Source: a virus (taxonomy: Duplodnaviria > Caudoviricetes). From it: DNA of 64,000 nucleotides. Made by a program: the position numbers and the translations under genes. The DNA is taken from IMG/VR virus record IMGVR_UViG_3300033068_001467, positions 23,794-87,793 of that record; one strand, 5' to 3'. Position 1 is the first letter of the stretch, and each line of letters starts with the position of its first letter. This document shows positions 1 through 64,000 of this stretch, one piece after another. The notes under the pieces are model-generated. The model was given only the letters and a program-made list of their open reading frames with translations. It did no database searches and had not been told where the DNA came from.

Positions 1-231
1 CATTTAGAAAATGAGCCTATACACAACTATGGATTTATTCAAATTACAAATGGGGGTTTAGATGATAAACCTTTATTTTGGGACAATGTTTCCTTCTTCA
101 TTTCGGCGGGCAAAAAAGAATTTAAAGAAGAATGTAAAAAAGAACTACAAGAAAAAGGATATGATTGGAAAGAAGTATACAAGCAAATTAAAACACTTTT
201 AAAACGAGCTAAAAAATTAGATTTATTATGA
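1..231 (+). CDS. hypothetical protein, 5'-truncated by window edge
   Basis: Open frame from base 1 to TGA 229-231, overlapping the next ATG (ATGA). Confidence 0.6.
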   Translation, partial: HLENEPIHNYGFIQITNGGLDDKPLFWDNVSFFISAGKKEFKEECKKELQEKGYDWKEVYKQIKTLLKRAKKLDLL

Positions 232-455
232 AATATACAGAATTAACATTTGTAGAAGATATTGGTTTCTATACTGACGAGTTAGAAAAAATACAGTTTT
301 ATAAAAAAGATAGATTGTACTCTTCTTTAGGAAGTCACAGTATGTATGTAGATTCAGACAAACTTGAAATTGGGCGAAAAAAGTTTAAAAAAGATTTATT
401 AAAACACTACAACAACTTAATAAAACAAATAAATGACAATATTACAAATACTTAA
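228..455 (+). CDS. hypothetical protein
   Basis: ORF in co-directional overlapping gene run. Confidence 0.6.
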   Translation: MKYTELTFVEDIGFYTDELEKIQFYKKDRLYSSLGSHSMYVDSDKLEIGRKKFKKDLLKHYNNLIKQINDNITNT

Positions 456-1053
456 AGATTATCCAATAGCGCAAAAAGCTTTAAAACACATAATCTTAAC
501 AAACACAGCAAATAACGCTCCTTATCACAATTTAAATCATTTACTTACTGTTACAAGACACGCTTATAATGCTTTAACTTTTAATAATAGTTTTGCAGGC
601 GGTTGTGTAGAAGATGTTTTAGTGGCTTGTTTATTTCACGATTATAATCATTCGCAAGGAAAATTTAAAGATGATGAAAATATAAGAATTGCTAAAGAGG
701 GAATGGTCTCCTTTTTAAACTCTTTAGAATATAACTCCTTAGATACAGATTTTATGGAGCATATTATAGATGCCACTCAATATCCCTATGTTATACCAAG
801 TGAAGAATTATGTCCATATCAAAAAATAATAAGAGACGCAGACTTATGTCAAATTTATGAATATGATTGGTTGAAGCAAAATATTTTTGGATTATCTTTA
901 GAGATTGGAATTCCTGTTGTAGATTTATTACCAGGACAAATAAATTTTTTAAGTGGTATTAAACCTTTAACAGAATATGGGAAGTATATGCACGATAAAT
1001 ATTTTGAAGCTGTGTGGGGAGAAGTTATATTTTTAGAAAAAATAATGGAATAG
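433..1053 (+). CDS. HD-domain metal-dependent phosphohydrolase
   Basis: YHNLNH ... LFHDYNH ... IIRDADL: H..HD..D metal-binding signature. Confidence 0.85.
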   Translation: MTILQILKDYPIAQKALKHIILTNTANNAPYHNLNHLLTVTRHAYNALTFNNSFAGGCVEDVLVACLFHDYNHSQGKFKDDENIRIAKEGMVSFLNSLEYNSLDTDFMEHIIDATQYPYVIPSEELCPYQKIIRDADLCQIYEYDWLKQNIFGLSLEIGIPVVDLLPGQINFLSGIKPLTEYGKYMHDKYFEAVWGEVIFLEKIME

Positions 1054-1055
1054 TT

Positions 1056-1286
1056 ATGGAAATAGTAAAACAATATATAGTAGAAGTAAAGGGAAATAGA
1101 TTACTTGGAGTAGTAACAAAAGAAGGCAAACACTTTATTCAGTCATTTACAAATCAGATAGGATTTGATGAGGTTAATGGAGAATTATTTAGTGGTTTTG
1201 GAGAATTGATTTATAGTGACAAAGACGCTGATAATATGTGTAGTAGTTGTAATTGTTGGAAGCAAAAAAGAAATAGTTGTAGTTAA
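1056..1286 (+). CDS. hypothetical protein
   Basis: ATG 1056 just after the upstream stop is preferred to the track start at 1014. Confidence 0.55.
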   Translation: MEIVKQYIVEVKGNRLLGVVTKEGKHFIQSFTNQIGFDEVNGELFSGFGELIYSDKDADNMCSSCNCWKQKRNSCS

Positions 1287-1305
1287 TGGAGAAAAATATA
1301 AATTT

Positions 1306-1746
1306 ATGGAGAATTGGTTAGAAACAGACGCAGATTGTAAAGAACAGTATTATGCAATTAAAGAGATTAAAAATAATATGATACAGAATAAGAAACAAGG
1401 TGTAAAAATACTTTCAGAGTTTATGGGATTTTCAAAACCATTTAATACTTCTTGGGATGCACTTATGCAAGTAGTTGATAAACTAGAAAGTTTAGATTTA
1501 AAAGATAAAATTTATTCTTGGGAAGACAGTAGAGGAACTAATTATAATTTTCAGTGTGTTGAAGTTGAAATATCTTCAGGTAAATGTTGGATAACAATAG
1601 AATTAGATTTAGACCCTTGTATAATTATAAATAAAGAATGGGCAGGAACACAATATCAAGAATGGTATAACTCTTCAAGATTAAATGCTGTTTTTTATTC
1701 GTGTGTTGAGGCAGTGGAATATTTAAAAGAAAAAGAACTAATATAA
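1306..1746 (+). CDS. conserved phage protein (FMG..SWDALMQVVDKLE family), paralog of 7734-8015
   Basis: Shares EFMG, WxxLMxVVxKxE and AVx.xCVE motifs with 7734-8015; ATG 1306 preferred to GTG 1216. Confidence 0.65.
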   Translation: MENWLETDADCKEQYYAIKEIKNNMIQNKKQGVKILSEFMGFSKPFNTSWDALMQVVDKLESLDLKDKIYSWEDSRGTNYNFQCVEVEISSGKCWITIELDLDPCIIINKEWAGTQYQEWYNSSRLNAVFYSCVEAVEYLKEKELI

Positions 1747-1955
1747 TGGCACATATAGAAAAAGAGTTACAAAGTTATAAAAATAAAGCTCAAGAATTAA
1801 CTTCAATTTTTGGCGAAAAAAGTTTAAAAGTAGTAGAACAAATAACAACCACTTTAGAAAACCTGCTTGCTTGGGATGATAGTGAATTTACAGCAGTTGA
1901 ACTTGGGTATTGGTATAATGTGGAAGCTGAATTAAAAATAATGCACGAATTATGA
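1746..1955 (+). CDS. hypothetical protein
   Basis: TAATG-coupled ORF. Confidence 0.6.
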   Translation: MAHIEKELQSYKNKAQELTSIFGEKSLKVVEQITTTLENLLAWDDSEFTAVELGYWYNVEAELKIMHEL

Positions 1956-2548
1956 TAGTAGCGGTTTGTAAAAGACATGGTTTAGTAGCTTGTCACCAAT
2001 GTAATCCAAGAATAGATTTTAATAAATCAGTAAAAAAAGAGAATCCTTATCAATTGACTAAAGAGGAGCAAGAAAATATTAAAAACATTGATAATGCTTT
2101 TGACAAATTGTTTAAAGAATCTAAATGGGATACTAAACAGGTTATTGAGTTTGTTAATTGGTACATTGATTTAAAAGAATTAGGAGAGAATAATAAACTA
2201 GAGAACTTTACTATTATTGAAAGTTTTTTAGACGGAGATTCTGTTGACGTGTGGAAGAACATAAAGTCTATTCCTGAGATATTCAGTTTTTTAAGAAAAT
2301 ACTTTACTTACGATAATGAAAATGAAGTTTTTCAGTCAAAGAAAAGAAGAATTAGTGCGGGAACAGTCGATGACTCAAGTTTATTTATAGCAAGTGATAG
2401 TCAAGGAACAGTTATTTGGTGGCGAAGTAACCTAGGTGAGGAAGACACTATTTTCGACGGAAAAGAATTAAAAACAGAAGAAGAATTTAATCAAGTATTT
2501 GAATTACTAAATATATCGAAATGGCTTACGGAAGCAAAGAAGAACTAA
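1952..2548 (+). CDS. hypothetical protein
   Basis: 198-aa ORF, ATGA overlap. Confidence 0.6.
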   Translation: MIVAVCKRHGLVACHQCNPRIDFNKSVKKENPYQLTKEEQENIKNIDNAFDKLFKESKWDTKQVIEFVNWYIDLKELGENNKLENFTIIESFLDGDSVDVWKNIKSIPEIFSFLRKYFTYDNENEVFQSKKRRISAGTVDDSSLFIASDSQGTVIWWRSNLGEEDTIFDGKELKTEEEFNQVFELLNISKWLTEAKKN

Positions 2549-2879
2549 TAAGTGTAGCAAACATAATAAGAAAAACTATGTTTGACTTTTACATGGGTAA
2601 GATAGACAAAAAAAGTTTCTAAGGGTATATTGGGAATTTGAAGGATTTCTTTTAGAGCATGAATACGCCAAAGAAGATGATTATTTTAAATGTGATTTAC
2701 CTGACACAGAAAGATTCCTGGAAAAAGAGTATAGTTTAGAAGATATTAAAAAAGCAATTGACTTTAATAAATATCACACAGATTACGGAAACATTATTGG
2801 TGGAAAATCAGATGAGGAAATTGAGGAGTTTATAAACAGCTTATAATTCGCCGCGTAAAAAATTAAAAAACAGAAAATT

Positions 2880-3149
2880 ATGACTTTAGAACAACTAAAA
2901 CAAAACCAACTAAACCTAAACAACAGTTTAAGAAACTTATTAGACCAACAAAGAAATATAGTATCAAAAATAACAGGAGACTATGAAACACCTACAGAAG
3001 AAAATCCAATAAAAGCTCCATCAGGACTAATAGAAGAAATAGATTTATTACAACAGACAACATACAATATTATTTCTGAATTAAACATTGCTTCTAATAG
3101 ACTATCAGATTACACTTATGAACCTGTAGTAACATGTAATTCTCAATAA
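2880..3149 (+). CDS. hypothetical coiled-coil protein
   Basis: ORF with A-rich leader, followed by a terminator. Confidence 0.65.
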   Translation: MTLEQLKQNQLNLNNSLRNLLDQQRNIVSKITGDYETPTEENPIKAPSGLIEEIDLLQQTTYNIISELNIASNRLSDYTYEPVVTCNSQ

Positions 3150-3163
3150 TACTTTCTTATCCA

Positions 3164-3193
3164 ACCCCCTCCTAATACCAAGGAGGGTTTTTT
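3164..3193 (+). terminator. intrinsic terminator
   Basis: CCCTCCT-loop-AGGAGGG followed by T-run. Confidence 0.8.
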
Positions 3194-3631
3194 ATTTGTG
3201 GGAATGTGGTGTTTTTTAGTTGAGGAAAATTATTTTATTGTGTGGGTGTAGTATTTTTAAAATTGTAAATATATGGTTAAAAGATTTTTAATTACGGGGG
3301 GTAATATTTTATTAAATAAAAATGATTTTACGAACATTTCTCCTGTATGACCAATATACAAGTCGGTCAGTCTAAAATTCATTTCTACTCCTACCCGTAC
3401 CTAATTATATCAATCGAAAATTATCGTGCCTAAAATCGAGTTTTTGTTTGGTTTTGAAAAAATGTTTTTTATTATGTACGTTTATAAGGTTTTTGTTTAT
3501 AATAATGTACATTTTGCCGTTTTTTTATCTTTTTTGTGCCGTTTTTATCTTACATTATTGTAAGAATTTACTTTATTGATTGTGTAGTTTGTCGATGTTT
3601 TTATGCAGTTAATCGATTTTATTAGGTTTTA

Positions 3632-3664
3632 TTTGTTTTGTAATGGTTTTATGTTGTATGTTTG
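3632..3664 (+). promoter_or_regulatory. Bacteroidota-type sigma70 promoter
   Basis: TTTG 3632-35 ... TATGTTTG 3657-64. Confidence 0.55.
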
Positions 3665-3709
3665 CTCCATCAAATAACAACAACGAATATTAATTTAATC
3701 TTATATATT

Positions 3710-3892
3710 ATGAATGCAATTACAATCGAAACAATAAATTTTGATACAGTTATAGGATTTTTAACAACGTTTAAAGAACTACCTAAAAAAGCTGAAAACA
3801 TTGGTTATGTAGTTGAAAATGATACTTTGCAAACTTACGCCATTTATAAAGTATTTAAAACTAATAAAACTTATTTAATTAAAACACTATAA
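3710..3892 (+). CDS. early-region hypothetical protein
   Basis: ATG 3710 downstream of promoter (the track TTG 3662 lies inside the promoter). Confidence 0.55.
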   Translation: MNAITIETINFDTVIGFLTTFKELPKKAENIGYVVENDTLQTYAIYKVFKTNKTYLIKTL

Positions 3893-4019
3893 TTATGAAA
3901 ACAACTTTTAAAATCATTCGCTTTTGGTTATCTGTTAATTATAATCAAATTTTTATTCTGTTCTTTTTAATCTTTTTTACGGCGCAATTATTACGCTTAA
4001 TCTTTTAAATACTAATGCT

Positions 4020-4229
4020 ATGAATTACTTCTTATTAGAAACTCAATCCGACAAAGGTACATTATTTTTGAAAACTAATGCAACCAACAAAGAAACAGCA
4101 ATAAATAACTTTTGCAACCTTTACAATGCACCAAAAACCGCCGTAAAAAATGTATATAAATTTGAATTAATGTTTTGGAACTTTAAACCTATTACATTAA
4201 TTCGTAAAAACCTTGCAACACTATGTTAA
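4020..4229 (+). CDS. early-region hypothetical protein
   Basis: Small ORF in co-directional run. Confidence 0.55.
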   Translation: MNYFLLETQSDKGTLFLKTNATNKETAINNFCNLYNAPKTAVKNVYKFELMFWNFKPITLIRKNLATLC

Positions 4230-4590
4230 AAATTAACAAACATTCAAACTATTATGAAGCCTTATTTTTAGGCGGCAACTTATACGCTTTTACTTTGCTT
4301 GACTTATTTAAGCAGTTACTAACTATCTATAATATTAGAACTGAAATATTTACTTTTGATAACTTAAATTAATCCGTTTCTTTTTAACTTTTTTCGGGCG
4401 AAAATAAACATAAAACAAAATCTTATGAAAGTACTACCAGCAACAAAAGTATTACAAAATGTAATTGAAGCAAAAGAAACGGCACAAAGTTTCTTAAAGT
4501 ATGCTATTGCAAACAAACAACAAAACGAAATTGATTATTGGAATAAACAAATTGAAATTTTCACTAATTTATTAACTAAAAAATAATAAT

Positions 4591-4920
4591 ATGAAGCCTT
4601 GTTTAAGTGAGTTAAAAAATAGCGATATAGTTAAACTAATTGAGTTTAATGTATTAGAAACAAAGGAGGGTAAAACGAGTAAATTTTTACACAATCTTAT
4701 AAATATAGGTACTTCATTTACTTACCTAAAAATAGGAGCAAATTTGTATCAAATATCATTTAGTAGTGGTAATTTTTACCCTCAAATTTATAAGGTTTAT
4801 GCGTGGCAACATATACCAAGTTATCAACCAATTGATTATTATTTATTTAAAAAAGTTGATGACAGTATTAAAGTAAGTCAATATTATGGTAACTTAAACA
4901 CGTATAGAAAATTAAACTAA
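4591..4920 (+). CDS. early-region hypothetical protein
   Basis: ORF with A-rich leader. Confidence 0.6.
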   Translation: MKPCLSELKNSDIVKLIEFNVLETKEGKTSKFLHNLINIGTSFTYLKIGANLYQISFSSGNFYPQIYKVYAWQHIPSYQPIDYYLFKKVDDSIKVSQYYGNLNTYRKLN

Positions 4921-4946
4921 AAACCGCCGTAAAAAATTAAAAAAAA

Positions 4947-5150
4947 ATGAGTATAGAAAATATAACCTTTGAAAATACAGACACTTTAAAAGATACATTA
5001 ACCAAAACCGTACTTTTAAATGCAGGTAGTCACAGATTAAAAACCGAACTTACAAAGTTAAAAGTAAGCTACACAAAAGTATGTAAGGGTGCATTCACTA
5101 CATACATTTTGAGAGGTAAAAATATAGGAGTATTAAAAGTTAAATTATAA
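4947..5150 (+). CDS. early-region hypothetical protein
   Basis: ORF with A-rich leader. Confidence 0.55.
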   Translation: MSIENITFENTDTLKDTLTKTVLLNAGSHRLKTELTKLKVSYTKVCKGAFTTYILRGKNIGVLKVKL

Positions 5151-5222
5151 AAATTTCCGCAAAAAAGAATACAACAAAAGAAAAAATTTACTATCTTTAC
5201 AATCAATTTAAAAACATATATT

Positions 5223-5501
5223 ATGTACACAATTCAATTAACAACAACAAAGCAAGTTAAAAACCCAAACACAAAAACAACCTATAAAAATGAAAGTGTT
5301 GAGGTTACAACAATAACAGACAAAGAATATCATTTAATTACTAATGAGGATACAGTTAAATTCTTTAGACGTTTGGGAGGTAGTGAAAGTTTACAACGGT
5401 CTTACACTTGTGCGGGTTATAAAGTTTATAAAATGGTTTACACAAGTCCTGACAGACAAAACAAAACTATTAGAGAATTTAAATTTATTGATAACTCTTA
5501 A
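5223..5501 (+). CDS. early-region hypothetical protein
   Basis: ORF after near-consensus promoter (TATCTTTA). Confidence 0.6.
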   Translation: MYTIQLTTTKQVKNPNTKTTYKNESVEVTTITDKEYHLITNEDTVKFFRRLGGSESLQRSYTCAGYKVYKMVYTSPDRQNKTIREFKFIDNS

Positions 5502-5532
5502 ATTCGGGCGTAAAAAACTAAAAACAAAAGTT

Positions 5533-5739
5533 ATGGAACAACTCCCAAAATTCATCTATTACGACGATAAAGATAGAGCAGGAAGAAAAAACACAAAACC
5601 GTATAGAGGACAGTTTACATATAAAAACACTCAATACTTTTGCGGACAACACGAAACAATAAAACAAGCTCAAAGAGCCGTTGATATAAAGCGTTTAAGT
5701 TTGGGATTAAGTCCTTTGTATTTGGTTGCTAAAAAATAG
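5533..5739 (+). CDS. small AP2-like DNA-binding domain protein
   Basis: YRGQFTYKNTQYFCGQHETIKQAQRAVD fits the AP2/IENR three-strand plus helix pattern; ATG 5533 preferred. Confidence 0.45.
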   Translation: MEQLPKFIYYDDKDRAGRKNTKPYRGQFTYKNTQYFCGQHETIKQAQRAVDIKRLSLGLSPLYLVAKK

Positions 5740-5768
5740 TATTTCGGCGCAAAAAAATAAAAAAAGAT

Positions 5769-5799
5769 TTTGTAAATTAAAATAAATTTATTACATTTG
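5769..5799 (+). promoter_or_regulatory. Bacteroidota-type sigma70 promoter
   Basis: TTTG-N19-TACATTTG. Confidence 0.75.
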
Positions 5800-6088
5800 A
5801 CAATAATTTAAAAACTATGAAAACAAATAAATACACTTACTTAAAAGTAATACAACAGAATTACGGGCAAGGTTGGGAGGATGTAAGCGAATACGAAACC
5901 AATTCATAAGGCGAACCAAAAGAGTGGAGTAATATACCGCATATAAGCACAACAGGTAAAGAAAGAAAACAAAGCCTACTAAACCACGATTTAAAAGAAT
6001 ACAGACTAATGGGCTATTCAACTAGAGTGGTACAACGTAAAGAGTTGAACAACTAAAAACCGCCGTAAAAACTAAAAACAACAGAAAA

Positions 6089-6388
6089 ATGAAAACAACA
6101 ACACTATTAAAAAGATTGAAAGGTATTCCAACAGTTGAAGCCTTAATAAGTCCAAGAAGCGGGGAAGCAGTAAGAAACCAAGTTGTTATAAATATGAACA
6201 ACGGCAAAGTATTCCAAAGCTATGAAAGTACAATAGCAATAGAGTACAAAGGTATAACATACCTAACTAATAAATTTGATTATTCCGTTACAACAAGTAA
6301 GTACTTGAAGCAGTTTTGCGGAAAGTCGGCAAAAGAAGTTAAGACAGAACTAAAAAATAAAAGTAAGAAGTTTGTTTTGTTGGAATAA
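6089..6388 (+). CDS. conserved early phage protein, paralog of 10774-11076
   Basis: 80 of 99 residues identical to 10774-11076 (manual alignment). Confidence 0.75.
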   Translation: MKTTTLLKRLKGIPTVEALISPRSGEAVRNQVVINMNNGKVFQSYESTIAIEYKGITYLTNKFDYSVTTSKYLKQFCGKSAKEVKTELKNKSKKFVLLE

Positions 6389-6402
6389 ATTTTATACATT
6401 TG
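6371..6402 (+). promoter_or_regulatory. Bacteroidota-type sigma70 promoter
   Basis: TTTG-N20-TACATTTG. Confidence 0.7.
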
Positions 6403-6440
6403 TACAATAATCAAGTTTTAACGTATAAAAAAGCTATTCA

Positions 6441-6662
6441 ATGGGATTTATTGCAAGAAATTTAACCACTAATCAAGTTTATTATAGTAAAGGAGCTAAC
6501 AAAATAGCTAATTTAATCGGGTGCAACTACTCAACTATAACAAAATTCTATCAAAAAAGAGAAAATCAAACCAAAGATAAACTTATTAAGGGGTGGATTG
6601 TATCAAAAACAATAGAAATAAGCAACCAAAATAGAGGAATTAATATTAAATTCAATGTTTAA
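6441..6662 (+). CDS. small HTH-like protein
   Basis: ANKIANLIGCNYSTITKFY resembles a helix-turn-helix. Confidence 0.45.
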   Translation: MGFIARNLTTNQVYYSKGANKIANLIGCNYSTITKFYQKRENQTKDKLIKGWIVSKTIEISNQNRGINIKFNV

Positions 6663-6713
6663 CGTCGAAAAAACTTTCTAAATTCCGCAAAAAGAAAATA
6701 AAAACAGAAGAAA

Positions 6714-6947
6714 ATGAAAACAAAAGATTTATTAATATGCAAAAGAGAAGATGTTTACTACACAGATACATTAGAAATGTGTAAACACTACCCTAAAATA
6801 AACGAAATAGTAGAGGTAGAACAAGTAATAAAAGATGAGGATGGTATTTGGCTTTGTTTGGTTGGATATGATGAAGATATGTTCGACGCAAATTGTTTTC
6901 GTAAACTAAATTTATCAGTAAGTAATTCATTTTCAGAAAGTTATTAA
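6714..6947 (+). CDS. early-region hypothetical protein
   Basis: ORF with A-rich leader. Confidence 0.6.
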   Translation: MKTKDLLICKREDVYYTDTLEMCKHYPKINEIVEVEQVIKDEDGIWLCLVGYDEDMFDANCFRKLNLSVSNSFSESY

Positions 6948-7084
6948 GATGTTCCACGTGGAACATAAGGGTGGGACAACCCCCAACAACCATTTTAATC
7001 ATAGGTTAGTAGGCTCAAAAACCAACAAAACAAGTATAACAACACCGATATATAAAGATAAAAAATACAGTTTCTTTTTTTAGT

Positions 7085-7282
7085 ATGGTGGTAAAAGTAA
7101 AAATTATGATAACAGAAGGACAAAAAGTAAAAATTAATACAGGAACTTCGCCAACAAAAACAGGGTTAAATATCTTATCAACAACAGTAAAGAAAGTTTT
7201 ATCTAATGGTAATTTTATAACTTATGATTGCGAACCTTATTTTGGATATAATTTGTTTAACGTTAAAGATATTGTACTATGA
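7085..7282 (+). CDS. early-region hypothetical protein
   Basis: Small ORF. Confidence 0.5.
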   Translation: MVVKVKIMITEGQKVKINTGTSPTKTGLNILSTTVKKVLSNGNFITYDCEPYFGYNLFNVKDIVL

Positions 7283-7476
7283 TTATTTATATTACTATGT
7301 TTATATTTTTTGTAATTGTTATATCGATTAGTGTATTAGCTTATTTTGATAAAAATGGTCACAATCCTTTTAAGTAATCTTTCTTTTTTAATTTTTTCCC
7401 GCCGAATTTATTTACAGTAAAAAGATTGAATAGACATTAATAACAGCCGTTTTAAGGCACTAAAAACATAAACACT

Positions 7477-7692
7477 ATGACAACTATTAAAACAAAACTT
7501 TTAGCACATTTAAGACAAGATAACGATTTTAATAAATTTGATGACACTATTTTAAAACAAGTAGTTGAGAATTTAGAAATTAAAAACTATCTATTAGATA
7601 AAGAATACCTTGATATTTCTTATCTTATTATAGACAATAAGATTATTAATTTAGATGAGATTTATTTTCTTTGTAGAGATTTTAACCTTTAA
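7477..7692 (+). CDS. early-region hypothetical protein
   Basis: Small ORF. Confidence 0.55.
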   Translation: MTTIKTKLLAHLRQDNDFNKFDDTILKQVVENLEIKNYLLDKEYLDISYLIIDNKIINLDEIYFLCRDFNL

Positions 7693-7733
7693 TTCTTTTT
7701 TACGGCGGAATTTAATTTAAACATATTATAATT

Positions 7734-8015
7734 ATGAATACAACAGAAAATAACAAATTAATTTTAGAATTTATGGGCGAACCTCATAAAGTTTGGCAAG
7801 ATTTAGCATATCATTCAGATTGGAATTGGTTAATGGAAGTAGTAGAAAAGATTGAAAACTTAGGCAGTAAAAGTGCAATTGTAAATCATTTAGGGAAGCA
7901 TATTTTTACTGTCTCATTAAATGATAATATAATTTCAGAAGATGGAAATACTAAAATTGAAGCTGTTTACAATGCTTGTGTAGAGTTTATAAAGTGGTAT
8001 AATGAAAATAAATAA
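7734..8015 (+). CDS. conserved phage protein (YHSDWNWLMEVVEKIE family)
   Basis: Motifs shared with 1306-1746. Confidence 0.7.
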   Translation: MNTTENNKLILEFMGEPHKVWQDLAYHSDWNWLMEVVEKIENLGSKSAIVNHLGKHIFTVSLNDNIISEDGNTKIEAVYNACVEFIKWYNENK

Positions 8016-8304
8016 TCTTTTTTTGCGGAAATTCAAAATTATTTATTATCTTTGACAAAAATTAAAACATTATGAAAAAATTTATAAAAAATTATGTTGA
8101 AAAGTTTGGTTATAAACCTACAATATTTGAATTGTTTAATTATTATACTAAGGGTATGTTAGTTTTAACAGATAGCGAAGAGAATAGTTTGTTATTAGAA
8201 TTTGAAAATAATAATTTACTTTAATCTTTTTCCGCCCGATAAAACTAAAACAAACAGAAATACATTAATAGACACTATTTTTAACCATTTTAAAACATTA
8301 TCTT

Positions 8305-8505
8305 ATGAAAACAATATCAAACTATCAACAAGCAAAACAAACGATTAAAAACGTTGCAGATGAAGTAAAGAAAAATCACCCAACAGATAAACCACTTATT
8401 AGAATGACAATTAATGATGAAGTTAATAATTTAAGTTATAATTTAACAGAATATCAAAGAAACTTATTAAGTAATTATGCTTGTAAGTTGCATCCTAAAG
8501 ATTAA
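8305..8505 (+). CDS. early-region hypothetical protein
   Basis: Small ORF. Confidence 0.55.
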   Translation: MKTISNYQQAKQTIKNVADEVKKNHPTDKPLIRMTINDEVNNLSYNLTEYQRNLLSNYACKLHPKD

Positions 8506-8566
8506 ATTCTGTTTTTATTTTTTTGCGGAAAATTAAAAATATAACTTCGGCAAAAACCAACTAATT

Positions 8567-8911
8567 TTGCCAATAATATACGAAACTATGACACAAGAAG
8601 AAAAAATTGCACAACAAAGATATGATAACGGGGAACAACCAAGTATATCAACTTTTATAGACGAGGACACAATTATTATGGGTTATGGAAAATTAGACTA
8701 TGACTTTGAATTTCCTTTACCCGTTGAAACAGTAAGACAAATACATAAAGCAACATCGTGGAGCGAAAAGTTTAAAAAAGAAGGTTATAACAGATATATA
8801 ACTACTAACAAAGAAACTCAAGAGCAATGTATTTTAGGTTGGTGCAAAGAAGAAATAGTTGAGCAATACAGAAAGGAAAATCCGAATCATTTAATTGAAA
8901 TTTTATTATGA
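8567..8911 (+). CDS. early-region hypothetical protein
   Basis: 114-aa ORF; start uncertain (TTG or ATG 8588). Confidence 0.55.
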   Translation: MPIIYETMTQEEKIAQQRYDNGEQPSISTFIDEDTIIMGYGKLDYDFEFPLPVETVRQIHKATSWSEKFKKEGYNRYITTNKETQEQCILGWCKEEIVEQYRKENPNHLIEILL

Positions 8912-9083
8912 AACTATCAGACTTAAGAATAAATCAAACTTTTAAATTAGCGACAAGTGATAACACTTGTATATTTAGAGGTTATATTTATAATGGAAGT
9001 ACAAAAAAATTCTTTTATGAATGTGTAAATAGTGGAAACACAATTGAAACATATAACGATTATGAAATTTTAACATAAAAACA

Positions 9084-9114
9084 TTTGTATATTAGAAATA
9101 TTATTATATCTTTG
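9084..9114 (+). promoter_or_regulatory. Bacteroidota-type sigma70 promoter
   Basis: TTTG-N19-TATCTTTG. Confidence 0.75.
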
Positions 9115-9342
9115 ATTAATCTTAAAACCGTTTTTTATTCTTTTTTCGGCGAAATTAAAAGAAAGTCTTATGAACGTAACAGAATTAAACCAAGACCAAT
9201 TAGAAGAGTTAAAATGGACTTACTTCTATGATGTAGAGAATGATTATGAATATGCTTGTCAGATACCTAATGAAGTTATCTTTCAGCATTATGCACATAT
9301 TAGTTTTGTAGAGGAGGATTTTTCATCAAAAATAGAATAGTT

Positions 9343-9645
9343 ATGAAAGCAGGAACACAATTTGAAATTACACTAATTGCTGACGAAAGATTTTTAGGTA
9401 ATTGTGCAAATGTAGAAACACTTTTATCAGTTTTTAGAAGCAGTTTAAAAACGGCAGTTAGTGGCGAAGGTATTGAAATTTATTCTTTTGGTGAAGAAAG
9501 AGTTTTAGATGACTGGCAAGGAACAGAAAAAGAAAAACAGATAAGACAGAAAGTAACACTTATTTTGTCGCAAAAGAAAACTAAAGAAGAAATTTACAAA
9601 GTAATTAATCAAGTACAAAGTCAACCAATAAAATTTTTAAGATGA
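9343..9645 (+). CDS. hypothetical protein
   Basis: ORF in overlapping run. Confidence 0.6.
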   Translation: MKAGTQFEITLIADERFLGNCANVETLLSVFRSSLKTAVSGEGIEIYSFGEERVLDDWQGTEKEKQIRQKVTLILSQKKTKEEIYKVINQVQSQPIKFLR

Positions 9646-9833
9646 AACTATCAATATCAACAATTAAAATAATTTGCAGTTTGTGGCATTATCCTGAAGA
9701 AATTTTAGAAGATAAAGAGTATTTAAACTTAACAATTAAGCAAATAGATATAACAGATATAAATTTTTCGGCAGAAGAAAAAGAAACAGCAAAAGAAGAA
9801 ATAAAAGAACTTTTAGAAACATTAAACTTATGA
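9642..9833 (+). CDS. hypothetical protein
   Basis: ATGA-coupled ORF. Confidence 0.6.
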   Translation: MKLSISTIKIICSLWHYPEEILEDKEYLNLTIKQIDITDINFSAEEKETAKEEIKELLETLNL

Positions 9834-10123
9834 AAAAATTAAATTTAATAAACGATATTTTATATATTATTAAAACTTACGGAGATTTTAACACAAGTGT
9901 TATCTTTGCAGAAAGTAGTCCAAGTATTAATACAAAAGGAAATTTAACACATTTACTTGAAGAATTTTATGATAATTGTGTGAAAGTAAATGTTTATGAC
10001 AGCAGAGATACTGAAATTGACACTTACACTTTGAAATACGAAGAATTATCTTTACCTTTGTTAAAAGAGATTAAATATTTAGCTATAATTTGGCAAGAAC
10101 AACAGAAACAAGAGTTAAATTAA
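9830..10123 (+). CDS. hypothetical protein
   Basis: ATGA-coupled ORF. Confidence 0.6.
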   Translation: MKKLNLINDILYIIKTYGDFNTSVIFAESSPSINTKGNLTHLLEEFYDNCVKVNVYDSRDTEIDTYTLKYEELSLPLLKEIKYLAIIWQEQQKQELN

Positions 10124-10195
10124 TAGAGAAGAGTTTGATTGATAATGAAATTGATTTTTAACTTTTTTCGGCGCAAAATAACATTAAGATAAGCT

Positions 10196-10489
10196 ATGAA
10201 AATACTAACAACAGAGAAACAAGAAATTATCCGCCTAACAATAAAATCAGAAAAACAAACAGAATACCTCAACTTAATAGAAACAACACACGAACAAGCA
10301 GTTAAATACATTCAGAACTTGTTTAAAGAATATACTATTAAGAAAGGAGATAAAACTACGGTTGATTTGAGATATAGTTTTTCAGGCAAAAATGGAAAAT
10401 CTATCCGTTGTTCTTTTTATTCTATTTCGGCGGAAAAAATTAAAGAAAAAATAATAACCGACTTAGGTCATAAAAATTTAACAAAATAA
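10196..10489 (+). CDS. hypothetical protein
   Basis: ORF in co-directional run. Confidence 0.6.
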   Translation: MKILTTEKQEIIRLTIKSEKQTEYLNLIETTHEQAVKYIQNLFKEYTIKKGDKTTVDLRYSFSGKNGKSIRCSFYSISAEKIKEKIITDLGHKNLTK

Positions 10490-10555
10490 ATTAGTTTATT
10501 AAAATAAAAATTGTATATTTGTACTATACGAAGTGAACTTAAAAACAATAACATT

Positions 10556-10771
10556 ATGACAATTAAAAAATTCGATTATTCAAAAAGTAAAGAAGATATA
10601 TTTTATAAAGTATTGTATCCAATTTATGCAAAGGAGTTTTTATACGGTAACAATTATGAAAACTTTGCTTTTACTGTTTCGGCAAACTTTATATTAAATT
10701 CGGAGCAGTGGGAGTATATTTTAGAACATTGGGAACAAAAAGAAAGTATTTTAACAATAGAAAATAAATAA
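10556..10771 (+). CDS. hypothetical protein
   Basis: ATG 10556 downstream of TATATTTG 10514-21. Confidence 0.55.
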   Translation: MTIKKFDYSKSKEDIFYKVLYPIYAKEFLYGNNYENFAFTVSANFILNSEQWEYILEHWEQKESILTIENK

Positions 10772-10773
10772 TT

Positions 10774-11076
10774 ATGAAAACACAAACATTATTAAAAAGA
10801 TTAAAAGGTATTCCACAAGTAAGACCTTTAACAAGTCCAAGAAGCGGTGAAAAAGTTAAAAACCAAGTTGAAATAATTATGAATAACGGAGTAGTTTTTC
10901 AGTCTTATTCTTCTACTATTGCTATTGAACATAAAGGAGTTACTTATCTTACAAAAGATTTTGATTATTCAGTTACAACTTCTAAATATTTGAAACAATT
11001 TTGTGGAAAATCGGCAAAAGAAATTAAAACAGAATTGAAAAATAAGAGTGTTAAATTTAAAATGTTAGAACAATGA
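10774..11076 (+). CDS. conserved early phage protein, paralog of 6089-6388
   Basis: Near-identical to 6089-6388 (SPRSGE, FQSY, FDYSVTTSKYLKQFCGKSAKE). Confidence 0.75.
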   Translation: MKTQTLLKRLKGIPQVRPLTSPRSGEKVKNQVEIIMNNGVVFQSYSSTIAIEHKGVTYLTKDFDYSVTTSKYLKQFCGKSAKEIKTELKNKSVKFKMLEQ

Positions 11077-11306
11077 AAACAAATAAATTAATTGGAGATT
11101 TAATACTATTCATAATTAATTTAGTAGGTTTTGGAGTTAGCTATTCAGTCCTATTTTTAAGTAAAACTATAAACTTAGAAACATACCTTATTTTATCTTT
11201 TTTAACGGCGTGGTTTTACACAAAATCACAAGTTGATAAATTAGATTTAGAAAACAAAATTTTTGAATTAAAAGAACTAATTAAAGATGCCAACACCAAG
11301 ACCTAA
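11073..11306 (+). CDS. small membrane protein
   Basis: Two hydrophobic segments. Confidence 0.55.
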   Translation: MKTNKLIGDLILFIINLVGFGVSYSVLFLSKTINLETYLILSFLTAWFYTKSQVDKLDLENKIFELKELIKDANTKT

Positions 11307-11751
11307 ACACAGAACATATTGTAAAACTTGTCAAGACTTTACAATCCATACGGCAGATTATGTTTGTCAAACTTGTGAAACTAAATTTACCTCCTACTTT
11401 CCAAGTGAAGTTGATGCAGTTTTAGTTGAACAACAAAGAAAGCGTTATTCCAAACAGAAACAAAATGATGTTTTAGGACTTTATGGAGCGTTTATGCAAG
11501 GTAATGGTATTAATGTTTTAATGAGAGATTTTGAACAAGTTAAGATTATTGAGTGTGATGCGGGGCAAGAAGAAATAGACAACAGAAAAAAAGAACAAAG
11601 AGAAGAAGCTAAAAGAAGAGGGCAAGAAATCTTAGATGATTATAACACCAACTACAAACACTTAAACAGAAATGATAAATGTAATTGTGGAAGTGGTAAA
11701 AAGTTTAAACAATGCCATCTAATTGAATTTAGAAAATACTTAAATATCTAA
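11287..11751 (+). CDS. zinc-ribbon plus SEC-C motif protein
   Basis: N-terminal CxxC..CxxC; C-terminal RNDKCNCGSGKKFKQCH is the SEC-C (SecA metal-binding domain) motif. Confidence 0.8.
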   Translation: MPTPRPKHRTYCKTCQDFTIHTADYVCQTCETKFTSYFPSEVDAVLVEQQRKRYSKQKQNDVLGLYGAFMQGNGINVLMRDFEQVKIIECDAGQEEIDNRKKEQREEAKRRGQEILDDYNTNYKHLNRNDKCNCGSGKKFKQCHLIEFRKYLNI

Positions 11752-11918
11752 TTATGAACAAAAAATACAACTTATTAGTAAAAATAAAAAATCAAACAGT
11801 TTTAAGAGCAGAAGATAACAGACTTAATAGAATATTTATTAAAGGTTTGTTTGAAGGAGAGAATTATAAAATTTCTGTTCTTTAATTCTTTTTGCGGAAA
11901 ATTAAACAATAAACAATT

Positions 11919-12203
11919 ATGAAAACAATACAATTTACAGGAGAAGAACATAAAATAGAAAATTTACACTTAGCTTTAGGTATTTCAGATAATGATATGC
12001 CACAACAAAGTGAGATTAGAGTTTATGTAGTAGATACAGAAGATGAAAAGCACACTTTATCAATGAGCGATGATGAATTTATGACTTTAGCAGAAGAGCA
12101 AGGAACAGTTTATACATTAGAAAGTTTCCAACACGCATTTAACTATGGAGATGTTAATGCTTTTACAGATGTTATAAGATTTATTTCTGTTCCTTTATTT
12201 TAA
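11919..12203 (+). CDS. hypothetical acidic protein
   Basis: ORF with A-rich leader. Confidence 0.6.
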   Translation: MKTIQFTGEEHKIENLHLALGISDNDMPQQSEIRVYVVDTEDEKHTLSMSDDEFMTLAEEQGTVYTLESFQHAFNYGDVNAFTDVIRFISVPLF

Positions 12204-12222
12204 TCTTTTTTACGGCGAAACT

Positions 12223-12432
12223 ATGACACCAACAACAAAAACAATTTTAAGAGAAGGTATTAACACATTTTTAGCTTCAACAAACGAAGAAAAAGAAAGA
12301 TTGATAGCCAAAGTACAAAACAATTTAGAAATTCACTACAACGCTTTAAATTCAATTGGAATGGGTTGTGTTGAAGACCAAGTTCAAGCAGGTAGAATCT
12401 TTTTACGAATTTTTGGCGGAAAAAACAATTAA
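12223..12432 (+). CDS. hypothetical protein
   Basis: Small ORF. Confidence 0.55.
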   Translation: MTPTTKTILREGINTFLASTNEEKERLIAKVQNNLEIHYNALNSIGMGCVEDQVQAGRIFLRIFGGKNN

Positions 12433-12444
12433 AAATAAGATATT

Positions 12445-12642
12445 ATGAACAAAAATATAGTACAAGACTACTTAAACAAAAACTCTCACATAATAGATGA
12501 GAAAGTAGTTGTAAAAAGTATAGTAGATAATGGAAATTATATCACAGCTTATTGTGAATGGAAAAGTGAAGAAGGTTTGAAAAGTGATTATCTAACAATA
12601 TCTTTATTTGATTTAATGGTTTTTATTTATTCTAAAATTTAA
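12445..12642 (+). CDS. hypothetical protein
   Basis: Small ORF. Confidence 0.55.
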   Translation: MNKNIVQDYLNKNSHIIDEKVVVKSIVDNGNYITAYCEWKSEEGLKSDYLTISLFDLMVFIYSKI

Positions 12643-12646
12643 TATT

Positions 12647-13039
12647 ATGAACAATTGGCAAGAATTTAAAGCAAGTGAACACTTTGGTTTAGTACAAAAC
12701 AAAGATATTGATTTAAAACTATTTAATGGTAGAGTTATTTCTGTTTATCAAGTTGTTGGAGTAACTATTTTAGATAATAAAAATAATGAAATTTCTTATA
12801 AAGATATTGGTTGGTTTTGCGCAAAAAAAGACTATAATAGGTATAAAAAACTGCAAAAACATCACGAGTTATTAGAAAAATATAACTTTGATACTTTAGA
12901 TAATTTTGAATTTGCTATCTACGATACTTACACACAGCAAGAAGATAGAGATAAAATAACTAAGTTGTTTAAGAAGTTAAAAAATCATATTGAAAAAGCA
13001 CAAGAACAGATATTAACAGAATCTAAAACATTTTTATAA
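12647..13039 (+). CDS. hypothetical protein
   Basis: 130-aa ORF. Confidence 0.65.
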   Translation: MNNWQEFKASEHFGLVQNKDIDLKLFNGRVISVYQVVGVTILDNKNNEISYKDIGWFCAKKDYNRYKKLQKHHELLEKYNFDTLDNFEFAIYDTYTQQEDRDKITKLFKKLKNHIEKAQEQILTESKTFL

Positions 13040-13106
13040 TGACACTGCAACAATCATTAGAATTTATATATCAAAACTATTTTAACATCTTAAACTTTTT
13101 AAAACA

Positions 13107-13664
13107 ATGAAACTAAAAGATATTTTAAACAGCATAAATTTTGAAGATAAAAGAATACAAACAAATCCTGATTGGGAAGAGTTAGCTCAAGAATTTGGAA
13201 TTGATTTATATTGGTCAGAAGACAGCAGACTAAAAGCATACCACGTAAAAACTTGGCAATGTACAGATACTTGGGTTGGTTGGGAAGCGTATTTCTTAGA
13301 TAAGGAGTTAATTTGTCTTTCTTCTCAAAATGCAAGAAAATCAGATAAAGATTTTGAATTTATTTCAAGAGAAAGTTATATTAAAGTTAAAGATTATTTA
13401 TTAAGTTTAACTGTGGATGAAAAAACTATTAATATTCTTGACTTAGAATTTAATATACCCGAAAAATACACTATAAATTATAATGACCAAATCTTACATA
13501 AGACAGCTTGGTTAGATGGAAGTAAAGTGGAAATTTTAAAAAGAAAATATAGTTTTAATGAAAAAGAAAAGTATTTTCATACAGTTGAAATAAAAACAGA
13601 AGATGATAATGTAAAAGAAGTTGATTGCAGAGAATTATTGTTTGACTATAACACATTAGATTAA
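13107..13664 (+). CDS. hypothetical protein
   Basis: 185-aa ORF. Confidence 0.7.
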   Translation: MKLKDILNSINFEDKRIQTNPDWEELAQEFGIDLYWSEDSRLKAYHVKTWQCTDTWVGWEAYFLDKELICLSSQNARKSDKDFEFISRESYIKVKDYLLSLTVDEKTINILDLEFNIPEKYTINYNDQILHKTAWLDGSKVEILKRKYSFNEKEKYFHTVEIKTEDDNVKEVDCRELLFDYNTLD

Positions 13665-13666
13665 TT

Positions 13667-13855
13667 ATGAACAATTTTATAAATAAACTTTTTACATTAT
13701 CGGGTTGTGTAACAGGTATATTATTTATTTTAGTAGCTATCAGTTGGTTATTTGATAATGAACCTAATAATTTATGGAGAGTCTTTACTTCGAGTTGTAA
13801 TATTACAATAGTAACCTTTCTTTTTTACCTTTTATTCGGCGGAAAAAGAAACTAA
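13667..13855 (+). CDS. small membrane protein
   Basis: Two hydrophobic segments. Confidence 0.5.
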   Translation: MNNFINKLFTLSGCVTGILFILVAISWLFDNEPNNLWRVFTSSCNITIVTFLFYLLFGGKRN

Positions 13856-13869
13856 AAACAGAAAAAATT

Positions 13870-14148
13870 ATGAGCAAAATACTAGAATTAAACGGATATA
13901 AATATTCAAGAGAAGAGTTTGAAGATTATAAGTTCAGAACTATTTTCAGAATAGGTACAGACACAGATTGGATAAATGATAATAATATAACTATTTACAC
14001 AAATAATCCAAGTAAAGAAGATGTTGACAAAGTAATATTATCAAGAACAACAGACAGAGTAGTTTCTTTTAAAATGGAACATTGGACTACAAAAGAACAA
14101 GACGATTTAACATCACAGTTTTTAGAAGAAACCTTAAAAGATATTTAA
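13870..14148 (+). CDS. hypothetical protein
   Basis: ORF with A-rich leader. Confidence 0.6.
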   Translation: MSKILELNGYKYSREEFEDYKFRTIFRIGTDTDWINDNNITIYTNNPSKEDVDKVILSRTTDRVVSFKMEHWTTKEQDDLTSQFLEETLKDI

Positions 14149-14224
14149 TTATGAAAGTAGCACTTGTTGGAAATTAAGCAGAAAGTAATTCAGTAAAACT
14201 ATTAATATTTGGATACACACAATA

Positions 14225-14500
14225 ATGGAAACAGAACACATCTTCGCCAATTTAAACAGAAAAAAAGCTTGTTTGCAAGTATTCTCTAAAGATTATTTTT
14301 GGGAAGTATCTTCTTCTCCTAGAGAGTGGAGTTACAAGGAATTAAATCATAGAAGGCATTATGATTTTGCCAAAGAAATGAGTGAGAAATTCGAGTTCAT
14401 TAAAAGTTACAAAAAACCTACTGAAGAACAAACTAAAGAATTTTATGAGTGGTTAGAAACAATTAATTTAGAATATTATTTTTTAAACGATGAGCAGTAA
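14225..14500 (+). CDS. hypothetical protein
   Basis: ORF in run. Confidence 0.55.
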   Translation: METEHIFANLNRKKACLQVFSKDYFWEVSSSPREWSYKELNHRRHYDFAKEMSEKFEFIKSYKKPTEEQTKEFYEWLETINLEYYFLNDEQ

Positions 14501-14598
14501 AGCAGAAGTTTTAGAGAAAATAAACCCCAACATAAATTATATGGTAGAAGAGTGATTACATACAGACTAACCAATTTTTATAATTCATTTTTATTCTT

Positions 14599-14708
14599 TA
14601 TATTTGTGGCTTAAATTGATAGAAGTCGAACACTATCTTTGAAAAACATAGCCTCATTTAAAAGTAATTATCTTTGTTCGACCCTGAAGATAGTGAAATT
14701 GGTGAGGC
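14599..14708 (+). promoter_or_regulatory. promoter plus kissing-hairpin leader of HNH gene
   Basis: TATATTTG 14599-606; hairpin loop GTCGAAC 14625-31 is complementary to hairpin loop GTTCGAC 14676-82. Confidence 0.6.
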
Positions 14709-14727
14709 ATTATTATTTTAAGTCAAA

Positions 14728-16134
14728 ATGGAAAACAAAAGGAAATGTAACGCGTGTTTAGAAGAGAAAGAATTATGTGAATTTGGCAAGGATTCTAGTA
14801 AAAAAGGTGGGTATGATAACAAGTGTAAAAAATGTAAAGTCAATAAATATCCGTCCATAAAAATAAAAGAGCCCTTGGGTGTTATTTTTAAATGTAAAGC
14901 TTGTCTTGAAAACAAAGATGCTACTCTTTTTTACAAAAATAAAGCTTTTAAAAATGGATATAACACTAGATGTATTGATTGTATAAAAAATAATGTATAT
15001 AAAACAATAGAAATAAAAAAAGAGACTAAAAAATGTAATAGCTGTTTCTTAGATAAAAGCCTTAGTTATTTTAGTAAAAATTCAGGATTAGAAAGTTATA
15101 GGTCACAATGTAATGCTTGTAAAAATAAAGGCATAAAAGTACCAAAAAAAGAAATTACTATAAGTGAATATAAAATATGTAATGAGTGTAATTTAGAAAA
15201 ACATGTAGAAGAGTTTCATAAAACTAAGAAAAGGGATGGTTCAAACACAACAGCAGGTTTTTGTAAAAAATGTTTTAACTTTAAACAAAATAAACAAATA
15301 GAGTGTTTAAAATGTAAAGAATTAAAGACTAAATATTGTTTTGAAAAAGGTTCGACTACGTGTAAAAAATGTAACAAAGTTACAAAAGAAAAGGTTAAAA
15401 AAGAGAAGGATGTTATTCTTAAATTTTTACAATGTGTTGGTTGTAACATTACTAAGCCTATAAAAGATTTTACAAAAGATAAATCTTCTAAATTAGAAGC
15501 AAAAAGTTTATGTAAAGATTGTAGCAATGTCAAACGGTACGAAAAGTCAAAGAAAAAGGAAGTATTTAGTGCTAATGAAAAAAGATGCTCAAAATGTAGT
15601 ATTATAAAACCTTTGACAGAGTATTGTAGAGACAGAGATAAATTTAGAGCAGAGTGTAAAGATTGTAAAAAAGAATATAATAAAAGAACAAAAGATTTAG
15701 CAAGAGAATCATCAAGAAAAAGAGCAAGAAAAAAGTCAAAGACAGACAGTTTATATAGATTAAGTAATAACGTGAGAGGGTTAATACATCAAGCAATAAA
15801 GAAAAATAAAAATATTAAAAGGAAAAACACTCAAACTATAGTGGGGTGTACTTGGGAAGAGTTTAAAAACCACATTGAATCTCAATTTGAAAGTTGGATG
15901 AATTGGGATAACTATGGTAATGTTTGTGGGAATTATCCCGAGTATAATTGTTCTTGGGATTTAGACCACATTATTCCTATAAATTATGCAAAAACAGAGG
16001 AAGAGATATATTTATTGAATCATTGGAGTAATTTCCAACCACTTTGTTCAAAAGTTAATAGATGGGAGAAAAAGGGCACATTGTACCCTTGTTGTAATAT
16101 TGAGTTAAATATAACTGTAATATTGGAAAAATAA
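14728..16134 (+). CDS. HNH homing endonuclease with seven tandem zinc-ribbon repeats
   Basis: 14 CxxC motifs (7 pairs), then WDLDHIIP...NHWSNFQPLCSKVN HNH core. Confidence 0.85.
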   Translation: MENKRKCNACLEEKELCEFGKDSSKKGGYDNKCKKCKVNKYPSIKIKEPLGVIFKCKACLENKDATLFYKNKAFKNGYNTRCIDCIKNNVYKTIEIKKETKKCNSCFLDKSLSYFSKNSGLESYRSQCNACKNKGIKVPKKEITISEYKICNECNLEKHVEEFHKTKKRDGSNTTAGFCKKCFNFKQNKQIECLKCKELKTKYCFEKGSTTCKKCNKVTKEKVKKEKDVILKFLQCVGCNITKPIKDFTKDKSSKLEAKSLCKDCSNVKRYEKSKKKEVFSANEKRCSKCSIIKPLTEYCRDRDKFRAECKDCKKEYNKRTKDLARESSRKRARKKSKTDSLYRLSNNVRGLIHQAIKKNKNIKRKNTQTIVGCTWEEFKNHIESQFESWMNWDNYGNVCGNYPEYNCSWDLDHIIPINYAKTEEEIYLLNHWSNFQPLCSKVNRWEKKGTLYPCCNIELNITVILEK

Positions 16135-16185
16135 AAAATTAAAATAATTGTTGCGTAATTCAATAATAATCAATACATTTGCAAA

Positions 16186-16377
16186 ATGAAACTAGAACAA
16201 AAAAACCAAATAGAACACTATTTATTAATGGCAGTTAAGAGATGTACTGAATTCGATGAACAAAATGACATAGCTTTAAAAGCTTATTGGAAGGGTCAAG
16301 TTTATGGAGTTATAAAAATGATACACGTACTTGAATTAAATATTGATGACATATATTGGTTAAATCAACTACCATGA
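16186..16377 (+). CDS. hypothetical protein
   Basis: ORF after TACATTTG 16174-81. Confidence 0.55.
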   Translation: MKLEQKNQIEHYLLMAVKRCTEFDEQNDIALKAYWKGQVYGVIKMIHVLELNIDDIYWLNQLP

Positions 16378-16724
16378 TAGAGCTTCAAAAAATAGACTGT
16401 AATTGTAATGATTGTATATTTATGGTTAGAGATATGGAGAAGTTTAAATTATCACTTAAAACGCATGAAAAGTGGCAATTAGACTATTTCAACGTAACTA
16501 AAGCTAATCTTAAAAAACGCGCCGAAGAAAGAAAACTAAAAGGAGAAACAGAAAAAGCTAATAACATACTAAAAGAGATTAGTAAAATGCGTTTTCAATT
16601 TGATAAAAGTACTTGCTCTATTAACTATGGAAATTGTACTAAGTTAAATAAATCTGTCTCTTTCATACCTAATATATTGCAAATTGAGACGCAACATTGT
16701 TTTAAACACCGAAGAGAACTATGA
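16374..16724 (+). CDS. Cys-containing hypothetical protein
   Basis: CNCNDC..YGNC..C motifs; ATGA-coupled start 16374. Confidence 0.65.
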   Translation: MIELQKIDCNCNDCIFMVRDMEKFKLSLKTHEKWQLDYFNVTKANLKKRAEERKLKGETEKANNILKEISKMRFQFDKSTCSINYGNCTKLNKSVSFIPNILQIETQHCFKHRREL

Positions 16725-16906
16725 AAACAATTCAAGACTATCAAAAACGGCACAATCACATAAAAAACTATTGTGAAAAAATGATTACTAAGTTTACAAG
16801 AACTTTAGAAGAACATCCTAATAGTTTTGATGCGCAAATTAAAAGAAAAGCATATCAGGATATTTTATATAAATTAGACTATGAAAATCTCGGCAATAAA
16901 AACTGA
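16721..16906 (+). CDS. hypothetical protein
   Basis: ATGA-coupled ORF. Confidence 0.55.
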   Translation: MKTIQDYQKRHNHIKNYCEKMITKFTRTLEEHPNSFDAQIKRKAYQDILYKLDYENLGNKN

Positions 16907-17090
16907 AAAGGAAAAAATAGAAATACAAACAAACAAAGGAAATATAATTCTAAGAAAGTTTGGTAAAGACTATATATCACAAACAGATATTCCTTATGGT
17001 TTTTCTAAAGAGAGTAAGTTATATTTACAGATAAAGAAATGTTTAATAGCAGGAGAATCTTTAGAGCAGTTTATAGGTTGCTGTTTTTAA
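16881..17090 (+). CDS. hypothetical protein whose stop codon is the TAAC of an attC-like site
   Basis: TAA 17088-90 is part of TAACGTT. Confidence 0.55.
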   Translation: MKISAIKTEKEKIEIQTNKGNIILRKFGKDYISQTDIPYGFSKESKLYLQIKKCLIAGESLEQFIGCCF

Positions 17091-17217
17091 CGTTTTGCGG
17101 CTATACGAGGTTGTTGCCGAATTAAAAACAGACCTCATAAACATAAACTAAATTTTAAAATTATGACTGAACTTTCAAAAAATGCCGAATTGCAACAATC
17201 TTGTATAACCGCTGTTA
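17088..17217. repeat. attC-like hairpin recombination site (array 1)
   Basis: TAACGTT-GCGGCTATACGAGGTTGTTGC ... GCAACAATCTTGTATAACCGC-TGTTA; 21-bp imperfect stem. Confidence 0.8.
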
Positions 17218-17447
17218 TAAGCCGTTTTTCTAACACAATTGAATTATGGTTAAAAAGCGATATTAACGGAAATTGGATAAGGAACGAAAAAAACACAAAT
17301 ACGTTTACCGACATTAAAGGCGGTAGAGCTTTGTATGTTTATGAAGACTGCATTAAGTATTGGGATGATATTAGACAACATTCTGGAGTTTGTGAATATA
17401 TGATTCCAACTTCAAAAATAGAGTTGTTTGATATACTCGGTGGTTAA
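17163..17447 (+). CDS. cassette-borne hypothetical protein (start codon inside the attC-like site)
   Basis: ATG 17163 lies in the hairpin loop; body bounded by GTTATAAGCCGTTTT / AAAATGGCTTATAAC. Confidence 0.7.
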   Translation: MTELSKNAELQQSCITAVISRFSNTIELWLKSDINGNWIRNEKNTNTFTDIKGGRALYVYEDCIKYWDDIRQHSGVCEYMIPTSKIELFDILGG

Positions 17448-17512
17448 AATGGCTTATAACTCCTATATATAAACAACCAATATAAACACTAATAAAATCA
17501 ATACTATAAGCC

Positions 17513-18343
17513 ATGAACATTCGAAAATACATAGACGACTATTCGAGAGATATAGAATTAGTTTATAACTCTAAAGCAACAAAAAATAATTATAAAAGCC
17601 AAATATGGTGTTTTTTAAATCACTTTAAAAATGAAGTTGAACCAAAATCAATAACAAATGCTAAAATAAAAGACTGGTTATTAGAGGCTAAAACTATAAA
17701 CACAAGAAAACATAGACTTTGTGCTTTGAATTCTTTTTATAAAATTACAATTGGTATGCCTTCTAAAATTCAGAAAATACCTTATCCTAAATCTGAAAAG
17801 AAATTACCAATAGTACTAAGTCAAGAGGAGGTTCAAAAAATGTTTGATGTGTGCGAAAATACTAAACATAAGGTTATTTTAGCTTTACTTTATTCTACTG
17901 GAATGCGAGTTTCGGAATTGATTAATTTGAAGTGGGAACATTTTGATAGGTCAAGAGGAATTATAAACATAATTGGTGGTAAAGGAAATAAGGATAGACA
18001 AGTAATGTTGTCTAATGATTTATATCCATTACTAGAAAAATATTGGAAAGAGTATAGGTCTTTTCCTTATGTTTTGAAAGGTCGGTTTTCGGAGCATTAT
18101 TCGGATAGAAGTGTTGGTCAAGTGATGAAACAATTAGCAAAAAAAGCAGGAATAAGTAAAAGAGTTTACACTCATTTGATGCGTCATAATTGTTTTACAC
18201 ATTTAGTAGAAAATGGTATTGATATTAATTTAATACAAAAACTAGCAGGTCATTCAAACGTTAAAACAACTTTGGTTTACACACATATATCACACAACTT
18301 AATAAGTAAAATAAGGTCACCTTTAAATTTAATAAAATTATGA
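17513..18343 (+). CDS. tyrosine recombinase (Xer/integron-integrase-like, no IntI insertion)
   Basis: STGMRVSEL (R), GKGNKDR (K), HLMRH (HxxR), GHSN (H), TLVYTH (Y): catalytic set intact. Confidence 0.92.
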   Translation: MNIRKYIDDYSRDIELVYNSKATKNNYKSQIWCFLNHFKNEVEPKSITNAKIKDWLLEAKTINTRKHRLCALNSFYKITIGMPSKIQKIPYPKSEKKLPIVLSQEEVQKMFDVCENTKHKVILALLYSTGMRVSELINLKWEHFDRSRGIINIIGGKGNKDRQVMLSNDLYPLLEKYWKEYRSFPYVLKGRFSEHYSDRSVGQVMKQLAKKAGISKRVYTHLMRHNCFTHLVENGIDINLIQKLAGHSNVKTTLVYTHISHNLISKIRSPLNLIKL

Positions 18344-18436
18344 CAGAAAAATGGCGTTTAATTAAAAGTTTCACTTGGACGATGTTAGTTTTAATAGTTG
18401 TCTTTGAAATAGTAGTAATGTTAAAAGTAATAAGAG

Positions 18437-18625
18437 ATGCAAGTATTTAAAACAAAATCATTCAATCCTGACATAACAGACAAGCAATTAGAAAGAAAAG
18501 TTAATACAACTTCTTTTTTATCTTTTGAGCGCGCTATAAGAGAATCAGAAGAACTAAATAAACTAAGCAGAAAAATAGTTGGTTATCAAGTGACAGAACA
18601 AGGTATAACTTTAATTTTAGAATAA
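18437..18625 (+). CDS. hypothetical protein
   Basis: Small ORF. Confidence 0.5.
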   Translation: MQVFKTKSFNPDITDKQLERKVNTTSFLSFERAIRESEELNKLSRKIVGYQVTEQGITLILE

Positions 18626-18825
18626 TGAGAGAAAAAATAATTGAAACGAAAGCACTTTTGATATATTGGCTTGTTTTAGCAATACACTTTTTTACCATAT
18701 ATTCTAAATGGTATCTTACAAACGCTGCCAAACCAGGTAACTTTTGGTTATTATTCAGTATATTTAGTTTTTGTATGTTTATTATACAAGGAGTTAAATT
18801 AGAAATTTTAAGAAATAAAAAATGA
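18625..18825 (+). CDS. small membrane protein
   Basis: Two hydrophobic segments; TAATG coupling. Confidence 0.55.
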   Translation: MREKIIETKALLIYWLVLAIHFFTIYSKWYLTNAAKPGNFWLLFSIFSFCMFIIQGVKLEILRNKK

Positions 18826-19067
18826 CACAAATAGTTAAAAATTGGTGGCAACGTCGCCAAGAAAAATTAAAACAGCAAGATTTCTCAACAGCAAGAGAAG
18901 TAATTCTATACAATTTAAGTAACGATTTAACAACAGAAGAACAAATCAATTTGTTTAAAGATGTTTCTGATGTATTTACTAATAAGATGGTTAGTAGATT
19001 AGATAGTATTAGTAGAGAGAAAATTGTTTTAGAGCGGTTTTTAGACATCAGTTCTTCAATTTCTTAA
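18822..19067 (+). CDS. hypothetical protein
   Basis: ATGA-coupled ORF. Confidence 0.6.
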   Translation: MTQIVKNWWQRRQEKLKQQDFSTAREVILYNLSNDLTTEEQINLFKDVSDVFTNKMVSRLDSISREKIVLERFLDISSSIS

Positions 19068-19088
19068 TCTTTGCCTTTACGGCTTTAA

Positions 19089-19298
19089 ATGCGCGAAATT
19101 ATGGACAAAAATAGAGCACTAATAGAAATAGAAAAAATTATTTGGTCTAAAGACTCGGATAGTAAATCAAGTGAAAATATAAGAGCTGAAATAAAAGAAG
19201 TTTTAGCAGAATTGCAAACCTATCATTATAATTTAGGTAAAAGACAAGGATTGTTTAAAGCAATCAATTTATTAGAAGAATTTGCCAAAAAAGAATAA
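19089..19298 (+). CDS. hypothetical protein
   Basis: Small ORF. Confidence 0.55.
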   Translation: MREIMDKNRALIEIEKIIWSKDSDSKSSENIRAEIKEVLAELQTYHYNLGKRQGLFKAINLLEEFAKKE

Positions 19299-19303
19299 AA
19301 AAT

Positions 19304-19708
19304 ATGAACACAATTAACATCGAAGGAAGAGACTTTACAATTGAACAATTAAAAGAACTTATTAATAAAAATGAAGATAAGCTACAAAGAGTTTTCATAT
19401 TTAATAAAACAACAGAAGAAGAGTTTAATAAGAAATGGGACGGATTTGAAGACCATGAAAAATATGGAGCTTTAGAAAAATTAATAGTTAGTTTCTATAA
19501 TAAAGGAGAAAAACCTGATTGGAAAAACGAAAAACAATATAAATATTTTCCATATTTTGTTATGGACTCAGATAACTTCCGTTTCGATGATTACGACGAC
19601 TGTTGTACTAACGCGTTTACTTCTTCCCGCCTCGCTTATTTAAGAAAAGAAGATATGTTAGAAGCTGTAGAAGTATATTTAGATGTTTATAAAAAATCAA
19701 GATTATAA
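19304..19708 (+). CDS. conserved phage protein (KPDWKN..KYFPYF family)
   Basis: 134-aa ORF with a motif recurrent in Bacteroidota phages. Confidence 0.65.
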   Translation: MNTINIEGRDFTIEQLKELINKNEDKLQRVFIFNKTTEEEFNKKWDGFEDHEKYGALEKLIVSFYNKGEKPDWKNEKQYKYFPYFVMDSDNFRFDDYDDCCTNAFTSSRLAYLRKEDMLEAVEVYLDVYKKSRL

Positions 19709-19711
19709 GGT

Positions 19712-20683
19712 ATGAATCAAACACTTAAAAAAATAAACGAAGAGTCAATACTATTCTTTGATATAGAGGATGTTAGACAATCAAAAGAACTTATAGAAGG
19801 TTCTACTGAGTTTAACTTGTATAGAAAAAAAATAAGAAACAAGGAAACAGATGAATTACCTTCTGTTGAAGAAACTATAGAAAATTACAGAAAAAGAGGC
19901 GCACTAAAAATGTGCTACACTAAGATTGTATCTATAGGGGTGGGATTTATTAAAGATGACCAAGTTCACATAAAAGCATTAGAGGGTTCAGAAGAAGATA
20001 TAATTAGACAATTTTGTACTATTGCAAATTCTTTTGATTACATTTGTGGTGCAAATGTCATAGCGTTTGATATTCCAATGATTATTGTTAATGGAATGCG
20101 ATATTTTAATGTCTCAGAACACTTAAAAAACGAGTACATCACATCAGGAAAAAAACCTTGGGAATTAAAGGCAATTATAGACCTTTTAGACCAATTTCGT
20201 GGAACACATTATGGTAATTCATCTGTTGATGAGATGTGCTTTCATTTTGGATTAGAATCAAGTAAATCTGAAATTGATGGTTCGATGGTAAGCGATGAGT
20301 ATTGGAAAAATGGAGTTGATAAAATAAATACCTATGTAAAAAAAGATGTTTTTTCAAATATAAATATTTTTAAAAAAATGCGTTTTGAACAACCATTTGA
20401 AGCATTTATTGATAAGAATCAAAACACAACAGTTGAACCTTTTGTAGAAGAAAGACCAATATTACAGAGGATTTATACATCAAAGATAATAACAACAGAG
20501 GATAAAAAACAGATAGAAGAAGTCTTAAAAAAGAATAAACTGTCCAAAAAAGAAAAAGACATTGTATTTGATTTAATTAAAGCATCATTAGCAGAGATAG
20601 ACCAAAATTTCGGCGCAATAAAAAATCAAAAACAGATAGATGAAATTATAAACCAATTAAGACAAGAATTTGAAAGCAATTAA
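19712..20683 (+). CDS. DEDD 3'-5' exonuclease (PolB-exo-like)
   Basis: LFFDIED, GANVIAFDIP, YVKKDV: ExoI/II/III motifs. Confidence 0.8.
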   Translation: MNQTLKKINEESILFFDIEDVRQSKELIEGSTEFNLYRKKIRNKETDELPSVEETIENYRKRGALKMCYTKIVSIGVGFIKDDQVHIKALEGSEEDIIRQFCTIANSFDYICGANVIAFDIPMIIVNGMRYFNVSEHLKNEYITSGKKPWELKAIIDLLDQFRGTHYGNSSVDEMCFHFGLESSKSEIDGSMVSDEYWKNGVDKINTYVKKDVFSNINIFKKMRFEQPFEAFIDKNQNTTVEPFVEERPILQRIYTSKIITTEDKKQIEEVLKKNKLSKKEKDIVFDLIKASLAEIDQNFGAIKNQKQIDEIINQLRQEFESN

Positions 20684-21407
20684 AATAAATTTACCCAAAA
20701 AGTACGATTATAAAGAAGGTATTTCAAGACCCGAATATAAAAAGTTTGATGGGTGGAATAAAATAAGTTATTCCCAAAATGGTTCTTTTAAAGATTATAA
20801 GGAACAATATTTACAGGATTATATTTTAGGAGTAGGTACAGGGGAAAGTGGTATTTTTGCTAGCTTTGGGTCTGACTGCGGAGACTACCTAAATCCTTAT
20901 GATACAGGTGATTACCTATTACTTTCAACAGAAGATAAAGTTATTTTAGATACTCTAAAAGAAAAACACCCCTTTAATGCGGAATTTGAATATGAAATTT
21001 TAATTGATTTAGAACCTTTTGGATTAGAAAAAACGTGTGTTCAAGCTTTTACAGATAGGCAACACTATGTTGAAGATAAAATTCACATATTAGATTATAA
21101 AACATTAACTATAAAAACAAAAAGAGCTTACTACGAATCAGATGACTACAAACAGCTTTCTGTTTATGGATACGGTTTAGAAGAGTTAGGTTTTAAGATA
21201 GGTAGAACTTCAGTTACGGGACTTGGTAGACTTGGTAATACCACTGAACAAGGTAATAAAAATGTACTTAGACTTTCAGGAGAAATAATTGAGATAGAAA
21301 AACCTTACGATAGAGAAAAAGCAATTTTAGCTATAAAAGAGATAGTAGAAAGTTGTAAAGAAATTTCTGAGTATTGGAAGATTTATTCAAAATTATTTGC
21401 ACAATAA
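20670..21407 (+). CDS. PD-(D/E)XK (RecB/Cas4-like) nuclease
   Basis: AFTDR ... ILDYKT ... KQLSVYG (QxxxY). Confidence 0.75.
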   Translation: MKAIKINLPKKYDYKEGISRPEYKKFDGWNKISYSQNGSFKDYKEQYLQDYILGVGTGESGIFASFGSDCGDYLNPYDTGDYLLLSTEDKVILDTLKEKHPFNAEFEYEILIDLEPFGLEKTCVQAFTDRQHYVEDKIHILDYKTLTIKTKRAYYESDDYKQLSVYGYGLEELGFKIGRTSVTGLGRLGNTTEQGNKNVLRLSGEIIEIEKPYDREKAILAIKEIVESCKEISEYWKIYSKLFAQ

Positions 21408-21442
21408 ATAATTAAGTAGTATATTTGCAGAACAAAAATAAT

Positions 21443-21548
21443 AAATAGATTGACAGTTCTTAAAAGACAGCCTTGCTCGGTGTAAAGAGGTGTAGGGGAT
21501 ATAAGATTAAGGATATGTATTACACCACAGAATTCCTGCAATCTATTT
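21443..21548 (+). ncRNA. candidate small structured RNA
   Basis: After TATATTTG 21420-27; closing stem AAATAGATTG/CAATCTATTT; loops GGTGTAA and TTACACC are complementary; no ORF. Confidence 0.45.
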
Positions 21549-21587
21549 TTAAACTCAATTAAAACAATAAAAAAAGTAAGCAACTAA

Positions 21588-21930
21588 CATTGGTGAATAT
21601 CCAAAGCCATAAAAACTATAAGGTTAGAACACTAACAAGAAAGTGTGTTTGTTTACTGAGTATAATACGAGTATCTTGAACAAAGCGGTTGACTAAGGCT
21701 GTGGAGTAAGATTAGATAAAGTGTTCCTTAATCTTGAATAGGTGAGTTTTTTTAAAATATACAGAAACGGTAACTGACATGATAACCAAGTGAAAAGTGC
21801 CGTAGAAATAGAGCATCTTGGCAACGTAAATGCTTTCCAAATCTTAACGTTGTATATATTGGTTAGTACTATACCACATAGGAAAGGAAGTACATTTAAA
21901 GATTCAGAAGTTCCAATGGCATGGGCTTGA
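21588..21930 (+). ncRNA. candidate large structured RNA (~340 nt), family unassigned
   Basis: ORF-free, GC-elevated; at least 8 helices found by eye including end pairings CATTGG/CCAATG and AAGCCAT/ATGGGCTT. Confidence 0.5.
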
Positions 21931-22332
21931 AAAGTAAAAATATGATAAAGAGATTTTCATATCTGTTAGATAGAAGCTACACAAACTTTTCTTCTGTTTC
22001 TTTTTTTTTATTCGGCGCAAAAAAACATTAAAAACAAATAAAATGAAAGAACCGCAAATAGAAGATTTTTATGATGAACTAGACCCCAAGAGGAATATCA
22101 TCAACAGAGTATAATGAGTATTTAAAAGCTTTAGAAGAATATGAATGTAGTACAAGAGGAAATTTAGTATGACACTACATAAAGACATAGGTTATGACGA
22201 AATAGGAGAAGAATACTACGGTTTATATATTATAGACGAACAAGGTAAAATATTTTGTCAAGTATTCGAAGAAACAACAGAAATCTGCGATGAGAAAGCA
22301 GATAAAATTTTAGAATTAAATTACTTATAAAT

Positions 22333-22584
22333 ATGAGATTAAATAAAAATTGGAGAATTGATACAAGTAATGATAATTGTACATTAATCTTTTCAGAAGA
22401 GAGGATTAGAAAAGACGGTAAGGATAAAGGAAAAACTTATGTTTTTGAAGAACCTTATTACTATGCCACCATACCTCAATGCCTTAAAGCGTTTTTAAAC
22501 AAATCTTTAGAGAAAAGTAAAGATGTAGAAGACTGTCTTAAAAGAATTGATTTAGCTATGGAAGAAATTAAAAATTTAAAGTAA
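22333..22584 (+). CDS. hypothetical protein
   Basis: 83-aa ORF. Confidence 0.6.
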   Translation: MRLNKNWRIDTSNDNCTLIFSEERIRKDGKDKGKTYVFEEPYYYATIPQCLKAFLNKSLEKSKDVEDCLKRIDLAMEEIKNLK

Positions 22585-22585
22585 A

Positions 22586-22846
22586 GTGAAAAGATTATAC
22601 GAAAAATACAAGAATAAATTAGTTAGACTAAGTGACGAAGTTATTGGAACAATTGTAGGCTATTCAGTAAGTCATCTAATTCTTTTATTAGAAGAAGGAG
22701 TAGAAGTAAGTTACTCTTTCAGTTTGGATGATTTAGCTGAAGAAGAGTTTTTTATAGATATGGAAGCTATTGGTGATTGTGATACTTGTTTGCTGTCTTG
22801 GGTGGATGAAAATCAAATAAAGAAAAGAAGTGCAAATAAAGGATAG
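22586..22846 (+). CDS. hypothetical acidic protein
   Basis: GTG-start ORF in run. Confidence 0.55.
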   Translation: MKRLYEKYKNKLVRLSDEVIGTIVGYSVSHLILLLEEGVEVSYSFSLDDLAEEEFFIDMEAIGDCDTCLLSWVDENQIKKRSANKG

Positions 22847-23174
22847 TATTTTAGAATTATTTGAATCTGAATTATCTCTCACTTGTTTTGATATTGCTAA
22901 TCTCTTATCAGTTGATGTGAATTATGTTTTAAAAGTAGTTTATGAAGTATTCGGTAATTATCATTGTGATTTTAGTGATTTATATTTAGTTCCGAGTATT
23001 GATTTAAAAGGCTGTTTTTATCTTTTTAGCGGTTTCGGAGAGAAAAAATTAGAAATAGAGAACAACTTAATAACTAACAATCCAAGTCTATCAGAAAAAG
23101 AACTAATATTTTTAAGTAAAAATTATAATATTTATATTGAAGAAACAAGAACACCCTTTCACCTGGAGCTTTAG
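22830..23174 (+). CDS. hypothetical protein (possible N-terminal HTH)
   Basis: LTCFDIANLLSVDVNYVLKVV. Confidence 0.5.
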   Translation: MQIKDSILELFESELSLTCFDIANLLSVDVNYVLKVVYEVFGNYHCDFSDLYLVPSIDLKGCFYLFSGFGEKKLEIENNLITNNPSLSEKELIFLSKNYNIYIEETRTPFHLEL

Positions 23175-23302
23175 CTATGGGAGTTGTCAATTAAAAAGGT
23201 AATATGGAAGAAGAAACTTGGACACGTTGGTGTGAAGTATGCCAAATGATGTCAACATTTTCAGATAATAATCCTTATGGAACTTGTAACTGTAGTTAAA
23301 TT

Positions 23303-23506
23303 ATGACAAAAAATAAAATATTGTGGGAGATATTTCTTAAAGAAGATTGTTCTCAAATACAATTTGCGCAAAAAGTAGGAATGAAAAGAACTGCAAATAT
23401 CTCAATGTGGCTTTCAAATCAAAAAGATATTAGTTTTGAAAAGTTAGAAGATATAGCAAATAGATTAGGATATAAATTAAGTGTAAATTGCTTACAGAGA
23501 AATTAA
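23303..23506 (+). CDS. XRE/Cro-family HTH regulator
   Basis: SQIQFAQKVGMKRTANISMWLSNQKDISFEKLEDIANRLG. Confidence 0.75.
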   Translation: MTKNKILWEIFLKEDCSQIQFAQKVGMKRTANISMWLSNQKDISFEKLEDIANRLGYKLSVNCLQRN

Positions 23507-23511
23507 CCAAT

Positions 23512-23542
23512 TTTGAAAGTTAATGTTTAAGTTGTATATTTG
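23512..23542 (+). promoter_or_regulatory. Bacteroidota-type sigma70 promoter
   Basis: TTTG-N19-TATATTTG; 23492-23524 is identical to 53850-53882. Confidence 0.75.
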
Positions 23543-23592
23543 TCGGATAATTACAGAATCCTTTTTCTGTTTTATTTTTATCGGCAAAAATT

Positions 23593-23708
23593 GATTTTAG
23601 ACCCATCACCACAAAATCGTCAAAAATATTAAGGTATAGCCTTAACAATTAAGACTAAATGGATACGGAGTGATGGCTGTTGAAATTTAGTTTTTTGCGT
23701 TAAGGTTA
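23593..23708 (+). promoter_or_regulatory. kissing-hairpin element with no downstream ORF
   Basis: GATTTT/AAAATC stem with loop CCATCAC; TAGCCTTAAC/GTTAAGGTTA and ACTAAAT/ATTTAGT stem with loop GTGATGG. Confidence 0.55.
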
Positions 23709-23720
23709 TTTTTTATTTTT

Positions 23721-23953
23721 AAACTATACCAACCATAAAAGGTATCAAGCCAATGACTATGTAACGATGAGTGTGGCTTTTATAGGGTTTTATAACTGCA
23801 TCTTTGGAATAATAAGAAAACATAGCGGTGACATTTGAAGAGATTATTCTCGCAATCCTATGGTATAAAAGATAATAATATAGGCTACCCCTAAAGATTT
23901 TTAGAATCTTCTTCGCAGAAATGTGTCGGGTCAGAGAAAGACGATTGGTAGTT
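23721..23953 (+). ncRNA. candidate structured RNA
   Basis: AAGCCA/TGGCTT, CTTTTATA/TATAAAAG, AAGATT/AATCTT, GCA-GAAA-TGT and end pairing AACTA..CCAA/TTGGTAGTT; no credible ORF. Confidence 0.4.
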
Positions 23954-24392
23954 AAGGTTATTATTAAAATGCACAAAGGAAAAGTTAAATTTTTTAAAAA
24001 ATTTGATTTGTTCCTAATGGGGTTACTATATCCATTACTAAGGGGTTATTTAGGTGTTAGTTTAGTTAATTTGTGTATAAAATAAAATATAATAGTTTTA
24101 CACAATACAAAACTGTTCTTTTTATATGCCGAAAATTAAATAATGTATAAATTAATCTCTTTATTATTATCGTCTACTAACAAAGATTCGGCGCATAATA
24201 TAAAGGTAAAGAATATAAAAATAGATACAGTAAGAAAGAACTGTAGAAAAACAATAAGGAAGTAGTTGTTCTATTTTGTTTCGCCGAAGCTGTGCGGGGT
24301 TGTGAACGTAGATAAAATTGTAAAATAATCATTAAAAAACTTGCACATTTAAAATAAACTACTTATATTTGCAGAACAATAAAACCAAAACA

Positions 24393-25388
24393 ATGACTTT
24401 AGATATTTTAAAACAATATGAGAAAGATGGACTATTATATAGTCAAACTCATCCAACTCTACCTTTAAGCATTTATAATTATACAGATAAAGTTCAATGG
24501 GAAAATCTTTGGGATGAAATAACTTTACAATGTAGAGGTCTTGTTGTAGATGATTTAGGAAATGTAGTTGCAAGACCTTTTAGAAAGTTTTTTAATTTAT
24601 CTGAGGGTAAAACTAATGTAACAGAATCTTATGAGATTTTTGAGAAGCTGGATGGAAGCTTAGGTATACTTTTCTTCTATAAAAATCAATGGGTATTTGC
24701 TTCAAGAGGTTCATTTAATTCGGAACAAGCTATTAAAGGTAAAGAGATGTTAAATGTTGTTTGTAACTATAACCTTTTAAATAGAAATTACACATATTGC
24801 TTTGAAATAATTTATAAAGAAAACAAAATAGTTGTAGACTACGGAGATTTTGAAGGAGTTGTTTTAACAGCAGTTTTTGACACTCAAACAGGTATAGAAC
24901 AATCTCCTTACGAATATGATTTATTAACACCCTTAACATTTGACTCAGAGACATCTTTAAAAGATTTACATACAACTATAAAAGATACTGAAGAGGGCTA
25001 TGTAGTGAGATTTTCAAATGGAGAACGTTGTAAGATAAAAGGTGCTGAATATTTAAGACTCCATAAAATGATGTCAGAAATGTCAACCACGGCTGTTTGG
25101 GATTGCTTGAGAAATGGAGATAGTATTTTGACTTTATTAGAGGGTTATCCTGATGAATTCTTCGATGTTGTCGCTCAATATGAACAAGAATTAATAAAAG
25201 AATTTAAAGGTATTGATGGAGAAGTTTGGGAAAAATACCTACAGATAGGGGAAGTAGAATCTGACAAAGAGTTTGCAGAGATTATAAAAGATTATAAATA
25301 TAAACATATATTACTCTCTTTAAGAAACGGCAAAAGAATTGATGAGCAGATTTACAGATTAATTAAACCTGAATACAGAAGACTATGA
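24393..25388 (+). CDS. RNA ligase, T4 Rnl1-like
   Basis: EKLDGS (KxDG), FASRGSF, CFEII, EGYVV, KIK motifs; ATG 24393 after TATATTTG 24364-71. Confidence 0.88.
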   Translation: MTLDILKQYEKDGLLYSQTHPTLPLSIYNYTDKVQWENLWDEITLQCRGLVVDDLGNVVARPFRKFFNLSEGKTNVTESYEIFEKLDGSLGILFFYKNQWVFASRGSFNSEQAIKGKEMLNVVCNYNLLNRNYTYCFEIIYKENKIVVDYGDFEGVVLTAVFDTQTGIEQSPYEYDLLTPLTFDSETSLKDLHTTIKDTEEGYVVRFSNGERCKIKGAEYLRLHKMMSEMSTTAVWDCLRNGDSILTLLEGYPDEFFDVVAQYEQELIKEFKGIDGEVWEKYLQIGEVESDKEFAEIIKDYKYKHILLSLRNGKRIDEQIYRLIKPEYRRL

Positions 25389-26083
25389 ACATAAAAATAA
25401 CAAAAGAACAGCACGAAAGATTGTGTAACTTAGATTATGAAGAATATTTATTTGGTAGTCAATTACATGGTATAGCTAATGAAAATAGTGATTTTGATTA
25501 TGTGAGAGTTATTTCAGATGATTTTTATGGTAATTTTAAATCTTTGGCGAAATTTTTACCTAACATACACTCTTTTCAATATACAGAAAGTAAAGAAAAG
25601 CAGTATCTTTGGATGACAGAAACTCAGTTTTATAGGGGATTATTTTCAGGCGATGGAAATCTACTTGCTGATATAATATTATTAAACGAAACTCATAAAG
25701 AATATAAGAATAGATTACACTTATGTAGATGCTACCGAGTGATAAAAGGCTATATAGGTGTTGCCAAAAGGGATTTAAGACTGCATGGAGATTGGAACAA
25801 AAAACTTTTTCATGCTCTAAGAAGTTTGTATATGGCTGAAAAATTAATCGACAATAAATTACCTACGGTAGACGGAATTAAAATACTGTATAAAAATTAT
25901 TCTGAATCTAATTTACCCTCAAAAAATACATTAGTTGAAAGAGAAAAACTCCTAAGAGAAAGATTAAATAATATGCTTAATAAAAATGAAATAACATTAT
26001 TTCCTATATTTGACGAAGCGGACGATTTAGTAAATTTAATGTCACGAAATAATAATACAAAAGAGTTTAGATATGAAAGTTAA
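25385..26083 (+). CDS. Pol beta-superfamily nucleotidyltransferase (RlaP-like)
   Basis: FGSQLHG...SDFD (GS..DxD); KKLFHALR; adjacent to RNA ligase. Confidence 0.75.
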   Translation: MNIKITKEQHERLCNLDYEEYLFGSQLHGIANENSDFDYVRVISDDFYGNFKSLAKFLPNIHSFQYTESKEKQYLWMTETQFYRGLFSGDGNLLADIILLNETHKEYKNRLHLCRCYRVIKGYIGVAKRDLRLHGDWNKKLFHALRSLYMAEKLIDNKLPTVDGIKILYKNYSESNLPSKNTLVEREKLLRERLNNMLNKNEITLFPIFDEADDLVNLMSRNNNTKEFRYES

Positions 26084-26690
26084 AATATTAAGTAGTTTTC
26101 CAAAACAAACATACAACTTTGATAAAGTGTGGTTTTCAAGTGATTTTCATTTAAATCACGAAGCTGTTATTAAATTTGGGCGTAAGTTTGACAATGTTAC
26201 ACACATGAACGACCATATTTTAGTTGAAACTAATAAGCTTGCAAAAAAGAATGACTTACTTGTACTTTTAGGAGATTCGCTTATGGGTGAAAAGAATTAC
26301 AAACAATTTTTAGATAGTTTAGTGTGTGATAATATTATTATGTTATTTGGCAACCATTGTAATAGAGGTAAATTACAAAGTGCTTTATTTGAGTGTGATA
26401 AATTACTATACATTGGAGATTATTTAGAACTTAATATTGAGGGTCAAATAATTTGTTGTTCACATTTTCCTATGTTTAATTTTAACTATCAAGATGATGG
26501 CTCTTATCATTTACACGGACATTTACATGGAGATGAGAATAGTATAATAAAAGAAATTCATAAATACCGTTCTATGGATGTTGGAATAGATTCTTATTAT
26601 AATATGTTTGGGGAATACAGTTTATTTTCATTTGAACAAGTAAAAGAAATACTAAAAGATAAATTAATTATAGGAAGACATGAAAACTAA
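26073..26690 (+). CDS. calcineurin-like metallophosphoesterase
   Basis: SDFH, LGD, GNH, SHFP, HGHLH. Confidence 0.88.
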   Translation: MKVKILSSFPKQTYNFDKVWFSSDFHLNHEAVIKFGRKFDNVTHMNDHILVETNKLAKKNDLLVLLGDSLMGEKNYKQFLDSLVCDNIIMLFGNHCNRGKLQSALFECDKLLYIGDYLELNIEGQIICCSHFPMFNFNYQDDGSYHLHGHLHGDENSIIKEIHKYRSMDVGIDSYYNMFGEYSLFSFEQVKEILKDKLIIGRHEN

Positions 26691-27072
26691 AGAACTGTTC
26701 TTATTACGTGGAATTTGTGGTGCAGGAAAATCAACATTAGCTAAATCATTAGGAGGAAAACACGTTGAAGCAGATATGTTTTTTGAAAAAGATGGGCAGT
26801 ATATATTTGACGCAACAAAAATAAAAGATGCTCATAAGTGGAGTCAGCTTTTAGTAGAACATGGGATGAAGGATAATGAAGAAAGGATTGTTGTAGCTAA
26901 CACTTTTACACAAGAGTGGGAAATGAAACCCTATTACGAGCTTGCTAAAAAATATAACTATAAGGTTTTTTCTTTGATTGTTGAAAATAGACATGGTGGT
27001 GTAAACTCTCACAATGTGCCCGAAGAAATTTTAAATAAAATGGAAAATAGGTTTGAAATTAAATTAAAATAA
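26680..27072 (+). CDS. P-loop kinase (polynucleotide-kinase-like, AAA_33)
   Basis: RGICGAGKST Walker A; VANTF; HNVP. Confidence 0.85.
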   Translation: MKTKELFLLRGICGAGKSTLAKSLGGKHVEADMFFEKDGQYIFDATKIKDAHKWSQLLVEHGMKDNEERIVVANTFTQEWEMKPYYELAKKYNYKVFSLIVENRHGGVNSHNVPEEILNKMENRFEIKLK

Positions 27073-27089
27073 CTATATTTGCATAACAA

Positions 27090-27302
27090 ATGAGATACAC
27101 AATACAAAAAGGAGACAAATTTAAATGTATAAAAACATTTATAATGGATGACGGAGAAAAAGCTTATACTAAAGGCAAAGATTATTTTTCAGAAGTAAAG
27201 AGTTGTATAACAGATAATGCATTGTGTGTTTATCACAATATGGATAACGTTAAAGGATTTTTTAATTATTTTAAATTAGTAGAGGATGAAAAAACTAATT
27301 AG
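27090..27302 (+). CDS. hypothetical protein
   Basis: After TATATTTG 27074-81. Confidence 0.55.
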   Translation: MRYTIQKGDKFKCIKTFIMDDGEKAYTKGKDYFSEVKSCITDNALCVYHNMDNVKGFFNYFKLVEDEKTN

Positions 27303-27528
27303 CATTTTAGTATTAGGAACTGTATTCAGTTCTTGTGGAGAAAGGGACGACAAGGTAAAACCTATAGAAATTTATAGAAATAAAGGTGTTATAGTTATAG
27401 AAGAGCCTTATGATTCAAATAGCGGTAAAGGAAATATGTATGTAAGATGTAAAACAAAAGATTCTGTATTCACTATAGGTATTACAGATTTTGACGCAAA
27501 AAATTTAAAAGTAGGAGACACATTATAA
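27286..27528 (+). CDS. putative lipoprotein
   Basis: MKKLISILVLGTVFSSC lipobox. Confidence 0.6.
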   Translation: MKKLISILVLGTVFSSCGERDDKVKPIEIYRNKGVIVIEEPYDSNSGKGNMYVRCKTKDSVFTIGITDFDAKNLKVGDTL

Positions 27529-27530
27529 AA

Positions 27531-27812
27531 ATGGAAAATAAGCACTTAGAATCAACAGAAAAATACATAGAGAAACTAAAATCTATGGACTATACACAAC
27601 AACAAATAGATGAAGTAATAAAATTCAGAAGTGAAGCAGATATAATGCCTTTTGATATGTTTACAGAACTTTGGCGCAATCAAAAAATAGTACAGAGAAA
27701 AGCTAAATTAAAAACACCAAGAAACATTTTAGTTGTAGGAGACGAATTATTTTATTTAAATCATTACAACAAAAAATATGAATTGTGTGGAGAATTTAAA
27801 AACTTAGAATAA
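27531..27812 (+). CDS. hypothetical protein
   Basis: ORF in run. Confidence 0.6.
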   Translation: MENKHLESTEKYIEKLKSMDYTQQQIDEVIKFRSEADIMPFDMFTELWRNQKIVQRKAKLKTPRNILVVGDELFYLNHYNKKYELCGEFKNLE

Positions 27813-27815
27813 ATT

Positions 27816-28091
27816 ATGACATCAACATATAACGACGGGCTTGTAATTCACGAATTTGAATATAAAGAACCTGAAAGAAAAGACTTATTCTTAACTTGCT
27901 CTTGCGAATCAGAGCTTTTAAGATTTAGTAAGTGGGAAGACGAAGAAGAGGTTTACATAACACTATATTCCTATCTTAACGAAAAGTATAGTTTTTGGGA
28001 GAGATTGAAATTTTTATTCGGTGGAAAAACCAAGACAGCGGATGTAGTGCTGAGTAAAAAGGAATTTAATAAATTAAAAAAATGGAAATAA
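27816..28091 (+). CDS. hypothetical protein
   Basis: ORF in run. Confidence 0.6.
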   Translation: MTSTYNDGLVIHEFEYKEPERKDLFLTCSCESELLRFSKWEDEEEVYITLYSYLNEKYSFWERLKFLFGGKTKTADVVLSKKEFNKLKKWK

Positions 28092-28474
28092 CTAAAGAAA
28101 AACTTATCTGCGCTTTAAAATCTAATTTAGCACAAATTAATAAGGAATACTATTATGGAAGCAGTTATTCTGCTGAATTACGTTTAAAAGCAGGAGATTC
28201 TTACATAAGAGTCTACTCAGAAAGAAAACTTAAAAGAGAGACTATAGAAACAGAGGTAAATGTAAAGCCTAAATATTTTTGGCAAAAAACTGAAAAGAAA
28301 GTAATTGAAAAAGGTACACTTGTTTATGACGGATATAAATACTTTATCTCTTATGGTAAACAATTTGAAATTACAGAGGAAGAATATAACGATTTATTAG
28401 ATAGTTATAGAGATTATCAAAAACAAAAAGATTACAATACAATAGACGAATTATGCAAAACTACCAAGAATTAG
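28082..28474 (+). CDS. hypothetical protein
   Basis: ORF in run. Confidence 0.6.
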   Translation: MEITKEKLICALKSNLAQINKEYYYGSSYSAELRLKAGDSYIRVYSERKLKRETIETEVNVKPKYFWQKTEKKVIEKGTLVYDGYKYFISYGKQFEITEEEYNDLLDSYRDYQKQKDYNTIDELCKTTKN

Positions 28475-28986
28475 CAAAGAGAACATGTGCATCTTTAGGA
28501 GATGAGAAATTAGATTTAGCTCACATGATTTTAGGAATTATCTCAGAGCAAGAAGAATTATTACAAGCAATTGTAAAAGAAGATGAGGTAAATATGAGAG
28601 AAGAAATGTCAGATATTTGTTGGTATTTAGCAAATTACTGTACTTTCAGAGGTTATGACTTTAATAAATTGGTTGAAGAATATCAATTTGATTTTGAATT
28701 AGAAGAATGGGAAAGTGGTGTTTGCACATTTGATGTTTACAGCTCTAAACTAGCCGACTATGTTAAGAAATATATCGCTTATGGAAAACCTATTGACAGA
28801 GTTTTAGAAGAAAGAGCTTTAGGTGGAATAATCTATTCTTTTCAGTTTGAAGAGTGTTATTTTAGTTTTAAAGATGATTTGGACAGGAATATCAAAAAAT
28901 TACAAGCAAGGTTTCCTGAAAAATTTTCACAAGAAAAAGCTTTAAACAGAGATTTAGAAACAGAAAGAAAAATATTAGAAAGTTAA
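28453..28986 (+). CDS. MazG-like NTP pyrophosphohydrolase
   Basis: SEQEE ... EEMSDICWY ... NIKKLQARFP. Confidence 0.8.
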   Translation: MQNYQELAKRTCASLGDEKLDLAHMILGIISEQEELLQAIVKEDEVNMREEMSDICWYLANYCTFRGYDFNKLVEEYQFDFELEEWESGVCTFDVYSSKLADYVKKYIAYGKPIDRVLEERALGGIIYSFQFEECYFSFKDDLDRNIKKLQARFPEKFSQEKALNRDLETERKILES

Positions 28987-28989
28987 AAT

Positions 28990-29229
28990 TTGAGAGCAGT
29001 TTTAAAATTTAATTTAGACAATCCTGATGACAATATAGCACATTTAAGGTGTGTTAAGTCGCAAGATTTGTGTATAGCTTTAGGAGAGTTTTTAAGAAAT
29101 TCACGCAAAAAACTAGAAAACACAAACTATTCAACAGACAGCGATGTCTATGATGGGATAGAAATAACTTACAAGGAGTTATTTAATTTATTAGAGGAGT
29201 ACAACATTAATATAGATGAATTATTTTGA
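28990..29229 (+). CDS. hypothetical protein
   Basis: TTG-start ORF. Confidence 0.55.
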   Translation: MRAVLKFNLDNPDDNIAHLRCVKSQDLCIALGEFLRNSRKKLENTNYSTDSDVYDGIEITYKELFNLLEEYNINIDELF

Positions 29230-29313
29230 AAAGAATTAAATTTTGGATTTCATTAACACCTTATTTCTTGTTATTATTCTTCCTAATTTTTGTTTTAATT
29301 AAAATTATTCAAT

Positions 29314-29901
29314 ATGTCATATATTAATGTTAAGTTACTTAAATCGAGAAATCTGTCTCTTTTAGATTTGCAGATACTACAATTAGCTAAACAAGCTAGA
29401 ATAGAAGATGTTTCAGACGTTTTAAGTGAATATTCTTTAAATGTGGATAGTTTATTTAACTTAGGGTATTTAGAGTCTATAAAGGGTAAAAAAGGAGAAA
29501 CAAAATTTCAAAAAATCCGCACAACAAAATTAGGAAATGAGACCTTGGATTTAATATCTACTCCATTAATAACTGATGGAGACGTCCAAATGTATTCATA
29601 TTTATGTCAGATGTACACGGAAGAGGATGCCACACGTACACTTGGGAATCGTAAAGCGGGCTTAAAGTATTGTACAGAATTCAGACAGATTATGGGATTT
29701 ACTTTACATGAGATGTATTGGTTATGCTATATGTTTGTTCAAAACACCACATATTCAAAGGTATTGGAGTACATTTTCTTTGAAAAGAAGAACAACCCTT
29801 ATGGAAAATTTAAAGATAACTTAGAATCAAGTAAAATCTATCAGTTTTGGATGGATAACGAATATGAAATTAGAGAATTTTGGTCGGAAAAAATAAAATA
29901 A
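29314..29901 (+). CDS. hypothetical protein upstream of helicase (possibly replication-related)
   Basis: 195-aa ORF; role inferred from position only. Confidence 0.6.
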   Translation: MSYINVKLLKSRNLSLLDLQILQLAKQARIEDVSDVLSEYSLNVDSLFNLGYLESIKGKKGETKFQKIRTTKLGNETLDLISTPLITDGDVQMYSYLCQMYTEEDATRTLGNRKAGLKYCTEFRQIMGFTLHEMYWLCYMFVQNTTYSKVLEYIFFEKKNNPYGKFKDNLESSKIYQFWMDNEYEIREFWSEKIK

Positions 29902-29910
29902 CAAAAATAC

Positions 29911-31017
29911 ATGCAATTAGACTCACGTATAAAAAGGGCAGGACAACTAGCAACAGAGGCTTTTACATATCTAAATAAACTACAACAAGGAGAAAAACAA
30001 CTCTTAAAAACAGGTGATGAAGCTATTGATTGCCACATAACAGGGTTGTTACCCTCTGACTGTATATTATATGCCGCAAATAGTGGGATTGGAAAAACCA
30101 AAATGCTTTTTGACACCTTAGACCAAATACTTGATGAGAAAATAAACCCAAATGCTAAGAATATAAAAACTTTAGAGTTTCAATTAGAAATGAAATTTTT
30201 AAATAGAATTCTTCGTAGTACAAGTAGTTTAACATCTAAGAAAAAGAGTAAAATTTTAACAGAAGAATTTACAGAAGAAGAAAAAGAGGTTGTGAGGAGG
30301 TATTATGAGGGTTTACAAGATGATAGAAGATATATTTGTGAGGAATCTATAACAACAAAGGATTTTTATGAGATGACTAAAACTTTTTGTGAATTAAACA
30401 AGGAGTCTGATTCTTTAATTATTTGCCTTGACCATTGCCTATTACTAAAGAAAGAAGATAAATTTGAAGACCCATTAGAAGCATTAACAAGTTATATTAA
30501 TCAACTTAGAAAAGAGTTTAATAATGTCTATTTTATTTTACTATCGCAGATGAATCGTGGCAGTTTGACTAATATTTCGGACAGAGATAATTCTATGATA
30601 CCAACAACAGCTATGATTTATGGTAGTTCTCATTTTGAATTTCTTTGCTCTTATATTGTAGTTTTAGTTGACCCTTTTCGTTTAGGCGTAAATTCATACT
30701 TAAAAGTTAATCCTGAGCGTTATGATTGGTTATCTGATTATATGCAAGATGAAGATAAGAATGGTAAAGTTTCTTTTAACACTTTAAGTAATATGTTTAA
30801 ATTTGTGTTAAAAACGAGGGAGTCAGATAACCCATATAAAAATTTGTTTGTGAAGAAGATGGATTTAACGTCTGACCAAATAGAGAAAATGAAACAATCT
30901 GTAGAAACAAAACCCAACACAGCATTCATACAAACACCTGTATTCACACCTCAATCTCTAACAGCGTTTGAACCTGATTTTAAAACTTTATCGAATCCTG
31001 ATGACAGCCCCTTTTAA
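29911..31017 (+). CDS. DnaB-like (SF4) replicative helicase
   Basis: ANSGIGKT Walker A, LEFQLEM, CLDH, LSQMNR. Confidence 0.85.
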   Translation: MQLDSRIKRAGQLATEAFTYLNKLQQGEKQLLKTGDEAIDCHITGLLPSDCILYAANSGIGKTKMLFDTLDQILDEKINPNAKNIKTLEFQLEMKFLNRILRSTSSLTSKKKSKILTEEFTEEEKEVVRRYYEGLQDDRRYICEESITTKDFYEMTKTFCELNKESDSLIICLDHCLLLKKEDKFEDPLEALTSYINQLRKEFNNVYFILLSQMNRGSLTNISDRDNSMIPTTAMIYGSSHFEFLCSYIVVLVDPFRLGVNSYLKVNPERYDWLSDYMQDEDKNGKVSFNTLSNMFKFVLKTRESDNPYKNLFVKKMDLTSDQIEKMKQSVETKPNTAFIQTPVFTPQSLTAFEPDFKTLSNPDDSPF

Positions 31018-31037
31018 TTAAGGGGTTTATTTTTTTG
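31007..31037 (+). terminator. intrinsic terminator
   Basis: CCCCTT-loop-AAGGGG then T-run. Confidence 0.75.
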
Positions 31038-31360
31038 TAAAAATATTTGTTTTATTGGAAAATTTTGTTTTACTTTGCAGAAGAAAATTAGAAAATTAGA
31101 AATTATGTCACAATCATCACCCGAAGGAATAATTTTAGGAAAAGGCTCTAAGTTAGTAAGTTTTGAGCTGTCAATAAATAAAGAAAAAGTTTTACATATT
31201 GAGAAGAAACCTAATACTTTTTTAGGTTGGTTAGATAAATTTAAAAAGAAATTATGAGAGCAGAGGATTTTTTAACAGGTTTGGTGGTAGGTTTTGTAAT
31301 AGGGTGCTTATTCGTTGGATTTTTATGGAATGAGTCTTGTAAATCCGAAAATCAGTAACT

Positions 31361-31654
31361 ATGGAAAATAACACCACTTATATTTTCACTTTAAGAAACA
31401 CAATTAAAAGTGAGCCACGTATTACTCAGGAGCGTATTTATTTAACTCCTTTTGAATATAAGAAATTCAGTTCCTTTGATTTTTTATTTTCCGCCGAAAA
31501 AGATAAAGGAAAGAAAGCAGATAAAGAAAAACTAAAGATGTTTAAGTTAGAAAGACCGCTTCAAGACTATTTTACAGATGGGAGTAGGTATTTAAAATTT
31601 TTGAATAAATTTGTAGAAACAACAGAAGGAATTGGTAATTTAAAAAATAAATAA
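31361..31654 (+). CDS. hypothetical protein
   Basis: ORF in run. Confidence 0.6.
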   Translation: MENNTTYIFTLRNTIKSEPRITQERIYLTPFEYKKFSSFDFLFSAEKDKGKKADKEKLKMFKLERPLQDYFTDGSRYLKFLNKFVETTEGIGNLKNK

Positions 31655-31656
31655 TT

Positions 31657-32100
31657 ATGAAAAAATATATAGATTTATCAAAATATGATGATAAATATAC
31701 TATTGCACAATTAAAGAAAGCAATAGAAGCTGACGAAAAATTGGCAAAGGAAAAAGAAGATAAAGGATTACAAAAAATAAAAGAAAAATATCAAAATACT
31801 TATTTAAAATATATAGATGAAGATAATATATTTGGAAAAACATTAAATGTAGTCCATCTAAAAGAATATGTAAGAAGTGAAAGGACTACCGATTGGGAAC
31901 TTATATATTACTTTGAAGGGAGAGAAATATCTTTTTCAGAAAATAATCTTTTTTATAAAGTCTTTGATACTAACAGATGTAGTAATAGTTTTTCCGCAAA
32001 AGAATTAAAAGTAATGGAAATTATTACAGAAGAAGAGTATTTAAAATACGAAGATAAGTACAGACAGATTAGTGCTGAATTAGAAAATTTAATAAATTAA
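31657..32100 (+). CDS. hypothetical protein
   Basis: 147-aa ORF. Confidence 0.65.
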   Translation: MKKYIDLSKYDDKYTIAQLKKAIEADEKLAKEKEDKGLQKIKEKYQNTYLKYIDEDNIFGKTLNVVHLKEYVRSERTTDWELIYYFEGREISFSENNLFYKVFDTNRCSNSFSAKELKVMEIITEEEYLKYEDKYRQISAELENLIN

Positions 32101-32103
32101 AAT

Positions 32104-32292
32104 ATGACAAAATTTGCAATAACAATGGTAATGTTAATTCTTTTCGGGATACAACATCTTTTAAATTGGTTTTGGCGTAAAAATTACAAAGATGATTCGC
32201 TTATCGTTCTTGGTTTTTTACTTATGTTTATCTCTGTATTAGTTAGCTTAGGTGGGGTTTTATTAATAATTAATTGGGGTAATAAGCTTTGA
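32104..32292 (+). CDS. small membrane protein
   Basis: Two hydrophobic segments. Confidence 0.55.
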   Translation: MTKFAITMVMLILFGIQHLLNWFWRKNYKDDSLIVLGFLLMFISVLVSLGGVLLIINWGNKL

Positions 32293-32504
32293 AACTCTTA
32301 ATCTTACTATTTTTACTCCAAATTTCGGCGGTAAAAATAAATAAAACAGAAATAATAATCCAAAACACTCACTATACAGTAACAGAAAAGAAAACTTTAT
32401 ACAAAGACACTCTATATTATTGCAAAGGTGATGTAGTTTTTAGAAGACACGATACAATACTTTACTATTACAAACAAGGAGAATATAAAAAATTTAAAAT
32501 ATGA
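32289..32504 (+). CDS. hypothetical protein
   Basis: TTG-start ORF with hydrophobic N-terminus. Confidence 0.5.
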   Translation: MKLLILLFLLQISAVKINKTEIIIQNTHYTVTEKKTLYKDTLYYCKGDVVFRRHDTILYYYKQGEYKKFKI

Positions 32505-32652
32505 GAAAATTTACAGTGTCTTACTACGCAGAAAGAAATGATGAATGTACAGACTTAGAAATAGATGTTGAGTGTAATTCTATTTGGGATGTTAAAGAAA
32601 CTTTTGAAAAACAAGTTAGATTATATAAAAGAATTTACGAAATAAAAGAAAT

Positions 32653-33072
32653 ATGAGACTACCAAGTGAACCTGTAAAACAAACTTGTCCTGATATAAAT
32701 CGGCTACAAAAAACTATAGAAGAAATTAGAAATAATTTTGCAAGTTTTAAAGATACAGATAATGTTGATGATTTTTTAAGTTATATGGTAGATGCCTCAT
32801 GGGAACTAAGAGGTGTTTATGATACGCTTGAAGAATTGAGGAGTGCTAATTCAGCTTTAAGAGATTGGGGGCATGAACTTACCTCTTTGGTAGAACAAAT
32901 GGAGAATGAAAAAGATAGTGAGATTGGAGAATTAGAAATTGAAATTTCGGCAAAAGAAGATAAAATAGAGGAGTTGGAAGAAATAATTGACGAACTAAAA
33001 GAACAAATAGAAAATGACAACATACTTAGTAACAACAGAACTAAAAACCCCTTGGTGGTTAAAGCTACTTAG
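32653..33072 (+). CDS. acidic coiled-coil protein
   Basis: Heptad-like EL/EI repeats. Confidence 0.65.
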   Translation: MRLPSEPVKQTCPDINRLQKTIEEIRNNFASFKDTDNVDDFLSYMVDASWELRGVYDTLEELRSANSALRDWGHELTSLVEQMENEKDSEIGELEIEISAKEDKIEELEEIIDELKEQIENDNILSNNRTKNPLVVKAT

Positions 33073-33199
33073 ATTTTTCCGCATAAAAAATAAAAGAGAA
33101 GAATTTAAAATGATGTTTGATTATGATAGATATAAGGAAAATCACATTTTTTGCATATATAAACAAGACTTAAAGGTAATTAAAAATTATGAAAGGTAA
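33014..33199 (+). CDS. hypothetical protein
   Basis: Small ORF. Confidence 0.5.
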   Translation: MTTYLVTTELKTPWWLKLLRFFRIKNKREEFKMMFDYDRYKENHIFCIYKQDLKVIKNYER

Positions 33200-33413
33200 A
33201 TTAATAAAAATAGAAGGTAATTGGTGGGTTGAAACTTTTGATTTATACAAATTTAATCACCCATCAGAAATAGAAGTGTTAGACTACCCAAGAAATACTG
33301 TATTAGTAGAAGGTGAAGAAGTAGAGTTTGAAGCTGTTTCTATTGAGGATTATGTAGGTTTTGCAGGACACACGAGTTATCCTACATTTACAACTAAAGC
33401 TAGAATATTTTGA
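33189..33413 (+). CDS. hypothetical protein
   Basis: Small ORF. Confidence 0.55.
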   Translation: MKGKLIKIEGNWWVETFDLYKFNHPSEIEVLDYPRNTVLVEGEEVEFEAVSIEDYVGFAGHTSYPTFTTKARIF

Positions 33414-33567
33414 GATGGTTTTGAGTGACTACCTTCAAGAAAATAAAAATAGTTACACTAAAATGGGTGTAGTTAGTTTTGATTTTAGATTATAATTTTC
33501 GCCGTAAAAAAGTTAAAAAACAGAGAAAAATGTACACCTACAAAGGTAAAGAATATAAAGTAATAAA

Positions 33568-35676
33568 ATGGAAAATACAGAAATATCGGTTTTAGATAAT
33601 AAAATGTTTGTCACTTATGATATAGAAACTTTCTTGAGTATTTTCTGTGTTGTTTTTAAACATGCTGATAAATATAAAGTATTTGAAATAAGTGAAAGAA
33701 TTGACCAATATGACGAACTTGTGGAATTTATAAAATTGGGTTCTTCACAAGGCTGGTTTTTTGTGGGGTTTAATAATGTTCGATTTGATGCTCAGGTTTT
33801 ACAATGGCTGTTAGATGCTAAAGAATCATTTAAAAAACTAACAGGGAAAACAAAAGCAAAACATATAATGGAGTTTGCACAATCTGTTATTGAAAAAATT
33901 AATAGAAAGGAATTTCCACCATATCAAGAATCTAAATTAACTTTCCAACAGTTAGATTTATATTTACAATCACATTACAATAATCGTGCAAGGTCTTGTA
34001 GCCTAAAATGGTTGGAATACTCAATGAATTGGAACAAAATCCAAGATTTACCATATAAATTTGATGAAGTTTTAAGTTCAGATAAATTTGATGATGTAAT
34101 CAAATATTGTATTAATGATGTAGACGCTACAGAACAATTTTTCAAAAAATCTAAAAAACTTGTAGAATTGAGATTTGCTCAACAGGCTGAAAATATGCAT
34201 TTGGAATTATTCAATAAATCTGATAGTAGTATTGGAGAAGCTTTATTTTTAGATTTGATGTCAGAAAAATTACAAGTAGAAAAAAAGTACTTGAAAAAAA
34301 TGCAAACTCGTAGAGAAAGTATTGAATTAAAAGATGTTATTCTTCCTTATATTAAATTTGAAACTCCCGAATTCAATTCTGTTTTAGAATTTTTCAAGCA
34401 ACAGATTATTACAGAAGCTACAAAAGATGCTTTTAAACATTTAATGGTGTTTGATGGTATGGAATATTTCTATGGTTTAGGTGGTTTACACGCCGCACGA
34501 GATAATTCCATCTTCAAATCAGACGAAGAAAATATAGTTTTATCAGTGGATTTTGCAAGTTTTTATCCAAATATCTCAATTAGAAATAGACTTTACCCTG
34601 AACATTTATCAGAATCTTTCTGTATATTGTATGAGGAATTATTTGAAAAACGTAAATTAATTCCTAAATCAAACCCTCAAAATACAGCAATCAAACTTCT
34701 ACTTAATAGTAGTTTTGGTAAGGCGGGGGATGAATATAGTTTTCTTTATGATAAATTATTTCAAATGGCTATTACAGTTAATGGTCAATTAATTCTTTCC
34801 ATGCTTTGTGAACAACTTTCTCAAATCGAAGGTGTGAGGATGGTTATGGTAAATACGGACGGAGCGGAACTAATTGTACCAAAAGTCAAAAAAAGAGAAG
34901 TGTATAATGTTTGTTTAGATATAGAAAAATTAACACAGTTGCAATTAGAATATTCAGTTTATGATAAATTATTTACTCGCGACATCAATAATTATTTGGG
35001 AATTGATATTAATGGTAAAGTAAAAACAAAGGGATGTTTCGATATTGATTTAGAATTACATAAAAACCGTTCAGAAAGAATTGTTCCTCTTGCTATAAAA
35101 AGATATTTTGTAAATGACGTTCCTGTAGACGATACAATCAAAAATCATTTGAAAGTTGGTAATTATGGTAAAATTGAGAATCAAGGAATTTATGATTTCT
35201 GTATAGGTAAAAAAATACAAAGTAATCAAAATTATACTATTGAGGATGATGGGGGAAATATATTAAAGAATATTGATGACAAAGTTATTCGTTTTTATGT
35301 TTCTACCGATGGAAATAATCTAAGAAAAAATTATAATGATGGTCGAAAGGAAATTACAGTTGGGGGAAATAAAATAACTATGTTTATGGATTATTATAAA
35401 TCTGAGGATTACAAAGTAGATTATGATTATTACATAAACCAAGCAAATAAAATTATCCATGCTGTTGATGGTACAACTGAAAGATTAGAAGCTCAAAGAA
35501 AGGCTGAAATAGCCCGTTTAAAGCAAGAAAAAGAAGAGAATGACTATATTACTTATTGCTTAAATAAAACACCTACAACACTACAATTTGCTAAATATGG
35601 AAAACCTTATATTGTAGCTAAATTAGGTGAACCAAAAGAAATAAAACCATCGAAAATTAAGTTACACACAGATTAA
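33568..35676 (+). CDS. DNA polymerase, family B
   Basis: Exo YDIE and FNNVRFD; pol SVDFASFYP, KLLLNSSFG, VNTDG. Confidence 0.93.
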   Translation: MENTEISVLDNKMFVTYDIETFLSIFCVVFKHADKYKVFEISERIDQYDELVEFIKLGSSQGWFFVGFNNVRFDAQVLQWLLDAKESFKKLTGKTKAKHIMEFAQSVIEKINRKEFPPYQESKLTFQQLDLYLQSHYNNRARSCSLKWLEYSMNWNKIQDLPYKFDEVLSSDKFDDVIKYCINDVDATEQFFKKSKKLVELRFAQQAENMHLELFNKSDSSIGEALFLDLMSEKLQVEKKYLKKMQTRRESIELKDVILPYIKFETPEFNSVLEFFKQQIITEATKDAFKHLMVFDGMEYFYGLGGLHAARDNSIFKSDEENIVLSVDFASFYPNISIRNRLYPEHLSESFCILYEELFEKRKLIPKSNPQNTAIKLLLNSSFGKAGDEYSFLYDKLFQMAITVNGQLILSMLCEQLSQIEGVRMVMVNTDGAELIVPKVKKREVYNVCLDIEKLTQLQLEYSVYDKLFTRDINNYLGIDINGKVKTKGCFDIDLELHKNRSERIVPLAIKRYFVNDVPVDDTIKNHLKVGNYGKIENQGIYDFCIGKKIQSNQNYTIEDDGGNILKNIDDKVIRFYVSTDGNNLRKNYNDGRKEITVGGNKITMFMDYYKSEDYKVDYDYYINQANKIIHAVDGTTERLEAQRKAEIARLKQEKEENDYITYCLNKTPTTLQFAKYGKPYIVAKLGEPKEIKPSKIKLHTD

Positions 35677-35722
35677 CCAAGTTGTAAATTGTAAAACTAA
35701 TTATTATATTTACACTTTAATT

Positions 35723-35815
35723 TATCGTGCAGGGTATTTTGAAAACTAATTTAAATAAAAAAGACATATAATATAGAGATGCCAATCTGATTCCTCTGCA
35801 CAGGATGATGATTGG
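35723..35815 (+). promoter_or_regulatory. kissing-hairpin leader of GIY-YIG gene
   Basis: Loop GTGCAG 35727-32 is complementary to loop CTGCAC 35796-801 in stem CCAATC..TCCT/AGGA..GATTGG. Confidence 0.55.
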
Positions 35816-35841
35816 TTTTCTCATTTTTACAAGTCGAAGCT

Positions 35842-36636
35842 ATGAAAGAAGTAAAAAGTGGTATTTATGGAATTAAAAATTTAATAAATGACAAAATATA
35901 CATAGGTAAGTCAAAAAATATCTTTAAAAGATGGGCAGTACATAAGTCCGAATTAAAAAGATGTGTAAAAAAGAAAGATACAAACAGGTTTTTATGGAAT
36001 GCTGTTAAAAAGTATGGACTTGAAAAATTTGAGTTTATTATAATAGAAGAATTACCTATTGATGAGGAATTATTTAAAATAAGAGAACTGTATTGGATGG
36101 ATTATTTTGACAGTTGTAATAGAGATTTTGGATACAATTTAAGAAGAGATTCTAAAACAAATATGATAGTACATGAAGATACAAAAAAATTATTAAAAGA
36201 GTTAGTGAAGGGTAGTGGTAATCCTAATTTTGGTAATACTTGGTCTGATGAACAGAAAAAATATATGTCAGAGCTTAAAAAAGAAGGGTATAAGAATGGA
36301 ACACTACTTGTTAATAAAGAGGCTCTTAAAAAGGGCAGAGAAGAAACACAAAAAAGATATGAGGAAAATCCACAATTGAAAATTAATATGCGAAAAAAAG
36401 TTTCTGAAAATCATAACTTATATCAATATTTAAAAATAGATAGAGTAAGTGGAGAAATATTAGAGACATTTGAAAATAGATTAGAACTTTTAGAAAAATA
36501 TCCTGAGTATAAAACAAGCCCTCTATTATCTGTTTGTAATGGTTGGAAATCTTCCTATAAAGGGTTTATTTGGAGATATAGGATTAGAGAGACAAATCAA
36601 ATAATTGAGCCTGAATGTAAGTATTGTAAAAAGTAA
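35842..36636 (+). CDS. GIY-YIG homing endonuclease with NUMOD3-like motif
   Basis: GIYGIKNLINDKIYIG; GNPNFGNTWSDEQKKYMS; ATG 35842. Confidence 0.9.
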   Translation: MKEVKSGIYGIKNLINDKIYIGKSKNIFKRWAVHKSELKRCVKKKDTNRFLWNAVKKYGLEKFEFIIIEELPIDEELFKIRELYWMDYFDSCNRDFGYNLRRDSKTNMIVHEDTKKLLKELVKGSGNPNFGNTWSDEQKKYMSELKKEGYKNGTLLVNKEALKKGREETQKRYEENPQLKINMRKKVSENHNLYQYLKIDRVSGEILETFENRLELLEKYPEYKTSPLLSVCNGWKSSYKGFIWRYRIRETNQIIEPECKYCKK

Positions 36637-36637
36637 C

Positions 36638-36724
36638 AGACAAAGAGATTTGTATTCTAAGGATTGGCTTATAGATAAATATGGTTTACCTAAATCAAGA
36701 GAAGAAATTAAAGAGTCTATATAA
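36638..36724 (+). pseudogene. displaced former 3' end of the DNA polymerase gene
   Basis: RQRDLYSKDWLIDKYGLPK aligns without gaps to the PolB tail LQFAKYGKPYIVAKLGEPK (7/19 identical). Confidence 0.55.
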
Positions 36725-36846
36725 GGCTCTTTGTTATTTAAAATGGTTCTAAATTACTGTTTTTTCAGTTTTTTATGCGGAAAAAAATGCTAATCGCTTG
36801 CGTATATCATAATTAATAACTACATTTGTCGAATAAAATATAAAAC

Positions 36847-37959
36847 ATGTTACCAAAAAATTCAAAGATTATTTTTAGAGGTATTGTAGGAAGTCAGTCT
36901 TATGGCTTGGCTACTGAAACTTCAGATACAGATTATAAAACTATTTACATTCAATCTAATGAGGATATTTTATCTAATAATTATATTGCTCAAATTGATA
37001 TAAATAAGGATGACGTGGCGTACGAGTTACGCAGATTCTTAGAGCTTGTTTCAACAGGAAACCCTAACGTACTTGAACTTTTATTTTTGCCCGAAAAATG
37101 TATTTTAGAATCTTCTGCGGAATATGAATATTTAAGAGCCAATAGAGATATGTTTTTAACCAAAACCTGTTACTACACTTATTCAGGATATGCTAAAACA
37201 CAACTTGGAAAAGCGAGAGGGATTAATAAAAAATTCAGGTGGGAAGAAAGTAAAACTGTTAGACAAAATGTTTTAGATTTTTGTAAAATTATTGACAGGC
37301 AAAGTGGTAAAAGCTCAACTTTAAAAGATTGGTTAAAATTAAATGAATATACTCAAGAACAATGCGGGTTAGCACAAGTTGAGGGTTTTAGAGATTGTTA
37401 CAGACTTTACACTGATGATATTAAGTGGGTTAGAGATAATCAAGCTAATCATAGATTTGGAGATATTGAGTTTGAGACTCGTAATTATAAAGGTATAGCT
37501 GATGAAAATTCAAATGAACCTAGAAAATCAGAGATTGAAAAGTATAGAATTGATGAGTGGAAAGGTTTAATATATTGGAATAGAGAAAGTTACAGCACAC
37601 ATTGTAAGGAATATCGAGAATATGAGAATTGGTTAAAAAACAGAAATGAAAATAGAGTTGCTACAAATAAAGCACATGGACAACAGTTTGATTCAAAAAA
37701 TCTTTTACACTTAGTTCGTTTAATTATGACAGCTCAAGAGATACCTTTAGAAAAAACAATTAATGTTGATAGAACTCCTAATAGAGAATACTTACTTTCT
37801 GTAAAAAGAGGGGAAGTTGATTTAAATTCTATTGTAGAAGAGTGGGGTAAAAAAGCAGAAGAATTAGAGCAATTATATTTGGACAGTGATTTACCTGAAA
37901 AAGTAGATATTGAAGTAACAAAACAATTAGAACTTAAAATTAGAAAAAATGAATTATAA
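36847..37959 (+). CDS. Pol beta-superfamily nucleotidyltransferase (RlaP/YcgL-like)
   Basis: GSQSYGLATETSDTD; GNPNVLELL; KNLLHLVRL; promoter TACATTTG 36821-28. Confidence 0.85.
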   Translation: MLPKNSKIIFRGIVGSQSYGLATETSDTDYKTIYIQSNEDILSNNYIAQIDINKDDVAYELRRFLELVSTGNPNVLELLFLPEKCILESSAEYEYLRANRDMFLTKTCYYTYSGYAKTQLGKARGINKKFRWEESKTVRQNVLDFCKIIDRQSGKSSTLKDWLKLNEYTQEQCGLAQVEGFRDCYRLYTDDIKWVRDNQANHRFGDIEFETRNYKGIADENSNEPRKSEIEKYRIDEWKGLIYWNRESYSTHCKEYREYENWLKNRNENRVATNKAHGQQFDSKNLLHLVRLIMTAQEIPLEKTINVDRTPNREYLLSVKRGEVDLNSIVEEWGKKAEELEQLYLDSDLPEKVDIEVTKQLELKIRKNEL

Positions 37960-38659
37960 AATAGTTAAGTGTGAGGAAACCTTTAATCAGTTTTTAGAGT
38001 GGCTTCCTGAGTTAGAAGATGGTCAAAAGTTTTATTTTAGTCTTTTTGCCCGCAAAAAATTTGGTAAAACAGAGGGGTTAAAAGCCGATAAAGGGCAGTT
38101 GAAAAGATTCACTACATCTAAAGAGCAAGCTTTAAATAAGATTAAAAAACTAGAGGTTGAATTAAGTTCTTATGAAGTAGATGGTGTGAAAGTTAATGAA
38201 GAAAGTTTAGTTTTATATGTGACTGTAAATCCTCGTGATATGCACAAAGCGGGTTTAAAAACAGCTAAAGAGTTAGTTTCTATGATGGCTGATGGAAAAA
38301 CTATTTATAATCCTCAATCTGTAGCTTTAAATCAAATTCAAGTTACAGGAGTTAAAAAGTATTTTGATATTGATTTAGACTTGAAAGAGGGACAAACTTT
38401 ATCACATATTCAGCTTTACGATGTATTGATGGATAAAGATTTAATAAATGCAAATGCTGTTGATAAAAATATTATTAAAACAAGAGGTGGTTATCATATA
38501 TTAGTTGAGCTTGATAAAATTTCAGAACCTTATAAAAAATCTTGGTATAATAATTTTAGCCAATTAAAAGATGAGCGTTTTACTATTATGATGAATGGAG
38601 ATAATATGACTCCTGTTCCTGGCTGTATACAATCTGATTTTGTACCTTATTTAATTTAA
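37949..38659 (+). CDS. AEP-superfamily primase/polymerase-like protein
   Basis: YFDIDLD (DxD) and KTRGGYHILV (sxH). Confidence 0.55.
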   Translation: MNYKIVKCEETFNQFLEWLPELEDGQKFYFSLFARKKFGKTEGLKADKGQLKRFTTSKEQALNKIKKLEVELSSYEVDGVKVNEESLVLYVTVNPRDMHKAGLKTAKELVSMMADGKTIYNPQSVALNQIQVTGVKKYFDIDLDLKEGQTLSHIQLYDVLMDKDLINANAVDKNIIKTRGGYHILVELDKISEPYKKSWYNNFSQLKDERFTIMMNGDNMTPVPGCIQSDFVPYLI

Positions 38660-38691
38660 AAACATGATAAAAATATTCGTAAGCTATCATA

Positions 38692-38740
38692 TAACGTTAA
38701 GGTGCTTTGCGCTCGTTTTAATGGCGCAAAACACGTGTTA
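38692..38740. repeat. attC-like site (short)
   Basis: TAACGTT-AAG-GTGCTTTGCGC..GCGCAAAACAC-GTGTTA. Confidence 0.75.
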
Positions 38741-38803
38741 CCTGCTGGTGCGGTTAATTAACGAGAAATTTAAATTGAAATACTAAACAAAAAAATATTA
38801 AAA

Positions 38804-46926: not shown

Positions 46927-47883
46927 ATGGAATTTAATTTAAAACAATTACAAAATCTCTTTGATAGAGAGCAAAATATTACTTGGGCTGCAAAAGCTTA
47001 TTGTGAAGCTAATAATATTCAATACAATGACTCCATACGTCGTTCTGCAAGTAAATGGCTAAATAAACTTGGAACTACTAATTCGGTAGAGAGTGTAATT
47101 AAACCACACAATATGAAAATCTTAACGCTAGATATAGAGACCGCTCCTCTAAAAAGTTATATTTGGGGGATTTGGAATCAAAACCTAGGGCATTCTTTGA
47201 ATATGTTAGAATCTGATTGGTTTATGCTTACATGGTCTGCTAAATGGTTATTTGAAGATAATGTATTATCAGATAAACTTACTCCTGAAGAAGTTTTAAA
47301 AGAAGATGATAGCAGGATTTGTAAAACTATTTGGAATCTATTAGAAGAGGCAGATGTAGTAATTATTCATAATGGTTTGAAATTTGATGTAAAAAGAATG
47401 AATACTCGTTTTTTAAAAAATGGTATGACTCCGCCAATGGTATATCAGGTAATAGATACTTTAATTCACGCTAGAAAAAGGTTTAATATTACATCTAACA
47501 AATTAGATTATATTGGTAAATTTTTAGGTTTAGGAGAAAAACTTGCTACAGGTGGATTTGATTTATGGAAGAGGTGTATGAAAGGAGATGCTGATGCTTT
47601 GACAGAGATGGAAACTTATAATATTCAAGATGTACGTTTATTAGAGGATGTATATCTTGTATTGAGACCTTATATTAAACCGCACCCAAATGTAGCTCTA
47701 TTTGTTGCAGAAGATGTTCACTCTTGTCCTAGTTGTGCATCCACCGATTTAAAATGGGAAGGTACTTACTCTACTTATGCAAATACTTATGATGCTTTTA
47801 GATGTAGTAGTTGTGGTAGTATTGGTAGAAGTAGGACAGCTAAACCTAAAGGTAAAAATTTTACAATCTCTACTCCGAATTAA
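46927..47883 (+). CDS. RNase H-like (DEDDy) exonuclease with C-terminal zinc ribbon
   Basis: LDIETAP, HNGLKFD, YNIQDV; CPSC..CSSC. Confidence 0.8.
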   Translation: MEFNLKQLQNLFDREQNITWAAKAYCEANNIQYNDSIRRSASKWLNKLGTTNSVESVIKPHNMKILTLDIETAPLKSYIWGIWNQNLGHSLNMLESDWFMLTWSAKWLFEDNVLSDKLTPEEVLKEDDSRICKTIWNLLEEADVVIIHNGLKFDVKRMNTRFLKNGMTPPMVYQVIDTLIHARKRFNITSNKLDYIGKFLGLGEKLATGGFDLWKRCMKGDADALTEMETYNIQDVRLLEDVYLVLRPYIKPHPNVALFVAEDVHSCPSCASTDLKWEGTYSTYANTYDAFRCSSCGSIGRSRTAKPKGKNFTISTPN

Positions 47884-47891
47884 AACCAACT

Positions 47892-47920
47892 AAGCTCTAT
47901 TTAACGATAGGGCTTTTTTA
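47892..47920 (+). terminator. intrinsic terminator
   Basis: AGCTCTAT-loop-ATAGGGCT then T-run. Confidence 0.75.
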
Positions 47921-47974
47921 TTTCTCTGTTTCTCAGTCTTTTACGCGGCAAAAATAGAAATAATTCAAAATAAA

Positions 47975-48006
47975 TTTGCACACCTCAAAAATTAGTTTTA
48001 TATTTG
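47975..48006 (+). promoter_or_regulatory. Bacteroidota-type sigma70 promoter
   Basis: TTTG-N20-TATATTTG. Confidence 0.75.
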
Positions 48007-48028
48007 TCGAATAAAATTAGAAATAATT

Positions 48029-48295
48029 ATGCACACAATTTACAAATACGCTCTAAACGTAGAGAACAAACAAATTTTAAAGTTACCTTTAGGTAGTAAA
48101 ATACTATCAACTGCATTCCAAGAAGATACTTTATGTATTTGGGCTTTAGTTGATAAAGACGAAGATTTTTTAGAAAGTTATAAGATTTATATTTATGGTA
48201 CAGGACATGATATTGGTAATATTTATGTTTCTTTTATTGGTACTGTTTTTACAGGGAATCTTGTTTTTCATGTTTTTTCGGAAAAAATTAAATAA
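48029..48295 (+). CDS. conserved phage protein
   Basis: IYKY...IYIYGTGH..FIGTV..LVFHVF pattern. Confidence 0.65.
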   Translation: MHTIYKYALNVENKQILKLPLGSKILSTAFQEDTLCIWALVDKDEDFLESYKIYIYGTGHDIGNIYVSFIGTVFTGNLVFHVFSEKIK

Positions 48296-48305
48296 TTAGT
48301 GATTT

Positions 48306-48548
48306 ATGATAAATTTAAATAGTAATTTTGAAGATATATTAAAAGAAATTATTAATATCTCTGCTCGAAAAGATTTATTAGAAATTGAGTATGATTTAGA
48401 TGGTGGAATTTGGGTTGAGGGGATTTATTTAGATGACCATCAAGAGTCAGACAATTATAGTTTTACTTGGTTAATAGGTAAAAATTTTTTTGAACAATCA
48501 ATTGAAACAAAAAGAGATATAAGGATAATTTTAAATAATTTATTATGA
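48306..48548 (+). CDS. hypothetical protein
   Basis: ORF in run. Confidence 0.55.
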   Translation: MINLNSNFEDILKEIINISARKDLLEIEYDLDGGIWVEGIYLDDHQESDNYSFTWLIGKNFFEQSIETKRDIRIILNNLL

Positions 48549-48855
48549 CACTACTTATTATATTATTTATCATCTATCTTATAGGATGGAAGTTTGAGGT
48601 TAGGTTTGATTATTTGAAGCAGGAAAATCTGTTTCTTATTTTTTATACGGCAAAAAACACTAGAAAAACTATAAAAATTAAATTATGAATACAAAATTAA
48701 TAGAAGAGCTAAATTTAACAGACCAACAAGTACATAAAATAGTGCTAGAATGGTATACTAACGGAATGTGCCCCGATATTTGGCAAGACGCTGATGGTAA
48801 TGATTTAGAGGAATATTTAGAACCTATTGTGTATGCAGTTTAGAAAAAACAAATT

Positions 48856-49200
48856 ATGGAATTAAAAGAGATTGTTTTAAAATTAGTGGGCAGTATAGCT
48901 CCCGCAGGAGAAAGTCATTTAGATAGCAAAAGGTTAGAAAACTTAAAAACACTATGCAATTTAGTTGAAGATTTAGTTACAGAGATTAATTATGTGTCAG
49001 CGGATAAAGATAGGTTTGAATCTTCTATGTCTGTTATGGGTAAATATGCTGATAACTTCTTAAATAGGCTAACAGAGGATAGAAACTACACTAAGTGTGA
49101 ATTAGTTACTGATGAAATGGTTAATTGGGCTTTGGATAATATTGGAAATCCTGAACCTAAAAGTGGAGAAAAATTTGATGAAATTTGGAATAAATACTAA
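48856..49200 (+). CDS. hypothetical protein
   Basis: 114-aa ORF. Confidence 0.6.
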   Translation: MELKEIVLKLVGSIAPAGESHLDSKRLENLKTLCNLVEDLVTEINYVSADKDRFESSMSVMGKYADNFLNRLTEDRNYTKCELVTDEMVNWALDNIGNPEPKSGEKFDEIWNKY

Positions 49201-49204
49201 AATT

Positions 49205-49384
49205 ATGAAAAACATTATACAAATTATTGGACTGCTTTTAGTAGTCATCGCTTGGTTATTTCCTGTAATAATAAGTTTCTGTACCTATAATTTTTGGTAT
49301 GTATTCTTATATTTTATTTGGTGGTTTCCAGCGAGTGTAGTAACAGGATTAGTAGTAACAATAACAGACGAATTATGCAAATAG
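49205..49384 (+). CDS. small membrane protein
   Basis: ATG 49205; hydrophobic. Confidence 0.5.
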   Translation: MKNIIQIIGLLLVVIAWLFPVIISFCTYNFWYVFLYFIWWFPASVVTGLVVTITDELCK

Positions 49385-49602
49385 ATTTAAACACTTGTAA
49401 AAAGGGGGATATTTTAATATCAAAACATGGAGCTAGGTTAACTTATGTTGAAAAATTAAATCCTGAGGTTGATTACTATGACCACAGAGTTATGTACGAA
49501 AATGGTAGTTTAGGTACTCGTGTTAATAGTGGACACGTTATGAGAAATAAAGAAAGACGATTGGAATCAGACCACGATATTGTAGAAATTATTTATGTTT
49601 AA
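49375..49602 (+). CDS. hypothetical protein
   Basis: ATG 49375 preferred. Confidence 0.55.
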   Translation: MQIDLNTCKKGDILISKHGARLTYVEKLNPEVDYYDHRVMYENGSLGTRVNSGHVMRNKERRLESDHDIVEIIYV

Positions 49603-49888
49603 AATTATGAAACACGTATTACAATCAATCATATCCCAGTGGAAATATTTTCCATATAAAGTATTACTCAAGTCTTTTTGTTTTTACTTAACTTGTTTAA
49701 TACCTTATTTGGCAATTATTATAACTTTATCTATTTTTGGATTATTGTTTGGTGTTTTTCCTCGGTTTTTGGATTTTACTTTTGATTATTTTTATGGCGG
49801 AAAATTTTTATATGTTTTTGATGCGTGGAGAGTACATATTGTTTATTATATTATTTGTTTAATTTCAAGTGTAAAAAATGATTTGTAG
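49595..49888 (+). CDS. membrane protein
   Basis: Hydrophobic segments. Confidence 0.55.
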   Translation: MFKIMKHVLQSIISQWKYFPYKVLLKSFCFYLTCLIPYLAIIITLSIFGLLFGVFPRFLDFTFDYFYGGKFLYVFDAWRVHIVYYIICLISSVKNDL

Positions 49889-50345
49889 TAAAAATGGTAT
49901 TAAGCGATATGGAGAATCTTGTTCTCTAAATAATAATTGTATTTATCCTAAGTGTATGGAAAATAAATTTCCAATAGAAGAAGTAAAAGCTCAAAAAGAG
50001 TACTTACTAAATAATCCTAATAAAATAAAAGAGGTCATAACTGAAAATAAAAATAGGCAATTTATACCAAAAACCACAGAAAACATTAAAACAGCAAAAC
50101 AATGGGCGGAAGATTATTTAAACTCAGAGGAAGGTAAAGCAGAAACTGAAAAATGGAATAAAGAAGCTATATCTTATATATTATTAGGTAAATCTACAAC
50201 TTGTTTAAATCAAGAACTTTTAGATGATATAAGCTCCTTTATTAAGGTAGAAGAATTATCCATAGAACAAATCGTAGAAAGGTTTGGAGATTTACTTACA
50301 GAAAAAGATATTGAGAATATTAAAAAGATGAGAAATGCTAACTAA
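49878..50345 (+). CDS. hypothetical protein
   Basis: 155-aa ORF. Confidence 0.6.
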   Translation: MICSKNGIKRYGESCSLNNNCIYPKCMENKFPIEEVKAQKEYLLNNPNKIKEVITENKNRQFIPKTTENIKTAKQWAEDYLNSEEGKAETEKWNKEAISYILLGKSTTCLNQELLDDISSFIKVEELSIEQIVERFGDLLTEKDIENIKKMRNAN

Positions 50346-50607
50346 AGAAAGAGTTTTAGAATTAGGTTTTAAAGAATTACCACATAAAAACTTATTAAAT
50401 AGCTTGGTTTTAGATATTGGTAGAAGAAGACAATTATCTATCAGTAGTCTAGGTTCTCCTAATGAAATGTTATCAATTTATGAAATTAATATGTCAGATG
50501 ATAAACAAATAGATGACTTAATTATACTTCATAATTTTGATTATAATGGGTATTTGACAGAAGAAAAATTATCTTTACTTTTAACCTTTTTTGCGAAAAA
50601 CAAATAA
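50335..50607 (+). CDS. hypothetical protein
   Basis: ORF in run. Confidence 0.6.
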   Translation: MLTKERVLELGFKELPHKNLLNSLVLDIGRRRQLSISSLGSPNEMLSIYEINMSDDKQIDDLIILHNFDYNGYLTEEKLSLLLTFFAKNK

Positions 50608-50611
50608 AAAT

Positions 50612-50863
50612 ATGAACTACGGAATACAAATCACATACAAAGATTTAAGTACAGAATATTTTGACCCCATTCAAGACTTCAAAACAACCAATTTAAACTA
50701 TGAATTTTGGGTAAGTGGTCATACATATCAAATACTAATAGATACTGTCTTAGAACTCAGAAAATATCCTCTATGTGATGTATGTGGTTATGAAGACTCA
50801 GAAGAAGGTTGTAAAAATTGTGCGGAGAAAGAAGAAATAGAAAAATTAAGAAATGAAAAATAG
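50612..50863 (+). CDS. hypothetical zinc-finger protein
   Basis: CDVCG..CKNC; ATG 50612. Confidence 0.55.
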   Translation: MNYGIQITYKDLSTEYFDPIQDFKTTNLNYEFWVSGHTYQILIDTVLELRKYPLCDVCGYEDSEEGCKNCAEKEEIEKLRNEK

Positions 50864-51749
50864 AGTAGGAGAAAAATACATAACAAATGAAGGCTATAAT
50901 ATAGAGATAGTAGATTATATTAATTGTAATAACTGTACTATAGAATTTGAAGATGGTGGTAGGTTATATAACAGAGCCTTTGTAGATATTAAAAGGGGAG
51001 AAGTTAAAAACCCAAATCATAAAGTAGGTGAAAAATATAAAACCCTCGAAGGGTATATTGTAGAAATTATAAAAATTGATGGATGGGGTGATTGTACAAT
51101 ATTATTTGATACAGGATTAATTTTATATAATAAAAATTATGGAGCTGTGAAAAAAGGACAGATTAAAAATCCTCTCCATAAATCTGTTTGTGGAGTTGGT
51201 TATATAGGTAATGAATGTAGTAATAAATTTAGTAATACTTACTATTATAAAATATGGAAACACATGATTGAAAGATGTTATTCAGAAAAAGAGAAATTAA
51301 AATTACCTTCCTATAAAAACGTAATAGTATGTGACGAATGGCATAATTTTCAGAACTTTGCTCGGTGGATGGAAAATAATTACAATCCTGAAACAATGGA
51401 AGGATGGCATTTAGACAAGGACATATTAGTAAAAGGTAATAAAATTTATAGCCCTGAAACCTGCTGTTTTGTTCCGAATGAGGTTAATACTCTATTAATA
51501 CCTTGTAAATCCACAAGAGGAGATTATCCAATAGGTGTTGTGAAACAAAGAAATTTATATGTGTCAAATTGTAATATAAATAAAAAAAGATGTAGATTAG
51601 GCTCATTCAAAACACCTGAAGAAGCTTTCCAAGCATATAAAATTGCAAAAGAAAACGAAATAAAAAGAGTAGCTGATAAATGGCAAGAGAAGGTTACAGA
51701 AAAAGTTTACCAAGCACTTTATAATTATCAAGTAGAAATAACAGATTAG
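50853..51749 (+). CDS. HNH-type homing endonuclease with duplicated N-terminal repeat and AP2-like tail
   Basis: Two VGEKY.T.EGY...KNP repeats; WHNFQNF, WHLDKDIL..NKIYSPETCCFVP; RLGSFKTPEEAFQAY. Confidence 0.8.
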   Translation: MKNRVGEKYITNEGYNIEIVDYINCNNCTIEFEDGGRLYNRAFVDIKRGEVKNPNHKVGEKYKTLEGYIVEIIKIDGWGDCTILFDTGLILYNKNYGAVKKGQIKNPLHKSVCGVGYIGNECSNKFSNTYYYKIWKHMIERCYSEKEKLKLPSYKNVIVCDEWHNFQNFARWMENNYNPETMEGWHLDKDILVKGNKIYSPETCCFVPNEVNTLLIPCKSTRGDYPIGVVKQRNLYVSNCNINKKRCRLGSFKTPEEAFQAYKIAKENEIKRVADKWQEKVTEKVYQALYNYQVEITD

Positions 51750-51752
51750 TAT

Positions 51753-52013
51753 ATGAGGTACTCAACGGAAAATTATAAAACTCTATCAGAACGCTTTAAT
51801 AAAATGTCCTTACTTCAAAAGATTGTAATTATAAAACAAAATCCTAACATCTTTGAACTTTATACTGATGGTTATAATTGGAGATTGCGTTTAGAAGAAA
51901 ATGCTCAAGAAATTGGATTAGATTTGTTATTTAAGTTTGAAGAGTTTTCTACTTTTGAGTTAATGAGAGATATTTGTAAATTGGCAGATTTAAATATAAA
52001 AGAATTAAAATAA
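51753..52013 (+). CDS. hypothetical protein
   Basis: ORF in run. Confidence 0.55.
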   Translation: MRYSTENYKTLSERFNKMSLLQKIVIIKQNPNIFELYTDGYNWRLRLEENAQEIGLDLLFKFEEFSTFELMRDICKLADLNIKELK

Positions 52014-52288
52014 TGGAGCTAACACAACACGCAATTGAGCGTTCTAAGGAACGTTTAAATTTAAATGAAGTTTCACTACAAAGATTGGCGGAAAAAGCTT
52101 TACAACAGGGTAAAACTCACTCAGAATGTAAAGGTCAACTTAGAAAGTATATTAATAAAGTTTATCTTCAATATAAAACTGCTAATAACATTAGAATAAG
52201 TGGAGAAATAATATTCTTTTTTGTAGGTGATAAATTAATTACTCTATATCAAATACCTAATAACTTAAAGAAGTGGTTAAAAATATGA
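52013..52288 (+). CDS. hypothetical protein with HAxxR..ER motif (possible RelE-like fold)
   Basis: MELTQHAIERSKERL; IFFFVGDKLITLY. Confidence 0.45.
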   Translation: MELTQHAIERSKERLNLNEVSLQRLAEKALQQGKTHSECKGQLRKYINKVYLQYKTANNIRISGEIIFFFVGDKLITLYQIPNNLKKWLKI

Positions 52289-52584
52289 CACAAAACGACA
52301 TACAAAAATGTTTAGTAAGTTATGGTTTTTATCCTATGACATTAGTATTAAAAGAGTTAGAAGTACAAAACAGATTTGAAGAATGCTCTGAGATTTTAAA
52401 TGCTATGCAGGATTATAGAATAAGATTTTCAATTGTTGAAGATAATATTCTTACTCAGTGGTCAGAAGAATTTGAAAAAGAGTATTTAAGTTATTTTAAA
52501 AATGTTGGAGATGATGATAGATTATTAATTGAAAGTAATTTGAAATATTATATTAAAGATATTAAAAGTAGATTGAGTTTATGA
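52285..52584 (+). CDS. hypothetical protein
   Basis: ATGA-coupled start 52285. Confidence 0.55.
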   Translation: MTQNDIQKCLVSYGFYPMTLVLKELEVQNRFEECSEILNAMQDYRIRFSIVEDNILTQWSEEFEKEYLSYFKNVGDDDRLLIESNLKYYIKDIKSRLSL

Positions 52585-52811
52585 TAACATTTAAAGAATT
52601 TAAACACAAATGGGAGATGGAAGTACTTCCAAACAAACCAAGTTTCATTAGAGAGGGACAAGCACTTATAAACTTTTTAGCCGAAGAGTGGCTTGAAGAA
52701 TACAAAAGAATATCTTCGGTTCATTACTACGATAGGACAGATATTGATTGCTTTTATAATGATAGTTTAATCCCAAATACTTGGAGACATTTAGAAGAAA
52801 TATGGAAATAA
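52581..52811 (+). CDS. hypothetical protein
   Basis: Last gene of the + strand run. Confidence 0.6.
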   Translation: MITFKEFKHKWEMEVLPNKPSFIREGQALINFLAEEWLEEYKRISSVHYYDRTDIDCFYNDSLIPNTWRHLEEIWK

Positions 52812-52850
52812 AAAATAAAGCCCTTGATTTTTAGTCTTGGGCTTTTTTGT
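52812..52850. terminator. bidirectional terminator at convergent junction
   Basis: A-run-AAGCCC..GGGCTT-T-run. Confidence 0.75.
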
Positions 52851-52996
52851 TTTCAATCCATTCCAATAAGTCTTCTTGTTTTCTTTCTTGCTCTAAAGGA
52901 TAATAATATGCTTTACAGTGATTACATTGATTACCACAAGGTTCTTTATCTGTTTCTATGTTATATTGGCAGTAGTAAAATTTTTCTTTCATATTT

Positions 52997-53353
52997 TTAT
53001 TGCGGGATTTCCATCCATTGAATTATCATCCACCCATTACCATCATTTACATATACTCCACTATCATAAAACCAATGTCCATTTTCAAAATAACCTAATG
53101 TTGTGGATGTTACATTTTCTTTTGGTCTCCTATAATCAAATGTTTTTATAATTGCACTTCTTTCATTATCGGGGGTTTGTTCTTCTACGCTTATCCATTT
53201 TGGTTTAAATAATTCTTCTGCTAAATTAAATCCTGCTTTAAAATCTGCTATTGATTGGGTTATTTCAGGTTGGTATAAAGGTCTGTCATCTTTATCTATA
53301 TCTCCGTAAAGATATTCTATATACTCTTCTATGTATTGTTCTTTTGTTTTCAT
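52997..53353 (-). CDS. DUF551-like phage protein
   Basis: KWISVEEQTPD..WF..IIQWMEIP; real start ATG 53353 abuts the IS left end (the track extension to 53431 is IS sequence). Confidence 0.65.
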   Translation of the reverse strand: MKTKEQYIEEYIEYLYGDIDKDDRPLYQPEITQSIADFKAGFNLAEELFKPKWISVEEQTPDNERSAIIKTFDYRRPKENVTSTTLGYFENGHWFYDSGVYVNDGNGWMIIQWMEIPQ

Positions 53354-53423
53354 TAATAAGTCGGAGGATACCCTGTACACTTGGCTCTTTAGAGCAGGTA
53401 GGAATCCGACAATTCCCTTTAAG

Positions 53424-53798
53424 TTAAACATTTTTTTGATTTTGTATATATTTTTTCACAGTTTCTTCACAAACGTGTCCTACTGTACCTACATAGTAAC
53501 TTCTTGTCCATAAGCAAGGCAATCTCGATTTTAACTCTGAAAATTTTTCCCTTAATTTAAAAGCCGTATACCCTTTTAATTGAGAAACTATTCTATGTAC
53601 AGAATCTTTAACAGAAGCACTTACAAATATATGTATATGGTCTTCCATAGTTTCCATAGCTTCAATATTATACCCCATTTCTTTTGATTTATCTAATATA
53701 AAGTCTTTTAAACTTTTTTGAATATCTTCACTCAATACCTTTCTTCTGTATTTTGTACACCAAACTATATGATATTTTAAATCCGATTTTGTAGACAT
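53424..53798 (-). CDS. tnpA: Y1 (HUH) transposase
   Basis: YHIVWCTKYR, EDHIH (HUH), LKGYTA, LWTRSYYV, KYIQNQ (Y). Confidence 0.95.
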   Translation of the reverse strand: MSTKSDLKYHIVWCTKYRRKVLSEDIQKSLKDFILDKSKEMGYNIEAMETMEDHIHIFVSASVKDSVHRIVSQLKGYTAFKLREKFSELKSRLPCLWTRSYYVGTVGHVCEETVKKYIQNQKNV

Positions 53799-53812
53799 AT
53801 TTTATTTTTTTA

Positions 53813-53900
53813 CAAATATAGTAATTTTATTTAAACTTACCAAAAAAGGTTACAGAGAAATTAACCAATTTTGAAAGTTAATTAATTATTGTTATTTTTG
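53813..53900. promoter_or_regulatory. divergent promoters for tnpA (-) and tnpB (+)
   Basis: Minus: TTTG-N20-TATATTTG (53844-53813); plus: TTTG-N19-TATTTTTG (53870-53900). Confidence 0.7.
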
Positions 53901-53904
53901 CACT

Positions 53905-55014
53905 ATGAAACTAATAAAAACATATAAATTTAAACTTAAATTAACCAAGAAACAAGAAAAAACTTGTGAGTCTTGGCTTGATAGTTGTCGTAATTTATAT
54001 AATTTAGCATTAAGTGAACGTATTATGGTTTATGAGATGCGTAAAAAATCTGTTTCTAAATTTGACCAATATAATCAGCTTCCTGAACTTAAAAAACAAT
54101 TTCCTTGGTTTGCTGAAGTTTATTCAGACACCATTCAAGAAGTTTTAGACCGTTTAGATAAAACCTATCAAAACTTTTTCAGAGGTGGTGGCTTTCCTAA
54201 ATTTTCTAAAAAAGGACAGTATAACTCTTTTACTTTTAAACGTTCTTTTAAAGTTAATGAAAAGACTATAAAACTTCCAAAAATAGGTGAAGTTAAATAT
54301 TTTAATTCAAGACCTATGTTAGGCACACCCAAAACAGCTACAATAATAAAAGAAGACAATAATTGGTTTATTTGCATAACTTCTGAGTATGAAACACCTT
54401 TTGAAACTATTGAGATTGATAACCAAAATTCAATAGGTTGTGATATGGGTGGTATTCGCTTTTTAGCTTTATCAAATAACACTTTTATTGATTCTCCTGA
54501 ATTCCAAAAACCTTACGAAAAAGAATTAAGAATCTTACAAAGGAAACTTAGCCGTCAAAAGAAAGGTTCAAACTCTCGTGAAAAAACAAAACTAAAGATT
54601 AGAAAAATTTATAAAAAGATTTTTAATCAACGTTTAGATTTCTTACATAAGACATCAACTTTATTATCAAACCAATATTCTGCAATTTACATAGAAGATT
54701 TAAAACTTCAAAAGATGCAAGAAAACGGATTTTCCAATGTAAATAAAATGATGACTGATAAGAGTTTTGGAAATTTTAAAATTCTTTTATCTTATAAACT
54801 CAAAGAACGTGGTAAATATTTAGGTTTAGTAAATCCAGCTTACACATCTCAAACTTGTAACTCTTGTGGTACAATTGATAAAAAATCAAGAGTGTCACAA
54901 TCTGAATTTGTTTGTACGAGCTGTGGATTAATAACTAATGCTGATTTAAACGCTTCTAAAAATATCTTGTGGGAGGGCATCTCACAGAATACAAAACGTA
55001 AGACATTAGTCTAA
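53905..55014 (+). CDS. tnpB: RNA-guided endonuclease TnpB
   Basis: N-terminal HTH; RuvC D (GCDMG), E (YIEDL), D (NADLNA); CxxC..CxxC zinc finger. Confidence 0.95.
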   Translation: MKLIKTYKFKLKLTKKQEKTCESWLDSCRNLYNLALSERIMVYEMRKKSVSKFDQYNQLPELKKQFPWFAEVYSDTIQEVLDRLDKTYQNFFRGGGFPKFSKKGQYNSFTFKRSFKVNEKTIKLPKIGEVKYFNSRPMLGTPKTATIIKEDNNWFICITSEYETPFETIEIDNQNSIGCDMGGIRFLALSNNTFIDSPEFQKPYEKELRILQRKLSRQKKGSNSREKTKLKIRKIYKKIFNQRLDFLHKTSTLLSNQYSAIYIEDLKLQKMQENGFSNVNKMMTDKSFGNFKILLSYKLKERGKYLGLVNPAYTSQTCNSCGTIDKKSRVSQSEFVCTSCGLITNADLNASKNILWEGISQNTKRKTLV

Positions 55015-55079
55015 GCGTGTATTCAGAATCTCTGTTGCTTTAGCTCGGAGAGTTGTCAAATTTCCACATATAAAAACAT
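54900..55079 (+). ncRNA. TnpB omega/reRNA scaffold plus guide (5' boundary approximate)
   Basis: GAATAC/GTATTC stem and terminal hairpin ending TCAA 55056-59; guide would begin at 55060 (ATTTCCACATATAAAA). Confidence 0.65.
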
Positions 55080-55134
55080 CTTTGGTCTATATTCGCTTCA
55101 AAACCTAATTTATATAAGTCTATTTGTCTCTTGT

Positions 55135-55506
55135 TCATAACCAATCTATCTTACTAGGTTTATATAATCCTTTATTTTCTTCTACTTCTTTTTCAAACTG
55201 CTTTTTAGAATACCACCAAGCATAGACTTTTTTCTGTTGTTTTTCTAATTTTTTGTAAGCCGAATTTGCTTCTTTTTGAGATGAGAAAATCAGACACTCT
55301 TCACCAACATAGTCACAAATACCAATAGGATTAAACCCCTCTTTTCTAATTACTTCTAAGGTTGGAGAAGTTTTAGTTGCAAAGAATTTTCCGTCTTTTT
55401 TTAGCTGTTCGTGATATTTAATATCTTCCTCTATTTGTTTTTCTAATTCTATATACTCTTCGGGAGATATTCTTGAAAGTATTTCTTCTATTAAATTACT
55501 TCTCAT
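55135..55506 (-). CDS. hypothetical protein
   Basis: 123-aa ORF in - strand run. Confidence 0.65.
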   Translation of the reverse strand: MRSNLIEEILSRISPEEYIELEKQIEEDIKYHEQLKKDGKFFATKTSPTLEVIRKEGFNPIGICDYVGEECLIFSSQKEANSAYKKLEKQQKKVYAWWYSKKQFEKEVEENKGLYKPSKIDWL

Positions 55507-55807
55507 AATTCAAAATTGTTACAAATTTTACTTTTTAAAGTTAATTCCTCTTCTGTTAAATTACATTTATGTACTTTTCTTTTACCTTTATAGTGATAAT
55601 CAAAATATTTACAATGCTTACATTTTGCATCATAAAAGATTTCTACTTTTATTACTTTATCTTCCATTATTTAAACTTTCTATTATACATTCTTCATATA
55701 CATCTCTCACATTAATTCCCATATTATCTTTTGAACAACAATATATTTTATTATCCTCTTCATAAAAATCAATAGGTGTAAATTTATAATGTGTTATTAA
55801 TAATTCT

Positions 55808-56002
55808 TTATACTTTTTCTGTGTCTTCAATTTCATAATCTAATTTTTTCGCTCTGTCTAAACTAATAAAACAATTTTCAGATGGTATATAACAAGTTTC
55901 TTCTCTAAAAGTGTCCCACATCCAAACTTTCCATTTTGCTTTATGTTGTAGCATTACTTCTTTAAATTGTTGTTTTGTTTTTAGTTGTATTGCTGTTTTC
56001 AT
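55808..56002 (-). CDS. hypothetical protein
   Basis: Small ORF in - strand run. Confidence 0.55.
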   Translation of the reverse strand: MKTAIQLKTKQQFKEVMLQHKAKWKVWMWDTFREETCYIPSENCFISLDRAKKLDYEIEDTEKV

Positions 56003-56107
56003 AATATCTTATTTTTATTGGTATTCCCTTTTTCTGCGCCATCTTAATTGTAGAGGCTGTTCCATTAGAACCTGTTGTTATTGCTATTAGATAATCTGCT
56101 TCGTCTA

Positions 56108-56326
56108 TTATCTAAGTGTCTTTAACTTTTCTCTGAAGTTATCGTTATTACCTTTATATTCTGATAAATTCTCTAAAGCTATTTTGTACATATCACATGC
56201 TACCTGCTCATCTTTATAACTTCCTATATAAACCTTAACACCGTTTATCCTTATATCAACTCTATATTTGTTTTTAAATTTTCTAACACCTATACAATTA
56301 GAGGTGCTACCCCTTGTGGTCTCAAA
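56108..56326 (-). pseudogene. AP2-domain remnant of an HNH-AP2 endonuclease
   Basis: Start-less frame STSNCIGVRKFKNKYRVDIRINGVKVYIGSYKDEQVACDMY. Confidence 0.55.
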
Positions 56327-56391
56327 TTAAAATCCCCTCTGAATTATTTAAGCGTCATAATTTTTTCTATTTCTTCTGCAAATATATAACA

Positions 56392-56430
56392 AAAAAATAA
56401 GTCCACCAAATAAATGATGGACTTTTTTCT
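56392..56430. terminator. terminator after the large - strand gene
   Basis: A-run-AAGTCCA..TGGACTT-T-run; overlaps a - strand promoter whose TATATTTG is at 56379-86. Confidence 0.7.
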
Positions 56431-59400
56431 ATTTTTCAGTGTTAAATATTGTATAGGCGGGTATTGTGTTTAACTGATTGGACTTGACTTCGGTAAAGTA
56501 TTTCAAAGTGTTATACTTTTTATTTAAATCTTGTAAATCAGTGAATTGCCGTGCTATTGGTAGATTTTTCAACAAATATGACTCCGTTCCTGTCCTACCT
56601 GCATTTGCTCCTGTTTTTATTACATCTGAATTAAACAACTTATGAATATCTAAAATAGATTTTGCTGAATCATAAGCCATTAATGGTGCGTCCATAACTC
56701 CTGTGTAAGTAGAGCCTATACCTAATCCTGTTGAATTATTCTCTGTTATAGTTCTATATAGTAATAAGTTAGCCGCCTGTAAAGCAAACAAATCTTTATT
56801 TTCAGGCTCTTCTGCATACCCTCTAACTACAAGTCCTAAAAGCATTAAAGCGTTTAAGAAAGCGGCATCCACTAAAACTCTTTTAAGATTTTGTCTTCTA
56901 ACCATCATTTTATCAAAATCTGCTTCGTTACTTGCTTCATTCCACTCAGTTTTAACGGCTTTTATAAGGTTTCTACCATTGGCATTCCACTCTTTAACAA
57001 TTCCTCCGCAAAAGTTCCATAAAGAAGCATAAGAACCTTCCTCCCATTGTCTTGTTTGAGTATTAAATCCATACCCTTTAAATCTGTTTTCTGTGGCGGT
57101 TACTAAGAATCCTCTGTGAATCATAAAAAAACTCAATAAAGCTGAACGTTGTGCTTTGGATTTATCTTCAGGAGATAGTTGTGTATCTATTCTGATATTT
57201 AAGTTTTTAACTTGTGTTCTTATTTTATTAGAAATATCTTCAATTGATTTTGCTATATCCTCTGAATTTAATTCTTCTTGTAATTTAGCCTCATCAAATT
57301 TTAGTTGTCCATTCTCAACAGAAATATAGTTTTTAATGGCTTTTGCTTCGTAGTTTTGCCATTCTTGTTTAATAGCTTTTTCATCGCCGATAACAAATTT
57401 ACCATCTTTTTCTGTGCGGATTCTACTTGCTCTAAAGTCAGTGTAATTTAAAACTTTTCCATCTACAATTCTAGTGTCATTTAAAGCATACATTGTAGTG
57501 TTTGCAAATATAGAATACATTCCTGCTCCATAAAGCATCATAGAAGTTCGTGGCATCATTCTAGCCAACCACCCATAATTAGAGTTGTGTAAAGACTCCT
57601 CTAATTCAACTGCTCCAAAGAACTGCATAGCTACATTTAAGTAAGCATTGGTATTTATTTGCCCTGCCTCTTTAAAAGCATCTGTTAGGTTTTTTCTAAT
57701 ATCAGCTTGCGCCATTTTGTCTGAGCGTTCTTCTATATATTGCCCCACCCATCTCTCTGTTTGTTTTGTTACAAGTGCCGTAAGTCTAGCAACTGTTGGG
57801 ATTATTACTGAGAAGCCTAAGTTTTTAAATCTCAAATATTTATTAAATTGTTGAAAGGTTTTAGCTAAATCCGCTGTACCTAATGGTGTTGTAACAGGTA
57901 GAGTAAATTCTTCTTTAATCCCCAATAAAGCATAGTCAACTGCCGATTTTGCTTGTTTATAAGCATTTGTTGTTTCTGTTGGTTTTCCTTGGAATTGCTC
58001 TCTTGTTTGAATTTTATCAAAAATAGCCATAATCTCTCCCGAATGTCTCACCAAAGAATTGCGTTTAAAGCCTTCTTTATTTCGCATTGCTATGGAAGTG
58101 AAAAGATTTGTTGAAATATCCTCTCTATCCTCCAACATTCTAGTATAGGGTTTTGGTATTAATTTAGCTTCTGTTCCAAAAGTAGTGTCCCCTTTGATTA
58201 AATCATCATCTGTAAAAGTGAAGAAATCTTTAAAACCATTCTTAATATTTTGTACTCCTTTTATATTAGACTGCCAACGTTCCAAACTCATTTTTCTTAT
58301 TTGAGGTGCAGTGTAGAAATTATATCCATTACCTACTCCCATCTGTTCTAAGCCTGCAACATTTGTTTTCCAAGTGATGTTATATAATTGGGCTAATTTT
58401 TTATTTGAAGAGGTATTTTCATCTATTGTACCATCTTCATTTAAAACTGTATTTTGCCCAAACATTTTATAAAACTCTTCGTTTCTATACATATCCACTC
58501 TAGGTTGTTGCGCACCCATTTTAGAGTTTTTAACATAATTTGGATTTTGAGAATCATCCTCTTCCTGCGTATAATAAGAATAGTTTGGGGATAATTTTAA
58601 ATATTGACTTCTTTCAATTTCATATAAAATTTCATTTATATCTATAGCTTCATTAGATAACTTTTCAATTATACTAGAATATTCAGGTGTTGACATTCGT
58701 TTATAATAAGGTAATAGTTTTTGTTGAGCATACTCTAAAAGAACTTGCTCTTTTAATTTTGAACTATTTTTTACATCAGTTTCTGTAATATCTAAACTAT
58801 CTAAAACTCTATTTAAACTCTTAGGGAGTCCTATTCTATTTCCTTTAATAAAATCATCTATGGAGAATTGAACTCTTCTAATAAGATTTGCATCTGTTTC
58901 TGTAGTATTATCTAAAATAAATTTAAACTTTTCTTTAAATGTTTCTTTTGTGGCGATTTCTCTTTTAAAAGATTCATTTGTTTGTGAAAAAACTTCAAGC
59001 TCTCTACTTAACTGTTCCTCATCTCTTCCCTCTTTTAGAACTTCATTGGCTTGATTTAATAGATTAGACATTTGAAGGTGAAGCTCTTTAACTCGGTCTT
59101 TTGCCGTTTCTGACATAGTTTCAACTTCAATCTCTGATGGATTTGTTTTCTGAGTGTTAGCTTTTAAAATAGCACTAATCTGACTTCTAACTCGTGCCAT
59201 CTCTAAAGCTAATTCATCATCTTTACCCTCTAATTTACTGTAGAGAGATTCTTTATTTTGTTCTTCTCCTTCACTATTTACAAATTTTCCAAGTGCTTCA
59301 TAGTATTCATCTGTAAAACCTAAAAATGCGTTTAGTTTAATAAAATCTAATTGCTCTTGACGGCTTTTACCTTTTAAAGCATCTTTAAAACTTTGAGGAA

Positions 59401-62068
59401 TTTCTGTATTATTTTTGTTTTGTGTCTTAAACTCTTCAACAGTTTGTTTGTCAAGTCTGTTCAAATCCCAAGCCAATACAGCCTCTTTAGAAGCTCCATC
59501 AGAAATAGAATATTCTAATTTACCATCTACAAGCTCTGCTGTTAAACCTTGTTTTAATTCTCCTGTTTCTGAATTATAGTAGTCTTTTGCTGTTTTTCTT
59601 TTCTTTTGTATAAGTTCTAATTCTTGCCTATCCTGTAAAGATAAAGCACTATAGTCAATTCTTCCTTCTTTATCTCTTGCGGCGGTTGTATAGGCAGAAA
59701 CACTACTTAAATAGTTTCCTAACCAAATCTTAGAATCTTCAGAAATACCTAAAGTATCATATTTTTCTTCTATTTTTTTATAGAAATCTTCTTTACGTGG
59801 ATTTTCAATTAAGTCTTTAGTTTTTGCATTCCAAAGTTGCTTTAATTTAGTTTCCTCAGCAAAAGTTAAATCTACTTTACCTTTGTTTCTCAGTTCTATG
59901 ATAGCCTCATCGCTTAGTTTTGAATCTTTTCTAAGTTCTCTATAAGCTTCAACATAAGCCTTGTCTTTATCTTGGTCAAATTTGTTGAAATCTCTGTTTG
60001 AAATAATATAAGAACCGCTTAAAAACTGAGAAATATCTTTTTCTGTATATCCTAACTTTTGAATTTCATCTTGCCACTGCTTTATGTTATTCATCCATGG
60101 ACTTCTAGCACTTTGATGTACATTAACTAAAGTTTGTCCTAATAAACCTAACATACCATCTTTAGAGTTAACTAAAGTCCCGAAATAAGAACTCATTAAA
60201 GAAACATCAGAAAGTTGAGAATTCATCCAAGACTTATAATATTCTCTGTCTGATTCAGGTCTTGCATTGCTATTAATCAATTCATCTACAATTCTTTCAA
60301 TAGTTTGATTTTCCACCAATGATTTTTTAGCTTCTAAACTTGAAAGTGATTTAATCGTTTCATCAATTCTATCCACTAAAGTTTTAGCTATTTTTTCATT
60401 TTTATCGGCAAAAGTGCTATTTAGAAGTCCTTGTTTAATTTCAGCAATACTTTTAGCGAAATTATTAGTTAGTTCTTTAAATAAAATAGTTTCCTCAATA
60501 GAAAGCGCATAAGCTTTGTTATTAAGCTCACTATCTTCAATAGCTTTTTCTAAGTATTTTGTTTTGTTATAAGTTACATCTATTAAAGTAGAGATGCTAT
60601 GAATAGCTTCTTGATTTTCAATTTCACTCTCAATCTCTTTTAATTTATAAACATCTACTTTTGAGAATACTTTGGTACTTTGTAGAGCTGTAGCTGTGTT
60701 ATTTAATTGCGCCAAAAGTTTCTCAGAAGATTTTCTAAGTTGTGCTTCGGGTGTTTTAGTTTCTGTAGAATAAAATGTAAATGCTGATTGGCTTTCTCTA
60801 TTTAAATCTAAAGTGTTTTGGCTGTCATTTGTTTCTATGGAATTGTTTATCTCTTGTAGATAGTCTTTTAGTTCACTTGAAACTTTTAAAGAATCTATGA
60901 AATCTTTTATAAATTCAAACGCTTTTTGAAAGATATTTTTTTGCTCTTCATTTCTATTTGAATAATCTAAAACGCTGTTTTTAATTACTTTACCTAAGAT
61001 TTCTCTTCTTACAATGTTATCTAATTCTTGTCCTGAATAACCGTCTTGTTCATAAATATTAAAGTAAGCCTGTGAGTGCTCCGCCCACTCTTCTGTTTTA
61101 TGTATGTTTCTTAAAATGTTTTCTTTTTTATCCATAGAAGTAGCACTCTCAATAAAGTGAGCCACCTCCTCAACAAAGTCTTCCATAGAAGCAGAGCCTT
61201 CCTCTAAAGCAATTACTTTTTGAGTGATGTCAGCCAAAGCCTTAGCCGATGGGTTAATTCCATTCTTAGATTTGTAATTTTTTAAATAATCGGAAATAGA
61301 TATTATATTAACTCCCAACTTATTTAACAAGTCTAAAAGTTTAATTTGTAAGTCTTTTTCAGATTCGGTTTGCGGTGTAATTTTAAAGTTTTCTCTGTAG
61401 GGTGTTATTTTGCTGTTTTTAAATAGAATAGCGTCATTTGGATTGTCAAAGTCATTGACATCCATTTGCTCCACTTCTTCTTTAGAAAGGTATTTTTCTT
61501 CGCCGTTTTTAAGCTTTAAAAGTTGCTTTCCTTTAGTTTGCTGTAAAGTAAAAGCAAAAGCATCCCTTTTTATAGAGTCTTGTCCTAAATTAGCTAAAGC
61601 AAGTCTTTCTATTTCTAAAGCGTTGAAAGTTTGCTCTAAATCGGTATTACCCTCTCCTTGAAATTTATCTCCTGCTTTTTGTTCGGAAATCATTCCATTT
61701 TCTATAAAAAAGTTTACAAAACCTTCTTTAGTTGATTGGTCTGTATTTTTTACTGTTTTTACTATAGAAGTAAATTCTCCATCTTTTTCAAACCCCACTT
61801 CAATAATCTCGTTTTCTTGAGAGTTTTTTAAAGCCTCTTTGTATGATGTTGTTTTTGTTCCGTCTGATAATTTATTAGTAAACGCCACACCATTCTCATC
61901 ATCTGAAAATTTATCTGTGTAAATGTTTTTATAAACCTCTAGGGCTTTTTCTTTGTTCTCAATTAAAGGGTGTTTAGCTATTGTATTGAACAGCTTTGAC
62001 TCTTTACCTTCTTTATTTGTAACTAATGTTATTTCGTTATTGCTGTTTCTTTTTACTTGACAACTCAT
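56429..62068 (-). CDS. very large (1879 aa) putative virion/ejection protein
   Basis: Size, helical charged N-terminal half, hydrophobic helices near the C-terminus, late-type - strand block; no catalytic motif recognised. Confidence 0.6.
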   Translation of the reverse strand: MSCQVKRNSNNEITLVTNKEGKESKLFNTIAKHPLIENKEKALEVYKNIYTDKFSDDENGVAFTNKLSDGTKTTSYKEALKNSQENEIIEVGFEKDGEFTSIVKTVKNTDQSTKEGFVNFFIENGMISEQKAGDKFQGEGNTDLEQTFNALEIERLALANLGQDSIKRDAFAFTLQQTKGKQLLKLKNGEEKYLSKEEVEQMDVNDFDNPNDAILFKNSKITPYRENFKITPQTESEKDLQIKLLDLLNKLGVNIISISDYLKNYKSKNGINPSAKALADITQKVIALEEGSASMEDFVEEVAHFIESATSMDKKENILRNIHKTEEWAEHSQAYFNIYEQDGYSGQELDNIVRREILGKVIKNSVLDYSNRNEEQKNIFQKAFEFIKDFIDSLKVSSELKDYLQEINNSIETNDSQNTLDLNRESQSAFTFYSTETKTPEAQLRKSSEKLLAQLNNTATALQSTKVFSKVDVYKLKEIESEIENQEAIHSISTLIDVTYNKTKYLEKAIEDSELNNKAYALSIEETILFKELTNNFAKSIAEIKQGLLNSTFADKNEKIAKTLVDRIDETIKSLSSLEAKKSLVENQTIERIVDELINSNARPESDREYYKSWMNSQLSDVSLMSSYFGTLVNSKDGMLGLLGQTLVNVHQSARSPWMNNIKQWQDEIQKLGYTEKDISQFLSGSYIISNRDFNKFDQDKDKAYVEAYRELRKDSKLSDEAIIELRNKGKVDLTFAEETKLKQLWNAKTKDLIENPRKEDFYKKIEEKYDTLGISEDSKIWLGNYLSSVSAYTTAARDKEGRIDYSALSLQDRQELELIQKKRKTAKDYYNSETGELKQGLTAELVDGKLEYSISDGASKEAVLAWDLNRLDKQTVEEFKTQNKNNTEIPQSFKDALKGKSRQEQLDFIKLNAFLGFTDEYYEALGKFVNSEGEEQNKESLYSKLEGKDDELALEMARVRSQISAILKANTQKTNPSEIEVETMSETAKDRVKELHLQMSNLLNQANEVLKEGRDEEQLSRELEVFSQTNESFKREIATKETFKEKFKFILDNTTETDANLIRRVQFSIDDFIKGNRIGLPKSLNRVLDSLDITETDVKNSSKLKEQVLLEYAQQKLLPYYKRMSTPEYSSIIEKLSNEAIDINEILYEIERSQYLKLSPNYSYYTQEEDDSQNPNYVKNSKMGAQQPRVDMYRNEEFYKMFGQNTVLNEDGTIDENTSSNKKLAQLYNITWKTNVAGLEQMGVGNGYNFYTAPQIRKMSLERWQSNIKGVQNIKNGFKDFFTFTDDDLIKGDTTFGTEAKLIPKPYTRMLEDREDISTNLFTSIAMRNKEGFKRNSLVRHSGEIMAIFDKIQTREQFQGKPTETTNAYKQAKSAVDYALLGIKEEFTLPVTTPLGTADLAKTFQQFNKYLRFKNLGFSVIIPTVARLTALVTKQTERWVGQYIEERSDKMAQADIRKNLTDAFKEAGQINTNAYLNVAMQFFGAVELEESLHNSNYGWLARMMPRTSMMLYGAGMYSIFANTTMYALNDTRIVDGKVLNYTDFRASRIRTEKDGKFVIGDEKAIKQEWQNYEAKAIKNYISVENGQLKFDEAKLQEELNSEDIAKSIEDISNKIRTQVKNLNIRIDTQLSPEDKSKAQRSALLSFFMIHRGFLVTATENRFKGYGFNTQTRQWEEGSYASLWNFCGGIVKEWNANGRNLIKAVKTEWNEASNEADFDKMMVRRQNLKRVLVDAAFLNALMLLGLVVRGYAEEPENKDLFALQAANLLLYRTITENNSTGLGIGSTYTGVMDAPLMAYDSAKSILDIHKLFNSDVIKTGANAGRTGTESYLLKNLPIARQFTDLQDLNKKYNTLKYFTEVKSNQLNTIPAYTIFNTEK

Positions 62069-62070
62069 TT

Positions 62071-62286
62071 TTAATTTGTGGGTTTTAAAACTCTATTTAA
62101 TTCTTTGCGGAAAAATTCTTTGTTTGACACTTCTACTTCCATTAGCACTCTTATGTGTTCTTGAATTAAAAGCTCAAAACAGTATTCAAAAGACTTACCC
62201 TCAGTGTTGAAGCCGAGGGTTTTTAAAGTATCTAAGAGGTATTGTTGTTTATCTGTCATTTTGCAAAAGTACTTAAAATTATTCAC
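62071..62286 (-). CDS. hypothetical protein
   Basis: Small ORF between large genes. Confidence 0.55.
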   Translation of the reverse strand: MNNFKYFCKMTDKQQYLLDTLKTLGFNTEGKSFEYCFELLIQEHIRVLMEVEVSNKEFFRKELNRVLKPTN

Positions 62287-64000
62287 ACTTCAAAATATTT
62301 TCACCCTCTTTTTTAGAAAATAAATTATTTTGTTTTATTTCTGTGTTTTGATTTATGTATGGAGCGTAGTTATTTTCATATCCTGGCTCTCTGTCTGTAA
62401 GTCTTGTATAGACATTATTTTGAGTTAATTCAAAAACACCTCTCTGAGTTCTTATAAAATCTTGTGTGCTATCAGCTTGAATTTCATTCTCCGAAATATT
62501 GAAATAATTACCTTTAAATAAAGTAAGCGATTGAGGATTTTTCAAAATAGCCTCTCTTTGTTCTTGAAAAGTTTGTGGTTGTTTTTCTTCTGTTTTTTGT
62601 TCTATATAGTGTTCCAATCCTGTTTCTGTAAAAATATTGTTTTCATTTGGCTTTCTAAGATTATCTCTATATAAATCAGAAAATTCTTCTCCTTCCACTA
62701 TTTTTTCAGGTGTTACATCCTCAAATTTAGTTTTAAAATGTGTGGCATATAAAGCCATTTTTTGTAAGGTTTCTACATCTACGTTTTCTGCTCCTGCTAA
62801 ATAAATGTTTTTAGTGGCTTTACTTAATTCACTATCAGAAAGACCTACAATATCTTTAGCTTCTTCTAAAGTTCTATTTAAAGCATCTGTTTTTAAGTAT
62901 AAATTATTTCCTAAAGGTAGTATTCCAAATTTAGAGAATAGATTGTAATCGTTGTCTTTACCTTGAATTTTAACTATGTTTCTATTGTCTTCAATTACTG
63001 CTTCTCTTACACTTTTATCTACGGCGAAAATATCGTCATACACTTTAGCGAAATCCCCTACTTCTGACGTGTTTAAAGCTGTTCTAAGAGAAGATAATAA
63101 TGTTTTAATATCTTTCTCTGTTTTTAATTCAAAATCTTTTAAATCTAATGAATTTTCAATAGCTCGGTTTTTAACGTCTTTAAGTAAAATTGCTGTTTCT
63201 TTCTCTGTCCAAAGTTCTGTCGGTATGTTTAAGATTCTGTCTATAGCTCTTCTTAAAGTGAAATTTTCATCGGCTTTTAAAGTGACTTCTAAAAATGGTT
63301 TAGTGTTGTTTTTAGGAACATCTTCAAAGTTTATGTCTTTAACAGTTATTCTGTTTAATTTAGAATATTGTTCAAATAATTGTTTAGCATCTTGTTGTAA
63401 GAAACTGAATTCTGAATTACTTAGTTTTTGATTAAACCCTGTTTCATCTTTTATTCCGCCAAACTCCTCTCTAAATTTTGCTTGTTTTATTAAGGGATTA
63501 TCCACTCTTGTTTTTCCTACAATATCTTTATCAAAAGTAGATGTAGCTATAAACATAGGATTAGCTTCTTCAATTATTTCAAAAGGCTCAGTTTGTTTTA
63601 ATCTGTAATAAAACTCTTTAATTTTATTAGGATTTTCTAATATCTTAACTGCTTCTGAATGAGTGTAAAACGTTTTTAGAGATTGTAGAGTGGGATTAGT
63701 TACTTTTGCAGTCTCTAGCTTTTTAATCAATTCGTTTGATGATTTTAAGTTGTTTCCTAAAAGTGTTGCTTTAACTTCATCTATTTGTTCTTTGTTTAAA
63801 GGCTCTTCATAGTTTTTAGTTTCTATAAAATTAATCACTATACCTGCTTTAGGCTCTTCAAACGGTTTTGAGTTTATGTTTATAGTTTCGCCTTTCAATA
63901 AGTCCACAGCCGTTGCTTTACCAAACTCTTCTAAAGTCATATTAGAAACTTGTTCTGCTGTATATTGAGTTAATCCTAAAGCAGTTTTTAATTCTTGCCA
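62279..64000 (-). CDS. large putative virion protein, 5'-truncated by window edge
   Basis: Frame stays open 20 codons past the track ATG (63940) to base 64000 (WQELKTALGLTQYTAEQVSN). Confidence 0.7.
   Translation of the reverse strand, partial: WQELKTALGLTQYTAEQVSNMTLEEFGKATAVDLLKGETININSKPFEEPKAGIVINFIETKNYEEPLNKEQIDEVKATLLGNNLKSSNELIKKLETAKVTNPTLQSLKTFYTHSEAVKILENPNKIKEFYYRLKQTEPFEIIEEANPMFIATSTFDKDIVGKTRVDNPLIKQAKFREEFGGIKDETGFNQKLSNSEFSFLQQDAKQLFEQYSKLNRITVKDINFEDVPKNNTKPFLEVTLKADENFTLRRAIDRILNIPTELWTEKETAILLKDVKNRAIENSLDLKDFELKTEKDIKTLLSSLRTALNTSEVGDFAKVYDDIFAVDKSVREAVIEDNRNIVKIQGKDNDYNLFSKFGILPLGNNLYLKTDALNRTLEEAKDIVGLSDSELSKATKNIYLAGAENVDVETLQKMALYATHFKTKFEDVTPEKIVEGEEFSDLYRDNLRKPNENNIFTETGLEHYIEQKTEEKQPQTFQEQREAILKNPQSLTLFKGNYFNISENEIQADSTQDFIRTQRGVFELTQNNVYTRLTDREPGYENNYAPYINQNTEIKQNNLFSKKEGENILKCE

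Follow-up and report, generated by a model that had tools for sequence, protein, structure and literature searches.

Can a phage capture and shuffle gene cassettes without an integron integrase? Integrons are the textbook bacterial gene-capture device, and the IntI-specific domain of their integrases is held to be what enables them to read folded attC sites. The question is raised by positions 17088-18343 (locus 1) of the 64,000-nucleotide stretch of phage DNA analysed here (the window), where a folding site, a small cassette and the gene of a tyrosine recombinase (R1) follow one another (Table 1). We conclude with good confidence that, at locus 1, a large phage of Bacteroidota carries an integron-like platform for gene capture with a single cassette, the second of two such platforms in one genome. 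The anatomy of the sites, their structural covariation and strand asymmetry, the fixed junction, the intact family-specific recombinase and the recurrence of the same cassette in new contexts with breaks at TAAC are demonstrated below; R1 as the catalyst, single-stranded DNA as its substrate and the exact bond cleaved in the crossover are inferred.

Table 1. Positions, in the window, of the features of the two platforms.
Feature	Position	Strand	Description
attC-like folding site E	17088..17217	+	TAAC, 5-nt spacer, 21-bp imperfect stem, 74-nt loop, T, GTTA
Mobile cassette unit	17092..17460	+	Hairpin, right box, cargo gene, left box; both boundaries inside TAAC
Right box (GTTA plus N11)	17214..17228	+	14/15 complementary to 17446-17460
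Cargo ORF, 94 aa	17163..17447	+	Start codon within the hairpin loop; first ~18 residues encoded by the site
Left box (N11 plus TAAC)	17446..17460	+	Cassette end; joins the attI-like region
attI-like region	17457..17512	+	TAAC, TCCTATATATA, then 52 nt to the ATG of R1
Tyrosine recombinase R1, 276 aa	17513..18343	+	R-K-H-R-H-Y residues conserved
Locus 2 array	38692..41126	+	Four cassettes: C5 DNA methylase and three small ORFs
Locus 2 sites	38692-38740 (short type), 39713-39840, 40200-40327, 40708-40832	+	
Locus 2 final left box	41112-41126	+	
Locus 2 attI-like junction and R2	41123..42011	+	TAAC then GGTAATATATGTA; R2 = 41178-42011, 277 aa

The site, the two complementary boxes and the intact recombinase gene were all found where the original prediction had placed them. 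Site E opens with TAACGTT (17088-17094) and closes with T-GTTA (17213-17217), its two arms of 21 nt (17097-17117 and 17192-17212) being 86% complementary, and the only cassette of this locus is about 370 bases long. The TAACGTT motif alone is not significant (13 matches, 9.6 expected), and the three plus-strand copies at 7258, 21845 and 27245 lack the hairpin. The structure lies far beyond chance: a covariance model made from 21 sites, all from contigs other than the window, recovers exactly four sites in the 64 kb (site E and three at locus 2, with E-values of 1e-10 to 1e-11), all on the plus strand, site E being matched at 17079-17227 with 72.5 bits and an E-value of 7e-11. This long-site model is blind to sites of the short type (the one at 38692 in the window and that of phage P12002L), so that the site counts obtained with it are lower bounds. 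Across 26 sites, compensatory changes are observed at 13 of the 15 stem pairs and one stem G.T wobble is retained in 24 sites. Site lengths fall into two classes (47-96 and 112-129 nt). With their imperfect inverted repeats, AAC/GTT cores and a structure kept over a variable sequence, these elements qualify as attC-type sites. When folded with DNA energy parameters, the site of the circular junction reaches -28.2 kcal/mol (z -6.8) on the plus strand and -20.2 on the minus strand, the values for the array context being -17.4 and -14.8 kcal/mol, respectively; this greater stability and the plus-strand-specific wobbles are no more than indirect signs that, as in integrons, a folded strand is recombined, with a single strand exchange that replication resolves.

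An indication of a circular form comes from the boxes that flank the cargo. In 44 cassettes, the boxes are complementary at 8.25 of 10 positions when compared across the cassette, versus 3.35 of 10 within the site, and a G.T wobble is found at box position 11 in 36 of these cassettes; the signature of circular permutation that was looked for is met, the locus-1 cassette itself pairing at 14 of 15 positions. For two minus-strand sites outside the window no box partners were found. Given that the boxes are 250-2000 nt apart, they could pair only in an excised or looped form, and their complementarity across the cassette, with a wobble at a fixed position, is the signature of a circular intermediate and not of homologous exchange.

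The other constant element is the junction beside the recombinase gene. In 46 of 53 homologous loci, TAAC followed by ATATGTA (AAC-N3-6-ATATGTA) precedes the ATG by 49-53 nt; the sequence on the left side of this TAAC differs between loci, and the block directly before the ATG at locus 1 is common to locus 2. At least one cassette could be traced in 24 of the 44 recombinase loci with enough upstream DNA, compared with 7 of 504 controls. The prediction would have failed if homologs of R1 generally lacked upstream sites, and it escapes this refutation, since such sites are usual among them; a fixed junction with variable cassette ends to its left is also what is expected of an attI next to its integrase, although here this is met by comparison only. 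The 25 loci found with R1 have no flanking backbone gene in common and are, therefore, uninformative on gain or loss at the place of locus 1. On the other side of site E, the upstream ORF (16881-17090) does stop on the TAA of TAAC, as had been noticed, while its proposed status as an older, fixed cassette is unsupported: neither the scanner nor the covariance model detects a site to its left, and its best box partner matches at 10 of 14 positions with a weak hairpin, which is at chance level. More simply, this TAA can be read as the distal half of the original insertion site.

The cassette of locus 1 recurs at several other positions in other phage contigs with 95-98% nucleotide identity, followed by other cassettes or by a different recombinase. 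In seven other contigs, its terminal TAAC is succeeded by different elements, among them another hairpin and an attI-like site, and in all comparisons made for this cassette the break falls exactly after the terminal TAAC. The cassette body is 97.6% identical in contig L130 and 94.7% identical in L136 and L139, and the partners that follow it differ; in L136, the same hairpin (92.6%) accompanies this body within foreign DNA, homology ending at TAAC on both sides. Similarly, a mini-cassette common to contigs L023 (position 4) and L024 (position 1) is delimited by TAAC breaks on both sides. Hairpin and body also have separate histories (the hairpin of L130 is only 63.5% identical despite its body, and site E is 87% identical to a site of Flavobacterium phage snusmum6-1 whose body and flanks are unrelated), so that a single crossover point is insufficient. 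Such separate histories could also be left if conserved intergenic hairpins recombined homologously or by template switching, without any dedicated site-specific enzyme, a process that has been proposed for the shuffling of promoter-stem-loop modules in T4-type phages; moreover, hairpins of one family do recur at 87-93% identity beside unrelated cargo, meaning that stretches sufficient for homologous exchange exist. We nevertheless regard this explanation as very unlikely, given that even sites with stems unrelated in sequence share the four bases at which the breaks occur, that the boxes are complementary across the cassette with their wobble at one position, and that the distance to the tightly linked recombinase is fixed.

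Concerning the cargo, 57 of 59 cassette ORFs lie on the recombinase strand and read towards the recombinase, with the site located 5' of the ORF, and 22 of 57 cassette ORFs start inside the site; the integron criterion (ORFs reading away from attI, with a 3' attC) is not met. The cargo ORF of locus 1 and its neighbours have no Pfam or PHROG match, and close relatives of this ORF were absent from the search of the viral collection and were found in a protein collection instead, its homologs (87-97%) standing in other contexts. Its N-terminal leader is common to unrelated proteins of phages snusmum6-1 and hemulen6-1. One could then suppose that the hairpins are signals at the RNA level (terminators, processing sites or translation controls) and that the recombinase is merely an unrelated neighbour. 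Every site is indeed on the coding strand, the conserved wobbles are of the G.U type that is typical of RNA helices and many ORFs start inside a site, so that the sites are likely to influence translation in a secondary way. As a full explanation, we find it hardly credible: an RNA function leaves unexplained both the box pairing that spans whole genes and the exact TAAC breakpoints between genomes with the fixed recombinase junction, and a start codon in the loop is ill-suited to an intrinsic terminator.

A site-specific enzyme being the preferred reading, the nature of R1 becomes central. R1 matches the Pfam Phage_integrase family (E 6e-39) and an N-terminal SAM-like domain, and its catalytic R-K-H-R-H-Y positions are invariant among 10 aligned homologs, which satisfies membership of the tyrosine recombinases. 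R1 groups with the locus-2 enzyme R2 and 21 array-linked homologs in a single clade (SH-aLRT 99), apart from E. coli XerC/D and from the chromosomal Xer of a Flavobacterium MAG; IntI1 and 12 Bacteroidota IntIs group in a separate clade (support 100) of which R1 is not a member, the link between the two clades being unresolved (support 37). Against the IntI profile TIGR02249, R1 scores 168.9 bits, failing the cut-off of 265, with a match in two stretches (4-181 and 235-313 of the 315 profile positions), and it is devoid of the IntI insertion of about 43 residues; in the comparison with VchIntIA (2a3v), residues 17-179 and 241-318 align, and about 61 IntI residues face 18 in R1. In VchIntIA this insertion helps to bind the extrahelical bases of attC and, as it is missing here, recognition of folded sites by R1 would have no structural precedent within integrons. 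The best profile match is XerA (NF040815, 193.5 bits, below the cut-off of 220), and the scores for XerD (172, cut-off 329.6) and XerC (166.7, cut-off 335) also fall short, so that membership of the curated Xer families is not met, and the best structure match is also XerA (PDB 4a8e, E 7e-38). Apparently, R1-type enzymes constitute an undescribed family that is simpler than IntI; our literature search found no phage integron-like system with a non-IntI enzyme, which is not proof of novelty.

Could the enzyme be supplied by the host instead? In this case the sites would be attC sites of bacterial integrons, served in trans by a host IntI, and the short recombinase would serve a different purpose, for instance lysogenic integration or the resolution of dimers. 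Hosts can provide IntI, since a full-length one that passes the curated cut-off is encoded by 90 of 301 genomes sampled from the phylum of a Flavobacterium MAG, and several phage-borne attC sites were recombined by IntI1 (Qi et al. 2023, PMC9892861). Furthermore, the recombinase is not needed to keep an array, given that the complete cultured phages snusmum6-1 and hemulen6-1 carry such arrays in the absence of a recombinase homolog, and that the backbone relatives L061 and L065 have an array and no recombinase at the syntenic place. Several observations, however, make a host-served system improbable in our judgement. Arrays end in TAAC at the same short distance from the recombinase ATG in unrelated phage backbones (the 46 of 53 loci given above), two paralogs in one genome each have their own array, the cassette genes have the orientation opposite to that in classical cassettes, and this phage record contains no IntI gene; additionally, P12002L_attC1, the sole published site of this format, is the only one of six that was not recombined by IntI1 (Qi et al. 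2023, PMC9892861).

The dedicated phage recombinase, which we prefer, is present twice in this genome. A copy of the same system had been predicted 21 kb away, which fits the distance from site E to the start of the locus-2 array, the two recombinase genes being 23.7 kb apart. R1 and R2 are 50% identical at the protein level and, as they belong to one well-supported clade, the refutation that would have come from unrelated clades fails; R2 is a long branch, without close relatives found in the viral collection, where its lineage is unsampled. On the exchange of cassettes between the loci, which had been raised as a question, comparison offers two observations: in contig L129 the locus-1 cassette adjoins an attI-like site whose recombinase has only 43% identity to R1, and homologs of the locus-2 cargo (the C5 methylase and ORF 39792) are located in arrays of R1-type recombinases. 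As far as sequence comparison can tell, the idea that several platform types may draw on a shared cassette pool is supported.

In the mechanism that we propose, R1 would recognise the plus strand of a cassette site folded on itself, the fold comprising an R-box helix (N10-TAAC paired with GTTA-N10) with its conserved G.T wobble, a bulge of 3-5 nt on the 5' side and an imperfect stem of 17-21 bp. The enzyme would carry out the strand exchange inside TAAC, the partner being the attI-like site that precedes its own ATG by 52 nt, an exchange by which cassettes would enter beside the recombinase gene and exit as circles, in which the two distant boxes would meet and pair. By analogy, the geometry of such a reaction would match that of the integron bottom-strand reaction, and we consider it the likely mechanism. 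Taking all lines together, we lean, at somewhat better than even chances, towards a broader reading: short Xer/XerA-like recombinases of Bacteroidota phages, although they lack the IntI domain, genuinely capture and shuffle cassettes by acting on folded single-stranded sites (as an independent invention or as a deep sister of integrons), the site also provides a portable translation start and an N-terminal leader, both hairpin flanks are exchange points, and several diverged platforms, including two in one genome, draw on one pool of counter-defence and unknown genes.

If this is true, cassette chemistry would not be tied to IntI, since a plain Xer-like phage enzyme would share the cassette logic, and a candidate enzyme would be named for the orphan attC clusters of virulent phages. 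A function is suggested by the cassette content: DNA methyltransferases vary between related Flavobacterium phages, their presence being linked to plating efficiency (PMC7077304). This may therefore be a way in which the phages of an aquatic phylum that is abundant exchange anti-restriction genes and unknown accessory ones. Specificity and cross-reactivity are directly testable, because there are two diverged platforms in one genome and one cassette is found with recombinases only 43% identical. Additionally, with the beginning of the cargo protein being specified by the site, the system is relevant to the origin of cassettes, a question open for integrons too.

Compared with integrons, especially sedentary chromosomal ones, the likeness extends to imperfect palindromes whose structure is conserved over sequence, with AAC/GTT cores; to cassettes of about 0.1-2 kb with mostly one ORF; to a cassette end that pairs with the core at the cassette's own start; to an insertion site beside the recombinase gene; and to homogeneous site families with different cargo, as in the Vibrio repeats. 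The plus-strand order (cassettes, TAAC, attI, recombinase in sense) is also the bottom-strand order of integrons. In contrast, R1 is short and Xer/XerA-like, not an IntI, with its separate clade and missing insertion; the phage cassette genes face the recombinase, with the site 5' of the gene and often encoding its start and N-terminus; box pairing in the phage spans 14 nt and keeps its wobble at one place; hairpin and body are, in addition, recombined independently of one another; and the carrier is a phage.

With Xer, and XerA in particular, R1 shares its best profile and structure matches (archaeal XerA), whereas it scores under every curated Xer cut-off and its clade is separate; moreover, there is no dif-like 28-bp site here, and the target is a cassette array rather than a chromosome dimer or a whole phage genome. 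XerCD integrates the CTX phage through one strand exchange on a folded plus-strand hairpin (attP), and therefore the IntI domain is not required for a Xer enzyme to act on folded DNA.

The closest prior work is the description of integrase-less attC clusters in virulent phages, in which the sites were read as parts of bacterial integrons and no cognate phage enzyme or attI was named (Qi et al. 2023, PMC9892861). P12002L_attC1 and the short site of the window at 38692 share their spacers, stem length and an identical 11-nt loop, DNA methyltransferase cargo (in Polaribacter phage P12002L) and Flavobacteriia hosts are found in both cases, and integrase-less arrays occur also in snusmum6-1 and hemulen6-1. 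These two phages meet the CALIN definition (at least two attC sites with no nearby integrase), which the window does not, since both of its arrays abut a recombinase gene; what sets the arrays described here apart from those clusters is their conserved end junction, which adjoins the gene of a dedicated recombinase family.

Site E, the folding site at the left end of locus 1, was confirmed as real and beyond chance. A covariance model built on 21 sites, all from other contigs and with the window left out of the training, gives four matches in the window and no more, each on the + strand: site E (72.5 bits, E 7e-11) and locus 2's three long sites; the heptamer TAACGTT by itself is not enriched in the window, where three further copies have no hairpin. 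The arrangement of the original prediction (a site, a cassette with inverted-complementary ends and an intact paralogous recombinase, R1) is present in all its parts (Table). The five window sites share one format: TAAC and a spacer of 5-6 nt, then a stem whose arms enclose a loop of 11 or 72-78 nt and, after the second arm, 1-3 nt and GTTA. Of the 15 stem pairs that RNAalifold predicts for 26 long sites, 13 have pair-preserving changes on both sides, and one G.T wobble is retained in 24 of the 26; the wobbles make the + strand, the only one matched by the covariance model, pair better.

The cassettes are delimited by boxes, i.e. the bases flanking TAAC on the left or GTTA on the right. In all five window sites, the bases past GTTA complement those before the next downstream TAAC, and not the site's own left flank. 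Cassette chains were traced in 25 viral loci encoding R1 homologues and this rule was measured on 44 cassettes. Past the core, 8.25 of ten bases match across the cassette versus 3.35 of ten within the site, and in 36 of the 44 the eleventh position is a G.T wobble. Since the covarying boxes lie 250-2000 nt apart in the array, their pairing is only sensible in an excised circle or loop. Using DNA energy parameters, the site rebuilt over the circular junction of the locus 1 cassette has a folding energy of -28.2 kcal/mol on the + strand (z -6.8) against -20.2 on the - strand; for site E in its array context, the energies are -17.4 and -14.8 kcal/mol, respectively. Outside the window, 5.7-7.2 kb before its position 1, two long-type sites of the same format lie on the minus strand (genome 17944-18070 and 16598-16722), with no recombinase nearby and no complementary box partner within 6 kb (best 9-10/14); these look like orphan or decayed sites.

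Homologues of the 94-aa cargo protein of locus 1 (97, 89 and 87% identity) are encoded in other contigs, where the cassette body (GTTA through TAAC) shares 94.7-97.6% nucleotide identity with the window. In all these contigs the homology breaks exactly behind the same TAAC, and in L136, a contig with the hairpin of site E (92.6%) and a different left flank, the break is again at TAAC; breaks at TAAC on both sides indicate that the mobile unit is window 17092-17460. An independent case is a 95-nt mini-cassette common to two other arrays, where it stands fourth in L023 and first, at the attI-like site, in L024, and whose homology also stops at TAAC on both sides. Locus 2 cargo also turns up in arrays that belong to R1-type enzymes: L016 and L017 hold the C5 methylase, and L025 holds relatives of ORF 39792. 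Platforms whose recombinases have diverged thus draw on one cassette pool. The proposed exchange of cassettes between the two loci is thus supported, by comparison, as a shared pool across diverged platforms; direct transfer from one locus of this genome to the other was not observed. For the upstream gene, the proposed status of an older, fixed cassette found no support. The L023 array also carries, within a 1.9-kb cassette, a distant tyrosine-recombinase-like gene (3871-4410; ~30% identity to R1 and R2).

Features of locus 1 and of the contigs compared with it (window positions unless a contig is named)
Feature	Location	Strand	Remark
TAACGTT heptamer	17088	+	sequence
Site E stem arms, 21 nt each	17097-17117 / 17192-17212	+	86% complementary, 74 nt apart, then T-GTTA
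Site E, covariance-model match	17079-17227	+
Cassette ends	15 nt from 17214 / 17446-17460		14/15 complementary
N-terminal leader coded by hairpin loop and right arm	17163-17216; L001 4088-4153; L002 4079-4140		three unrelated proteins
R1	17513-18343		276 aa, Phage_integrase protein, 50% identical to R2
R2	41178-42011
After terminal TAAC	window		attI-like site and R1
After terminal TAAC	L129		attI-like site and recombinase only 43% identical to R1
After terminal TAAC	L130, L133		hairpin of 98-aa cassette
After terminal TAAC	L131, L134		hairpin of C5 methylase cassette
After terminal TAAC	L135-L137		a further, different hairpin
After terminal TAAC	L132		unrelated sequence
Syntenic place	L060 (remnant 3396-3542)		two sites, then 48-aa C-terminal recombinase remnant, 73% identical to R1
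Syntenic place	L061, L065		array, no recombinase
Syntenic place	L062-L064		nothing

The hairpin and the cassette body have separate histories. Between contig L130 (2200-2620) and window 17092-17460 the body is 97.6% identical and the hairpin only 63.5%, with an abrupt mosaic boundary at GTTA; the phage snusmum6-1 has a hairpin 87% identical to site E with an unrelated body, and the hairpins of L016 and L019 are 93% identical and their boxes the same, around unrelated cargo. A single crossover point could not, on this evidence, produce such mosaics. Either the TAAC and GTTA flanks of the hairpin would both be exchange points (e.g. if the other strand is sometimes used), or the site-specific reaction would be supplemented by homologous exchange, and we do not choose between these options.

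The longest ORF lies on the recombinase strand in 57 of the 59 traced cassettes, and in 22 of these 57 its start falls within the site, as a rule 42-54 nt ahead of GTTA and in frame with GTT. The cargo ORF of the locus 1 cassette begins in the hairpin loop, and its first ~18 residues are common to an unrelated small protein of snusmum6-1 and to a DNA methyltransferase of the phage hemulen6-1, so that the site may act as a portable start region.

At both window loci the last cassette closes with TAAC, no hairpin follows, and the recombinase ATG comes after 51-52 nt. In 46 of 53 homologous loci, AAC, 3-6 bases and ATATGTA (or a near variant) are found 49-53 nt before the ATG, while the DNA to the left of the junction TAAC varies. 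Strict automatic tracing gave at least one cassette in 24 of the 44 loci having at least 700 nt upstream, versus 7/504 in control tracing (random TAAC sites, opposite strand); recombinases of other lineages, below ~45% identity to R1, have neither junction motif nor arrays. With this motif and these cassettes upstream of R1 homologues, the prediction escapes one of its possible refutations, namely that such homologues generally lack upstream sites.

The best profile matches of R1 are archaeal-type XerA (193.5 bits, cut-off 220), XerD (172) and the integron integrase, IntI (168.9, cut-off 265), all below the cut-offs. The IntI profile aligns only at positions 4-181 and 235-313; likewise, VchIntIA aligns at residues 17-179 and 241-318, ~61 IntI residues facing 18 in R1, so by alignment the IntI-specific insertion is missing from R1. 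The catalytic residues are invariant among ten homologues. A tree of 47 proteins (quick search, LG+G4) comprised R1, R2, 21 array-linked homologues, 8 distant relatives, 12 Bacteroidota IntIs, IntI1, E. coli XerC and XerD and a Flavobacterium MAG Xer. The array-linked proteins, R1 and R2 included, form one clade (SH-aLRT 99), the IntIs another (100) and the Xer proteins a third (100); the two recombinases hence do not fall in unrelated clades, which would also have refuted the prediction. How the array clade connects to IntI is unresolved (support 37) and, given the quick search and the long branch of R2, deep placement is unsure. Of 301 genomes sampled from the phylum to which a Flavobacterium MAG belongs, 90 encode a full-length IntI that passes the curated cut-off, in one case with 56.5% identity to IntI1, and classical integrases seem common there.

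R1 and R2 are the only tyrosine recombinases in the whole record (87.8 kb, estimated completeness 61%), whose related DNA and proteins belong to Flavobacterium phages and Bacteroidota MAGs. The window has 27-30% G+C, with nearly all genes up to ~53 kb on the + strand. One kb upstream of the locus 1 platform, a 468-aa ORF with many CxxC repeats (14728-16134) matches the PHROG endonuclease VII/HNH and Lar-like restriction alleviation families; where gene orientation switches, a 369-aa ORF (53905-55014) resembles, by eye only, a TnpB-type transposon-associated nuclease with a C-terminal zinc ribbon. No flanking genes are common to the window and the loci found through R1, so the unit is present in many phage backbones. 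True relatives of the window's backbone, with 55-66% identity in the adjacent 323-aa protein, differ from one another at the syntenic place, which lies upstream of the ORF 18822 homologue; L060 looks like a platform in decay.

The complete cultured Flavobacterium phages snusmum6-1 and hemulen6-1 have 10 and 13 covariance-model matches within 8 kb, in arrays with chained boxes and several methyltransferase cassettes, and no recombinase homologue in their genomes. The Baltic Flavobacterium phage paper reports variable methyltransferase content, linked to plating efficiency, without mentioning cassettes or hairpins. Integrase-less attC clusters in virulent phages were described by Qi et al. 2023 (PMC9892861), with Polaribacter phage P12002L and its methyltransferase cassettes among the examples, and no phage enzyme or attI was named for such sites; in our full-text searches, no account of a phage-borne integron analogue with an enzyme other than IntI came up. 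The main rival reading is that a host IntI acts in trans, the neighbouring recombinase being incidental; IntI1 did recombine five of the six phage sites tried (PMC9892861), the exception being P12002L_attC1, which shares format, spacing and an identical 11-nt loop with the short window site 38692-38740. Scanning P12002L, we also found a methyltransferase gene flanked by two more short sites of the same format. We hold a host IntI acting in trans to be improbable, and have good confidence that the integron-like cassette system, most probably run by a distinct clade of short tyrosine recombinases, has in locus 1 a real second platform; the evidence is all comparative and structural, no recombination having been observed. 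The box pairing across the phage cassette is the classical circular-permutation signature of integron cassettes.
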